Source: Candidatus Saccharibacteria bacterium CPR2 (GTDB taxonomy: Bacteria; Patescibacteriota; Saccharimonadia; Saccharimonadales; QWHN01). From it: a stretch of 38,798 bases of DNA. Under the pieces are notes generated by a model that was not told where the DNA came from, made no database searches, and was given only the letters and a program-made list of their open reading frames with translations. The stretch spans positions 143,582 through 182,379 of the forward strand of contig QWHN01000002.1 in assembly GCA_021404905.1 (NCBI GenBank), in the 5' to 3' direction. A program made the position numbers and the translations under genes. How positions within the stretch are numbered: position 1 is the first letter of the stretch; every line of letters begins with the position of its first letter. Below, piece by piece: positions 1 to 38,798 of this stretch.

Positions 1-483
1 TCTGAAAACATTTTTGCGCAAAGGCGAAAAATTCAGTTGCTTATCTGACGTAAAACTACCTAAGCTTATCACCTTGCTAATTCTTTGCTGCAAATCAGGA
101 CAGATCTGAAGCATTGTTGTCACGATAATAAAACCATAAGACATGGTAACGATATTCACACTGTCTTTTTCTTGATAAAGACCAGTTATGCATTTTTTTA
201 AATAATCCGCATAGTTGTTGAAATTTGGGTTTTGCCATTTCATAGATATCCCGGCATGGCCTGGTAAATCTACAGCCGTAACCGAACCGTATTTATTCAA
301 ATAAACTGCCAATGAATAGATTCTTTCTATGTTGGAATGATGGCCATAAACTATTAGATATTTTTTCTTTTTGCTTGATTTTAAAAACAGCTTTCGAGTT
401 TTATACCCTCCAATTTTAACAATTGAGAGCTCATTTTCTGGAATTTCAACTGGGATAGGAGGCATGGTGTTTGGTCTAGCCAT
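1..483 (-). CDS. alpha/beta-fold hydrolase, partial (runs off window start)
   Basis: Not in ORF track. Manual translation from ATG at 483 (or 465): MARPNTMPPIPVEIP...LIVYGHHSNIERIYSLAVYLNKYGSVTAVDLPGHAG...VNIVTMSYGFII..., open to base 1. YG-H, DLPGH and x-x-S-x-G elbow motifs; overlaps the upstream stop by 8 nt. Confidence 0.75.
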   Translation of the reverse strand, partial: MARPNTMPPIPVEIPENELSIVKIGGYKTRKLFLKSSKKKKYLIVYGHHSNIERIYSLAVYLNKYGSVTAVDLPGHAGISMKWQNPNFNNYADYLKKCITGLYQEKDSVNIVTMSYGFIIVTTMLQICPDLQQRISKVISLGSFTSDKQLNFSPLRKNVFR

Positions 484-1327
484 GATGTTTAAGATAGCAC
501 ATGATTAACTGGCCATCAGTATAAAACCTATGTCCATATCCGTTGCGCGACTCATAATAATAGCCCGCCGTTGGGAATTTTTTTACACTATTGATCAATT
601 TGGTTTTGTCTAAAGACTGGACGATATAATCTCTTTCGGCATCAACGTTCGGGTGGATTATGTGCGTAACCCGGCCAGTTCGATAGCACACTCCAACACC
701 GTTATCGTACGTACCAGCTCCAAGCCAAAGATTATTCTTATCTGTCTCAGGTAAATCTGTATAGCGCCAAAATCTAACGTGATGTCGCCGAAACGGATTT
801 TTATTAACTTCCTGCTGGAACACCATATCTTGCTTCTTACCCCTAAGATAGAGGTTATATACCGGTGCGTTCGGGTAAGATTGCCTCAGCAAAGTGCTTT
901 TTATCATTTTAAAAGCAGTTTTTAAAGTTATTTTATCTGCCGTCCTCCAACCGGCTAAAGTCATGCTTTTTTGGAGCGTCATTTTTGAGCCAACAACAGC
1001 AATATTCACAGGATCTCCAAATAGTCCATCAGCAGTTTGGCTTCTATGCGGAATATTTTGCCGATTTATAGCTCTCGTTATTACTCTAGCCAGAGCAGGC
1101 AAAGCGATATAAGTCACGTATATGTAGGCTAGAAATATGCTGATAATCAGTGGAGTCGCTTGAAATATCTTAGGGATAAACCACTTAACGCTAAAATAAA
1201 TTACGAACCAGCCAATTATGAGGACTACAGCTCTAATACCCCAACGAACAAAAAAATTGGGCTCAACAGACTGCGTATTAAAATCACGCGTCAATAAAGA
1301 TTCATGTTGTATATTTTTTTTCGCCAT
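476..1327 (-). CDS. LssY C-terminal domain membrane protein
   Basis: Two N-terminal TM segments, then DPVNI, GW..AD, APV..LYL.G..QD, RHHVRFW, W.GA.TYD.G, TH.I.P.VD.ERD motifs typical of LssY_C. Confidence 0.75.
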   Translation of the reverse strand: MAKKNIQHESLLTRDFNTQSVEPNFFVRWGIRAVVLIIGWFVIYFSVKWFIPKIFQATPLIISIFLAYIYVTYIALPALARVITRAINRQNIPHRSQTADGLFGDPVNIAVVGSKMTLQKSMTLAGWRTADKITLKTAFKMIKSTLLRQSYPNAPVYNLYLRGKKQDMVFQQEVNKNPFRRHHVRFWRYTDLPETDKNNLWLGAGTYDNGVGVCYRTGRVTHIIHPNVDAERDYIVQSLDKTKLINSVKKFPTAGYYYESRNGYGHRFYTDGQLIMCYLKHHG

Positions 1328-1383
1328 TTTTTACTCTTTAGAGAATAAGTTAACAACTATACTGGGAATTATTATATACGAGT

Positions 1384-2856
1384 CTAGCGTCTCCTTGCGT
1401 GATTTGAAGACTTCTTTATTTCATCGGCAACTGTTCTAGCTGAAGTAATAACAAAGGGTATGCTAACACCAGGCTTTGTGTCTTGGCCAACATAATATAG
1501 CCCGGAAACTTTTAGACTTTTATTGGGAGGCCGCATAACAACATTTTGGCTGGTTGTGTGAGCTAAACCAAAAGCGCTGGAATTATAAGCATTAAACCTG
1601 CTCTTATAGTATCCGGGAGGTTTGATCTGTTCGTAAACAATATCCAGCCTCTTGCCAACATGCCGCTCAATCTTTTCAATTACTGCCTGTCTTAATTCGC
1701 TTAAACGATTTATATCCATCTTCATTCCAGTAGGGAAGGGAAGTACCACTCTTAAACAACTGCATCCTTCGGGGGCAAGCGACTTGTCAGCTAGTGACGA
1801 TAAAGTTGCAAAAAATTGAATATTGTCAGTAGATTTTTTAGATTTCAACTTCAAGCAAAAATCATGCCAATTCTCATCAATAAACACATTGTGAACAGCC
1901 AAAGAGTCGCCCAAATTACCCTGGACACCAAAATTCATGATAATTGCCGATGAAGAATAAGCAGCACTTTTCCAATAGGTTTTAGGGTAGGTTCTATAAA
2001 TATATGGCACTAATTTTGTTTCTGTAAAAGCATAGTCCATCGCCGAAACAACGCTATCAGCAAAAAAGGTCTCTTCTTTTGTAGTTACACCTTTGATTTT
2101 TCCCTTATTTATGTTAATTTTACTCACATTTTCCGAGCATAAAATATCAACCCCTTGACTCAAAGCAAGTTTTTCCAGAGATTCAACGACTTTTTTAAAA
2201 CCTCCCACCGGATACCACAGCCCATCGTCAAAAAGTGAAGCCAGCCAAAATATGTGAAAAGCTGGCAACAGGACAGGATTAAGACCAAGTTGCATTGGTA
2301 TTGTCTCAAGTAAATCTTTAATTTCTTGGCTTTTTAGCGACTGCTTCAAAAAACCATGATATGAGCGAAGAAGGTTAAATTTTTTTAACTGGTTATACGC
2401 CCAGTTTCTTAATTGTATTGATTCGGATTGGTTACCATCATCTTGGAGTTTTGAGCTCATAATTTCATAAGCTCTTCTCGATTCAACAAGTAGTTTTGTT
2501 ACGTCTTCTGAGGAACCAGGCGACATTTTTTCAAATGTATTAAGGCTATCCTCAAAACCAGCTTTTACATCGCGGTAGCCTTGAGGAGTGATAACTCGAA
2601 ACATTGGGTCCAAACGAACCAAATCATAATAATTTTCTCTGTTTTCTCCCAGTTCTCTGAAAAGATCGTCGATAACTTGCCCCATCAAATACCATGTCGG
2701 GCCAAGATCAAAACTAAAACCATGAGCAGTGTGATAATCAGCCCGACCGCCAACATGCCTGTTTTTCTCGAGTATGGTAACTTCATTTCCCTGATTGGAT
2801 AACAAAGCAGCGGCTGCTAGCCCCGAAAATCCTCCGCCAATTACAGTAATTTTCAT
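1384..2856 (-). CDS. crtI: phytoene desaturase (CrtI)-family FAD oxidoreductase
   Basis: Start revised to ATG 2856 (MKITVIGGGFSGLAAA, Rossmann GxGxxG), ATGA overlap with tyrS stop. GGRA, FDLGPTW, YPVGG and C-terminal LYYVG...PG motifs. Substrate not proven. Confidence 0.7.
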   Translation of the reverse strand: MKITVIGGGFSGLAAAALLSNQGNEVTILEKNRHVGGRADYHTAHGFSFDLGPTWYLMGQVIDDLFRELGENRENYYDLVRLDPMFRVITPQGYRDVKAGFEDSLNTFEKMSPGSSEDVTKLLVESRRAYEIMSSKLQDDGNQSESIQLRNWAYNQLKKFNLLRSYHGFLKQSLKSQEIKDLLETIPMQLGLNPVLLPAFHIFWLASLFDDGLWYPVGGFKKVVESLEKLALSQGVDILCSENVSKININKGKIKGVTTKEETFFADSVVSAMDYAFTETKLVPYIYRTYPKTYWKSAAYSSSAIIMNFGVQGNLGDSLAVHNVFIDENWHDFCLKLKSKKSTDNIQFFATLSSLADKSLAPEGCSCLRVVLPFPTGMKMDINRLSELRQAVIEKIERHVGKRLDIVYEQIKPPGYYKSRFNAYNSSAFGLAHTTSQNVVMRPPNKSLKVSGLYYVGQDTKPGVSIPFVITSARTVADEIKKSSNHARRR

Positions 2857-4037
2857 CCTTGTTGAGTCAAACGCGCATAGCGCTTTTTGCCAATCTTTAG
2901 CTTTATATTCCAAGCCTTGATGTTTTTGTCATTAACAGATTCACCCGTATCAAACAATTTTACAGCGCCAGCCTCAACCAACCGGTTAAATTGGTTGCGA
3001 GAGGGAACAATCTTATTTTGCACTAACACTTCCCATAAAAATTGACCTTGCTTGTAGTTTATTTTCTCAAAATCACTATCCTGCAAGTTCTTACTCCTAA
3101 CCTGACGCTGAAAATCTTCTTTGGCTGACTCGGCCTTATTTTCTCCATGGATTAATTTTGTTATTTCAAACGCGGTTCGCTCCTTGGCTTCAAGCGGATC
3201 TCCCGAAACTATGTTCGCCACATTTCTAAGAGGGATTCGCGTCAACCGCGTTAACAGCACTTCCGTCATACTATCCGGCAACGCCATAATGTTCCTGAAT
3301 AATTCTGAAGGGGATACATTCAGGAAAACACCCGTTCCTTGGCTTTTAGACATTAATTTGCCACTTTCCGGATCTGCTATCAAATTAGTTGTAATTACAA
3401 ACTTTTCTTTGTTATTTAATCGTTTTTGCAAAATTCTGCCCGCCAAGGCATTGAATGTCTGGTCAGTACCGGCAAGCTCAACGTCAACATCCATGACCAC
3501 GCTGTCATAACCCTGCATCAGAGGGTAAAGAAACTCATGGAGATAGATCGGCTTGTCGTTTTTTAGGCGCTTTTGGAACATATCTCTTTCAGTCATCTGT
3601 TGAACTGTGAAATTTGTTGCCAAGCTGAGTATTTCTTCAAAATTTAGATTCGCCAGCCATTTAGAATTGTACATAATACGCACGGGATTATGCTTGTCCT
3701 GAAAATTTAGCAATGGTTTTATTTGCTTTAACCAAAGTTTAACATTTTTATCTACTTCTTCTTTGCTAAGCTGTGCCCTGGCGCTATCTTTATCTGTTGG
3801 ATCTCCAATTCGTGCGGTAAAATCACCAAATAACACGATTACTTCGTGTCCAAGACTGCGAAATTCTTCCAGCAAAATAAGATTTTGCGCATGGCCCAGG
3901 TGTAAAGCTTCTCCGGTTGCATCAAATCCTATATAAAACCTCAATTTTCTTGATTTTGCTGCTTCTTCAAAAGCTTTTCGGCTTGGAATTACCTCAGATA
4001 TCACGCCTCTGTCAAAAATTTCTTTTAGTGCCGGCAT
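2853..4037 (-). CDS. tyrS: tyrosine--tRNA ligase
   Basis: YIGFDAT, HLGH (HIGH), GDFTARIGDP, YPLMQGYD, GTDQTFN, LMSKS, C-terminal S4-like domain (IGKKR). Confidence 0.97.
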   Translation of the reverse strand: MPALKEIFDRGVISEVIPSRKAFEEAAKSRKLRFYIGFDATGEALHLGHAQNLILLEEFRSLGHEVIVLFGDFTARIGDPTDKDSARAQLSKEEVDKNVKLWLKQIKPLLNFQDKHNPVRIMYNSKWLANLNFEEILSLATNFTVQQMTERDMFQKRLKNDKPIYLHEFLYPLMQGYDSVVMDVDVELAGTDQTFNALAGRILQKRLNNKEKFVITTNLIADPESGKLMSKSQGTGVFLNVSPSELFRNIMALPDSMTEVLLTRLTRIPLRNVANIVSGDPLEAKERTAFEITKLIHGENKAESAKEDFQRQVRSKNLQDSDFEKINYKQGQFLWEVLVQNKIVPSRNQFNRLVEAGAVKLFDTGESVNDKNIKAWNIKLKIGKKRYARLTQQG

Positions 4038-4174
4038 TTTTAAATATTTTCTCCTTGTATCAATGATTGCTTGCCTCTTGAAATAATATATCTCATAAGC
4101 CCGACAAGCAAACTTACCTTTAATAAACCATACCCCATACTATAACAGATAGCATAAGCGTATTGACTAGATGC

Positions 4175-4203
4175 TTGATTTATTATATAGCATATAGTAT
4201 ATT
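4175..4203 (+). promoter_or_regulatory. putative sigma70 promoter for the LPNTA peptide-sortase-GT2 operon
   Basis: TTGATT-N17-TATATT upstream of a purine-rich SD region and ATG 4247. Confidence 0.45.
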
Positions 4204-4246
4204 ACTTTAGACAGATTAGTATAAGGGGTGGGAGAAGGGAAACGCC

Positions 4247-4444
4247 ATGAGCAATGGTTCAAATGAAACAGGTCAAGTTCTTGGCGCCGCTACAACCACT
4301 TTAGCTGGTGCCGCTGGAGTTGCTGTTTTGCCCAACACAGCTGGGTCAACATTACTACAGTTTATGAGCATTGCCGCAATCATACTTGGTAGCGCTTTGC
4401 TGATTACTGCTGTTGTGCGTAAATACGCCAAACACGTTAACTAA
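4247..4444 (+). CDS. 65-aa peptide with LPxTA sortase sorting signal
   Basis: GQVLGA...VLPNTAG, hydrophobic helix (LLQFMSIAAIILGSALLITAVV), basic tail RKYAK. Purine-rich SD region (GGAGAAGGG); 6 nt upstream of a sortase gene. Confidence 0.75.
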   Translation: MSNGSNETGQVLGAATTTLAGAAGVAVLPNTAGSTLLQFMSIAAIILGSALLITAVVRKYAKHVN

Positions 4445-4450
4445 ACTATC

Positions 4451-5038
4451 GTGAAGTTATCTAAATACAAAAAGTTTTTCATGCCTATACTAGGCATGGC
4501 ATTAGTAGCCGCGGGTATTCTGGGGCTATTTTTGCATATACAAAAAACTACCCCAATAGTTTTTGACTACGTTAACGACACGCCTGTTAATGCTGCTCAA
4601 ACAAGTTCGGAAGAAATCGAGTATGTCAGCGGCAAGCCCGTAAATATCTCCATACCTTCAATAGGAATGAATCTGGAAGTTAAGCCCGGGTATTATAACG
4701 CCGCGTCCCAAAGCTGGACTCTATCTGAAACCGCAGCTCATTATGCCACTATCACGAAGCCGGCTAACAATAAAGAAGGTAATACATTTATATACGGTCA
4801 TAATTTACCTAAGGTGTTTGAACCCCTTTCAAACCTAAAAGCTGGCGATATAGCCTATATCGGCACCGACAATGGTAAAACTTTTAAATACCGCTTAAAT
4901 AGAGTAACGGTGGCATCGCCAAGCGATACGGCTGTTCTTAGATATAGCGGCAGTCCCGTGCTGACAATCCAAACATGCTCCGGGGCATGGTATGAAAAAC
5001 GTTCTCTGTTTTGGTTTGAATATGTTGAGGTAACCTAA
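4451..5038 (+). CDS. sortase (class D/E/F-like)
   Basis: N-terminal TM anchor, ISIPSIG, catalytic triad YGHN ... TIQTC ... R. Confidence 0.9.
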   Translation: MKLSKYKKFFMPILGMALVAAGILGLFLHIQKTTPIVFDYVNDTPVNAAQTSSEEIEYVSGKPVNISIPSIGMNLEVKPGYYNAASQSWTLSETAAHYATITKPANNKEGNTFIYGHNLPKVFEPLSNLKAGDIAYIGTDNGKTFKYRLNRVTVASPSDTAVLRYSGSPVLTIQTCSGAWYEKRSLFWFEYVEVT

Positions 5039-5043
5039 AAACC

Positions 5044-6321
5044 ATGCAAGAGATTACTTTTTACACTTTTTTAATTATTGGGTTTATTTATTTTTCCCAC
5101 ATCGCGATATTCTGCATTGGCGGCAATATTTACGACATCGTCCAGACGCTAAACAAAAACAAGCTAAAAAATTCAAGGTATAAAAAATATCACCCTCAAG
5201 TAAGCGTGCTGATCCCAGCCTATAATGAAGAGCTCGTAATTGAAAGATGTTTGGAATCTGTTATAAAAAGTCAGCATCGAAAACTTCAAATTATTGCTAT
5301 TAACGATAATTCTAGTGATAACACCGCGCAAATTGTTCGAGAATTTATCCGAAATAACTCCAAGAAAAACATACGTCTTATATCCAGGCGTAAAAATCAG
5401 GGCAAAGCCATGGGGCTAAACTATGCTTTGAAGAAATACGCGACAGGCGAGCTAATAATGACTCTTGATGCTGATTCAATTCTGGAAAAACGGACTATAT
5501 CAAACGCGGTTAAATATTTTATCAATAATAATATTCACGGAATCGCGGCAAACGTACGTATTTTGCCTAGCAGGGGTTCTTTCTTAAACTTACTGCAACT
5601 TTTCGAGTATTTGGTGAGTTATAGAACAAAAAAATTCTATTCACTGACAAACTCTGAATTCATAATTGGCGGGGTAGGGTCGGTATACAGAAAAGATACG
5701 ATGAAAAATTTTGGATACTATGATGATTCTTCGGCTACTGAAGATATCGGGCTAAGTATGAAAATAGCTTCAAGCGGGACAAAAAGCATGAAGTTAAAAT
5801 ACGCGTCCAATGTAATTGCTTTCACCGAATCAGTATCAACAATCCCGCAGTTGCTCAAACAACGCTATCGCTGGAAATATGGAAATCTGCAAAATTTATT
5901 TAAATATTCCAGTAAATTTATAGCTAATCGAAAAAACCAGTCGAAAGTAATGCTTTTTTATCGCTTACCGATGTCTTATTTATCTGAGATATTGCTTTTA
6001 CTTGAGCCGTTTTTGCTTAGTTACGCGTTTTATTTGTCTTATAAGTCTGGAACTATTTCTGTATTTGTGAGCGCATATATACTGCTCAGCGTCTACAGTG
6101 CCTTTGTTTTGTGGAGCGACGAATATTTGTCTGTAGCCAATAAACGCAAACTAAGCCTTGCCGTGCCAGCCCTATATTTTTTATTTTATATAATGAGTTT
6201 TATACAAATTGCCGCTGCGATAAAATGCTTAGGCAAGATTCCATCTATAGCCACATCAAATTCCAGTAATAATACTTGGATATCCCCAAAAAGACTTGGG
6301 GCAAAAATATTGCTTAGATAG
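5044..6321 (+). CDS. processive membrane glycosyltransferase family 2 (IcaA/PgaC-like)
   Basis: IPAYNEE, NDNSSD, GKA.GLN, DAD, TED and QRYRW (D,D,D,QxxRW) motifs; N- and C-terminal TM helices. Confidence 0.9.
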   Translation: MQEITFYTFLIIGFIYFSHIAIFCIGGNIYDIVQTLNKNKLKNSRYKKYHPQVSVLIPAYNEELVIERCLESVIKSQHRKLQIIAINDNSSDNTAQIVREFIRNNSKKNIRLISRRKNQGKAMGLNYALKKYATGELIMTLDADSILEKRTISNAVKYFINNNIHGIAANVRILPSRGSFLNLLQLFEYLVSYRTKKFYSLTNSEFIIGGVGSVYRKDTMKNFGYYDDSSATEDIGLSMKIASSGTKSMKLKYASNVIAFTESVSTIPQLLKQRYRWKYGNLQNLFKYSSKFIANRKNQSKVMLFYRLPMSYLSEILLLLEPFLLSYAFYLSYKSGTISVFVSAYILLSVYSAFVLWSDEYLSVANKRKLSLAVPALYFLFYIMSFIQIAAAIKCLGKIPSIATSNSSNNTWISPKRLGAKILLR

Positions 6322-8014
6322 GCTGCCAACAAATATCGTCGATATAGGCAAGAGTGTTGGAGCCTTTTACAACTATTATTTGTAATTTTGCGCTTGTTAC
6401 CTGAGTGCTGGATGGAGTGTAACTAAACTCAACATTTTTTATGCCTTTGCCGACCGACGAGCCAATATATTTTCCTGATATCCATTGGCCATTAACATCA
6501 TATTCATCAACGTAAAATCCAATTGATGAATTATTGCGTAGCCTAGCCACATTCAAAAATGCAGAAATTTTATAAGTTTGAGCAGGGCTGACATTAACTT
6601 TTGGCGAGAATAAATGCACGTTACGGTCTTTGCGCGAAGTTAGTTTAATTGAGTTTTTAGGTTCACTGGGAGCGCCGTTATTATTGACGTCAAGCAATAT
6701 TTTTTGCGAAGCATCGGTTGACCAGCCATTACTTAAACCCTGCTCAAAATTACCATTCACAAGCAAATTCTGAGGCTCCGGATTGGGGTCGCCAGGACCT
6801 TTGGGACCAACACAATACAGTTGCACATTATCCAGAAGAAGTACATTGCTGCTCGAGGCAGTTAGTATGAATTGCAGACTAATGCTCGCAACATTCACGG
6901 AAGTCGGCACATAAACGTAGTTAGCGTTTTTTGCCAGCACGTTATCAACAAAGCTAATTGGCTTATACTGTCCGCTGATCCAGTTTCCATTTTGGTCGTA
7001 TTCGTCAATATACCAAGCAGCTTCGCTTGTAATCTGGGTATTGTCCAAATTCACGTAACTCTTTAGTACATATTGTTTTTGGTCCGATACATTTATTTTT
7101 TCTGAAAACAGGTGAACATTTTTCTCTGGCGTTGACACAATTTTGGCTGAACTTTGAGATTCAGGAACACTGCCGTTATTGTTTTGATCTATCGCTAAGT
7201 TTGGGTTGTCCGTCGTCCAGCCGCTAAGACCATTGGTAAATGAAGAGTTATTAACCATATTTACTGTATCTTTTATTAACCCGTCGCTAACGTTGACCAC
7301 GTCAAGACCCTGAGTTTTTACGTAAGAAGCAATTTGCCGCAAATCCTCAGTGCTATATTCATAATCATTGCTGTCCGGGCTTGGATTGTCGGCAATATTA
7401 TGAAACACCAGTACAAGCCAATAGTTATTGGTTTTAGCCTGGTCGATATATTGCTTAACCTGAGAAACGCTTACGCCAACCTGGACTTGCTGGACTTTAA
7501 TTAAATAATCGTTGTAAGGCCAGGTGTTGTAACCCGTATCATGAAACGGTCGATGAGAAGTGTAGTGACGCGCTATTGCTTCAATAACACGATTGTCATA
7601 ATCGCCATATGGAGTGGCAAAGGATTTTGGATTAAACCCTTTGGATTCCAGGATGCTTTTGCTGGTGGCAACTTCGTTCTCAATTTCTAGGTCACTAAGT
7701 TGGCTCATTAATGGGTGAGTAACGCTATGGGCGCCGATCTCCCAGCCATATTGGCTGGCAAGCTGGCTGGTTTGGCTCCAGGTTAAATACTCGCTTTGGC
7801 CAACAAATGAAGTTGTTATATATGCGGTTCCAGTATAGCCAAACTCTGAAAGTACCGGAGCAGCTTCAAGTAATGTACTCGAATATCCATCATCAAACGT
7901 AAAACTAACTTTTGGATAAGCTGGCTGAGCATCTGCACGGACAGAACTTGAAAGCAGAGCCCAGGTTAAAGCTGCTAATATTACTGAGAAAAATACTGTG
8001 GTTAATCTACGCAC
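6314..8014 (-). CDS. secreted polysaccharide deacetylase (CE4/NodB) with two CBM4/9-like domains
   Basis: Signal peptide (VRA|DA), TFDDG, HSVTH, TPYG and LVFH motifs; two ~150-aa internal repeats (N..F..GL..W.TD ... NVHLFS.K.NVS ... Y.DEYD.NG.WISG.Y) joined by a G/P linker. Confidence 0.88.
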   Translation of the reverse strand: MRRLTTVFFSVILAALTWALLSSSVRADAQPAYPKVSFTFDDGYSSTLLEAAPVLSEFGYTGTAYITTSFVGQSEYLTWSQTSQLASQYGWEIGAHSVTHPLMSQLSDLEIENEVATSKSILESKGFNPKSFATPYGDYDNRVIEAIARHYTSHRPFHDTGYNTWPYNDYLIKVQQVQVGVSVSQVKQYIDQAKTNNYWLVLVFHNIADNPSPDSNDYEYSTEDLRQIASYVKTQGLDVVNVSDGLIKDTVNMVNNSSFTNGLSGWTTDNPNLAIDQNNNGSVPESQSSAKIVSTPEKNVHLFSEKINVSDQKQYVLKSYVNLDNTQITSEAAWYIDEYDQNGNWISGQYKPISFVDNVLAKNANYVYVPTSVNVASISLQFILTASSSNVLLLDNVQLYCVGPKGPGDPNPEPQNLLVNGNFEQGLSNGWSTDASQKILLDVNNNGAPSEPKNSIKLTSRKDRNVHLFSPKVNVSPAQTYKISAFLNVARLRNNSSIGFYVDEYDVNGQWISGKYIGSSVGKGIKNVEFSYTPSSTQVTSAKLQIIVVKGSNTLAYIDDICWQPI

Positions 8015-8094
8015 ATACTAAATCCATTAATTCTGCGTATATTGTGCGTTATTTTTGCTAAAATGTAAAATTCTAGTGTTTTATTTAAAGCTTC

Positions 8095-8766
8095 TTATTC
8101 GCCTAATGCGCTGTAACAAGCCTGTTGTGCGCCGGGATCAGTAATTTGTTCACAGGTTTGTCGCTGTAACTCCATGTTGCTTTGAGCAGATTGCTGTAAC
8201 TGTTGTTGCTGAGCTGTAAGATCGGTAAATTCAACGTCAGCAGGTGGAGTAAAGAATGATTCATCGACACTCCATTTATCGCAATTAAACTCATAGCTCT
8301 GATCTGTATTTACCGGCTCGTTAGTTTGGGCTGAATCTCCAGTTTCTGCGGTTGTACTTTCTCCAGTCGCAGGAATTTTAAACTTGCTGCCTTGTTTTTC
8401 GCTATCTATCCATGTGTATGCGTAAGTGCCATCGTTTATCATGCTGCTTTTAATCTCACCGCTAGTGGCATCTTGAACCCTGAATTCGCCTCGCATTTTT
8501 GCTCCGGCAACATAAACTGTACCTGAAGATACGCTCCCAGTAGATTGATCGGTGTGCGTAAAACTACACTGCATATTTTCACCAAGCTTTGCCAGCTCAT
8601 CAAGCGAGGTATTAAGGCTTTTCTTTGTGCTTGCTACTTCCGTAGAACTGCTGCTTTCTTGAGTTGAACTATTGCTTGAATCCTTTTTTGAACCCAGAAC
8701 AAAATATCCGCCAACCCCAAGCAAAATTAAAACCGCAACAACTGCTAGCCAAATTTTTTTATTCAT
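8095..8766 (-). CDS. membrane-anchored extracytoplasmic hypothetical protein
   Basis: ATG 8766 after a GGGGG SD-like run; N-terminal TM, Ser-rich linker, beta-rich domain with four Cys and F.PP..V.F.D. Confidence 0.7.
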   Translation of the reverse strand: MNKKIWLAVVAVLILLGVGGYFVLGSKKDSSNSSTQESSSSTEVASTKKSLNTSLDELAKLGENMQCSFTHTDQSTGSVSSGTVYVAGAKMRGEFRVQDATSGEIKSSMINDGTYAYTWIDSEKQGSKFKIPATGESTTAETGDSAQTNEPVNTDQSYEFNCDKWSVDESFFTPPADVEFTDLTAQQQQLQQSAQSNMELQRQTCEQITDPGAQQACYSALGE

Positions 8767-8825
8767 ATAAACCCCCATGATTAGACAATAGCTTCCACTA
8801 ATTGTCTGATTTAATTAACCCTTAG

Positions 8826-9662
8826 TCAAGTCGAAAGTCGGTCATTTTCTGATTTTAAATAACTCTCTATTAATTGGCGATTCGGGCTTTCCTCGTCACT
8901 TTCAACTTCAATATATTTATGAAGCTGAATGATTAGAAAGCTAACTACTATCACGCCCAGTAATAGCATCAAGGTTTGCGATCCGGCAATAATTTTTGCT
9001 TCGGATCGATGAATACTGGGAATAATATCGCTCACCGCGATATAAATGAAAAATCCCGCAACCAACCCCAAAATGAAATCAAGTTGTATTGAATATGAAT
9101 TTCCAGCTTGAAAAAACAAGACCGCTCCGACGGTTGTCGCTAGCGCACTGAAAATATTTATCATAACAACATTCTTTCGGCTCACTCTTTTTTTGAGCAA
9201 AAGCCCAAAATCGCCTATTTCCTGTGGTATCTCATGCGCAGCGACAGCAATAGTGGCAACTACTCCAGTGGGTATGCTAACCAGAAAAGCAGCGCCTATG
9301 GCTATGCCATCAATAAAATTGTGTATGGTATCTCCAATCACAATTAATGATGCGCTGGGGTCGGCTTTATCTGACTCGTGTTCATGGTGGTGATGGAACC
9401 ATTTAAGAAACTTTTCAAGTAGAAAGAACCCGATTATCCCAAGCAGGGCACCAGCCAAACCTCTCTCAAAATCACCAGAATGTCCCGATTCCGGTAACAA
9501 ATCTATAAAAGCTGCCGCCAAAAGCGCTCCCGCGGCAAACGGTGTTGCATATTTAGCCAAATTTTTCGCCACAGTCTTATTGGATAAAAGTGTGACACCG
9601 CCGATAAGAGAAAACACACCTCCGATTAACGAAAACAGTATTACTTGAGTTAATGTTGCCAT
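8826..9662 (-). CDS. ZIP-family zinc/metal transporter
   Basis: FAAGALL, His-rich loop WFHHHHEH, DTIHNFIDG, HEIPQEIGDF. Confidence 0.93.
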   Translation of the reverse strand: MATLTQVILFSLIGGVFSLIGGVTLLSNKTVAKNLAKYATPFAAGALLAAAFIDLLPESGHSGDFERGLAGALLGIIGFFLLEKFLKWFHHHHEHESDKADPSASLIVIGDTIHNFIDGIAIGAAFLVSIPTGVVATIAVAAHEIPQEIGDFGLLLKKRVSRKNVVMINIFSALATTVGAVLFFQAGNSYSIQLDFILGLVAGFFIYIAVSDIIPSIHRSEAKIIAGSQTLMLLLGVIVVSFLIIQLHKYIEVESDEESPNRQLIESYLKSENDRLST

Positions 9663-9708
9663 AATTATTCCTTGTTACTTGCTAAAAGTATCTCGCTGTG
9701 TATAAAAT

Positions 9709-9727
9709 ATTGCAAATTATTTGCGAT
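9709..9727. promoter_or_regulatory. Fur/Zur-type operator (9-1-9 inverted repeat)
   Basis: ATTGCAAAT-T-ATTTGCGAT, one mismatched pair, between divergent ZIP and Fur-family genes. Confidence 0.7.
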
Positions 9728-9732
9728 TATCT

Positions 9733-10173
9733 ATGAAAATGCAAAATGTTCAGTTTGAAGAATCAGTTAAAAACCAATTAAAAATTTCGGGCTTGAGTGT
9801 AACAACCCCCAGAATGAATATTGCAAAAATACTTTTTCTGGAAAATAAGCCAATGAGCATCCGCGAGATCATCAGAAAAACCGGCAAAACAGCTCATTTT
9901 GTAACTATTTATCGAACGATTGATACGCTTGTAAAAGCCAAGGTGCTAAACCAAATTAATATTGGTTTTAAAAATAAGTATGAACTAAGCGATATGTTCC
10001 GGCCTCATCACCATCACGCGATTTGCGAAGTTTGCGGCCAGTCCACAGAAATTCAAAATAAAAAAATAGAAGCAACGTTAAATAGCATCACTGAAGATGC
10101 CGGGTTAAAACCTACTCGTCACCAATTCGAACTCTATGGCATATGTTCAAAATGTATAAATGAAAAACAATAA
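9733..10173 (+). CDS. Fur-family regulator, probably Zur
   Basis: TTPR, TIYRTI helix, HHHHAICEVCG and CSKC; divergent from a ZIP transporter. Start moved to ATG 9733. Confidence 0.88.
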   Translation: MKMQNVQFEESVKNQLKISGLSVTTPRMNIAKILFLENKPMSIREIIRKTGKTAHFVTIYRTIDTLVKAKVLNQINIGFKNKYELSDMFRPHHHHAICEVCGQSTEIQNKKIEATLNSITEDAGLKPTRHQFELYGICSKCINEKQ

Positions 10174-10213
10174 TTTTCATAATTTGGCCATAGCTTGTAC
10201 AATTGCTTGAATA

Positions 10214-11020
10214 ATGAGCAAGCCAAAAATTTCACTTGAGAATCACGATGAATTATATGAATATTACGCTAAGAAAAAGCTCAGCCCAACCATAGTAAGA
10301 ATTAGTCACTTCTTATTATCACAAGCTTTTAAGCCTAGAGTTCATTACATTGATGATTCTAAGGAAAAAATAAAAGAAACCTTCGCGCGAGGCGGACAAT
10401 TTATTATGACATCCAATCATCTAAGCGCCGCCGACCAATACATTTTGGGATCAATTGTAAGACGCGAGGAAGTTCTGCGCCCATTTATGGGCAACACTGT
10501 TATACCTGGCAAGGCGCCAGTATTTAAAATACCGGTATTGCGTTCATTCGTAGATAATCTCGGTGCTGTGCCAACATTTCGCACCAAAGAAGTTTTAAGC
10601 GAAGAAAATAGCCACTTGAACCCCGATGAAAGAGATAAAGCCCATAGCGCTTCTAGGCAAGCATTGCTTGATGTTTGCATTAAGCGCGTAACAAAAGATG
10701 GTATGAGTATGGCAATTTTTCCAGAAGGAACCAGAAACAGAGAAAATCCTGAAAACTTACTGCCGCTAAAAATTGGTGTTGGCATAGTCGCGTGTGAAGC
10801 TTCCACAGAAGTGGAAGATCTATCAATATTACCAATTGGAATGAGCTATAGAAGCTCTAAAGCATTAGACGCAAGAGATCCAATCGTGTGTATTGGCGAG
10901 CCAATCTTAGGCCCATTTAATGAAGTCGACCAAGTACTCGAGCTGGTTGATGAAAAATTACAAAAGTGTGTTGACGCCGCAAGATTTATAGTGAATCATG
11001 AAAATGTTTATGATTATTAG
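10214..11020 (+). CDS. lysophospholipid acyltransferase (PlsC family)
   Basis: NHLSAAD (NHX4D) and FPEGTRN motifs. Confidence 0.88.
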   Translation: MSKPKISLENHDELYEYYAKKKLSPTIVRISHFLLSQAFKPRVHYIDDSKEKIKETFARGGQFIMTSNHLSAADQYILGSIVRREEVLRPFMGNTVIPGKAPVFKIPVLRSFVDNLGAVPTFRTKEVLSEENSHLNPDERDKAHSASRQALLDVCIKRVTKDGMSMAIFPEGTRNRENPENLLPLKIGVGIVACEASTEVEDLSILPIGMSYRSSKALDARDPIVCIGEPILGPFNEVDQVLELVDEKLQKCVDAARFIVNHENVYDY

Positions 11021-11069
11021 ACAGAAAGCTAGAGCTTGTTATAATTCAATTGCTACCAATATATAAACT

Positions 11070-12356
11070 ATGTACACGTATTTAATTACACAACTCATCG
11101 GTACTCTGCTTATACTTTTAGTGATCTTACTAACACTCATAAAACTGGGTTTCTGGAAGTGGCTATTTAAAAAAATAAGAAAGTTCAATTTGTGGACATG
11201 GCTATTAGTATTAACCGCAGTTGTTGGATTATTTTTATTATTACTGGGTAATCAAAAGTTTGCCCTGCATTTTGCAATGCCGCCCAACATGCATTCCCAC
11301 ACTCCGGATAAAAATCCGCCCAGTTTGCCAATATTAAACGCGATTGACTTTTTATTTACATCAAAAGACTTTGAAAAAGTAAGCGACATTGGGGCCGACC
11401 CCAACGATGTTCCAGCTCAAATAACACGAACCAACAATGAGGTTGTAAAAATTTCACTTGCGGCAAAAGAAGTCATAAGTGAAATTGCACCAGGAATTTA
11501 TAACAACTACTGGACATTTAACGGACAGACCCCTGGGCCAATGTTAAGAGTTCTTGAAGGAGACGTGATAGAGCTCACTCTGACAAATGACAAAACCAGC
11601 CTTCATGAACACAATATTGATCTTCACGCTGTTACCGGACCCGGCGGCGGGGCGGAACTTACCAAAGTTAAGCCAGGGGAAAGCAAAACTTTTTCTTGGA
11701 AAGCTATGGCACCCGGACTTTATATTTACCACTGCGCCACCTCAAATGTCAGTGTTCATAATTCTCACGGCCAATACGGTTTGATTCTGGTTCAGCCAAA
11801 ATCGGGCCTGGAATCGGTAGATAAAGAATTTTATATAGCCCAAGGCGAACTTTATACTCAAGGCGGCATCGGCCAAAAAGGTCTGGTACTTTTTGATCCG
11901 CAAGCTTTGCTTGATGGCAACCCAACGTATGTGACATTTAATGGCAAAGTTGAACAATCTCCCAGGATGAAAGTTAAAAAAGGCGACCGAGTCAGAATCT
12001 ATGTTGGAAACGGCGGCGTGAATTTGGTTTCTTCTTTCCATATAATCGGTGAAATTTTTGACAAAGTATATCCCGAAGCAGCCATGGGCGAGGGAAGCGC
12101 GGTACTAAAAAACGTCCAAACAACAACTGTCCTTCCAGGTGGAGCTTCAATAGTTGAATTTACTGTGGACGTTCCTGGCAAATATATTCTGGTTGACCAT
12201 GCCCTGGCACGTATGAATAAAGGCGCATGGGCGGTTCTTCAAGTAGAAGGTGACTCAAGTCCAGATATTATTAAAGAAGGGGCAACTGATTCAGAGATAT
12301 TAAATGAGCTAAACTCTATGGATATGGGATCAATGATGCATAGTGGTAGCCATTGA
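11070..12356 (+). CDS. nirK: copper-containing nitrite reductase (AniA-like) with two N-terminal TM helices
   Basis: WTFNGQTPGP, HNIDLHAVTGPGGG, YHC...H, SSFHIIGEIFD, VDHAL.R; axial type-1 Met replaced by Gln. Confidence 0.9.
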   Translation: MYTYLITQLIGTLLILLVILLTLIKLGFWKWLFKKIRKFNLWTWLLVLTAVVGLFLLLLGNQKFALHFAMPPNMHSHTPDKNPPSLPILNAIDFLFTSKDFEKVSDIGADPNDVPAQITRTNNEVVKISLAAKEVISEIAPGIYNNYWTFNGQTPGPMLRVLEGDVIELTLTNDKTSLHEHNIDLHAVTGPGGGAELTKVKPGESKTFSWKAMAPGLYIYHCATSNVSVHNSHGQYGLILVQPKSGLESVDKEFYIAQGELYTQGGIGQKGLVLFDPQALLDGNPTYVTFNGKVEQSPRMKVKKGDRVRIYVGNGGVNLVSSFHIIGEIFDKVYPEAAMGEGSAVLKNVQTTTVLPGGASIVEFTVDVPGKYILVDHALARMNKGAWAVLQVEGDSSPDIIKEGATDSEILNELNSMDMGSMMHSGSH

Positions 12357-12368
12357 TGGCCATTAGGC

Positions 12369-14036
12369 CTATTCAGTTGATTGCACGCTTAATATCGGAA
12401 TACTCAGAATCGCTTTAGTACCTTCATTTACCGCGCTGGTAATCTTTAGATCGCCATTTAGCAAATGCGCCATGCGCGATGCGATATAAAGTCCTATACC
12501 CAACCCGCCCGAACTCCTGACTTCAAAGTGCTCCGCTTGAATAAAATCTTGTTCAAATAAAGAGTTGAGCGTTGATTTTGGAATTCCTACCCCAGTATCT
12601 TTAACAACGAATATTAAATCGTCTTCCTGTCTTGTAACTAAAAATTCTATTAAACCTTTTTTGGTAAATTTAACTGAATTATCCAGCAGCGCATCGATAA
12701 TACGCCCCAAATATTCGGTGTGGCTAATAAACGTTCTTGGGGCATTTTCTGCTATGGAAAAGTTAAATTCCAAACCCTTGTCGTGCGCTAGCTGCTTAAA
12801 TTGGCTCGCAAATTCGCCAACAAAATCCTGCAACCTTATCTCCTGTCGAATAAGTTGAGGACTTTCGGAGCCGGACTGAATCAGTAAATTAAGTTCGTTG
12901 ACAACCTTCGAAAGCCGCACTATAACGTCATGGGATTCATTAGTTGCGTTAACTAATTTTCCAGAGTATTCACTGCCTTTATTTGCAAAAAATGCTATGT
13001 TTGAAATTTGCGCTTCCAAATTTGCGATTGGCGTGCGCATTTCATGCGCCATTAATGAAAGAAATGTCTGTCTATTCTCTTCAGCTCGTCTTTGCTGGGT
13101 AATATTGCGCAGCACTAAAACATAACCTTCAACTTCATTTTGACGATTTATCACTGGCTGGGATAGTAAATTGACAAAAATTCTGTCATTTTCATCATAT
13201 TCCAACACAAAAACATCGCCATTGTTGCGGCGGCGCTTATTTGTGACATATTCAAGCAAATTCAGTTTCTCTTTTTTTGTAGTATAGAGTTTAATCAATT
13301 CCGCCAGATCTTTACCAAGCGGGCTAACTTGAATGTCGGCAAGCCCTAAAAATGCAGGGTTAAAGACATTGATTCTTCCAATTTTATCTATACCTACAAC
13401 CGCGTCGCTCATACTGGAAAGCAAGCCTTGTAGTTTCTGCTGCTCAGAGTCAAGTTTATTATAGGCTTGTTCCAAGGTGTATCTGTCGCTCTCGCTAACA
13501 TAGGTTGCATCTATAACAATTTGCGAAAGCGCAAACAAAGCCAAATAGGTAGCAGATACTACACCATAATTTTTTAGAGTTAATTGCGGGCCAAATGTAT
13601 CGACATATAAAAATTCCTGTATAACTGGCTGCAATATGTGAGCCAGTGCTGCAATAGCAAGTATGACATACGCCATTTTTCTTGAGAAAAATAAGCTTGC
13701 AAGCATAACAGGCACCATAAACAAATAAGAATAAGACTGGCCATAGTCACTAAAAAATACAACTGTCACAAAAAGAATTACTGTATAAAATGTAACGCTT
13801 ACGGCAGGTCTTTTTTCAAGAAAATCCTTCCATAATAACCTTAACAAGCCAAACAGAGTGAAAATAAGCAAAAGCGAATAAGTGGATATCTGGAACCAAG
13901 TTTCTTCTAGAGGAGATATGCTAATATCAATCACGGCAACTATAGCCATGACAAAATGCAGAACAATAATGCCGTCTCTGGTAAGAACTTTTCTGAGTTT
14001 AGGGCTTATCAGATCAATATTTCGAACTTTAACCAT
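12369..14036 (-). CDS. membrane sensor histidine kinase with PAS domain
   Basis: Several TM helices, coiled coil, PAS, H-box AHEMRTP, LLDNSVKFT, DTGVG, GLGIGL. Start 14036 or 14042. Confidence 0.9.
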   Translation of the reverse strand: MVKVRNIDLISPKLRKVLTRDGIIVLHFVMAIVAVIDISISPLEETWFQISTYSLLLIFTLFGLLRLLWKDFLEKRPAVSVTFYTVILFVTVVFFSDYGQSYSYLFMVPVMLASLFFSRKMAYVILAIAALAHILQPVIQEFLYVDTFGPQLTLKNYGVVSATYLALFALSQIVIDATYVSESDRYTLEQAYNKLDSEQQKLQGLLSSMSDAVVGIDKIGRINVFNPAFLGLADIQVSPLGKDLAELIKLYTTKKEKLNLLEYVTNKRRRNNGDVFVLEYDENDRIFVNLLSQPVINRQNEVEGYVLVLRNITQQRRAEENRQTFLSLMAHEMRTPIANLEAQISNIAFFANKGSEYSGKLVNATNESHDVIVRLSKVVNELNLLIQSGSESPQLIRQEIRLQDFVGEFASQFKQLAHDKGLEFNFSIAENAPRTFISHTEYLGRIIDALLDNSVKFTKKGLIEFLVTRQEDDLIFVVKDTGVGIPKSTLNSLFEQDFIQAEHFEVRSSGGLGIGLYIASRMAHLLNGDLKITSAVNEGTKAILSIPILSVQSTE

Positions 14037-14240
14037 AAGCATATCTTAGTCTTAAAGTTCAACCCTTTCAAATTATACTGAATTGAATATTCGCATCTCA
14101 TAGTAAATTTATGTTATAATTCATTTGCTTAAGTAGATATCTTAGCTTTCCGTAGCCATAGTTTGTCCAAAATGACCAACTAGTATCACGGTCAGACAGT
14201 ATCGACAGAAGCGGCACAATATAAATGAAAGGATAAATTA

Positions 14241-14537
14241 ATGGCAACTAAGCTATACGTAGGGAGCCTTCCCTATAGCGTTAACGACGATGAATTACGA
14301 GAATTTTTCGCAAGTCATGGCGAGGTAGTTAGCGCAGTAGTTATTAAAGACCGCGAAAGCGGCCGATCAAAGGGTTTTGGATTTGTTGAATTCAGCAATG
14401 ATGACGAAGCAAAAAAAGCCATCAACGATCTTAATGGTCAGGAAATGAGCGGACGGGCAATTGTAGTCAACGAAGCTCGACCCCAAGAAGACCGACGCCC
14501 TAGCGGCAACAATAATTTCCGCCGAAATCGATACTAA
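14241..14537 (+). CDS. RRM (RNP-1) RNA-binding protein
   Basis: KLYVGSL (RNP2), KGFGFVEF (RNP1), VNEARP. Confidence 0.95.
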   Translation: MATKLYVGSLPYSVNDDELREFFASHGEVVSAVVIKDRESGRSKGFGFVEFSNDDEAKKAINDLNGQEMSGRAIVVNEARPQEDRRPSGNNNFRRNRY

Positions 14538-15187
14538 TTCGCTAAGTGCGCGTGGTCGTTATAAGTCCATAGCCGCCAGGAGTGGTCTTGCTCGAAATCA
14601 TCTCGGTACTGTAAAACGGTAATGCCCGTATTTTCTATTGATGCAGCCCTGTGAAAATTTTTAAAGGCAGCTGGATTTAGTGATTCTGCGAGCAAAACTC
14701 TCGCCACAATAGTTCGCAAGAAATAACCATGAGTAACAACTAAAATTGACTTTTCGGGACGTTCCAAAAGATAGTCTAATGCTTTTTTAGCTCTGACGAT
14801 AATATCATCGTAGTTTTCTCCATCTTCTACGCGCATGCCGGGAGTAGTCATACTTTCTTCCCATTGTCTCCATATTTTGTTGGCGATTTCGTCCGTATAT
14901 GGCTTGCCGTTAATACTTTTTGGCTTAATTCTTTCTACAAACAAATCAGAAAATATAATATTTTTCTTGGTTTTATTTGATATTGCTTGAGCAGTTGCTT
15001 TAGCGCGTGGCAAGGGGCTGGCAATTAATGCGTCAAAGTTCAGATGTGATGCTCGCTCGGCAACAAGATCAGCTTGTTGATTACCGTGATAGCTAAGAGG
15101 CGAATCTTCCGCTTGAAAAACCGGTGCGACATTATGTTCACTTTGCCCATGACGTACAAAGTAAACAGTTTTTTTAGTATTAATCAT
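14534..15187 (-). CDS. histidine phosphatase family protein
   Basis: VRHGQS, SPLPRA, VTHG and N-T-G motifs. Confidence 0.9.
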   Translation of the reverse strand: MINTKKTVYFVRHGQSEHNVAPVFQAEDSPLSYHGNQQADLVAERASHLNFDALIASPLPRAKATAQAISNKTKKNIIFSDLFVERIKPKSINGKPYTDEIANKIWRQWEESMTTPGMRVEDGENYDDIIVRAKKALDYLLERPEKSILVVTHGYFLRTIVARVLLAESLNPAAFKNFHRAASIENTGITVLQYRDDFEQDHSWRLWTYNDHAHLAN

Positions 15188-15295
15188 TACTGTTAGTGTA
15201 ATAGTTTGCTTATCTTAAAGTAAAGCTTTAGCGAAAAATGGCTTGCCACTACGAAGCCTTGGCGAAGTATGGCTACAAACTATGAGCTTGTCGAA

Positions 15296-15369
15296 TGGCT
15301 GGGGAGGAGGGACTCGAACCCCCGTTGCTGGGACCAAAACCCAGTGTCCTACCACTAGACGACTCCCCA
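15296..15369 (-). tRNA. tRNA-Gln (TTG)
   Basis: Reverse complement TGGGGAG...CTGGG-TT-TTG-GT-CCCAG...GGTTCGAGTCC...CTCCCCA-G-CCA folds as a cloverleaf with encoded CCA. Confidence 0.95.
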
Positions 15370-15467
15370 TCGTCAAATAGATTATACCCCAACATATGAG
15401 TTAGTTTGAGACAATATTTAAACATTTTTGTTTCGTGTGGCGCAAATTATTGTTAAACTAGTTTTAG

Positions 15468-15794
15468 ATGAGTAGTGAAGAAGTGGCACAGTTAGACGAG
15501 TTTTCTGAAGATTGGCAAGCTCAAGCCGTATGTAAAGACGAGCATGAAGTTTTCAATGCAACGTTTGACATTTGCGATACAAAAAGAAGAGAGAAATCTA
15601 GAGAACAATATGTCATAGAAAGGCAGATAGAGAATGCAGCTAAAGCAATTTGCAGGCGCTGCGTAGTAAGAGTTGCTTGCCTTGACTATGCAATTGACAA
15701 TGAAGAAAAATTTGGCGTGTGGGGAGGTATGAATACAGAAGAAAGAACAGAATATGCAAAGCAGGCTCAATCCAAAAAAAGGAATTATATGTAA
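15468..15794 (+). CDS. WhiB-family Fe-S transcriptional regulator
   Basis: WQAQAVC ... AKAICRRCVVRVACLDYA ... GVWGG..TEER: four-Cys pattern plus GVWGG turn. Confidence 0.9.
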   Translation: MSSEEVAQLDEFSEDWQAQAVCKDEHEVFNATFDICDTKRREKSREQYVIERQIENAAKAICRRCVVRVACLDYAIDNEEKFGVWGGMNTEERTEYAKQAQSKKRNYM

Positions 15795-16075
15795 TGGCAA
15801 CAAACTCGCTTGATGACTTGCTAAAGAAAAAAGCAGACCAAATGGACTTTAGCGCTAAGAAGTCCGCTTTAGACATTGCTCAGAAAGAACTGGAAAGATT
15901 CGCGCCAGAGTTTGCTCGCGTAAGTAAGATTACTGATGAGGGAGCAGTATATGTAGTTACACCTCATGCCCCCATGGCCAGTAATTTACGCTTTCAACAG
16001 GTAGAGATTATTGAATCTATCAAGTCCGCACTTAATCAACCAATTGAAAAACTCGTCATCCAAATACGCTCTTGA
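15794..16075 (+). CDS. DciA/DUF721-like protein
   Basis: Start revised to ATG 15794 (TAATG overlap with whiB stop); pattern G.V.V......AS.L......II..I......I..L.I resembles DUF721. Confidence 0.55.
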   Translation: MATNSLDDLLKKKADQMDFSAKKSALDIAQKELERFAPEFARVSKITDEGAVYVVTPHAPMASNLRFQQVEIIESIKSALNQPIEKLVIQIRS

Positions 16076-16086
16076 ACAGGCAGCTA

Positions 16087-16296
16087 CTAAGCAAATATTC
16101 TTACTTTTTTGCCATTAGTGTAGGCTTGGAATATCTTTTGTTGTACAGACTGGGGCAGTTGTAAATTAATTACTTTTTGCCCGTTTATCTTGGTGCTGAT
16201 AGTGCAAACCCGATACGTGCTGTGAAGCCTCTTTATTGTTGGTTGGGCTTCGGTAATAACTAAATCGACAAAATTTTCCCCCTTTCTTTTTGCCAT
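16087..16296 (-). CDS. small basic hypothetical protein (69 aa)
   Basis: ATG 16296 with GGAGGG SD and its own promoter; MAKRKGENFVDLVITE...KKVRIFA. Confidence 0.6.
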   Translation of the reverse strand: MAKRKGENFVDLVITEAQPTIKRLHSTYRVCTISTKINGQKVINLQLPQSVQQKIFQAYTNGKKVRIFA

Positions 16297-16330
16297 GATG
16301 CCCTCCATATTTATTAACTTTATGTGTTTA

Positions 16331-16359
16331 ATTTTAATGAAACATACAAAATGCGTCAA
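16331..16359 (-). promoter_or_regulatory. sigma70 promoter for the 69-aa ORF
   Basis: TTGACG-N17-TAAAAT on the minus strand. Confidence 0.6.
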
Positions 16360-16387
16360 CGACTTTTTTTGAGCATTTTTGAACATC

Positions 16388-16416
16388 TTGACACTTGCCA
16401 TATAGTCTGCCACAAT
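16388..16416 (+). promoter_or_regulatory. sigma70 promoter for the LexA-like gene
   Basis: TTGACA-N17-CACAAT. Confidence 0.6.
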
Positions 16417-16519
16417 GAACATGCGAGCTAATGCTATCCGCTAAATGCAAAATAAATGAAAACTGATTCGCTGTATAGCGAATGAAAACTGTAAATTAAT
16501 CAAGCAAAGCGAGATTTTT

Positions 16520-17155
16520 ATGCACACAATTCAAAAAAAGATTTACAAACTGGCTCAAAAGGAAGATATTGGCGCTTATGGCTACCGCAAAATTGGAGAA
16601 AAAATTAAAGTTGAGCATCCCCAGCAAGTTAAGCACCATGTTTTGAAACTTATTAATGATGGTTATCTGGTGAGAACACCTGGAGGGGGGCTCCGTGCCA
16701 GCAAGCCAAATATTGCTGGCGGCAAGATGTTACGCATTCCGATTTTAGGCCAAGCTAATTGCGGGGAAGCGTTATCCTACGCTGAAGATTATGCCCAAGA
16801 TTGGCTTTCGCTTTCTCCGAGTTTAGTGAAGTCAAAACACCCGAAAAAACTTTTTGCCGTAAAGGCCAGTGGAGATTCCATGAACAAAGCAGTGATTAAC
16901 GGAAAAACTATTGAGGACGGGGATTATGTAATAGTCGATGGCAGCACGCAAATTCCAGAAAACGGCGACTTTATTGTTTCATCAGTAGAAGGGCTGGCAA
17001 ATATAAAAAAATATATGCTAGACCAGCAATATGGCGTAATAGCATTGCTTAGCGAATCCACGCGTCAACGCCCACCAATATTTATTCACCCAAACGATGT
17101 TGAAAGCTACCACATTCACGGCAAAGTAGTGGAAGTTATTAAAAATCGTTTCTAA
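16520..17155 (+). CDS. LexA-like repressor with S24 peptidase domain
   Basis: N-terminal winged-HTH-like region, IPILGQANCG cleavage loop (C-G), GDSM catalytic Ser, IKK catalytic Lys, GKVV end. Confidence 0.85.
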   Translation: MHTIQKKIYKLAQKEDIGAYGYRKIGEKIKVEHPQQVKHHVLKLINDGYLVRTPGGGLRASKPNIAGGKMLRIPILGQANCGEALSYAEDYAQDWLSLSPSLVKSKHPKKLFAVKASGDSMNKAVINGKTIEDGDYVIVDGSTQIPENGDFIVSSVEGLANIKKYMLDQQYGVIALLSESTRQRPPIFIHPNDVESYHIHGKVVEVIKNRF

Positions 17156-17160
17156 ATTCG

Positions 17161-18567
17161 TTACTGGTTGTCTTTAAGTTTTGATTTTGTGCCGCCACTA
17201 AAAGCAAGAGGGTGTATGCGCCTGTCGTTTGATAAAACCCCCCAGTTATGAACCTCTTTGCCCTCGCCAGATCGAATTATGTCTGCTCTAAAACAGGCTC
17301 TGGTATTAGCGGGAGGGTTCTGAAGCGCATAATTAATTTCCCAGTCTTCATATTGAGAGTCGAATCCATGCCAACCCCAACCATTATTTCTGCGCCTTAT
17401 TGCGATTCCACGATTATCAAGAGAATCCCAGGTGTAATCTATATCGCGCATTTTTTCATTTATCGGTTGTGTTTCTGGATCACGCAAACTTAATTCTCTG
17501 ATGCAATCAAGGCGTGCTACCCATTCAACACGGTCAGTAGCCAGATCAGTTGATAATTCCAGATCATCTGTCACTTCTTTGATTTGCTCCAGCGCCCATA
17601 TTTCATCTTCACTCAATCCTTCCGGCTCAAAATACTCTATAAATTTCTCGGCAAATGCTGATTGCCATTCAGTCGCTCCAATACTTTTGCCGCTATCTAG
17701 TCTCAGTGTAGACCTAAGCGACAAATCACCGGCCACCAGACTTGCTGCCATCAGAGGATTTTCTAAAAATAAATCAGAGAAGTCCTTTCTCGACTCAATG
17801 GCCTTCATTAAAAGCGAGTTCGTTGCATGTTGCATTCTAATGGTCCACGGAGATAGAGAGGCATCACCGCATACTTGATGTACTCGATACATACCAAATT
17901 CACCATTACTATTATCATTACAGATAAGAGGCTTTTTCATACCTGTTCGAGAAGAACTCACGAGCTCTTTTGTAACAGATAATCTTGGAGATACAACATA
18001 CCCAAATTCACCATTTGCACTCATAATGCCGCCCGTTCCCGCGTAAACTGCCCTGGTAGCATTGAATGAACCCATAAGCGCGATCGTATTTTCATCAGAC
18101 TTATCTATCCGAGCGCGTGAGAATATATTTTCGTGATAACCCCAGGAATTTCCTAATTGATCAGTGGTTCGTTTATTCGCGTAGTATTTATCAATAACTC
18201 CTGCTTCTCTCAGCCTACGAAGCATCCCCATAATGAATTTCTCTGAAGACAATTCGTATTTTACTAGTTGCTCTGGACTAGCTGCTTCTGGAGTGCAATA
18301 TTCAGGTGTTCTATTTTGGTCAAAATAGAACCTTGCACCATTGCTCATGAACCCATAAGCATTTGAATCTGTTATTCCTTGATCGCTAAGCACATCATTT
18401 CGCCAATTTGACCACACGTTTACTATTTCAGCAGAAGCAGGTAAATTTGTATCATCATTTAAGGAAGTAGATGTAATTGAGTTGCCATTAAGCTCGGCAT
18501 GGATACTAAAACCAATCTCTGCCCCAAAAACTCTTTCAACCTGTCTAGAATCTCTCTCTGTTTCCAT
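17161..18567 (-). CDS. Pup-ligase/deamidase (PafA/Dop) family homolog, divergent
   Basis: RVFGAE, NGARFYFD...PEYCTPE, D..GNSWGYHEN, R.HQVCGDASLSPW, VEWVAR, D..W..L...G, PPANTRA.FR, late Trp. Start ATG 18567. Confidence 0.85.
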   Translation of the reverse strand: METERDSRQVERVFGAEIGFSIHAELNGNSITSTSLNDDTNLPASAEIVNVWSNWRNDVLSDQGITDSNAYGFMSNGARFYFDQNRTPEYCTPEAASPEQLVKYELSSEKFIMGMLRRLREAGVIDKYYANKRTTDQLGNSWGYHENIFSRARIDKSDENTIALMGSFNATRAVYAGTGGIMSANGEFGYVVSPRLSVTKELVSSSRTGMKKPLICNDNSNGEFGMYRVHQVCGDASLSPWTIRMQHATNSLLMKAIESRKDFSDLFLENPLMAASLVAGDLSLRSTLRLDSGKSIGATEWQSAFAEKFIEYFEPEGLSEDEIWALEQIKEVTDDLELSTDLATDRVEWVARLDCIRELSLRDPETQPINEKMRDIDYTWDSLDNRGIAIRRRNNGWGWHGFDSQYEDWEINYALQNPPANTRACFRADIIRSGEGKEVHNWGVLSNDRRIHPLAFSGGTKSKLKDNQ

Positions 18568-18678
18568 AAGTTGGCGATAATGAGTAATATACAACTTACA
18601 GAAAAATTAGACAATCATAAGCTTTATTGTATGAATTTGCTTACAAAAAGCCCTGAGTAGTGATACATTTTTAAAGTC

Positions 18679-19203
18679 ATGATTGGTTTTGGGCATACAA
18701 GTACAGGGGTGCTAATCGGCATCGGAGCAATACAATTTTTACCTGAAAAAATTTCCACTCCAACACAAATTTTTATCGTTTCTTTACTTGGAGTAATATC
18801 TCACTATATTACCGACTTTATACCACATGGCCACTATGCAATCGACCCGGAAAAATTAACTAAAAAAAGTTTGGCGCTTTTTACACTGGATACCCTCGGG
18901 GTGGCTATGTTTTTCCTCTTAATAGCTCTGTACAAATATGGTCTGACAAGTAGCTTTTGGTTGATTGCATTTGCCATAACAGGCGCTCAACTTCCAGATG
19001 TTTGGCAGGGAATAAATAAATTGACGCGCATTAAACAAAACACAATTACACGCTTTGAGTCGTATCTCCACAGTAAAATCGCGCACTGGCACAATCCGCC
19101 AAACACACCTATACCCGGAGGGGGCAGGCCTTGGAGCAAGGCAGATATTTGGCAAATATCTATTTTTATGTTTGCGCTTTGGTCTGTCTTATTTATAGGT
19201 TAA
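18679..19203 (+). CDS. membrane protein, possible metal-dependent hydrolase
   Basis: Several TM helices with H, SH...D.IPH, LPD and H...H motifs. Confidence 0.6.
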   Translation: MIGFGHTSTGVLIGIGAIQFLPEKISTPTQIFIVSLLGVISHYITDFIPHGHYAIDPEKLTKKSLALFTLDTLGVAMFFLLIALYKYGLTSSFWLIAFAITGAQLPDVWQGINKLTRIKQNTITRFESYLHSKIAHWHNPPNTPIPGGGRPWSKADIWQISIFMFALWSVLFIG

Positions 19204-20333
19204 GCGCCTGTGTGAGCAGACTTTACCTTGGCGCTTTCTTCATATAGCGCGTTAATCTCCGGCTCAATAATACCCTTAAAAATTTTTCTGTAACTATCCA
19301 GGCTTAAGTGTCTGCCGTCAATGATATGCACTTTTGAATTTGGAAAATCTTTTTCATTTAGGTGTTGTTTTAGTAAATAAGGAAGGGTAATGTAGTCTCC
19401 ATTAAAAGCGGCGGCTGTTACTCTATAATCTCGCGGCAATCTTTGAATTGTGTCTTCAAGGTCTCCGGAAAACAGGAAGTTAACGGCTAATTTTGCAGCT
19501 CCGGGAAGTGCTTCTTTATAAGGCACGGTTTTAACAAACGACCTTATATACTCATCGCGCTCGGGCTTGTTCATGTGAGAAGCTTTTTCAACAAAATGCG
19601 CTGGCTCTAAAACTAAGAATTGATATGCCGCCTTAATTCGCCGTTTATTACTTAAACTCCACCCAGCCGGCGCAACCGGCAAGCTTAGTTCGACAATGTG
19701 AGGTTGTTTTCCAGACTCCTCACGACGCCCGGCAATTGTTTGATCTGCGAAAACTAAGGATAAATAACCGCCAAGAGACGCGCCGGTATGTACCATTCGC
19801 GTTAGCTCTACTTGTTCTGTTTCGGCAATACCGTCTATAGCTTCATGGGTGTCACTAACTATTGAATGTAAGTCAAATCGCGCGAGCTGAAACGAATTCA
19901 TGCCGCGACCATGACTTGCGGGGGCACCAATCACCACTAGACCTCTGTCTTGTTCATGCGCAAGGCGATCAAGGTTTTTTATCATAGGAGCAACAAACCC
20001 TTGATCAGGCCGTACCATTAAAGACATATGCAAGTAGATGTCCGGGTTATCTGACCTGTCTCCCAAACAATCCCGGTTATAAATATGAACCGGATATTCT
20101 CCGGTATCAGTTTCTACCGTGTAGGAAATATCAGGGGTAACTTCGGCATATCTAACTGGATGATAGTTTTCCGGGGAAGTAGACAAACCTCTATGAATAA
20201 AAGGCAATACCGCAAGTCTTCCTACGCGCCACCCGATTGTTTCAAGTTTGTCTCTAAAATTTTCGGTTTCATGATTTTCGGCGCCCAAATATCCATCTGG
20301 ATTTTGATTGATAGTGGATACGTGCGCCTCCAT
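19200..20333 (-). CDS. alpha/beta hydrolase-like protein
   Basis: GASLGG nucleophile elbow, later D (NGDY) and H (GRH) candidates for the triad. Confidence 0.65.
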   Translation of the reverse strand: MEAHVSTINQNPDGYLGAENHETENFRDKLETIGWRVGRLAVLPFIHRGLSTSPENYHPVRYAEVTPDISYTVETDTGEYPVHIYNRDCLGDRSDNPDIYLHMSLMVRPDQGFVAPMIKNLDRLAHEQDRGLVVIGAPASHGRGMNSFQLARFDLHSIVSDTHEAIDGIAETEQVELTRMVHTGASLGGYLSLVFADQTIAGRREESGKQPHIVELSLPVAPAGWSLSNKRRIKAAYQFLVLEPAHFVEKASHMNKPERDEYIRSFVKTVPYKEALPGAAKLAVNFLFSGDLEDTIQRLPRDYRVTAAAFNGDYITLPYLLKQHLNEKDFPNSKVHIIDGRHLSLDSYRKIFKGIIEPEINALYEESAKVKSAHTGA

Positions 20334-20426
20334 ATGTCTATAGCTTGACCTTATCCTTAAAATTATTATACACCTATTTGCAAGAGCGTTAATGCGCGAT
20401 TTGTGCTAATAGCATATAATGAAAAC

Positions 20427-21632
20427 ATGCGCGGAAATATGCGCTTTGGGTGGATCTTCGCAATATCGTTTTTTGTTGCTTTATTTGTTGCGGCAACTTT
20501 ATATCTTGCCAAAAACAATAGCAGCCCAATTGAACGGTCCAACCCTGAACTTGAAAAGAAGTTATCTGAGCCAAAAACACCAACTTCAATATCTACAAGA
20601 TTATTAGTTGGCGGCGATGTTTTTTGGGGAAGACAAACAGAAATCTGGGCAAACGAATCTGCCGAACCAATAAAATTTCCGTTTCAAGGACTAAACACTT
20701 TTGAAAGAGAAAAATATGACGCCTGGATTGGCACGATGGAGTGCCCAATTACGTCAACTGCCGTACCCTTTGAGAGACAAAAGAACGAATTGAAGTTCAA
20801 TTGTCTGCCCGAATATTTGGAAGAAGCCAAAAAGTGGTTCAATGCTTTTAACACTGCTAGTAATCATACTGATAACATGCAAGAGGTGGACGGGTTTGAT
20901 CAAACATTAAAGAATCTTGAAAAACATGACATCCAGCATTTCGGCCACTTCGACGCGGGCGTAAACGACGAAATTTGCGAAGTTTTGTCTTTCCCCGCAC
21001 GCGCAGAACCAGTTGACAACGAAAACCAAAATAGTGATGTTTACTTGCCGGTCGCTTTTTGCGGATATAACAATGTCTATCGCTTACCAACCGAACAAGA
21101 GCTGGACGCGATCACTCCGTATTCCAAGCAGTTTTTTACCATCGCTACGCCACAACAAGGCGAGGAATACAAGCCGGCGGCCGATGAACTTAAGATAGAA
21201 TATTTTCGCAAAATGGTAGACAAAGGCGCCGATTCTATAATTGGCGGTCAGCCCCATTGGGTGCAAAATACCGAGGTTTATAAGGAAAAATTGATAGTTT
21301 ACTCCGTAGGAAATTTTATGTTCGATCAGCGTTGGAGCCCGGACGTAATGAGGGGTATAGGCGTCGATATAACCTTAACAGCCGTCTACGATGAGAACGT
21401 CCAGGCTTGGCTGGATATTGCCGAACAATGCAAAAACCATAACGATAGCTGTTTAGAAAAAGCGAAGAATAAGGGATTAGAAAAAATTGGTTTTAGAGTC
21501 AAATACGACATAGTAGCCGTTGACGCAACTGGTAGATTTAGCGTAAAAGGCGACAAACAACTCCTGGATGCTCTTAAACAACGCGCTAATTGGGCAAGTA
21601 CATCCGCAAATTTACAAAAATCATCCCCTTAA
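20427..21632 (+). CDS. CapA-family metallophosphoesterase-like protein, membrane anchored
   Basis: N-terminal TM, GGD, ME.P, SNHTDN, QQG.EY, GQPHWVQ, YSVGNF.FDQ. Start 20427 or 20439. Confidence 0.85.
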   Translation: MRGNMRFGWIFAISFFVALFVAATLYLAKNNSSPIERSNPELEKKLSEPKTPTSISTRLLVGGDVFWGRQTEIWANESAEPIKFPFQGLNTFEREKYDAWIGTMECPITSTAVPFERQKNELKFNCLPEYLEEAKKWFNAFNTASNHTDNMQEVDGFDQTLKNLEKHDIQHFGHFDAGVNDEICEVLSFPARAEPVDNENQNSDVYLPVAFCGYNNVYRLPTEQELDAITPYSKQFFTIATPQQGEEYKPAADELKIEYFRKMVDKGADSIIGGQPHWVQNTEVYKEKLIVYSVGNFMFDQRWSPDVMRGIGVDITLTAVYDENVQAWLDIAEQCKNHNDSCLEKAKNKGLEKIGFRVKYDIVAVDATGRFSVKGDKQLLDALKQRANWASTSANLQKSSP

Positions 21633-21644
21633 GAAAGCTCCTGA

Positions 21645-22172
21645 TTAATTTTTTTCTGTTTGTGAATCTTCACCAAATACCAATGTAGATAATTTAGCTA
21701 ATGCGTCTTCCAGGTTACGATTAAATCCCATTCCTTCCGGTGGCTTTACTGATACAGTTAGTCTATGATTCGGCTCAAGAGTTATGTGTGGATATCTGCC
21801 TTTTTTAGGCTCAAACGACACATTAACTCCATTTTCTCCATGTGTTTCATCAAAAAGCCAACGAACCGCGTCTTCTCTAGAAATAATCATTTTTTCGCCA
21901 CCATTGTTTATGGTAGTGCATAAGTGATCGATTCTATCGAGAGTGGTTTGTTCTAAATAAAACCCTACCGAAAAAGAATTTCCTTCAGTGCCTACTTCAG
22001 ATGTGCAATTCCCATTTGGTGCGGCTCCAGTAAACTTTGTTAGAATGGCCGTAACTTCCCTTGGCTTTAATACGACGTCATCACCCATAGGAGAAAAAAC
22101 ACTAAAACATTTTTCAGGAATTATAGCTTCAGGATTGCCGTTTGATTTGTTAATTTCACTATCGCCATTCAT
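21645..22172 (-). CDS. hypothetical protein
   Basis: 175-aa ORF filling the gap between the capA-like gene and the helicase; no motif recognised. Confidence 0.6.
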   Translation of the reverse strand: MNGDSEINKSNGNPEAIIPEKCFSVFSPMGDDVVLKPREVTAILTKFTGAAPNGNCTSEVGTEGNSFSVGFYLEQTTLDRIDHLCTTINNGGEKMIISREDAVRWLFDETHGENGVNVSFEPKKGRYPHITLEPNHRLTVSVKPPEGMGFNRNLEDALAKLSTLVFGEDSQTEKN

Positions 22173-22244
22173 AGTTTTATCCTGACATAGTTATGCTTAT
22201 GCGTCAATGCTACGCCTTTTACCGTGATATACTCAAGACACCAT

Positions 22245-25200
22245 ATGTCAAACATTTCCAAAGAATTCTTGAAATTAAATTTTGCTCAAAAAGATGCTGT
22301 CGATTCAATAGATGGTCCAGTTTTGGTTATTGCCGGTCCTGGAACGGGCAAGACTCAGCTGCTCTCTATGAGAGTTGCCAATATTTTGAGAAAAACTGAT
22401 ACGCAGCCTCACGAAATTTTATGCCTGACATTCACTGAAAAAGCAGCGACAAACATGCGCGACCGCTTAATTGGCCTTATTGGCCACGAAGCACACGGAG
22501 TTGTTACTAAAACTTTTCATAGCTTCGGCGCGGAAATTATTAATTCATATCCAGACTATTTTTGGCAGGCAGCAAAACCTGCTCCAGCACCAGATGTTAT
22601 TCAATATGAAGTAGTCCATAGCATCTTAAAAAGACTGCGGCTTAGCAACCCATTGGCACTACGTTTCGGCGGGAATCCGACTTTAACAAAAGACGTAAAA
22701 GACGCCCTTAAATACACAAAAGAGGCCGGGCTAACTCCAGATAAACTCAGGGCCATAGTAGAAGCGAACATTGCATACCTTGAAACAATTGAAGAAGACG
22801 TGATTGCTGTGATGGAAGAGAGAATTACAAAGAAAAACATCGAGAAAATCAACAATGTCATAGAACGCTTACCTGAACAAAACATCCGGTCATATATAAG
22901 ACCGCTTCAACCGCTAAGTACTTTGTTGAAGGAGACTTTTCAGAAGGCATATAACGAAGCCATTTCTACAAATTCAACAAGGCCAATTAGTAACTGGAAA
23001 AGATATTGGGTTCAAAAAGATGGCAATCATTATTCGCTTCGCGATGAAAAAAAGCGCAATTTATGGTGGCTTGAGCTAGCTTCAGTTTACGAAAAATACC
23101 GCAAACAACTTTACAGACGAGGTTATTTTGACTATTCGGATATGCTTATAGAGGTAATTATGCAGCTGGAACAAAATGAGGAGCTTCGCTCTCTTGTCCA
23201 GGAACGTTTTCTTTACGTGCTGATAGATGAATTTCAAGATACTAATGAAGCTCAAATGAGGTTAGCTCACTTGGTAGCCGATCACCACTTTGCAGAAGGC
23301 AAACCAAACATAATGGTAGTGGGGGATGACGACCAAACTATTTACAAATTCCAAGGCGCCCAGACCAATAATTTATTGAACTTTCACCGAAGTTATCCGT
23401 CTGCAAAAATAGTAGTTTTAGAAAAAAATTATCGCTCTCATCAAAGTGTACTCAATGTCGCCCAGGAGATTATTGAGCAAGCTGAATTTAGATTAGTGAG
23501 TCAAGATACTAAGATTTCCAAATATATCTTTGCAGCCGGTAGTCATTCAAAAGGAGAAATTGAGTTTCTTATTTTTACAACTAAAGAAGCACAGTTTCAA
23601 TATCTGGCAAAAAAAATAAAACAAAGATTTAAACAAGATAAAAATATCGCGGTCATCGCCAGAACTCATGAGTCATTGCGCCAATTCGCTAATATTTTGC
23701 AACAATACGACATTCCAGTGAGATACGAACAGCGCAATAATGTGCTAGTCCACCCCATTACCCAGATTGTCGTTCACATGGCACGATTGGTTAATGCTCT
23801 AAACGATGGCAACAAAGAGGTTGTTAACGAACAGCTTGCAATTGTTTTGCGCCACCCGATGTGGAATATAAAACTTGCAATTTTATGGAATCTGGCATTG
23901 AAAAATCGCGAAAGAGCTCAGTGGCTTGAAAGTATTCAAAGATCAACCTCTACTCAACAAATTGCAGATTATTTCTTCGATCTTGCTCGGGAATCTCAAA
24001 TTCAGCCACTGGCGGTAATGCTGGATATGATGCTTGGACTTATGCCTGTTGGCAAAAGTAAATACACCAGTCCGCTGCGCGAATATTATATAAAACAAAG
24101 TAAGCCTAGCAATGAGTATCTCACCGGTCTTTCCGCGATACATCTGTTGAGAACTTTGGTAAATGAAATTAGCCAGGGTTGGCAGGCTTCTTTAAAAGAT
24201 TTTCTAGACTTTAGCGCGCTACACGAGGAAAATAATATAGTTATAGCAGATGAATCCATTTATGTTTCTGCCAGCAATGCCGTGGAACTCTTAACCGCCC
24301 ACAAAGCCAAAGGGCTGGAATTTAACTCAGTATACGTAGTTGATTGTATTGAAAACGACTGGTCGCCAAGCTCCGGATATAGAAAACCGCCAATTAATCT
24401 ACCGTTGAAACCAGCGGGTGATGAGTGGGACGACTACGTTCGGCTGATGTTTGTATCCGCAACCAGAGCAGTATCAAACCTTATTTTTAGTGCATATCGT
24501 GAGAATTCTGCCGGCAAAGGATTATTGCCGACTCCAATCTTAAGTTCGGTATTTAAAGATAATGTCAGGTTGATTAATTTTGAAGCAAAAGAAGCCACAA
24601 CTACACTCGAAACTGCTTTGAGTTGGCCTAAGCTTAACAAGGCTGATGAAAAACATTTGCTGGCACCTATAATTGAAAATTACTCTCTAAGCATCACACA
24701 CCTAGTTAATTTCTTGGACGTAACGAGAGGAGGCCCACAATATTTTTATGAACGCAATCTGCTTAAGCTTCCAGAAGCCAAAACTCCATCGCAAGCTTAC
24801 GGCAGCGCCATGCACGACGCGCTCGAACTTGCCCAGAAACTGGTTAATAACAACTCTTTTAATCTTAAAAAGATAGAAAACGAGTATATAAAAAGTTTGG
24901 AGAATCAACACATAGAACATGGTGAATTCGAACGATTTAAAGATGAAGGAATAAGAATTTTAAATAGATTTTTTTCATTTAAAGGCGCTCATATGCAAAA
25001 AGGAAGTAGACCAGAGCGAACTTATAAAAATATTGTTGTTGGCAACGCAAACTTAAACGGTAAATTTGACCGCATTGATTTTTCTGATAACACCGTAACT
25101 ATTATTGACTATAAAACCGGCAAGCCGCTCTCCAACATCAAAACAATGTCTAAGAATGAAGGGATAAAAGCCTGGAAACAGCGCACGCAACTGATTTTTT

Positions 25201-25463
25201 ATGCCATAATAGCCAGAAACCAGCCAGAATTTCGAAATAAAAATATCGAGACTCAAATGATATATGCGCACGCCGAAACTGAGAAGCAGCTCATGCAAAA
25301 ATACAGAGTGACAGAGGAAGATATTAAGCGCTTAGAAAAACTTATAAATTCAGTGTGGAATAGAATTATGCATCTGAATTTTCCCGACACCTCAACATAT
25401 TCAAACGACTTAAAAGGCATACTTCAGTTTGAACAAGATCTAATTAGTAGAAACTTTGCCTAG
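22245..25463 (+). CDS. UvrD/REP-family helicase with C-terminal PD-(D/E)XK nuclease
   Basis: [48 protein letters not shown]; C-terminal G..DRID...IIDYKTG and Q...Y. Confidence 0.93.
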
Positions 25464-25470
25464 TTATACG

Positions 25471-25547
25471 TGGTCGGGGATGCGGGATTTGAACCCACGA
25501 CCTCCGCGTCCCGAACGCGGCGCGCTACCGAGCTGCGCTAATCCCCG
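25471..25547 (-). tRNA. tRNA-Pro (CGG)
   Basis: Reverse complement CGGGGAT...CCGCG-TT-CGG-GA-CGCGG...GGTTCAAATCC...ATCCCCG-A-CCA. Confidence 0.95.
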
Positions 25548-25606
25548 CGAACACACTCCGCATGTAATTATCAATTATCAGTTCCCAAATATCAAACACA
25601 TATATA

Positions 25607-25771
25607 AAATAGCAATTGGGAAATAGGAATTGGGAATTAGGAAATAGGAATTGGGAATTAGGAATTAGAAACTAGGAACTGGGAATTAGAAAATAGTGTT
25701 TTTAAAAAACTAATTCCTGGTTCCTATTTTCTAGTTTCTAATTTCTAATTGCCAATTGCTAGTTTCTAATT
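25607..25771. repeat. inverted heptamer-array element, copy 1
   Basis: 13 in-phase AA(T/A/C)T(A/G)G(G/A)-like units (25607-25697), core GTTTTTAAAAA, then 9 reverse-complement units (25709-25771). Confidence 0.93.
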
Positions 25772-26382
25772 TATTCCAAATTCGCAATGATCTCTTGGGC
25801 CATGATTTTATGGTGCTGTTCTATCTCCTCAGGCCCATCGTTAATACTTCCCTGAACAGTAAGCCAATACTTGCCATTATCAATTAACACATTAAGTTGG
25901 CCCAGCTGTGGATTCCAATAAGCTTTGTCGCCGACACCAGAAATTTGTTGCAACTTTGGTGGTTCTTCTTCCCCAAACTCGGCAGTTTCAAACGGTGCCT
26001 GCTCATAATTGTTTCTGTTCCACTCCTCTCCGGTAGAGTTCTTAGCCGTGTTTAGTTGTATGTTGCGTGATTCCAAAGAGTCTTCTCCAGCACCATACAG
26101 GCACGACGAAGTTATAAGGTTGTCACCTTCGGTTGAGTCATCGCTTGAGGGCGTATCTCCAAGTCTGGCATTTTCACCCAAATGCTTTTTGGCAATTTCT
26201 AGTGTAAATACGTCGCAAGCTGATTTATATTGACTGGCGCTGGATTGATTTGTCTCTTGCTTTTGGCTTGCATCAATAATTTTTTGAGTATTATCTTTCT
26301 GGAAAAATTGGCCATATGCCACATAACCCAGAAAACCCACAGCAATAATGCCGCCAATTATTAGAAAAATTTTTTTATTCAT
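25771..26382 (-). CDS. membrane-anchored extracytoplasmic protein (DUF3558-like)
   Basis: ATG 26382 after GAGGGG; N-terminal TM, SACDVFT, C.Y and GVGDKAYW motifs. Family assignment tentative. Confidence 0.6.
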   Translation of the reverse strand: MNKKIFLIIGGIIAVGFLGYVAYGQFFQKDNTQKIIDASQKQETNQSSASQYKSACDVFTLEIAKKHLGENARLGDTPSSDDSTEGDNLITSSCLYGAGEDSLESRNIQLNTAKNSTGEEWNRNNYEQAPFETAEFGEEEPPKLQQISGVGDKAYWNPQLGQLNVLIDNGKYWLTVQGSINDGPEEIEQHHKIMAQEIIANLE

Positions 26383-26504
26383 AAACACCCCTCATAATTA
26401 CGAATATAATTATAACAACTAAAAGTTGAACGGCAAAAACTTCACGTCCGTGGGTAATATTTCGCTTATGTTGTATACTAATAACCATAAGCAGACTAGA
26501 AGTA

Positions 26505-27359
26505 ATGAGCGAACAACTGGAAGATCCGGCAGAAGAACAAAACAAGGAACTTATAAAGCAAGTAAAAGACATGCCCGATTCTCCTAACAGGAGCCAGTTT
26601 AATAGTGTTGCTTTGCCGTCATCAAATGTAAACAAGAGATTTTTGATTACTCAAAAAATCAAAGTGTTTTTGTATGTAACCATTGCTTTGCTGGTTGTTG
26701 CTGTCATTACTGGCTCTGTTTTGATAATGAGACACGAGGACCCCGTCGCGCGTGGAGCGCTGGAGGCAGTCGGATCTAAAATAAATGCAAAAATATCATC
26801 AGTTGATGGCACAGTTGAGACAAGTACGGACGGGCAAAACTGGCAGGCCGCAAAAACTGATCAAGACGTGCAATCATCAACTTATATAAGAACTCTTGAG
26901 CAGAGTAGGGCAGAACTTAAACTAGAAGACAAGAGTTTACTGAGGCTCAACTACAACACTCAACTCAAAATAACTAATTTGAGCAGCACCAAGTTGAGAT
27001 TTGAAAATCTCGGCGGTGAAGTATGGGCAAGAGCAGCTCAATCCGGTCACCGCCAATTTGAAGTTGCACTTGAGAGCATTCGTTTCCTGAGCACCGAAGC
27101 CGCATTTATATCTGTAAATTCTAAAAATACTATTGGGGTGGAGGTTTATCAGGGCAAAGTTGATGTACCAGATCCATTTAACGAAACAGTTAATGAAGGC
27201 AAGGCCTTTTACCTGCTAAGTTCTAAAAATGAACAGCAAAAAGTTCTAGACATTAACCTGGATGAATCAAGAGCTAATGACTTTATAAAGTGGAACATTG
27301 AGAAGGATGCTAACAATTCTGACTTTCGGGATAAACAGGGGATTAGCGAAGCAATTTAG
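26505..27359 (+). CDS. FecR-domain membrane protein
   Basis: Single TM, then G.V......W, IRT...SRAEL.L.D.S..RL..NT.L, G.VW, V.V.QGKV. Confidence 0.75.
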   Translation: MSEQLEDPAEEQNKELIKQVKDMPDSPNRSQFNSVALPSSNVNKRFLITQKIKVFLYVTIALLVVAVITGSVLIMRHEDPVARGALEAVGSKINAKISSVDGTVETSTDGQNWQAAKTDQDVQSSTYIRTLEQSRAELKLEDKSLLRLNYNTQLKITNLSSTKLRFENLGGEVWARAAQSGHRQFEVALESIRFLSTEAAFISVNSKNTIGVEVYQGKVDVPDPFNETVNEGKAFYLLSSKNEQQKVLDINLDESRANDFIKWNIEKDANNSDFRDKQGISEAI

Positions 27360-27362
27360 ACC

Positions 27363-28301
27363 TTAAGCAACTGTCGCCATTTCGGTTTTCTCAGAAACAA
27401 TATAAACAGGCAAGTCACCCTTAGTTAGAGTAGCTGCAGTTGACAGGGTATAAACAAGCATAGAAAGTAAAGCTTTTTGTTTTTCGACATCATTATCAAA
27501 CGCCTGATGTGAAATATCTTCAAGCCTCCACATATCTACTGCGAATACTTGAGCATTGTTGTTTGTTATTTCTCTTACCCAACCCTGATTTACTGTCTTT
27601 CCGCGCACTGTATTGATGATAATCGCGACCTCTTTATGGGAGCCTTCAAGTTCCTTGACAATCTTGCCCTTACTTACAATTTCGTTCTTTACATCTTTAC
27701 CGCTATAATTTTCATTATTAGCGCCTTGGCTATAATTTCTAAAAGACCCTAATACATTTTTTACAATATCGTTGTCAACATCATCACCAAGTAGGGCTCT
27801 AAGAGAACCCACAATATGATCATGATATTTTCCAACATTTCTTATGATATCAGGCGCCTTATCTATTGCGCCGCAACCACAATTTTCACCATGAGCATGA
27901 TCGTCTGTGTGAGCGCCAAAATCAATACCACGCTCCATCAATAAACCGATTGAAGACTTAAAAACTTCGTTTAGCGATTCATCTTTATCATTAACTCTTC
28001 CCATACCAATTAAAGCGGCTCCCATCATTATTGCGCTTCCGCCAAAAACTTTTGCCCTATTTAAAGATCTCTTAAATTCTCCAAATCTGTTGAATACTTT
28101 TTCGGCAAATCGCCCATCACCGCAACCATCGTCGCTAGCTTCTTCATCAATATCAACTAAAACGCTGTCTGGCCGGGTCTCAACGGCATCTTTAACTGCG
28201 TCTCTTGCCTCTACGCCAACTTTTTTCGCGGAAATATCTCCTTCGCCAAAACCCAGTCCGTTTGGCGCGATTAACCGAATTGAGTATTCTTTTTGTTCCA
28301 T
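27363..28301 (-). CDS. cadmium/zeta-type carbonic anhydrase-like protein
   Basis: CGDGR, KVFGG, GAHTD, CGCGA (Cys-His-Cys metal ligands with Asp-Arg dyad). Start chosen at ATG 28301 after GGAGG. Confidence 0.6.
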   Translation of the reverse strand: MEQKEYSIRLIAPNGLGFGEGDISAKKVGVEARDAVKDAVETRPDSVLVDIDEEASDDGCGDGRFAEKVFNRFGEFKRSLNRAKVFGGSAIMMGAALIGMGRVNDKDESLNEVFKSSIGLLMERGIDFGAHTDDHAHGENCGCGAIDKAPDIIRNVGKYHDHIVGSLRALLGDDVDNDIVKNVLGSFRNYSQGANNENYSGKDVKNEIVSKGKIVKELEGSHKEVAIIINTVRGKTVNQGWVREITNNNAQVFAVDMWRLEDISHQAFDNDVEKQKALLSMLVYTLSTAATLTKGDLPVYIVSEKTEMATVA

Positions 28302-28451
28302 TTCGAAACCTCCCATTAATAGATCTGCGTCGTTACCTTTTTCCATCTTTTTCCTTTTTAACATTTATTAAACAAAGCCCTATCATAAACATAAATATAA
28401 ATAAAAACAACCTCACATTTGTGGTATTATTTCATAGAGGAGACACTATAT

Positions 28452-28814
28452 ATGCCACCACCTCACGATCATGGCGATATTGAAAGGCAAGTAGGCGCTA
28501 TTCCTCACTTTGAAGAATTACCGGAAGCAATACGGGAAAAGATCGCCCTCGCCGTGTTGAGAGAACTTGAAAAAAATAATCCCAATTTATATGAGGTGAT
28601 AAAAGGGAATATTGATGCGATTAATACTCAAATGCAAAATGAATTGCCAAGAGACGCCAATCAAAGACTAGTGGCGACAGATGACCAACTTCGTGGGATA
28701 ATAGCCAAAGCCGCCATTGCAGGAGCAGCACAAGTGTTGCACTCTGTAGGCAAGTCTCTCGCAGAGATCCATGCGCTTGAGTCTGAATATAATTTAGATT
28801 CGAAAGACGATTAG
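28452..28814 (+). CDS. hypothetical helical protein
   Basis: ATG 28452 after GAGGAG SD; no motif recognised. Confidence 0.6.
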   Translation: MPPPHDHGDIERQVGAIPHFEELPEAIREKIALAVLRELEKNNPNLYEVIKGNIDAINTQMQNELPRDANQRLVATDDQLRGIIAKAAIAGAAQVLHSVGKSLAEIHALESEYNLDSKDD

Positions 28815-28819
28815 TTTCT

Positions 28820-29242
28820 CTAGTGGCGGCGTTTTTTAATACTTGCTACTTTTAGTTTCGCATGGTGAATCTCGATTAGGTTTTGAGCCTTTTCAAAAGA
28901 AACTTGATCTTTTGCTTCTTTTTTCATTTTTTTTGCGAGTTTTAATGCTTCTTCAATTTCCTTGTGAACCAGCTCACCGGAATGGGTCGCTTCATCCGCG
29001 AGCAATCTGACTCTTCGTTTATTAACCTCGACCACACCGCCGTTTATAGCAAAGTGTTCCATTTTATTATCTGGATCCTGCTTTGAGTGGCGTACGCTCA
29101 CAATACCCGGAACTGTAGTGGCAACAAGTGGGGCGTGATTTTCAAATACTCCAATTTGCCCGTCCGCAGTAGGTATTATCACCTCATATACATCTTCGTC
29201 GAATTTAATCCCGCTCAGAGTTACGAGTTCAAAAGTTAGCAT
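28820..29242 (-). CDS. atpC: ATP synthase F1 epsilon subunit
   Basis: PT.DG.IGV..NHAPL, GG.VEV, LLAD.A; operon position. Confidence 0.95.
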   Translation of the reverse strand: MLTFELVTLSGIKFDEDVYEVIIPTADGQIGVFENHAPLVATTVPGIVSVRHSKQDPDNKMEHFAINGGVVEVNKRRVRLLADEATHSGELVHKEIEEALKLAKKMKKEAKDQVSFEKAQNLIEIHHAKLKVASIKKRRH

Positions 29243-29263
29243 TGTTTTAAGCCCCTGGTTTGA

Positions 29264-30779
<1,516 letters not shown>

Positions 30780-30789
30780 CTATAAAATT

Positions 30790-30851
30790 CTCAACTTCTA
30801 ATTGTCTTTTCTAACATCTATACTCCATACGTACTACTCCATACTTAATAC
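30790..30851. repeat. one-armed degenerate heptamer array (atpG-atpD)
   Basis: TCTAATT...TCTAACA TCTATAC TCCATAC GTACTAC TCCATAC TTAATAC; TCTATAC is the reverse complement of the GTATAGA variant at 37230. Confidence 0.65.
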
Positions 30852-31720
30852 TACGCGCCTACGGCGCTTGCGCCTCCAGTTATTTCCGCTAACTCCTGAG
30901 TAATGGCCGCTTGGCGAGCGCTGTTAAACTCCAGCGTTAAATCATCTATAAGCTCCGACGCGTTATCGGTCGCATTTTTCATCGCCAGCATGCGCATTGA
31001 GTGTTCTGACGCGCCGGCTTCTAAAAATGTTTGATGAAGCTGGGCTTCTATGAGCCGCGGAGTTACGTTGTCGAGTACGGCTTGAGGTGAAGGTTCGAAT
31101 ATGGCGTCTCCCAAATCTTTACGAAGCTCAGTTTCTTCAAAAGCAGCCGGTAGAATTCTTTGGACGATCGCTTCCTGTTTAATGCTCGAGTAAAAATGGG
31201 TATAAAGAACGTCCACGGCATCAATTTCTTTATTTACAAACATCTCAATAGTGTTCATGACAATGGGCTTAATGTCGTCAATACTAGGTACGTCTGGAAA
31301 ATCCTCATAAATTCCAATGTTTTTTATTCCAGCTAATTTACTGACGAATCGCGAACCTTTTTTGCCTATAACAATTACGAATTGACCAATTTCATTTGAT
31401 TTATCTTCATTTAAAAGATGGGTGAATTTCTTCAGCAAATTCGCGTTATACGCACCAGCCAAGCCCTTGTCGCTCGTAATTAAAATATAGAGCTTAGATT
31501 TAACGTTTCTTTTTTTATAAAGCGGGTGTTTCGATACATCAGTAAGAGTCTTGACGTTGGTTAAAATTTCCCTTGCGGTCGTGCTAAACGCGCGAGATTT
31601 TAGAGTTGCTTCCTGAGCTCGGCGCATTTTTGAGGCCGCTACCATTTCCATAGCTTTGGTAATCTGCTTGGTGCTGCGCACACTACGGATTCTTCTTTTT
31701 ATTAGTTGGGTGCTAGCCAC
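30851..31720 (-). CDS. atpG: ATP synthase F1 gamma subunit
   Basis: QITKAMEMVAASK, SDKGLAG.YN, SEH..RM.AM..ATDNA, RQA.ITQE. Start is GTG 31720; the ORF-track extension is translated repeat. Confidence 0.98.
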   Translation of the reverse strand: MASTQLIKRRIRSVRSTKQITKAMEMVAASKMRRAQEATLKSRAFSTTAREILTNVKTLTDVSKHPLYKKRNVKSKLYILITSDKGLAGAYNANLLKKFTHLLNEDKSNEIGQFVIVIGKKGSRFVSKLAGIKNIGIYEDFPDVPSIDDIKPIVMNTIEMFVNKEIDAVDVLYTHFYSSIKQEAIVQRILPAAFEETELRKDLGDAIFEPSPQAVLDNVTPRLIEAQLHQTFLEAGASEHSMRMLAMKNATDNASELIDDLTLEFNSARQAAITQELAEITGGASAVGA

Positions 31721-31739
31721 AACGAAACTCCGTTTCGTT
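31721..31739 (-). promoter_or_regulatory. hairpin over the atpG ribosome-binding site
   Basis: mRNA AACGAAAC-GGA-GUUUCGUU-GUG: perfect 8-bp stem containing GGAG directly before the start codon. Confidence 0.65.
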
Positions 31740-31742
31740 AGG

Positions 31743-31807
31743 AAATAGGAAATAGGAAATAGGAATTGGTGTTTTTTCAACTAATTGCCAATTTCTGGTT
31801 TCCAGAT
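31743..31807. repeat. inverted heptamer-array element, copy 3 (atpA-atpG)
   Basis: AAATAGG x3, AATTGGT, core GTTTTTTCA, then ACTAATT GCCAATT TCTGGTT TCCAGAT. Confidence 0.88.
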
Positions 31808-31819
31808 TCTGCATAAGCA

Positions 31820-33364
31820 TTATGTTTTCTCCTCAGTGCGTGTATATCCCTTCGCAACCTGATTTGCTACTTTTCTGACCAGTTCCTGGATTTTTTCGCT
31901 AGGCTTATCGCCTCGATTGAGCTCTTTCATCAAATCTTTGTGCTCGGTTTTTAGGACCTGGAGAAGTTCGTTTTGCATTTTCTTAACGTTCTCCAGGGGA
32001 ACTTCATCAAACGCGCCTTCTGAAGCAGCAGTTAAAACCGCGACCTGCGACCAGATGCTGTACGGGCTGTATTGAGGCTGCTTAAGGATTTCCGTAAGTC
32101 TTTGCCCGCGTTCGATGCGAGCCTTAGTTTCTGCGTCTAGGTCCGTTGCGAATTGCGCGAAAGCTGCGAGTTCCCGGAATTGAGCCAGATCTAGACGTAA
32201 ACTACCAGCAACATTTTTTATGGCTTTAGTCTGAGCCGAACCGCCGACGCGTGATACTGATAATCCAACGCTGATAGCCGGCCGGATCCCTTGATAGAAC
32301 AGATCTGTTTCAAGGAAAATTTGGCCATCGGTGATAGAAATAACATTCGTCGGAATATATGCGGAAACGTCTCCGGCCTGAGTCTCAATAATCGGCAGAG
32401 CCGTGAGAGATCCACCGCCTTTTTCATCAGACATTTTCGCAGCTCGTTCAAGCAAGCGAGAATGCAGATAAAATACATCCCCCGGATAGGCTTCGCGTCC
32501 GGGCGGACGTCGAAGCAGCAATGACATTTGTCGGTAGGCAACAGCGTGCTTAGATAAATCGTCGTGAATAATCAAGGCGTGCTCGCCGTTATCTCGAAAA
32601 TATTCGCCCATGGCCGTGCCGGAGTATGGGGCAAGATATTGCAGCGAGGCAGGGTCGGAAGCTGAAGTCGCGACAATAATGGTTTGATCCATAACACCTT
32701 CTTGCTTTAATTTTTCAACCAGCCGCGCGATCTTTGACAGTTTTTGGCCAACAGCTACATAAATGTTAATAACACCGGTTTTTGATTTATGCTGATTGAT
32801 CATGGTGTCAATCGCGATGGCAGTTTTTCCGGTTTGACGATCGCCAATTATTAATTCTCTTTGCCCTCGGCCAATTGGAACCATAGTATCAATTGCCATA
32901 ATTCCAGTCATCAACGGCTCATGAACCGACTTTCTGTCTAAAACCCCAGGCGCTGGTTTTTCTATTAAGCCCGTATGTTTTGTTTTTATCGGACCTTTGT
33001 TGTCAAGCGGCTGTCCAAGTGGATCAACCACGCGTCCAACTAGCTCGGGGCCAACAGGGATTTCCAGAACTTTGCCGGTTAAGCGCGCTTTTGCACCGGC
33101 TTTGACGTTAACGTCGCTGCCGAGCAAGACGGCGCCAATCTCGTCTTCCATCAAGTTAAGCGCGAAAGCAGTAACTTTTGAGCCGTCTTCAGCGTCAACT
33201 TCAATCATTTCGTTATAACCACACTCGCTCAGTCCGTAAATCCAGGCAATTCCGTCTCCAACGCGAGTAACAATGCCAACTTTTTTAACTTCGACGGACT
33301 GTTTTAAACCAGAAATTGCATCTTTGAGCTCTTTAGAAAGTTCTTTAATTGAAATATCGGTCAT
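31820..33364 (-). CDS. atpA: ATP synthase F1 alpha subunit
   Basis: [35 protein letters not shown]. Confidence 0.99.
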
Positions 33365-33807
33365 TTTATTCCTCCTGTTTCTTGATATTCATAATTAATC
33401 TGGTCCTGTAACTGAGAAAACCTAAAGCTTTTCAAGGCATTGTTTAGCGAGATGTCTATCTCCAGTTCGGGCGAGCGAACTGTTACTCCACCCAATAAGT
33501 TTTCATCAATTTCCTCATGTAAAATTACGTTTTTAGTGCCGGTTTCTTTAATGATCAGCTCTTTGATCTGTCTTTTTAAACTGACCGATAGAGGAAAGCG
33601 CGATTTTACGCTTGCCTGAATGCTGCCAGTTATTTTCTCAAGCTCCAAGGCAATATCGTTTATAAATACGTCTAATTTGTCCGTTAATTTTTCTTCAACG
33701 ATGTAGGCCGCAAGCATCTTGATGATTTCTTGCCTTTCGCTAGAGTTTGAGGAATTTAGCTTTATGGCAATTTCTTTTGCCAAACTTTTTCGTGATAACA
33801 ACTTCAT
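33361..33807 (-). CDS. atpH: ATP synthase delta subunit (short form)
   Basis: C-terminal D..LLGG......ID.S motif; lies between atpF and atpA with 4-nt overlaps. Confidence 0.85.
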
Positions 33808-34331
33808 AATCTGCCCTCAATGGCGCTTTTGATTAATTTTTCGTCTTTTTTTTCGTCGAGTTTTTCATGAATTAACTGTTCAGTTGCCTGGACCACTAAA
33901 GATCTGACTTCATTTTTCAACTCTAACTTTGCTTTTTCGACATCATTTTCTATACGTTTCTTGGCATCGCCAATCATGGTTTCAGTCTTTGATGTTGCGG
34001 CGTCTTCAGCCTGCTTTACAATAGCACCGGCTTCTTCATGGGCCCTTGCGAGTACTGAATCTGCTTCTTTTCGAGCTGATTGTAAAATTTTCTCCTGTTC
34101 TTGAACGGCTTGCTCGCTGGCTTTAGCAGCTTTCTCGGCATTGGCAAGCCCCTCGTTGATCGTATCTTCCCGATCTTTTAAGCTTTTTACGATTTTATCC
34201 AGGGCAAATTTTCTAATCAGTACGAAAAGAATAACGAACGTGCCCGCCTGAAAAAGAATCGCTTTTGGATCAATACCAAGAGCAGATACACCTTTCTCTT
34301 CTGCAGCAAATATTAACAGTGACGTAAACAC
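33804..34331 (-). CDS. atpF: ATP synthase Fo b subunit
   Basis: N-terminal TM then long coiled coil; operon position. Confidence 0.95.
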   Translation of the reverse strand: MFTSLLIFAAEEKGVSALGIDPKAILFQAGTFVILFVLIRKFALDKIVKSLKDREDTINEGLANAEKAAKASEQAVQEQEKILQSARKEADSVLARAHEEAGAIVKQAEDAATSKTETMIGDAKKRIENDVEKAKLELKNEVRSLVVQATEQLIHEKLDEKKDEKLIKSAIEGRL

Positions 34332-34350
34332 GTTCGCTCCTTATCTTTTT

Positions 34351-34626
34351 TTAAATGAGGAATATTGCGCCGATTGTCAGTAGCGCTGTTACCTCAACCA
34401 TAGCTGCGATAATAATTATTTGTCCCGCGGCCTTGCCAGCTTCAGGGTTTCTACCTAAAGCTTTCATGTAGTTACTGCCGATCATGCCAAGCGAAAACGC
34501 GGCTAACGCCATGGCGACAGCAACCATGATTGCTTTGCCAAATTCAGGCTGCCACGGAGCAGCTTGAGTTGCGGCTTCCGCAGCTTGTGCGCCTTCAGCA
34601 GCAAATGTTGTTAGTGTTGAAATCAT
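34351..34626 (-). CDS. atpE: ATP synthase Fo c subunit
   Basis: Two TM helices, RNPE loop, conserved Glu (MVEVT). Confidence 0.95.
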   Translation of the reverse strand: MISTLTTFAAEGAQAAEAATQAAPWQPEFGKAIMVAVAMALAAFSLGMIGSNYMKALGRNPEAGKAAGQIIIIAAMVEVTALLTIGAIFLI

Positions 34627-34669
34627 ATTTTTTCTCCCTTTCTAATTTTGGATACTTTTTATTGATTTC

Positions 34670-35515
34670 CTACCCATTGGCGAGCTCCTCGACCATTAGC
34701 CCGGTTTGTGATTGTGAGTAGCTAAATTGTTCTTCAGTTTGGTGCTCGTGTTCGGAATGCGCAGTTGCCAACGCCAAGTAAGTAGCTGAGAGCACCGTAA
34801 ATACATAAGCTTGAATAAACGCGACCAAAATCTCAAAAACCATGATGGGCAAAAGAGTAAACGTTGCCGCATTAGCTCCGATAAACGCAAAAATTGCAAT
34901 TAAAATATCTCCCATGGCAGTGTTGAAAAACAATCGCAGCGATAAACTTATAACACGTGTCAGCTCGCCAAATACCTCCAGCAACCCTATGAAGAAATTC
35001 AGCGGGTTCAGTGGTTTGTCGCTAAAATAATGTTTAAGGTGGCCTTTTAACCCAGATTCTTTGATTGAAAAATATTGAACCAGAATAATAGCGCTAAGCG
35101 CTAAGGCCAGGGTTGCATTTAAATCGGCAGTAAATGGCCTGAAGAGGGGAGATCCGTTATGAGTCACACCCTCACCAACAAGCGGGAATAAACCAGCCAA
35201 GTAACTAATGACTATAAAAACAAAATACGCTCCAAAAACTGGGGCGTATTTGTAGGCTTTGCGGCGACTGCCCATAATTTCAGCTAGCAGATTAATGACA
35301 AATTCCATTCCCATTTCAAACAATCTGGTGATACCTCTTGCTGGTTTAATGCCAGCACTTTTACCAGCTATAACGCCAAGAATAATAATAGCAACAGCAA
35401 TAATAACACCGTAAAGCATGGAATTTGTAATATTTAAAGAACCGATGGTAAAAACAGGCTCAGCCTTAAGGCTAATATGAGGACCATCCGTTGACGCTAA
35501 AACTAACCAACTCAT
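34670..35515 (-). CDS. atpB: ATP synthase Fo a subunit
   Basis: RPFTADLN, SLSLRLFFN, IQAYVF..L...Y. Confidence 0.97.
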   Translation of the reverse strand: MSWLVLASTDGPHISLKAEPVFTIGSLNITNSMLYGVIIAVAIIILGVIAGKSAGIKPARGITRLFEMGMEFVINLLAEIMGSRRKAYKYAPVFGAYFVFIVISYLAGLFPLVGEGVTHNGSPLFRPFTADLNATLALALSAIILVQYFSIKESGLKGHLKHYFSDKPLNPLNFFIGLLEVFGELTRVISLSLRLFFNTAMGDILIAIFAFIGANAATFTLLPIMVFEILVAFIQAYVFTVLSATYLALATAHSEHEHQTEEQFSYSQSQTGLMVEELANG

Positions 35516-35805
35516 TTCTTCGTCCTGTTCTTATTAAAACTTTCTGGAAAATATTGCTGGGAATATCGATAGACAATTGTCAATGACACAAATGACGAGA
35601 AAATCATACTCAAAAACAGTATTTTGCCATTTCCGGACAGCGTTTTATCAAGAAAGCTAGCTGGTAACCCAAGCAAAATAAATGATAAAGCCACTCGCCA
35701 GGAAGCTTCCGCAAGATGCCTTTCCATACCACGACTTAACAACACACCCGAATGGTGCGGCTCATTATTCTTTGGAGTCGATTTTGATTTTCCCTTACTC
35801 TTCAT
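35512..35805 (-). CDS. AtpZ/AtpI-like membrane protein
   Basis: Two TM helices with FLD.. motif; first gene of the atp operon, overlaps atpB start by 4 nt. Confidence 0.6.
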   Translation of the reverse strand: MKSKGKSKSTPKNNEPHHSGVLLSRGMERHLAEASWRVALSFILLGLPASFLDKTLSGNGKILFLSMIFSSFVSLTIVYRYSQQYFPESFNKNRTKK

Positions 35806-35882
35806 CTACCAAGCAGAATGTTACCAGTAGTGACATATACATGCAAGGGTTATTTATTTTTGTTGGCAATAGGTAGTGATAT

Positions 35883-35927
35883 TTGACAATACCAACCAGA
35901 CTGCTATAATTTAAGTGTTTACTTAAA
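35883..35927 (+). promoter_or_regulatory. consensus promoter plus ArsR-type operator
   Basis: TTGACA-N16-TATAAT with extended TGn, followed by inverted repeat TTTAAGT-GTTT-ACTTAAA (35910-35927). Confidence 0.75.
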
Positions 35928-35936
35928 CTTTATCAG

Positions 35937-36242
35937 ATGCCTCTGAAATTAAATCAGACTTCAAAATTCATCGTCCAAGCTTTTAATGCCCTTGGCGATG
36001 AGACACGTTTCAAAATTCTTCAGGTTTTATCCAGTTCCAATGAAATATGTGTTTCTCAGATTGCGAAGTCACTGGGGATCACTACAGCCGGCACGTCTCA
36101 ACATTTAAAAATACTGGAACAAGCCGGACTAATTGAACGACAAAGAATGGGGCAAAGAACTTGTTATATCATCAAACCATCGCGCAAAATACACCAGGAA
36201 ATAATTAATGTAACTTTAAAGGTAAAGGATTCTAATGAGTAA
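35937..36242 (+). CDS. ArsR/SmtB-family regulator
   Basis: F.ALGDETR..IL, EICV..IA, SQHLKIL..AGLI, R.G....Y. Confidence 0.93.
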   Translation: MPLKLNQTSKFIVQAFNALGDETRFKILQVLSSSNEICVSQIAKSLGITTAGTSQHLKILEQAGLIERQRMGQRTCYIIKPSRKIHQEIINVTLKVKDSNE

Positions 36243-36474
36243 TGTAATTGTTTACACCAGCCCAACATGCGGTTTTTGTCATATGGCAAAAGAATATTTA
36301 AAATCAAAGGGTATCGGTTTTACCGAAAAAGACGTCACGACTGATAAAACCGCGTACCAAGAAATTCTAGACAAATCGGGCCAACTTGGTGTTCCCGTAC
36401 TTGATATTGGCGGGAAAATAGTGGTCGGATTTGATAAATTTCGGATTGATTCTTTGCTTAACGATAACGATTAA
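36235..36474 (+). CDS. glutaredoxin-like protein (NrdH/YruB type)
   Basis: YT.P.CGFC, SGQ.GVPV, VGFD. Confidence 0.92.
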   Translation: MSNVIVYTSPTCGFCHMAKEYLKSKGIGFTEKDVTTDKTAYQEILDKSGQLGVPVLDIGGKIVVGFDKFRIDSLLNDND

Positions 36475-36518
36475 ATTTTTTAACTATTCGCTTTTGCTTT
36501 AGTGTTATAATTTCAGGC

Positions 36519-36737
36519 ATGATAAGCGAGTTGATAATTATAGGTGATATTTTTGAGGTCATCGGTACTGTTTTAATTGCTTATATGGCCTTGGCGGTCC
36601 ATGAGCAAGTCAGACATGAACAAAAAATCGACCGCAAGGTTTTTGGTGTAATACGCCAGGAAAAGGTATTGGCGTATACGGGTATGATACTTATCGTAGG
36701 CGGCTTCTTGCTGCGCGTCGCTGGCGGAGCATACTAG
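36519..36737 (+). CDS. small two-TM membrane protein
   Basis: Two hydrophobic segments; TGnTATAAT 7 nt upstream of ATG. Confidence 0.65.
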   Translation: MISELIIIGDIFEVIGTVLIAYMALAVHEQVRHEQKIDRKVFGVIRQEKVLAYTGMILIVGGFLLRVAGGAY

Positions 36738-36822
36738 GCGCATGCGTTAATTTTCAGTTCTCAATTTTCAAATCCATAGGTTTGGTTTGGATGGAATTGC
36801 ATCTATAGATTAAACTTAGCTT

Positions 36823-37179
36823 ATGTTAAGCGCGCGCAACCGTTTTTTTGGCCAAAAGGGCATAAAGAGAGTTCTCAAATATGGAAAAATTTCTAGAGGA
36901 CGTTTTTTGTCTATAAAGACGATCGAAAACAATCGTCGAAGTGGATCCCGAGTGGCAGTTGTGGTCAGCAAAAAAGTGTCTAAAAAAGCCGTTGTCAGAA
37001 ACAGAATTAGACGGCGGATTTATGAAATTTTTCGAAAGAACTGGGATAAAATTGAGCCGAATAAAGACATCGTTGTTTTGGTGTACGATGAAAAAACCGC
37101 GATTCTACCGCACGTAGAGCTCGAAACATCCATTCTACAATTAGCAGAAAAAGCCAAGCTACTGACGAATAGAAATTAG
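36823..37179 (+). CDS. rnpA: ribonuclease P protein component
   Basis: VSKKV.KKAVVRNRIRRR (RNR motif). Confidence 0.95.
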   Translation: MLSARNRFFGQKGIKRVLKYGKISRGRFLSIKTIENNRRSGSRVAVVVSKKVSKKAVVRNRIRRRIYEIFRKNWDKIEPNKDIVVLVYDEKTAILPHVELETSILQLAEKAKLLTNRN

Positions 37180-37346
37180 GAGATAGGAATTGGGAATTGG
37201 GAATTGGGAATTGGGAATTGGGAAATAGAGTATAGAGTATAGAAATTAGAAAACAGCAATTGGGAAATAGAAAATAGTATATTTTTAAAAACTAATTCCT
37301 ATTTTCTAATTGCTAGTTGCCAATTGCTATTTCCTAACACCTATAC
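37167..37346. repeat. inverted heptamer-array element, copy 4 (rnpA-cobO)
   Basis: 16 in-phase units (AATTGGG x5 in tandem, GTATAGA x2, others) at 37167-37278, core ATATTTTTAAAA, 8 reverse units at 37291-37346; the rnpA stop lies within a unit. Confidence 0.93.
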
Positions 37347-37360
37347 GTTATACTAACCTT

Positions 37361-37933
37361 ATGGGAGTTTTTGACGATTATAAACAAAAAGACAGCGTGG
37401 TGGTCGTTTACACGGGTGAGGGCAAAGGCAAAACCAGCGCAAGCCTTGGATTAATGGCCCGGGCACTGGGCAATGGATGGCGTGTGGCTTATGTGCAATT
37501 TATAAAACACTGGGAAGTAGGAGAACACAAGTTTTTGCGCGATATTAGTGATATTTATAAAAATAAATTAGTTTTTTATAAAGGTGGCGCCGGGTTCTAT
37601 AAAGCGGGCAGTTTAAGTGCGAAAAATATTTCAGACAAAACCCATAGAGATCTTGCCAAAAAAACTTACCAGCGCGCGCTTAAATATGCGTCTTCCGGAA
37701 AATTTGATTTGTTAGTTTGCGATGAAATTAATAATGCCATCCATGATGGTTTGCTAGAGATGGCTCTTTTGGAACATTTAATTAATTCTCGTCATCAAAA
37801 AACCAGTCTTTGTTTAACAGGTCGTAACTTCCCCGAAAAACTAATTGATCTTACTGATATTGCTACCAATATGACCAAAGTCAAACACCATTTTGACGAT
37901 AAATATTTGGCAAACAAAGGCATAGACTATTGA
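37361..37933 (+). CDS. cobO: cob(I)alamin adenosyltransferase (CobO/BtuR family)
   Basis: YTGEGKGKT, QFIK, DEI, LTGR, GIDY end. Start revised to ATG 37361. Confidence 0.88.
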   Translation: MGVFDDYKQKDSVVVVYTGEGKGKTSASLGLMARALGNGWRVAYVQFIKHWEVGEHKFLRDISDIYKNKLVFYKGGAGFYKAGSLSAKNISDKTHRDLAKKTYQRALKYASSGKFDLLVCDEINNAIHDGLLEMALLEHLINSRHQKTSLCLTGRNFPEKLIDLTDIATNMTKVKHHFDDKYLANKGIDY

Positions 37934-37975
37934 TGCTAGCAAATGGACATTCCTTGGCGTAAGCACATTAGTGCT

Positions 37976-38004
37976 TTGATGTATTGATGCGTTTATGCTA
38001 TTCT
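37976..38004 (+). promoter_or_regulatory. promoter of the TA operon
   Basis: TTGATG-N17-TATTCT with TGn; TTGATG direct repeat could be the antitoxin operator. Confidence 0.5.
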
Positions 38005-38010
38005 GGAGTT

Positions 38011-38229
38011 ATGAGAACTACAATCACACTCAACGATAAGCTATATAAAACTTTAAAAGTGCAAGCGGCTGCTAGCGGTGAATCTTTGTCCACACTGATT
38101 GAAGAAGCCATCAAGCATCAGCTACTTGAAGACATTGAAGATTTGCAGGATATAAAAGACCGCGAGAACGATCCAACTTTTCTATTCGATGACTTGGTAA
38201 AAGAATTCAAAAAAGAGGGGCTGCTTTAA
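38011..38229 (+). CDS. ribbon-helix-helix antitoxin
   Basis: MRTTITLND.LY..LK..A...G.S.S.LIEEA, acidic C-terminus, upstream of RelE-like toxin. Confidence 0.85.
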   Translation: MRTTITLNDKLYKTLKVQAAASGESLSTLIEEAIKHQLLEDIEDLQDIKDRENDPTFLFDDLVKEFKKEGLL

Positions 38230-38230
38230 C

Positions 38231-38497
38231 GTGTTGCTATATGAAATAAGGTATAGCCACAGAGTTAAAAAAGAGCTTAAAAATACGCCAGCGTCTCAAA
38301 GAAAACGAATTGTTTCAAAGATTCAAGGACTGGCTAAATCACCAAGACCAATAGGGTGCGAAAAAATTCGAGGCTCTAAGTCATCATATCGAATCCGAGT
38401 GGGAACGTACCGTATTATCTACAGTATCTATGACCAAAAACTGATAGTTTTCGTAATCAAAGTTGGGCACAGAAGAGACGTGTACAAAAAACTTTAG
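38231..38497 (+). CDS. RelE/ParE-family toxin
   Basis: Y.I, PRP.G..K..G, YRIRVG.YRIIY.I, V..VGHR..VY. Confidence 0.92.
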   Translation: MLLYEIRYSHRVKKELKNTPASQRKRIVSKIQGLAKSPRPIGCEKIRGSKSSYRIRVGTYRIIYSIYDQKLIVFVIKVGHRRDVYKKL

Positions 38498-38568
38498 AAA
38501 AGAAGTTTGCTATAAAGATGCTAAAGTATTATAATATTTTTATTGTAATTGAGTTGGAGTAGTTATAA

Positions 38569-38798
38569 ATGGATGTTGAAAAATTTGGTGAAATAATCGG
38601 CGCGTCAGTCGCCAGTGGCTTTTCCGTTACGCCTGAACAAGTAGCGGGAGTTTTAAGTGATGAAGAACTTTTTCAAGAAATACGGAATCGTGGATTAGGC
38701 GTCGGCTCCCTCGCCGTTGACTCTGCTACTGATACTCCCGAAGTTCTCACTCCCGAAACGGCCGATCTCTTTAACACTTTAACACCCGAACAGCAAGA
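38569..38798 (+). CDS. hypothetical acidic protein, partial (runs off window end)
   Basis: Not in ORF track. GGAG SD at 38556, ATG 38569, open frame MDVEKFGEIIGASVASGFSVTPEQ...LTPEQQ to the end. Confidence 0.65.
   Translation, partial: MDVEKFGEIIGASVASGFSVTPEQVAGVLSDEELFQEIRNRGLGVGSLAVDSATDTPEVLTPETADLFNTLTPEQQ

What the first reader, a model, noticed from the sequence alone, without database searches (positions are those of the whole stretch)
4247..8014. Candidate new surface system: minimal LPNTA peptide + sortase + processive GT2 + secreted deacetylase-CBM
Seen: three co-oriented genes separated by 6 and 5 nt (65-aa peptide, sortase, QxxRW-type GT2) and a convergent CE4 deacetylase with two CBM-like repeats overlapping the GT2 stop by 8 nt. 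Known: IcaA/PgaC-type GT2 plus CE4 deacetylase make partly deacetylated exopolysaccharide, and sortases ligate LPxT(G/A) substrates to amine nucleophiles. The ica and pga loci I know do not include a sortase. Inference: either the ~31-aa Thr/Ser/Ala/Gly peptide is a glycan carrier anchored by the sortase, or deacetylation creates the free amines onto which the sortase ligates the peptide, giving a peptide-decorated polysaccharide coat possibly used in host attachment.
Basis: partly seen in the sequence, partly recalled or inferred. Interest (0 to 1): 0.85.

Follow-up and report, generated by a model that had tools for sequence, protein, structure and literature searches.

The report
Minimal sortase peptide beside glycan synthase
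Many uncultured Saccharibacteria keep together a tiny sorting-signal-only peptide, its own sortase, a membrane sugar-polymer synthase and a secreted deacetylase, which suggests an undescribed way of building a cell coat.

Summary
The four genes lie exactly as described in an 829-kb Saccharimonadales genome from bioreactor or sludge samples.

Among 80 species-level relatives of this sortase, 71 had enough flank to judge. In 52 of those 71, a 51-71-aa leaderless LPxTG peptide lies upstream and an orthologous GT2 starts within -70 to +8 nt of the sortase stop. A CE4 gene lies within 6 kb in 49 of 54 such loci. Flanking genes differ between loci.

The peptide ORF is under purifying selection (pN/pS 0-0.5) and has 245 database clusters. 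It amounts to a bare CPR-type sorting signal: an uncharged Gly/Ala/Val/Thr tail, LPxTG, a membrane helix and a basic end.

The GT2 folds like hyaluronan and cellulose synthases. A GT2-peptide complex gets only weak support (score 0.51, best control 0.01).

The module is real and I found no description of it. The chemistry linking peptide and glycan is inferred. LPNTA is a rare variant of LPNTG (1 of 60 against 43 of 60).

The parts
4175..4203 (+). Promoter-like site (TTGATT-17-TATATT) upstream of the peptide gene. Weak lead only.
   Evidence: 9 of 12 matches. The region has 13 such sites against 14.6 expected in shuffles, so this is not above chance.
4247..4444 (+). 65-aa leaderless minimal sortase substrate, i.e. 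a stand-alone sorting signal. It has a 27-aa Gly/Ala/Thr tail, LPNTA, G, a transmembrane helix and a basic tail (RKYAKHVN).
   Evidence: ORF and Shine-Dalgarno-like stretch. L, P and T are invariant in 44 of 44 family members; 60 family members; pN/pS 0-0.5; 245 database clusters; no Pfam family.
4328..4342 (+). LPNTA motif (residues 28-32). The predicted sortase cleavage is after Thr31.
   Evidence: The cleavage site is inferred from established sortase chemistry and was not tested.
4451..5038 (+). Small membrane-anchored sortase (195 aa) that fits none of the curated sortase classes. Catalytic residues are H117, C176 and R184.
   Evidence: PF04203, 71.2 bits; only the generic TIGR01076 model passes, and every class model is far below its cut-off; the triad is invariant in 10 of 10; it is the second of two sortases in this genome.
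5044..6321 (+). Membrane-integrated processive GT2 synthase (425 aa), with D,D,D motifs, TED and QRYRW.
   Evidence: AlphaFold2 model with pLDDT 91.6 and pTM 0.91; best full-length fold matches are Chlorella virus hyaluronan synthase (TM by query up to 0.72), PcManGT and BcsA.
7931..8014 (-). N-terminal signal-peptide-like segment of the CE4 protein (residues 1-28, ending VRADA).
   Evidence: Read directly from the translation. No signal-peptide predictor was available.
7280..7936 (-). CE4 (NodB-type) deacetylase or esterase domain, residues about 27-245.
   Evidence: PF01522, 70.1 bits; best NCBIfam hit is HfsH, 72.8 bits against a cut-off of 400, covering residues 27-245; best solved relatives are the acetyl-xylan esterases 7ax7 and 2cc0.
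6800..7267 (-). CBM-like repeat 1 (residues 250-405).
   Evidence: 39% identical to repeat 2, E 1e-33; no Pfam hit when scanned alone.
6317..6787 (-). CBM-like repeat 2 (residues 410-566), matching CBM_4_9.
   Evidence: PF02018, 48.8 bits, residues 415-547..

Best explanation
This is a conserved four-gene surface-polymer module of environmental Saccharimonadales.

(1) The 65-aa ORF is a sorting signal without protein cargo. It has an uncharged 27-aa Gly/Ala/Thr tail, LPNTA, one membrane helix and a basic end. It has no signal peptide, so it should insert with the short tail outside and the basic end inside (positive-inside rule).

(2) The adjacent small sortase is dedicated to it. It should cut after Thr31 and pass the 31-residue tail to an amine, most likely on a peptidoglycan precursor as other sortases do.

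(3) The GT2, which starts 5 nt after the sortase stop, is a hyaluronan/cellulose/PgaC-type membrane synthase. It polymerises a sugar nucleotide and exports the chain through its own channel. The product is probably HexNAc-containing.

(4) The secreted CE4 enzyme holds on to that chain with its two CBM repeats and removes acetyl groups.

(5) Because peptide, sortase and synthase are inherited as a unit, I infer that the wall-bound peptide and the polymer are assembled together. My preferred version is that the peptide tethers or organises the polymer at the wall.

Shown here: gene content, conservation, coupling, selection on the ORF, catalytic motifs and the synthase fold. Inferred: topology, cleavage, nucleophile, sugar identity and any peptide-glycan contact.
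For: Anatomy.

Conservation: in the same order, 10 of 40 other families carry an orthologous sortase at E <= 1e-27. Those loci show the small LPxTG ORF upstream and the GT2 downstream, often with a 4-nt overlap, while the flanking genes are unrelated.

Among 80 species-level loci, 71 were judgeable. Fifty-one have a mini-peptide plus an adjacent GT2 orthologue. One more (L043) joins them once its internal MY start is used. Five have a mini-peptide plus a convergent distant GT2. Thirteen have a long signal-peptide-bearing substrate and no orthologous GT2. One has neither.

A CE4-family gene lies within 6 kb in 49 of 54 loci. At >= 140 bits it is present in 40 of 51 mini/orthologue loci and in 0 of the 20 others.

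Other gene orders occur in distant families: peptide then GT2 in G408, and peptide, GT2, sortase in G383. GT2 homologues are fused to CE4 in a single 884-aa protein.

Peptide family of 60 members: the part before the motif is 11-31 aa. Its net charge has median 0, against +4 for the last 12 residues. L, P and T are invariant in 44 of 44. pN/pS is 0-0.5 in 28 pairs. Gene callers predicted 245 protein clusters of 28-114 aa in public data.

The sortase triad is invariant. This genome also has a second sortase in a 361-aa frame, and longer frames of about 390-490 aa recur among the weaker sortase matches across the order, so the small sortase is an accessory enzyme.

The GT2 motifs are invariant and the fold is synthase-like.

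The GT2-peptide complex scored 0.51, 0.55 and 0.51 against a best control of 0.01. The tool's verdict was 'weak support'. Partner pLDDT was at least 56 and contact agreement at least 39%. The mark was reached by 58 of 80 solved complexes and 2 of 110 mismatched pairs, but scores of 0.60 or under were more often wrong than right.
Against: No experiment or expression evidence exists for the peptide. The nucleophile, the sugar and any peptide-glycan link are unknown.

The GT2 is far below the PgaC/IcaA equivalog cut-off (170 against 422 bits). The best solved relatives of the CE4 domain are O-acetyl esterases of xylan, and GH10 genes sit in 10 of 54 loci. The polymer may therefore not be PNAG-like, and the CE4 could in principle act on a foreign glycan.

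The tail resembles the 'VLGA..T' segment that precedes LPxTG in giant surface proteins of other Patescibacteria. It may simply be part of an extended recognition signal rather than a functional cargo.

The 80 loci are the best 80 of 112 matches to an alignment built from mini-type sortases. They are related to one another, so the counts are not independent and are biased toward this type.

HTH-MurA-like, SHMT and MurB genes recur nearby in 27, 23 and 16 of 54 loci. Part of the conservation is therefore plain synteny among relatives.
Confidence: 0.55

Rival explanations
1. Sortase ligates the peptide onto the polymer itself. CE4 frees sugar amines, and these act as the nucleophile that resolves the sortase-peptide thioester. 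The result would be a peptide-decorated polysaccharide.
For: CE4 co-occurs with the triad in 49 of 54 loci. GT2 and CE4 are fused in relatives. In vitro sortase ligation to amino sugars has been reported; I recall this from the literature and did not retrieve it.
Against: This would sever the peptide from its membrane anchor without fixing the polymer to the cell, so the benefit is unclear. The CE4 domain's nearest solved relatives are acetyl-xylan (O-acetyl) esterases, so N-deacetylation is not established. I found no in vivo precedent in four searches.
Confidence: 0.08
2. The small protein is mainly a membrane accessory subunit rather than cargo. It would work like IcaD or PgaD for the synthase, or SafA for the sortase. 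It binds GT2 or sortase through its helix, and sortase cleavage at LPxTG switches the complex on or off.
For: The GT2-peptide complex prediction is above all controls (0.51 against 0.01), though only 'weak support'. The helix has a nearly invariant Gly and the basic tail is conserved. SafA is a 52-aa membrane protein genetically linked to a sortase (PMC9282373, passages read). G408 has the peptide directly before GT2 with no sortase between them.
Against: L, P and T of the motif are invariant in 44 of 44, which points to catalysis at that site. No FPW motif occurs in 0 of 60 peptides. The gene lies upstream of the sortase, whereas safA lies downstream. The same sortase clade pairs with ordinary long LPxTG proteins in 13 of 71 loci.
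Confidence: 0.12
3. The two halves are mechanistically independent surface functions: a wall-anchored short hydrophobic peptide, and an exopolysaccharide with its deacetylase. They are kept together only for co-regulation or by shared descent.
For: No direct evidence of physical coupling exists. Other cell-envelope genes (MurA-like, MurB) also recur nearby. The loci are phylogenetically related.
Against: Sortase and GT2 starts and stops are within -70 to +8 nt in the 52 loci. The triad reappears in other gene orders in distant families. The mini form of the substrate tracks the orthologous GT2: 52 with it, and 5 with a distant convergent GT2. None of the 13 long substrates has the orthologue.
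Confidence: 0.2
4. The 65-aa ORF is not a gene. It would be either a chance frame or the decayed 3' end of a former long surface protein.
For: It is short, matches no Pfam or NCBIfam family, and resembles the C-terminus of long LPxTG proteins.
Against: The start is conserved: MY lies at or near the start in 49 of 60. pN/pS is 0-0.5. There are 245 database clusters of similar length. A Shine-Dalgarno-like stretch precedes the ATG. The ORF is kept across at least 10 families of the order.
Confidence: 0.03

Closest known systems
LPXTG/sortase cell-wall sorting with a dedicated sortase-substrate gene pair (as in class B, C and D sortase operons; recalled knowledge)
   Same: It has a sortase domain with the His-Cys-Arg triad. 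The substrate gene lies next to the enzyme gene. The C-terminal signal is tripartite: motif, helix, basic tail.
   Different: The substrate has no signal peptide and no folded cargo, only 11-31 residues before the motif. The sortase fits none of the curated classes. Its gene is coupled to a polysaccharide synthase gene.
Ica (IcaADBC) and Pga (PgaABCD) poly-N-acetylglucosamine systems
   Same: A processive membrane GT2 is paired with a CE4 deacetylase and a small membrane protein in one locus. PgaC_IcaA is the best NCBIfam hit over the full length of the GT2.
   Different: The score is 170 bits against a cut-off of 422, so the GT2 is not an equivalog. No IcaC, PgaA or PgaD homologue was seen in the locus. 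The small membrane protein carries LPxTG. A sortase is present. The CE4 carries CBM_4_9 repeats.
PEP-CTERM/exosortase (EpsH) sorting linked to exopolysaccharide loci (Haft et al. 2006, PMC1569441; abstract read) and the XrtG-associated GT2 TIGR03111
   Same: A C-terminal motif, helix and basic-cluster signal is processed by a putative transpeptidase whose genes go with EPS genes. TIGR03111 is the second-best NCBIfam hit of the GT2 (109 bits).
   Different: Here the enzyme is a true sortase, not an exosortase. The organism has no outer membrane; that is recalled knowledge of Saccharibacteria. PEP-CTERM proteins generally have signal peptides and occur many per genome. The GT2 is below the TIGR03111 cut-off of 364 bits.
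Class I hyaluronan synthase, BcsA and chitin synthase membrane synthase-translocases
   Same: The fold matches (Foldseek E 6e-18 to 5e-13, TM by query up to 0.72). The D,D,D, TED and QxxRW motifs are present.
   Different: Sequence identity is only 15-21%. The protein is smaller, at 425 aa. The product is unknown. There is no PilZ or c-di-GMP module. None of these synthases is known to be coupled to a sortase.
SafA, the 52-aa membrane protein next to actinobacterial housekeeping sortase (PMC9282373; passages read)
   Same: It is a small single-helix membrane protein genetically linked to a sortase.
   Different: SafA lies downstream of srtA and acts through an FPW motif. Here the gene is upstream, FPW is found in 0 of 60 peptides, and LPxT is invariant.
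Streptomyces chaplins with the CslA glycan, and MatAB PNAG
   Same: Short hydrophobic surface peptides, some of them sortase-anchored, co-operate with a GT2-made and deacetylated glycan at the cell surface.
   Different: Chaplins have signal peptides and a chaplin domain. Their genes are not in one operon with the synthase. There is no sequence relation to these peptides.

Membership tests
Sortase (PF04203 / TIGR01076) | Domain model scores above its curated cut-off | tested here: met
   PF04203: 71.2 bits against 26.6. TIGR01076: 42.9 bits against 39.35.
Sortase (PF04203 / TIGR01076) | Catalytic His, Cys (TLxTC-like) and Arg are conserved | tested here: met
   H117, C176 (QTCSG) and R184 are invariant in 10 of 10 orthologues.
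Sortase classes A-F, SrtD and GN (NCBIfam class models) | Class model scores above its cut-off | tested here: not met
   SrtD 44.6 against 140. Class D 38.7 against 165. Class C 38.4 against 160. Class F 26.5 against 166. Class E 26.2 against 160. Class GN 23.0 against 158. No class A or B model appeared in the hit list.
LPXTG cell-wall sorting-signal substrate | LPXTG-type motif followed by a hydrophobic helix and a basic tail at the C-terminus | tested here: met
   The window peptide has LPNTA then G, and L, P and T are invariant in 44 of 44. Net charge of the last 12 residues is +2 to +5 in 60 of 60.
LPXTG cell-wall sorting-signal substrate | N-terminal signal peptide and a passenger domain | tested here: not met
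   Only 11-31 residues precede the motif, with net charge -1 to +2. No signal-peptide predictor was available, so this was judged from length and sequence.
LPXTG cell-wall sorting-signal substrate | Cleavage after Thr and amide linkage to the wall | not testable with these tools
   Needs biochemistry or mass spectrometry.
PgaC/IcaA PNAG synthase (TIGR03937) | Equivalog model scores above its cut-off | tested here: not met
   169.9 bits against 422.3, although aligned over residues 13-417 of 425.
PgaC/IcaA PNAG synthase (TIGR03937) | Processive GT2 motifs: D, DxD, TED, QxxRW | tested here: met
   Invariant in 43 of 43.
PgaC/IcaA PNAG synthase (TIGR03937) | Beta-1,6-GlcNAc product | not testable with these tools
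   No sequence rule for linkage or sugar was applied.
Ica/Pga-type locus | CE4 deacetylase partner encoded alongside | tested here: met
   A CE4-family gene lies within 6 kb in 49 of 54 loci. GT2-CE4 fusions exist in relatives.
Ica/Pga-type locus | Small membrane partner that binds the synthase (IcaD or PgaD) | tested here: inconclusive
   The GT2-peptide prediction scored 0.51 against a best control of 0.01, 'weak support'. No sequence likeness to IcaD or PgaD was tested.
CE4 (PF01522) | NodB homology domain scores above its cut-off | tested here: met
   70.1 bits against 23.1.
CE4 (PF01522) | N-deacetylase rather than O-acetyl esterase | not testable with these tools
   Best NCBIfam hit is HfsH, 72.8 against 400. 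Best solved relatives are acetyl-xylan esterases.
SafA (sortase-associated factor) | FPW motif, and gene immediately downstream of the sortase | tested here: not met
   FPW is in 0 of 60 peptides. The gene lies upstream of the sortase.
PEP-CTERM/exosortase | PEP motif and an EpsH-family exosortase | not tested
   The motif here is LPxTG and the enzyme is a sortase. The genome was not searched for exosortase. This system is cited only as an analogue.

The most novel reading that the evidence does not exclude
The peptide is a sorting signal whose cargo is the polysaccharide. The synthase starts or attaches its chain on a hydroxyl of the short tail: Tyr lies within the first six residues in 54 of 60 peptides, and Ser, Thr or Tyr occur in 60 of 60. 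The tail leaves the cell with the glycan, which would explain why no signal peptide is needed. The coupled sortase then joins the glycan-bearing tail to peptidoglycan. This would be a protein-primed, sortase-anchored capsule. It would be a previously unknown way to fix a synthase-made polymer covalently to a Gram-positive-type wall.
Probability: 0.18. Interest if true: 0.92.

Novelty: new variant of a known kind. Interest (0 to 1): 0.72.

Why it matters
Sortases are known to carry folded, Sec-exported proteins. A widespread family of leaderless substrates of about 57 aa, consisting of little more than the sorting signal, is not part of the textbook picture. These peptides have their own sortase, and its gene is joined to a polysaccharide synthase gene.

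This gives a concrete, testable handle on two questions. One is how ultra-small Saccharibacteria build their envelope. The other is how a synthase-dependent polymer might be tied to a cell wall. Polymers made by single membrane synthases in Gram-positive bacteria are, to my recollection, lipid-linked or released rather than wall-linked.

The peptide and sortase pair could also be of use as a very small natural tagging system.

Tried and rejected
Expression. RNA-library contigs were laid on window 4100-8100. Only low-depth pieces appeared: 4802-5047 (sortase end), 5595-5910 (GT2) and 6841-7081 (CE4, with 4 differences). The tool warns that DNA can be present in such libraries. No contig covered the peptide gene, and this says nothing either way.

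Promoters and terminators. The scan gave no more sites than shuffled sequence.

Atlas search with the peptide. It returned clusters of roughly 60-aa hypothetical proteins from Saccharimonadota at scores of 0.87-0.90. These are a lead only. The structure hits were single helices and carry no meaning.

Chance or decay of the ORF. Rejected.

SafA-like role. Rejected as the main reading.

Glycocin or peptide-glycosyltransferase idea. SunS is only a weak hit at 25 bits. I set it aside because the GT2 has the membrane synthase fold and QRYRW.

Pilus-like polymerisation through a tail Lys. Lys is absent from many tails and is replaced by Arg in three.

Literature. Five searches found no description of a sortase, mini-LPXTG and GT2 module in Saccharibacteria or Patescibacteria. 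What I saw of each paper:
- PMC13278184: abstract and one passage. It concerns Pam pili and is unrelated.
- PMC6744442: passages. It reports a sortase family in more than half of CPR genomes.
- PMC11623550: a reference-list hit only.
- PMC9282373: passages.
- PMC1569441: abstract.
Supplementary files were not opened. Supplementary Data 1 of PMC6744442 may list sortase-adjacent families.

Genome G032 is unpublished. It enters only the tally of 33 of 41 genomes with any sortase match, and no other claim rests on it.

Full report
WHAT IS THERE. The window is contig C8:143582-182379 of an 829-kb, 9-contig genome that is 98.9% complete. Relatives of its sortase found in public genomes are all labelled Candidatus Saccharibacteria or Saccharimonadales, or are unlabelled MAGs. 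The stretch itself occurs in bioreactor, sludge, wastewater and soil metagenomes.

One search confirms the four ORFs and their spacing:
- peptide, 4247-4444 (+)
- sortase, 4451-5038 (+), starting 6 nt after the peptide stop
- GT2, 5044-6321 (+), starting 5 nt after the sortase stop
- CE4 protein, 6314-8014 (-), convergent, with an 8-nt overlap of the two stops

Pfam and NCBIfam name a sortase domain, a family-2 glycosyltransferase and a CE4 domain with CBM_4_9. For the GT2, the best curated model is PgaC_IcaA, aligned over almost its whole length but at 170 bits against a cut-off of 422. The second CBM-like repeat is real (39% identity). The peptide matches no family.

THE PEPTIDE. It reads MSNGSNETGQVLGAATTTLAGAAGVAV-LPNTA-G, then about 21 hydrophobic residues, then RKYAKHVN. 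This is a classical tripartite sorting signal preceded by only 27 residues, with no signal peptide.

In 60 family members gathered from related loci:
- The part before the motif is 11-31 aa (median 19).
- It is made mostly of Gly, Ala, Val and Thr.
- Its net charge is -1 to +2, while the last 12 residues carry +2 to +5. By the positive-inside rule (established knowledge), the tail should lie outside and the end inside.
- L, P and T of the motif are invariant in 44 of 44 aligned members.
- The motif is LPNTG in 43 of 60, and LPNTA only in the window.
- Where the fifth residue is not Gly (S, H or A; 4 of 60), a Gly follows.
- MY lies at or near the start in 49 of 60.
- Tyr lies within the first six residues in 54 of 60, though not in the window's peptide.

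The ORF is under purifying selection: pN/pS is 0-0.5 in 28 equal-length pairs, with 547 synonymous against 286 non-synonymous differences. The pairs are not independent. A profile search found 245 clusters of 28-114 aa in public protein sets. Where they are named at all, they are called 'hypothetical' or 'LPXTG cell wall anchor'.

The tail resembles the '(E/Q)VLGA(S/T)T' segment that precedes LPxTG in giant surface proteins of another Patescibacteria family. The peptide therefore looks like a sorting signal that has lost, or never had, a protein passenger.

THE SORTASE. H117, C176 (QTCSG) and R184 are invariant. Only the generic sortase model passes, and every class model is far below its cut-off. 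The best solved relatives by profile are class C and class A enzymes at E 4e-8 to 1e-7.

The genome has a second sortase in a 361-aa frame. Sortase matches in longer frames, mostly about 390-490 aa, recur among the weaker hits across the order. The 195-aa enzyme is therefore an accessory one.

CONSERVATION. Orthologues of the small sortase (E <= 1e-27) occur in 10 of 40 other families of the order. Around them I found the small LPxTG ORF upstream and the GT2 downstream, often overlapping the sortase stop by 4 nt, with a CE4-CBM gene nearby. The genes further out do not match the window's.

A scan of one genome per species found 112 relatives, of which the best 80 were kept. One of them had no sortase ORF by my BLAST, and 71 had at least 700 nt upstream and 1300 nt downstream. 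Those 71 divide as follows:

| Substrate upstream | GT2 next to the sortase | Loci |
|---|---|---|
| Mini-peptide | Orthologue (>= 250 bits; start -70 to +8 nt from the sortase stop, by longest ORF) | 51 |
| Mini-peptide (L043, once its internal MY start is used) | Orthologue | 1 |
| Mini-peptide | Distant GT2 on the opposite strand, just downstream | 5 |
| Long (170-445 aa), with signal peptide and LPxT[GSA] | None (9) or only a distant GT2 (4) | 13 |
| None | None | 1 |

A CE4 hit of at least 140 bits was present in 40 of the 51 mini/orthologue loci and in 0 of the other 20. By family clustering within 6 kb, CE4 is in 49 of 54 loci, the window included.

On a sortase tree, the enzymes with long substrates fall into two clusters. 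That tree used the quick method with SH-aLRT support only and is rooted at the midpoint.

In an even sample of 401 genomes of the phylum, short frames matching the peptide profile were found in G000, two genomes of the same order, and G408 of another family. In G408 an 80-aa LPVTG peptide lies directly before a GT2 orthologue, with no sortase between them. In G383, a third family, the order is peptide (LPYAS), then GT2 interrupted by two TAA codons, then sortase. Other GT2 homologues in the phylum stand alone or are fused to a CE4 domain in one 884-aa protein.

Caveats. The loci are related to each other. They were chosen by likeness to mini-type sortases. HTH-MurA-like, SHMT and MurB genes also recur nearby in 27, 23 and 16 of 54 loci, so part of the pattern is ordinary synteny.

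THE SYNTHASE AND THE ESTERASE. D88, D92, D142, D144, T232-E233-D234 and Q273-R274-x-R276-W277 are invariant in 43 of 43 orthologues. The AlphaFold2 model is confident (pLDDT 91.6, pTM 0.91). Foldseek places it with Chlorella virus and Xenopus hyaluronan synthases (TM by query up to 0.72), the archaeal PcManGT, BcsA and Chs1. These are membrane synthases that also export their product. By sequence alone the best solved relative is 6yv7 (E 9.5e-17).

The CE4 protein has a signal-peptide-like start (read). Its best curated match is the holdfast deacetylase HfsH, well below cut-off. Its best solved relatives are acetyl-xylan esterases (E 1.5e-8 and 5.6e-8). GH10 genes sit in 10 of 54 loci. The sugar and the kind of acetyl group removed are therefore open.

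DOES THE PEPTIDE TOUCH THE SYNTHASE? One complex prediction was run, with GT2 and peptide each given as an alignment. Scores were 0.51, 0.55 and 0.51, and the best of three controls was 0.01. Partner pLDDT was at least 56 and contact agreement at least 39%. The tool's verdict is 'weak support'. The mark was reached by 58 of 80 solved complexes and 2 of 110 mismatched pairs, but passes at 0.60 or under are more often wrong than right unless the guess was likely beforehand. I treat it as a hint.

MECHANISM. Shown here:
- a dedicated gene triad plus CE4
- intact catalytic residues
- a coding, conserved, leaderless sorting-signal peptide
- a synthase-type fold

Inferred from established sortase and synthase biology:
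- The peptide inserts with its tail outside.
- The sortase cuts after Thr31 and hands the tail to an amine, most likely on a wall precursor.
- The GT2 makes and exports a beta-linked polymer.
- The CE4-CBM binds and deacetylates that polymer.

Inferred from gene coupling alone: the wall-bound tail and the polymer are assembled together.

The boldest reading that the data allow is that the glycan is the peptide's cargo. It would be attached to a tail hydroxyl, exported with the tail, and then fixed to the wall by the sortase. This would account for the missing signal peptide, the tiny size and the sortase-synthase coupling. No evidence bears on it directly.

COMPARISON AND NOVELTY. The parts are known kinds: a sortase and its substrate, an Ica/Pga-like synthase with a CE4. 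A sorting transpeptidase tied to EPS genes has an analogue in PEP-CTERM/exosortase (PMC1569441, abstract). A small membrane protein tied to a sortase has one in SafA (PMC9282373, passages). The module fails the defining tests for each of these families (see Membership tests).

Five literature searches found no description of it. The library lacks most subscription journals, and supplements were closed. I rate it a new variant of known kinds, with a modest chance of being something categorically new.

TOOLS THAT WERE CLOSED.

Noticed in passing
window 17161-18594 (-): A Pup-ligase family protein (PF03136, 195 bits) in a Saccharimonadales genome. Pupylation-type enzymes are best known from Actinobacteria (recalled).
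   Followed up: no
window 20403-21632 (+): A PGA_cap (CapA-like) protein (PF09587, 113.6 bits). This is another possible surface-polymer gene, 12 kb from the module.
   Followed up: no
window 8826-9662 (-) and 9721-10173 (+): A divergent pair of a ZIP zinc transporter and a Fur-family regulator. It looks like a Zur-controlled uptake unit.
   Followed up: no
window 8095-8778 (-): A 227-aa protein with an N-terminal membrane anchor and a Ser/Thr/Gln-rich region, directly upstream of the CE4 gene on the same strand. It has no convincing family and does not recur in the related loci.
   Followed up: partly
L149:22-2673 (+) (genome G047); also L152 and L155: GT2 homologues fused to a CE4 domain in a single protein of about 880-915 aa. 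In L149, PF01522 scores 117.8 bits and PF00535 scores 120 bits. This is a Rosetta-stone link between the two activities.
   Followed up: partly
L148 951-3073 (+) (genome G383): The same triad in another order: a 63-aa LPYAS peptide, a GT2, then a sortase. The GT2 is interrupted by two in-frame TAA codons. It could be a broken gene, a sequencing error or recoding; this was not resolved.
   Followed up: partly
L125 180-1734 (-) (genome G408): An 80-aa peptide with three VLGA repeats and LPVTG, directly upstream of a GT2 orthologue with no sortase between them. Next to it lies a collagen-like GPQ-repeat protein.
   Followed up: partly
L036:3285-4805 (+) and 26 other loci: A MurA-like enzyme (EPSP_synthase family) fused to an N-terminal HTH domain recurs beside the module in 27 of 54 loci. 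MurB recurs in 16 and SHMT in 23. An HTH-MurA fusion is unusual in itself.
   Followed up: no
L116:1411-1710 (+) and L117:1411-1695 (-): Giant surface proteins (frames of 1448 and 2461 aa) of another Patescibacteria family end in EEGEVLGA(T/S)T..LPxTG. This suggests an extended, lineage-specific sorting signal upstream of LPxTG.
   Followed up: partly
G000 C5:336683-338269 (-) and C5:353641-354120 (+): These are the only other ORFs in the window's genome with a plausible LPxTG-type signal by my simple screen: 528 aa with LPNTG and 159 aa with LPETG. Both have unusually long tails after the helix.
   Followed up: no
window 1384-2913 (-) and 2853-4037 (-): The longest ORFs of the flavin amine-oxidase-like gene and the tyrosyl-tRNA synthetase gene overlap by 61 nt. 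This is probably an over-long TTG start call for the downstream gene.
   Followed up: no

Follow-up and report, generated by a model that had tools for sequence, protein, structure and literature searches.

A maintained Pup_ligase-family protein with an altered nucleotide site in a Pup-less Saccharimonadales genome, possibly repurposed from the PafA/Dop family

Results

A Pup_ligase-family gene at the locus

The window analysed here is a stretch of 38,798 nucleotides from a Candidatus Saccharimonadales assembly of 829 kb that is 98.9% complete. The organism occurs in bioreactor and wastewater communities. The reverse strand of the window carries the gene under study.

17161..18567, reverse strand: Pup_ligase-family gene, 468 aa, identified from its open reading frame, Pfam PF03136 and AF2/Foldseek
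18565-18567, reverse strand: start codon ATG of the 468-aa gene
17161-17163, reverse strand: stop codon of the 468-aa gene

The gene sits within a longer uninterrupted frame (17161-18594, reverse strand, 477 aa). Translation probably begins at the ATG at 18567 and yields 468 aa, since the cluster members P0001, P0012 and P0013 all have this length and since, in a close strain read from one RNA-library contig, a stop interrupts the longer frame at its eighth codon. Intergenic spaces of 5 and 84 bases flank the gene, and a Pup_ligase profile search of the source genome (G000) returned this family member alone, at 194.9 bits. Contigs from two RNA-labelled libraries (X17 and X18) align to the gene over 256, 269 and 204 bases with 95-99% likeness, at low depth; DNA carry-over is possible, and this cover does not speak for transcription. 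Strain variants in these contigs change six codons nonsynonymously and six synonymously, counts that reflect few sites at low depth.

Family and fold assignment

The protein matches PF03136 with an E-value of 2.9e-57 and 195 bits (cut-off 25) across profile positions 69-431 of 441. An AF2 model, which informs on fold only, was obtained with a pLDDT of 93.3 and a pTM of 0.93, and Foldseek searches with this model gave TM scores of 0.79 to Dop (5lrt) and 0.73 to PafA (4bjr). These values bear out the Pup-ligase/depupylase homology proposed in an earlier sequence-only reading of the same DNA. A generic glutamate-cysteine ligase fold would have overturned that reading, and the comparison speaks against such a fold: YbdK, GCL and GS reach TM scores of only 0.31-0.45, and while YbdK/GCS2, GCL and glutamine synthetase have the beta-sheet cradle in common with the window protein, they have neither the C-terminal domain of PafA/Dop nor the family motifs. 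On the strength of the model, the protein is predicted to have the two-domain PafA/Dop fold with the substrate cradle kept.

Assignment to either canonical enzyme fares less well. Scores against the equivalog models fall below their cut-offs for both PafA (TIGR03686; 147.3 bits, cut-off 551.3) and Dop (TIGR03688; 143.1 bits, cut-off 492.3). In the tree, a starred clade unites the canonical references for PafA and Dop and excludes the window clade. The AU test rejects a grouping of the window subclade with the Dop references (p 0.015) and with the PafA references (p 0.033), the group having been chosen after inspection of the tree. By these comparisons the window protein belongs to the PafA/Dop family and is neither PafA nor Dop.

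Dop (PDB 4B0R, 5LRT, 7OXY) is the best solved-structure match by sequence (99.9 bits) as well as by fold, and has the same two-domain architecture. The window protein keeps equivalents of the Dop Tyr-x-Asp loop, Glu99, His155 and His241, and carries the "xTP" after PEY as in Dop. Unlike Dop, it lacks the long Dop-loop insertion seen in P0009 and P0011, has Gly for Glu10 and Asn for Arg227, is one residue longer just behind the catalytic Asp, like PafA, and comes from a genome without Pup. It resembles PafA (PDB 4B0T, 4BJR) in family, fold, length and the absence of a Dop-loop, but has lost the second Glu of the GhExE motif, and its genome lacks Pup, Mpa and proteasome. Another parallel is offered by the single-copy or sporadic PafA/Dop homologues of Planctomycetes and further phyla beyond Actinobacteria and Nitrospirae (Hecht et al. 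2020, PMC7947786, section 5). Like the window protein, these fall outside the PafA and Dop orthogroups, are about 29-31% identical to both PafA and Dop and occur in phyla without the classical locus. The window protein differs from them in that its ATP motif is broken, no tag gene can be detected, and Saccharibacteria/Patescibacteria are absent from the phyla listed in that section.

Motifs and catalytic residues

Motif states were checked by translation, by alignment to solved Dop (4b0r/5lrt) and by alignment to 17 relatives.

18511..18525, reverse strand: GAEIG, the nucleotide/metal motif GhExE in degenerate form; the counterpart of Dop Glu8 is still present, that of Glu10 is replaced by Gly19
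18319..18342, reverse strand: NGARFYFD; Tyr81 and Asp83 are kept (Dop Tyr92 and catalytic Asp94)
18286..18312, reverse strand: RTPEYCTPE; Glu89 is kept (Dop Glu99), with Thr87 where PafA/Dop carry His
18127..18135, reverse strand: HEN; His145 is kept (Dop His155, Mg ligand)
17902..17934, reverse strand: KPLICNDNSNG, a remodelled loop replacing (K/R)RPI(I/V)NTRDEPH; Asn217 lies at the Dop Arg227 position
17863..17886, reverse strand: RVHQVCGD; Arg228, His230 (Dop His241, Mg ligand and phosphate contact) and GD are all kept
17371..17382, reverse strand: GWGW, in the C-terminal part, from alignments

The sequence-only reading had listed the changed motifs (GAEIG, Thr before PEY and an eroded RPIINTRDEPH) and the retained ones (NGARFYFD, PEY.TPE, HEN and R.H...GD), and both lists hold on translation and alignment. 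According to PMC8599861, Glu8 and Glu10 are Mg ligands in AcelDop and R227 of Dop holds the catalytic phosphate; residue roles were also taken from PMC7947786. Among the named metal ligands, the equivalents of Glu8, Tyr92, Glu99, His155 and His241 are kept and only that of Glu10 is lost; the catalytic Asp is present. Our literature search found nothing on E10A mutagenesis of Dop with Pup. Between Pro213 and Arg228 the window protein has no basic residue; near R227 the loop can be aligned only with uncertainty.

Loss of the second Glu of GhExE is rare. In a 77-row alignment of the family, Glu fills its column to at least 90%, and the window protein matches every other column conserved at that level (>=90%). 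Of 88 rows aligned, just three have Gly in the column, those of the window protein, P0002 and L067/G041. Without exception, the six members of the subclade of the window protein have the catalytic Asp, Glu89, HEN and RxH, and likewise GWGW, which is missing from the two aligned actinobacterial Dop rows. The other altered positions are less telling. Three Saccharimonadales enzymes that adjoin a genuine pup (L097, L098 and L099) have Glu at the His241 position in the same alignment; at the R227 position neither L098 nor L099 has an Arg, and L097 has one a single column off. Because these pup-linked enzymes show them, a change at R227 or His241 alone does not exclude Pup chemistry. The Glu-to-Gly substitution is the sole change special to the subclade of the window protein.

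Pup, UBact and proteasome genes in the source genome

No cognate Pup system was found in the source genome, and the gene is an orphan. Pfam Pup (PF05639) gave no match at E-values up to 10. Custom Pup profiles that include divergent forms, run with --max against 23279 six-frame ORFs, reached best E-values of 0.31 and 0.094 on a coiled-coil protein, and a broadened Pup profile (A5) returned no match. Stop-to-stop frames of at least 20 aa ending in GG[QE] were absent from the contig of the window, which extends the sequence-only reading's failure to find a small ORF ending in GG[EQ]; genome-wide, 3 of the 23279 frames have such an ending, all on other contigs and none Pup-like. These searches have a known reach: the Pfam Pup model overlooked a divergent Pup in a related genome (G007), and a more divergent tag could escape them.

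UBact-associated ligases are PafA/Dop homologues outside Actinobacteria and Nitrospirae. The best UBact (NF033388) score in the source genome was 9.2 bits (E 1.66, cut-off 35), a level also reached by control genomes, and UBact searches of 11 related genomes gave nothing above noise. Proteasome subunits (PF00227) were absent from the source genome, and the best Mpa/ARC (TIGR03689) score, 146.8 bits against a cut-off of 504.75, belongs to a 626-aa generic AAA protein. The orphan status suggested earlier from the window alone thus extends to the whole genome, which has no Pup, UBact or proteasome and no above-cut-off Mpa/ARC, and so no complete Pup/UBact-proteasome set elsewhere, whose presence would have overturned that suggestion.

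Spread across Saccharimonadales

Related loci were searched with a six-row alignment (A2). Members of the family occur in 67 of 401 sampled Saccharimonadales genomes. At least 20 genomes have a genuine Pup; Pfam-detectable Pup is missing from 56 of the 67. Among the Patescibacteria rows listed, the family was found in 6/23 genomes of the same order as compared to 2/~376 of other classes and 0/2 of other orders in the same class.

Where Pup is present, the ligase may adjoin it. In five genomes (G220, G133, G124, G271 and G007) pup lies directly beside the ligase and the encoded Pup ends in GGQ or GGE; in G007 it is an EGGQ-ended protein of 83 aa, encoded immediately upstream of the ligase and missed by the Pfam model. 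Across the order, genuine Pup and single ligase homologues often occur without linkage, and the 11 Pup-bearing genomes tested yielded no proteasome, so the earlier generalisation that pupylation genes normally cluster breaks down in Saccharimonadales. These modules of Pup and a single ligase are among the closest comparisons for the window gene, with which they have order, family and the absence of a proteasome in common. They differ in encoding a GGQ/GGE-ended Pup, which the clade of the window protein never does. That clade comprises 22 rows (SH-aLRT 98), and none of the 14 genomes holding a member has Pup by either the Pfam or the broadened profile. One of the genomes with a window-type copy (G041) has a second copy (L002) with intact GhExE, RDEPH loop and His241.

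Full-text searches of the literature outside subscription journals returned no paper linking pupylation or PafA with Saccharibacteria or Patescibacteria.

Gene neighbourhood and mobile context

All-against-all BLASTP of ORFs of at least 35 aa from the 14 clade loci recovered only the ligase and antisense frames inside it as conserved, so that no neighbour hints at a substrate. We also looked up to 400 bases away from each of 62 ligase genes for small ORFs ending in E or Q. None was found beside clade members, and Pup or Pup-like genes occur only beside L007, L033, L097, L098 and L099. The context of the window gene is neither secretion-system nor mobile. PHROGs searches gave no match for the ligase and generic matches only for S24 repressor-like and WhiB neighbours. 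A tblastn search of 50,697 phage records returned one match, an unverified scaffold of 74% GC with a canonical dop-pup-pafA set that is most likely actinobacterial DNA.

Signs of maintenance

The same altered motifs recur in relatives at 96%, 62% and 51% identity, and the Glu-to-Gly change is common to two of them, P0002 (62%) and P0003 from G041 (51%). Comparison with the G041 gene gave a pS of 0.80, which is saturated, and a pN of 0.34. The recurrence of the substitution at these distances argues that the gene is being maintained rather than decaying. A gene left over from a lost Pup system and decaying into a pseudogene would account for the loss of Pup, the eroded motifs and the patchy spread across the order. 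It would not readily account for an intact 468-codon frame, altered motifs kept across relatives, a pN well below a saturated pS, the retention of all remaining family-wide conserved residues or a confidently predicted structure. We consider this reading very improbable, and it is already disfavoured. Within the Pup-less clade, it is the innermost branch that has lost a catalytic Glu kept throughout the superfamily and yet remains under selection.

Discussion

An intact, altered Pup-handling enzyme has been kept without its own tag gene, which is why the enzyme probably has another job. Our leading explanation, held tentatively and a little short of an even chance, is that the window protein is a maintained, Pup-independent and repurposed member of the PafA/Dop family from a Pup-less Saccharimonadales clade. 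With the second Glu of GhExE gone, and with it the Arg whose role is to clamp the gamma- or catalytic phosphate, ATP-driven formation of the Pup-gamma-glutamyl phosphate as in PafA would be disabled or much altered, and the ADP/Pi-dependent chemistry of Dop likewise. The cradle could still bind a carboxylate- or amide-ended peptide, or a gamma-glutamyl-linked substrate, and the protein may act on it as a hydrolase or amidase that depends weakly or not at all on nucleotide. Its substrate would be something other than a Pup from its own genome. That it would be a hydrolase rather than a ligase we infer from residue loss. The sequence-only reading's "repurposed enzyme or pseudo-enzyme" fits a clade present in 14 genomes without Pup, with a Glu-to-Gly change common to relatives.

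The second half of that phrase deserves separate weight. A pseudoenzyme would carry out no catalysis and would serve as a binding, scaffolding or regulatory protein through the old substrate groove. The protein has lost two residues of central importance for handling nucleotide, metal or phosphate, and the pairing in G041 of a window-type copy with an intact one is what would be expected if a degenerate paralogue modulated an active enzyme. In G000, however, the window gene is the only family member and has no active partner, and a structural role would not obviously need the Asp, Glu89, HEN and RxH that are invariant in the subclade. We regard a pseudoenzyme as unlikely, if worth serious consideration. 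Somewhat less credible is a ligase or deamidase for a modifier unlike Pup or UBact, a small protein encoded elsewhere in the genome. Divergent tags do exist in the order, as the EGGQ-ended protein of G007 illustrates, and the many ligase-bearing genomes without Pfam-detectable Pup leave room for others. Yet profiles built to include divergent forms find nothing in the source genome, none of its three GG[QE]-ended frames is plausible, the intergenic spaces beside the gene measure 5 and 84 bases, and the second Glu of GhExE is lost. The same suggestion in the sequence-only reading gains no backing from the neighbourhood, since the 14 clade loci have no small ORF conserved next to them.

Cultivated Saccharibacteria are parasites of Actinobacteria that use Pup, and the protein might act across organisms, with binding, removal, deamidation or sequestration of host Pup or pupylated proteins as an effector, decoy or scavenger. 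Such a role would suit the absence of Pup from G000 and the concentration of the family, within Patescibacteria, in Saccharimonadales, and PMC10633639 describes cultivated Saccharibacteria growing as epibionts on Actinobacteria. It is nonetheless doubtful: the N-terminus, read by eye, has no signal peptide or recognisable secretion signal, and the gene lies outside any secretion-system or mobile context. Complex predictions of the window protein with the last 40 residues of a Saccharimonadales Pup, made without controls, scored 0.00 in both runs and carry no weight on binding in either direction. The fullest form of this idea, in which Saccharibacteria took up and diversified PafA/Dop and a Pup-less clade with a remodelled ATP site now works on the Pup or pupylated proteins of a Pup-using host by binding, trimming or sequestering them, is a long shot. 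If true, it would be the first case of a bacterium manipulating another bacterium's ubiquitin-like tagging.

Whichever explanation holds, the family in these organisms departs from the usual picture. Pupylation is commonly assigned to Actinobacteria and Nitrospirae, with one tag and two enzymes at its core (PMC7947786 and PMC3511204). In Saccharimonadales, whose members are ultra-small epibiotic bacteria, the Pup_ligase family has radiated widely and is present in about a sixth of the genomes sampled, with genuine Pup in a minority of them and one clade never found with Pup. That clade offers a natural experiment in the reuse of a protein-tag ligase/hydrolase scaffold, and raises the testable question of whether any such machinery faces the host.

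The gene and its fold

Translation most likely begins at ATG 18567, judging from sequence comparison: database members, identical and 96% identical, measure 468 amino acids, and a close strain in a public run has a stop in codon 8 of the longer frame. The called frame and its neighbors are as follows.

17161-18594 (-): uninterrupted frame of 477 codons (ORF call)
5 bases from the ligase-homolog gene, convergent: S24/LexA-like repressor
84 bases from the ligase-homolog gene, divergent: membrane protein
Other neighbors: WhiB-like protein, DciA, a 377-aa uncharacterised protein and a PGA_cap protein

Against the Pfam Pup_ligase profile (PF03136) the protein scores 195 bits with an E value of 2.9e-57, the match covering positions 69-431 of the profile's 441; this bears out the family assignment of the sequence-only reading. 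The protein falls far under the NCBIfam equivalog cut-offs for PafA (147.3 vs 551.3 bits) and Dop (143.1 vs 492.3 bits). Among solved structures, the top sequence matches were Dop chains (99.9 and 96.6 bits), with PafA behind at 63.8 bits. A confident AlphaFold2 model (77-row alignment; pLDDT 93.3, pTM 0.93) was compared with known structures in Foldseek and matched Dop at TM 0.79 and PafA at TM 0.73, whereas YbdK, glutamate-cysteine ligases and glutamine synthetases reached only 0.31-0.45. By this predicted structure a generic glutamate-cysteine ligase fold, the alternative raised in the earlier reading, is therefore ruled out. The protein has the PafA/Dop fold and lies outside both orthogroups.

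Active-site residues

In Acidothermus Dop, the Mg ligands are Glu8, Glu10, Tyr92, Glu99, His155 and His241, the catalytic residue is Asp94, and the catalytic phosphate is held by the highly conserved Arg227 (PMC8599861). Residues were mapped through a HMMER alignment to 4B0R/5LRT and through MAFFT alignments, with coordinates verified. Glu17, Tyr81, Asp83, Glu89, His145, Arg228 and His230 are retained; Gly19 stands in place of Dop Glu10, Asn217 in place of Arg227 (with no basic residue in the Pro213-Arg228 interval), and Thr87 replaces the His preceding PEY. The original description of a partly degenerate motif set is thus correct throughout. As aligned, two predicted nucleotide/phosphate-handling residues are replaced and the remainder of the site is retained.

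Where the 77-row family alignment is at least 90% conserved, the protein departs at one column only, the Glu at position 19. Gly occupies this position in three of 88 aligned rows, namely the window's protein, the cluster representative P0002 (62% identical) and one copy in genome G041 (L067/P0003, 51%); one more representative, P0022, lacks both Glu residues. Three enzymes adjoining genuine pup genes (L097-L099) have a Glu aligned at the His241 position, and Arg is absent at the Arg227 position in L098 and L099 and one column off in L097, so changes at these two positions are compatible with a Pup-linked function. Of the changes, Glu-to-Gly alone is peculiar to the window's branch.

The intact frame, the persistence of the altered motifs in relatives at 96%, 62% and 51% identity, a pN of 0.34 against a saturated pS of 0.80 relative to the G041 gene, and the invariance of the catalytic Asp, Glu89, HEN and Arg228 across a six-member subclade argue for a function that is maintained, not decaying.

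Phylogenetic placement

A quick IQ-TREE phylogeny (LG+G4, 82 rows, 488 columns, SH-aLRT support only) was inferred; the fragmentary rows L025, L069 and L082 were removed from it, and L028, L041 and L096 were never entered. All seven reference rows fall together with support 98: Nitrospirae Dop and PafA, drawn from dop-pup-pafA loci, a PafA of Luteococcus, and two Dop from Actinobacteria. The window's protein lies outside this clade. It clusters with P0002 and the second G041 copy (100), then with P0019-P0021 (97), within a 22-row clade (98) whose two halves hold 9 rows (the window-type half) and 13 rows. AU tests on groups defined after tree inspection, in a tree with long branches elsewhere, rejected joining the window-type half to either reference set (p 0.015 for Dop, p 0.033 for PafA). 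Pup was found in 0/14 of the sampled genomes from which the 22 rows are drawn, both by Pfam and by a broadened profile whose two positive controls are its own rows and match by construction. The window's protein belongs to this Pup-less clade.

Search for partners in the window's genome

The genome (829,375 bases, 9 contigs, 98.9% complete, GC ~0.40) holds one Pup_ligase gene. Profile searches of it gave no Pup match at E up to 10, no proteasome subunits, no UBact above noise and no Mpa/ARC ATPase above cut-off. All 23279 stop-to-stop frames of at least 20 aa were then searched, unfiltered, with profiles made from Saccharimonadales Pups, divergent forms among them; the best hits (E 0.31 and 0.094) both fell on a coiled-coil protein. 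Three of these frames end in GG[QE], none Pup-like. The orphan status proposed from the window alone therefore extends to the genome, which is without any known partner for its Pup_ligase homolog.

The surrounding DNA is ordinary chromosome (ATP synthase operon, RNase P protein, sortase, glycosyltransferase, Fur, histidine kinase). The longest DciA-like frame (15719-16075 (+)) overlaps the WhiB-like gene (15468-15794 (+)) by 76 bases, and DciA probably starts at an ATG further along, which would yield the same 93-aa form as in locus L001. WhiB-like transcription factors are usually taken as a hallmark of Actinobacteria and actinophages; two further WhiB-like genes lie at C8:59658-59852 and C1:81481-81729, for three in this genome, and WhiB matches occur in 39/61 sampled Saccharimonadales genomes. 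A 333-aa protein (27363-28364 (-)) weakly matches PF18484, the cadmium carbonic anhydrase repeat (34.5 bits vs a 29.2 cut-off), which is unexpected in a Saccharimonadales genome. DNA near-identical to 16400-19300 (at least half of sampled words) occurs in 15 public runs from ~11 studies, labeled as bioreactor, sludge, wastewater, biofilm and soil metagenomes, one possibly being the source sample.

Pup and its ligase family across Saccharimonadales

In a sample of 401 Saccharimonadales genomes, a Pup_ligase match occurs in 67 (a tally that takes in unpublished genomes G307 and G340) and a Pfam Pup match above cut-off in at least 19 (taking in unpublished G342 and G352). Both occur in 11; eight have Pup without a Pup_ligase match, including G077 (single contig, 98% complete), and in 56 a ligase homolog is present but Pfam detects no Pup. 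Pup directly adjoins the ligase in G220, G133, G124 and G271. In G007, an 83-aa acidic, EGGQ-ended protein that looks like a divergent Pup is encoded 8 bases upstream of the ligase homolog (L007:1136-1387 (+)); Pfam's Pup model misses it, so the Pfam-based Pup counts are lower bounds. Proteasome subunits were found in 0/11 ligase-bearing genomes tested, and none of 65 Saccharimonadales homologs reached the PafA/Dop equivalog cut-offs (maximum ~270 bits). G041 carries two family members (L002 and L067, contigs C1 and C4) and no detectable Pup; one has all canonical active-site residues and the other is window-type, with GAEIG.

Genuine Saccharimonadales Pups measure 66-90 aa and end in GGQ or GGE (L014, L015, L043-L058). 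The 90-aa Pup-like protein adjoining the G124 ligase (L099:3331-3603 (-)) ends in NGQ instead of GGQ, and its helix-forming segment is apparently duplicated. One scaffold from human faeces, an unverified 'Bacteriophage sp.' record (L128, MT835496.1:36231-49337; 74% GC in the fetched stretch), has three genes in succession: an ORF of 1021 aa that contains Dop, a Pup of 63 aa ending in GGQ, and a PafA-like gene of 467 aa. It is probably actinobacterial chromosome, not phage.

Section 5 of PMC7947786 describes sporadic homologs beyond Actinobacteria and Nitrospirae, in NC10, Armatimonadetes, Verrucomicrobia, Nitrospinae, Firmicutes, Proteobacteria and Planctomycetes; Saccharibacteria are not named in that section, and its supplementary alignments and sequence network might include such sequences. 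A literature text search found no paper treating pupylation and Saccharibacteria together, and in a wider search PafA was absent among the matches listed.

Possible function

A host-directed role, that of an epibiont enzyme aimed at an actinobacterial host, is an unlikely reading for which the evidence is circumstantial. Cultivated Saccharibacteria are epibiotic on Actinobacteria (PMC10633639). Within its phylum the family is concentrated in Saccharimonadales: it is present in 8/401 genomes of a phylum sample, which by count of listed rows are 6/23 in the same order, 0/2 in other orders of the class and 2/~376 in other classes. As for chemistry, canonical ATP-driven Pup activation would be lost or strongly altered in the window's protein, and the protein would act on some substrate that is not a Pup of its own genome. 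We infer that it is most plausibly a hydrolase-like or binding protein that exploits the old cradle.

Follow-up and report, generated by a model that had tools for sequence, protein, structure and literature searches.

Heptamer-armed hairpin elements at gene boundaries in a Candidatus Saccharibacteria genome: a dispersed family and its possible relation to PF05635 gene cassettes

In the window studied here (38,798 nucleotides of Candidatus Saccharibacteria bacterium CPR2, an organism grouped by its AtpD with Saccharibacteria MAGs, at 86% and 82%), three successive junctions of the atp operon and the junction between rnpA and cobO each carry an array of 7-nt units, often followed by its own inverse. 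Are such arrays local microsatellites, devices acting in RNA or DNA, or copies of a mobile element? The original prediction favoured empty sites or non-autonomous copies of an uncharacterised mobile system, or else a protein-binding structural element, and this interpretation is partly supported by our analysis. We think it probable, though by no means assured, that the features of the window belong to one genome-wide family of ORF-less, IVS/MITE-like hairpin elements.

Heptamer arrays in the window

Arrays exist at all the sites originally reported, and five of these sites are real 7-nt-phased arrays, as judged from sequence reading and from Tandem Repeats Finder rows of period 7, 14, 21 or 28 (Table 1), among which period-21 rows are frequent. 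The unit counts first given, including 16+8 for copy 4, agree with our re-reading, and the phase is unbroken inside each arm. A search for inverted arms recovered copies 1, 2 and 4.

Table 1. Heptamer arrays of the window (positions counted from the first nucleotide of the window; TRF, Tandem Repeats Finder).
Feature	Coordinates	Strand	Location	Units	Core	Inverted arms	TRF row
Weak one-sided array	25566..25595		between tRNA-Pro 25471-25547(-) and copy 1	AATTATC, 4.3 copies			25566-25595 (weak; score 32, 69% matches)
Copy 1	25603..25775			two-armed, 13+9 class-A	variant TAGTGTTTTTAAAAAACTA at 25694-25712	25635-25702 / 25704-25771 (68 nt, 81% complementary)	25602-25772
Copy 2	29264..29387		atpD/atpC spacer	about 8+6 class-A		29279-29309 / 29356-29386 (74% complementary)	29269-29386
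Half element	30790..30856		atpG/atpD spacer	right arm only			30820-30852
Copy 3	31739..31807		atpA/atpG spacer	short, 4+4	degenerate, GTGTTTTTTCAACTAAT		31739-31765
Trace	36748..36770			~3 units, AATTTTC AGTTCTC AATTTTC (read by eye)			below threshold
One-sided class-A array	37167..37228	+	covers rnpA final codons and stop (37177-37179 TAG)				37168-37337
Copy 4 (full family element)	37229..37354	+			TAGTATATTTTTAAAAACTA at 37275-37294, + orientation	37229-37282 / 37301-37354 (54 nt, 76% complementary)	37168-37337

As originally described, copies 1 and 4 have a core in common and copy 3 a related one; the centre of copy 2 is unlike the other cores and contains a small palindrome (TAGTAT..ATACTA). 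Although its unit counts stand, copy 4 turned out to be composite. The family element proper, which runs from class-B units through five class-A units, the core, class-A' units and class-B' units ending in ..TATACTA, is preceded by a separate one-sided array that contains 5.6 perfect GGAATTG units (37186-37224, 100% matches). The one-armed copy was confirmed as such and can be refined to an element's right half, in which both the inner and the outer kind of unit occur: class-B' units (TATACTC CATACGT ...) follow class-A' units, and the end reads ..ATACTA.

The stop codons of rnpA and atpD had been noted inside array units and are indeed found there, that of atpD (29382-29384) within the last unit of copy 2. 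The same is true of atpG, whose stop codon (30851-30853) is the TAG read on the minus strand at the end of the half element, and of ORF 25771-26388(-), whose stop codon forms the right end of copy 1. This ORF and tRNA-Pro are the neighbours of copy 1, which does not lie directly beside the helicase gene. The trace at 36748-36770 starts 10 nt past the stop codon of ORF 36519-36737, and the cobO ATG (37363) lies 8 nt beyond the end of copy 4.

Copies of a master sequence

The two genome-wide searches proposed with the original prediction, for 7-nt periodicity and for the core, both agree with it on these points. Far more than chance would give, the 829-kb genome holds 100 period-7 arrays, grouped into 69 loci, compared with 0-7 arrays for each of the periods 5, 6 and 8-13, and none was found in a shuffled genome under a stricter cut-off. 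The asymmetric core TAGTATATTTTTAAAAACTA is present in 18 copies (pattern TAGT[AG]T[AG]?TTTTTAAAAA?ACTA), and loose matching (at most 3 errors) gives 25 matches in the genome against 4 in a shuffled one. Outward from the core, pairwise unit identity is 0.98, 0.87, 0.83, 0.81 and 0.67 in one arm, and 0.86, 0.79, 0.68, 0.57 and 0.56 in the other. Strings such as ACTATTTTCTATTTCCTAATTGCTGTTTCCTAA repeat at unrelated loci, and the composite inner/outer arm architecture is found repeatedly. With the core and a near-identical order of adjacent arm units in common, the 18 copies represent one master element dispersed through the genome, and not local microsatellites: they descend from a master sequence which has spread by copying. 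The arms later gain or lose whole 7-nt units, and one such change was observed in strain X11, in which exactly 7 nt (one unit) are missing from copy 1, at 25724.

A full element carries AGTATRG-type heptamers in its outer arms, G[GAC]AA[ATC]T[AG]-type heptamers in its inner arms and a central, asymmetric, AT-rich core of 20 nt; the dispersed repeats of the family do not code for protein and measure about 60-200 nt. Because each half is the other inverted, a long imperfect hairpin could form on either strand. Arm-to-arm complementarity is 0.60-0.64 in registers 0, +7, -7 and -14, and 0.17-0.40 off phase. A long hairpin had been claimed for each two-armed copy, and this stands for copy 1 (-72.3 kcal/mol, z -10.8) and copy 4 (-66.8 kcal/mol, z -7.4, for 37155-37370), less clearly for the sense strand of copy 2, which folds moderately (-36.2 kcal/mol, z -2.85), and not for that of copy 3, where the fold is not significant (-14.7 kcal/mol, z -1.05). 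The half element gave no significant hairpin (z -2.03). The 5' arm has TAG in all three frames on either strand, so that the reading frame of a gene that runs in from either flank ends immediately.

The family resembles MITEs in that its members are short, do not code for protein, have inverted ends and occur in many copies (18 core-bearing copies, 69 array loci). Correia elements (Neisseria), ERIC/IRU, REP/BIME and MITEs are hairpin-forming sequences of 100-200 nt, present in many copies, intergenic and co-transcribed, some of them being RNase III substrates; their ends are usually conserved and their target duplications defined, whereas here conservation is highest at the centre, tandem heptamers make up the arms and a target duplication was not evident. 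In a comparison with an IS30-like gene and two RAYT-like genes of the genome, the terminal repeats of the former (..AAACGCAACC) and the palindromes flanking the latter differ from the element ends. CRISPR, with identical repeats of 25-40 nt and unique spacers, was already rejected in the original prediction, and rightly so: the units are contiguous 7-mers without spacers. STRR sequences, tandem heptamers of heterocystous cyanobacteria with units STRR1-3, are rejected as well, the present units being different and the organism grouping with Saccharibacteria.

Placement, strain comparison and rival explanations

ORFs make up about 91% of the genome, and 61 of the 69 loci lie outside them (own ORF calls; binomial p 2e-54). 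Their junctions are co-directional in 40 cases, convergent in 13 and divergent in 8, against a background of 608, 120 and 117, respectively. Arrays are not enriched in sigma-70-like or intrinsic-terminator signals; terminator-like sites numbered 10 (13.0 expected) and none of the 10 is inside an array, so that the elements do not look like intrinsic terminators, in which a U tract follows a short GC-rich stem.

Strains X11, X13 and X16 all have the half copy and copies 1, 2 and 3, and their contigs span copies 2 and 3 and the half copy without indels. At copy 4, strain contigs break at 37213 and none bridges the element, over which the summed contig depth is 14-18 times that of the flanks in independent assemblies. 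Comparison of strains for empty sites, as originally suggested, thus found every window site kept wherever it is bridged, the only difference being the one-unit change in X11. The absence of presence/absence polymorphism at the bridged window sites in three strains of about 0.5% divergence speaks against a mobile system; dispersal of the family and the existence of gene-filled versions (see below) speak for it. Both outer ends can be defined in three copies, and none of these shows an evident direct repeat (target-site duplication). In relatives, the atp operons are devoid of arrays: spacers are about 12-60 nt long in one genome (L097), and no heptamer hairpin occurs in another (L001).

Could the elements be selected RNA devices, whose hairpins process, stabilise or translationally insulate mRNA segments and so set, for example, the amounts of atpA, atpG, atpD and atpC? 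Such a role would fit the elements at three consecutive atp junctions and between rnpA and cobO, the very strong folding of copies 1 and 4, the unchanged sites in three strains and the stop codons supplied by array units, together with the fact that, of the 100 array consensus units, 82 block every frame on one strand or both (62% of random heptamers do). We nevertheless regard it as rather unlikely. Orientation preference is absent, the core running with co-directional genes in 6 cases and against them in 5. No folding advantage is seen for sense over antisense RNA (18 versus 22 loci, p 0.73), and the antisense strand is more stable in 15 of the 19 strong hairpins. Moreover, copies 2 and 3 are weak as sense RNA, 8 of the 61 elements are at divergent junctions, and the closest available relatives lack elements at the same junctions. 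The protein-binding or RNA-structure alternative of the original prediction therefore gains no support from orientation, strand or junction type. With a mostly non-ORF location, all junction types represented, no orientation bias and no advantage of the sense strand in folding, placement looks like that of tolerated insertions rather than of a directional device, and the elements would behave as selfish or nearly neutral sequences whose insertion next to genes is tolerated.

An action at the DNA level, the elements being candidate binding or recombination sites (for a nucleoid protein or an IVP pentamer) or preferred targets or breakpoints for recombination or IS insertion, seems improbable to us. 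Conservation that peaks at the AT-rich centre and not at the ends would suit it, as would the IS30-like gene which lies, with its own terminal repeats, within one element, and the frequent rows of 21 bp (7 x 3), equal to two helical turns. However, only a single opposite-strand joint between copies 1 and 4 was seen, with just 22-35 nt on its short side, and the X11 contig is collinear over 25300-37213.

Ordinary slippage, by which microsatellites would have arisen independently in each spacer and inverted pairs would be accidents of a genome-wide heptamer mutation bias, was part of what had been named at the outset as refuting the prediction. It accounts for the 7-nt deletion, for the perfect run in 37186-37224, for arms that pair equally well in any 7-nt register and for the many one-armed loci. 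Yet 18 copies share an identical, asymmetric and non-repetitive core with the same flanking order of unit variants, the outer/inner arm architecture recurs, and multi-copy depth is seen in independent assemblies; given the shared core, this explanation is largely refuted, and we give it very little credence.

Finally, the absence of transposases noted originally is true of the window and not of the genome, which has an IS30-like gene, an IS5-like contig and two PF01797 genes (41.1 and 35.3 bits). The latter encode RAYT-like Y1 transposases with, as read from their translations, an HxH motif and a conserved Tyr region, and this class acts on hairpins in single-stranded DNA. That they moved the elements as REP-type sequences is nonetheless most improbable, as the sequences around the two genes are GC-rich palindromes, a different one for each (TGCAAGGAGCCTCCTTGCA or CCAAGGACTGTCCTTGG; only 6 and 7 matches genome-wide with at most 3 substitutions), and not heptamer arrays, unlike REP/BIME systems, where the repeat lies in inverted orientation on both sides of the RAYT gene, and both proteins fall below the NCBIfam cut-off for REP-associated tyrosine transposases.

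PF05635 genes between heptamer arms

The preferred reading, a family of ORF-less hairpin elements, is connected to a gene by the 'filled' versions that the original prediction called for. All three PF05635 (23S-rRNA IVS protein, or IVP) genes of the genome (C5:193373-193687, C5:281560-281871 and C5:297473-297763) are bracketed by heptamer arms in inverted orientation. The arms belong to classes A, C and D, each of which is found without an ORF elsewhere in the genome. One arm pair is of the same unit class (A) as the window copies, the other two cassettes having other units. Among IVP loci sampled from other genomes of the order, 15 of 28 have heptamer-phased inverted arms by our own criteria. 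At the genome level (20 related genomes, 40 kb each), samples taken away from IVP genes contained 11 period-7 arrays in 10 IVP-positive genomes, against one, a low-complexity match, in 10 IVP-negative genomes. The elements are probably what a little-understood gene cassette looks like when it has no gene, most likely the heptamer-armed hairpin cassette that carries a PF05635 gene elsewhere.

Several observations count against the preferred reading. Both the 20-nt core and outer class-B arms are missing from the IVP cassette of class A, whose loop ends show no more than a loose likeness to the core (ungapped comparison); in other IVP-positive genomes, sampled ORF-less arrays use units unlike those of their own IVP arms; and fold z-scores reach -3 or below at only 21 of the 69 loci (20 shuffles each), which means that many loci are one-armed arrays. 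In addition, PF05635 proteins, which are Avd-like four-helix bundles, are not known to have catalytic activity.

The 23S rRNA IVS offers a close parallel for a stem with an optional gene. In Coxiella burnetii, according to Warrier et al. (2016, PMC4990558), it is an insertion with complementary, stem-forming ends and an optional PF05635 ORF in the loop, held to be selfish, with an obscure mobility mechanism, and its stem is cut by RNase III. The same design is seen here in the stems of copies 1 and 4, the three PF05635 genes and the 15 of 28 loci of the order. The differences are that an IVS occupies helix 25 or 45 of 23S rRNA, while spacers of protein and tRNA genes hold the copies of the window, and that the present stems are tandem heptamers, much longer and less perfect. 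By analogy, the stronger stems, where co-transcribed as in the atp operon, may be dsRNA substrates of RNase III, a gene for which is present in the genome, and its action would cut the polycistronic RNA at element junctions.

Heptamers have been described in other settings as well. The GGGAATC unit of Xanthomonas campestris and X. axonopodis, nearly identical to GGGAATT/GGAATTG here, occurs at 70-75 sites per genome as convergent inverted pairs from which stem-loops can form; most lie in intergenic positions flanked by aligned ORFs, overlap with stop codons is frequent, and there is no association with IS elements (Rehm et al. 2015, PMC4692102). Our elements are likewise convergent inverted pairs, intergenic and near stop codons. 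Repeat #15 in that report overlaps the start codon of XCC0516, a PF05635-type protein (PDB 2gsc) that matches the IVP protein of our genome (E 6.7e-16). The available text describes no shared central core, master-copy unit order or IVP-gene link, and the host is a gammaproteobacterium with 65% GC, in contrast to a Saccharibacteria-like host with a tiny genome. It reads the repeats as G-quadruplex formers with four units preferred. A GGG(N)ATC-type unit and at least 4 consecutive G-tracts define this class of Xanthomonas and Nostoc repeats; here some units have GGG (e.g. 37186-37224) and most have GGAA or GAAA. The TAACTGA repeats of Beggiatoaceae, Cyanobacteria and Bacteroidetes are intergenic tandem heptamers which, in one orientation, have stops in all frames, so that they can overlap only with gene ends (MacGregor 2015, PMC4679880). 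Similar units exist in our genome, as 11 AAACTGA-type arrays. In contrast to our inverted pairs, 169 TAACTGA sets are direct and one indirect, pointing to start codons, and the text available describes no family of hairpins that have a core in common.

Mobility of the ORF-less elements would place them in a broader picture, which we advance tentatively: there may be a widespread mobile cassette, so far undescribed, whose autonomous form carries a PF05635 gene and whose non-autonomous form is the heptamer-armed hairpin. If so, ORF-bearing 23S rRNA intervening sequences would be one case of this cassette, and the intergenic heptamer arrays known without explanation from several phyla, GGGAATC (Xanthomonas), STRR (cyanobacteria), TAACTGA (Beggiatoaceae) and those of Patescibacteria, would be its arms or footprints, a small four-helix protein acting on 7-nt-periodic DNA or RNA.

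A dispersed heptamer family with a common core

The original prediction saw the heptamer arrays of the window as one family, and a genome-wide search bears this out. In the source genome (829,375 bp, nine contigs, 40% GC, completeness rating 98.9%), where the window corresponds to C8:143582-182379, a lag-identity detector requiring at least 20 of 28 matching positions returned 100 arrays of period 7 versus 0-7 for periods 5, 6 and 8-13; a shuffled genome gave no period-7 array, at a stricter cut-off than that behind the count of 100. The arrays group into 69 loci, and their units were assigned to classes A to E, allowing up to two mismatches to the consensus unit (Table). Hairpins of at least 18 pairs are found at 36 of the 69 loci, the remainder being one-armed or weak, and folding reached z <= -3 at 21 loci (20 shuffles per locus). 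Rfam gave the arrays no identity: its matches are sub-threshold only (plant miRNA precursors, Wolbachia sRNA), owing to the long AT-rich hairpins.

The cores are also related genome-wide, as a check run found 18 copies with the core TAGT[AG]T[AG]?TTTTTAAAAA?ACTA. TATA stands beside TTTTTAAAAA on one side only, and each palindromic element therefore has an orientation. On one side of the core, five units (TAGAAAT, TAGGAAA, CAGCAAT, TAGGAAA, TAGAAAA) are near-identical in most copies. Outward from the core, pairwise unit identity runs 0.98, 0.87, 0.83, 0.81, 0.67 on this side and 0.86, 0.79, 0.68, 0.57, 0.56 on the opposite one, so that conservation peaks at the centre and decays towards the ends. 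In many copies, class-B arms lie outside the class-A arms, with a start TAGTAT.. and an end ..ATACTA. The arrays are a dispersed family derived from a master sequence, and not the outcome of local slippage.

A second shared non-repetitive segment, CTTTATGAACTTGATAACTTTT.., lies next to class-C (AGATTCY) arrays at C1:~70765-70800, C9:~75590-75640 and C5:~289248-289270 (contigs of the source genome), in full at two of these loci and in part at the other. This suggests a second core type, plus composite or nested elements.

Within the window, the four two-armed copies, the one-armed (half) copy and the two traces all lie where they had been predicted. Tandem Repeats Finder reports rows of period 7, 14, 21 and 28 at each array site, a repeat finder detects the inverted arms of copies 1, 2 and 4, and the 7-nt phase, described as strict, is unbroken inside every arm. 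Array units do contain the stop codons of rnpA and atpD, as had been noticed, and likewise those of atpG and of ORF 25771-26388. The half copy is the right half of an element (A' units, then B' units), and its terminal ..ACTA is the TAG stop of atpG in minus-strand reading. Copy 4 proper spans 37229-37354, and 37167-37228 is an additional one-sided array that includes 5.6 perfect units. The core belongs to a full family element in copy 4, is diverged in copies 1 and 3, and gives way to a different centre in copy 2. Hairpin folding, predicted for every two-armed copy, holds for some of them only: it is strong for copy 1 (-72.3 kcal/mol, z -10.8) and for the copy-4 region (-66.8 kcal/mol, z -7.4), moderate for copy 2 on the mRNA-sense strand (-36.2 kcal/mol, z -2.85), and weak for copy 3 (z -1.05) as well as for the half copy (z -2.03).

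The atpBEFHAGDC genes form a single minus-strand operon, three junctions of which are occupied by elements. Elsewhere in the window, rnpA (36823-37179; Pfam Ribonuclease_P, 2e-17) lies between a 72-aa membrane-like ORF and cobO, and a perfect sigma-70 consensus (TTGACA, 16 nt, TATAAT, with TG) at 35883-35910 is found upstream of an arsR-glutaredoxin pair, directed away from the atp operon.

Table. Heptamer elements, unit classes and candidate mobile-element genes (bare positions, window; C, contigs of the source genome G000; L, fetched loci)
Feature	Position	Context	Detail
Copy 1	25603-25775	between 3' end of ORF 25771-26388(-) and tRNA-Pro 25471-25547(-)	
Copy 2	29264-29387	atpD/atpC junction, atpBEFHAGDC operon	operon on minus strand
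Half copy	30790-30856	atpG/atpD junction, same operon	operon on minus strand
Copy 3	31739-31807	atpA/atpG junction, same operon	operon on minus strand
Copy 4 region	37167-37354	between rnpA and cobO	ends 8 nt before cobO ATG
Traces	25566-25595; 36748-36770		
Class A			G[GAC]AA[ATC]T[AG], 64 arrays
Class B			AGTATRG, 15 arrays
Class C			AGAATCT, 6 arrays
Class D			AAACTGA, 11 arrays
Class E			CATTTAG, 4 arrays
PF05635 gene 1	C5:193373-193687	between dnaN and recF	class A arms
PF05635 gene 2	C5:281560-281871		class C arms
PF05635 gene 3	C5:297473-297763		class D arms
RAYT-like genes	C5:384292-387522 (L094); C7:4969-8205 (L095)		paralogous, ~220 aa
IS30-like gene	C5:289150-290400 (L206)		HTH_38 and weak rve match; own terminal inverted repeats
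Second IS30-like gene	C5:106-1017		
IS5/IS1182-like gene	C4	fills this small contig	
Hairpins of distant Patescibacteria	L005:5819-5957; L008:7939-8050, 10551-10600, 1242-1313	atp junctions	units AAATGCA/TTTTGCA, AAGTTCA, AAAATTG

PF05635 genes surrounded by heptamer inverted arms

The original prediction likened the arrays to those that flank four-helix-bundle genes, and such genes do lie between arms in this genome. All three of its PF05635 genes, which encode the 23S rRNA intervening sequence (IVS) protein, an Avd-like four-helix bundle (IVP), are bracketed by inverted heptamer arms, and the classes concerned (A, C and D) are also present as ORF-less arrays elsewhere in the genome. The gene between dnaN and recF (L092:1459-1860, equal to C5:193331-193732) has no in-frame ATG, GTG or TTG upstream of its Pfam match; its frame opens directly downstream of a stop codon, and initiation at the first standard start would cost 41 residues at the N-terminus. 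The gene may be in decay, or its translation may begin at a rare start codon.

In the order, PF05635 matches occur in 22 of 61 genomes. Flanking arms that are inverted and 7-periodic (inverted score exceeding the direct control by 6 or more, an arm of 15 nt or longer, and a lag-7 identity of 0.6 or more that is higher than at the other lags) are present at 15 of the 28 PF05635 loci from other genomes, with a different unit at each. Samples of 40 kb taken away from IVP genes yielded 5, 3, 0, 0, 0, 0, 1, 2, 0 and 0 period-7 arrays in ten IVP-positive genomes and one array, a low-complexity match, in ten IVP-negative genomes (one in nine without the sampled genome G032), in a small sample of genomes related to each other; the IVP-positive samples with arrays all come from genomes with at least four PF05635 matches. 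The protein of the class-A cassette matches PDB 2gsc, XCC0516 of Xanthomonas campestris (E 6.7e-16), and supplement file 2 of Rehm et al. (PMC4692102) places GGGAATC repeat #15 over the start codon of XCC0516. This tie between GGGAATC repeats and IVP genes is only suggestive, because the case is single and ~242 of 4170 Xcc genes are repeat-associated.

We consider that the heptamer elements are probably selfish and IVS/MITE-like. ORF-less copies would derive from PF05635 cassettes, or would spread by the same route as these. Transcribed stems would be RNase III substrates, splitting operon RNAs, and the elements may persist as they end incoming translation and are otherwise harmless.

Placement, strain variation and other mobile-element genes

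The elements are confined to intergenic spacers, 61 of the 69 loci lying outside ORFs in a genome that is ~91% ORF (crude ORF calls; p 2e-54). Junctions of these 61 loci are co-directional in 40 cases, convergent in 13 and divergent in 8 (background 608, 120 and 117); divergent junctions are not avoided, unlike what is expected for a terminator. The elements have no strand or orientation preference. At co-directional junctions, the core runs in the direction of the genes in six cases and opposite to it in five, and over the 40 co-directional loci RNA stability is better for the sense strand in 18 and for the antisense strand in 22 (p 0.73); among the 19 strongest hairpins, the antisense strand is stabler in 15 (p 0.045). 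Relative to the replication strand on contig C5, core orientations show a 6 to 2 split on one side of dnaN, numbers too small to be of use. No target-site duplication is evident at the three copies in which both outer ends can be defined. Consensus scans revealed no concentration of promoter or terminator signals and no strong site in the arrays, and such a role was dropped on these grounds.

Left and right arms are complementary at 0.60-0.64 Watson-Crick in registers 0, +7, -7 and -14, at 0.51 in register +14 and at 0.17-0.40 off phase. As the first four registers pair equally well, unit-by-unit mirror images are ruled out: the arms pair through the character of the unit family, with no mirrored unit order and no single register kept. 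Whichever strand is read, the 5' arm is purine-rich and carries TAG, so translation of a gene that reaches an element from either flank ends within a few codons; all frames are closed on at least one strand by 82 of 100 consensus units, versus 62% of random heptamers. Together, the junction, orientation, strand-fold, promoter/terminator, register and stop-codon results are more in keeping with insertions that are tolerated than with a regulatory device that acts in one direction. That the hairpins are selected RNA devices appears unlikely to us, and we give still less credit to the arrays being DNA-level binding or recombination sites.

Bioreactor and sludge metagenomes include 16 DNA runs in which the organism is present (at least 0.85 of sampled words). 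Contigs of three of these runs, from three studies (X11, X13 and X16), were compared as strains over 25300-37500, together with an RNA run (X17). A single contig bridges 27852-33983 in X13 and in X16, and 27852-37213 in X11; these contigs differ from the window by 43-44 substitutions and 3 gapped letters, and copies 2 and 3 and the half copy are free of gaps. All three strains have copy 1, which in X11 is shorter by exactly 7 nt, at 25724; whole-unit slippage therefore occurs, and arms change length by whole units. No element gain or loss was seen at window sites in these strains. An opposite-strand joint 25652/37280 occurs in three DNA runs (short side 22-35 nt), and an inversion was rejected, an X11 contig being collinear over 25300-37213. 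The bridging contigs of X11 and X13 break off at 37213, within the perfect repeats of the copy-4 region, and none of the pieces listed for X16 extends as far; summed contig depth at copy 4 is 14-18 times that of the flanks, in agreement with ~18 copies in the genome. RNA contigs of X17 (depth 0-13), which cannot show RNA ends, bridge no array, and one ends at 31775 in copy 3. Strains also diverge strongly at 25938-27852, with 63 substitutions in 1.4 kb (26137-27554) and blocks 25938-26137 and 27554-27852 of the same length and diverged, in contrast to the 9.3 kb after 27852, with only 43 substitutions. This region covers a 205-aa ORF without known identity, a FecR-domain gene and a cadmium-carbonic-anhydrase-repeat gene.

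Pure slippage could account for the unit lost from copy 1 in X11, but 18 core-bearing copies with near-identical unit order beside the core make it a most improbable origin of the arrays. Mobilisation by RAYT deserves hardly any credence, since each of the two RAYT-like Y1 transposase genes lies between copies of its own GC-rich palindrome, with ends unlike those of heptamer elements. These genes score above cut-off for PF01797 and below it for NCBIfam REP_Tyr_transpos, and their palindromes have few further genomic copies (6 and 7 matches at up to 3 substitutions). Ends like those of heptamer elements are likewise absent from the IS30-like terminal repeats; the IS30-like gene of locus L206 is inserted within a heptamer element. 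This 98.9% complete genome gave no match to the RVT_1 (reverse transcriptase), IS630-type DDE_3 or TnpB-type families.

Relatives, literature and significance

Best AtpD protein identities elsewhere are 86% (genome-contig scan) and 80% (metagenome scan), so that this route gives no strain-level locus comparison. The nearest relatives by AtpD are MAGs labelled Saccharimonas and Saccharibacteria (86% and 82%), and 40 of 40 relatives compared belong to the same order and another family. Locus L097 (AtpD 80-82%) has atp spacers of ~12-60 nt with no inverted repeat, and in locus L001 the 229-nt atpD/atpC spacer lacks a heptamer hairpin and contains, by eye, a small ORF (L001:4696-4914). The closest Saccharibacteria relatives have small ORFs between atpA/atpG, atpG/atpD and atpD/atpC, and in some of them stop and start codons overlap. 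The ORFs of L002 (5708-6001, 7344-7616) and L004 (3990-4553, 5291-5982, 7381-8104) match no Pfam family. In this lineage, additional sequence seems to accumulate at atp junctions. Two distant Patescibacteria loci, L005 and L008, carry their own heptamer hairpins with other units (Table), one of them within apparent coding sequence, and some distant atp loci with such hairpins are labelled Gammaproteobacteria in records. By this comparison of atp junctions, the window elements are additions specific to the lineage.

Published arrays include GGGAATC units in Xanthomonas, arranged as inverted pairs, and GGGGA(C/T)T units in Nostoc, both read as G-quadruplex formers (PMC4692102), as well as the TAACTGA direct repeats described by MacGregor 2015 (PMC4679880), a paper in which the terms 'intervening', 'four helix' and 'S23' do not occur. 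In Coxiella, the IVS carries an S23p ORF and has a terminal stem of 28 bp, cut by RNase III; it is described as a selfish element whose mechanism of mobility is unknown (PMC4990558). In the open-access papers searched, we found no paper on heptamer hairpin families in Patescibacteria/Saccharibacteria, nor any linking PF05635 to heptamer repeats.

An excess of heptamer tandem repeats in bacteria was noted long ago and is still unexplained, and 23S rRNA IVSs with their small four-helix-bundle ORF are an old puzzle with no known mode of spread. This 829-kb genome demonstrates that a genuine dispersed element, derived from a master sequence, can have heptamer arrays for arms, and the IVS-protein genes of the genome are bracketed by the same kind of arms. 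In practice, assemblies made from short reads of these uncultured bacteria are interrupted at the repeats, as the X11 and X13 contig ends indicate. A minimal genome tolerates ~69 loci, three of them inside its sole ATP synthase operon, and the tie between the IVS-protein family and a mobile hairpin system is now a directly testable question.
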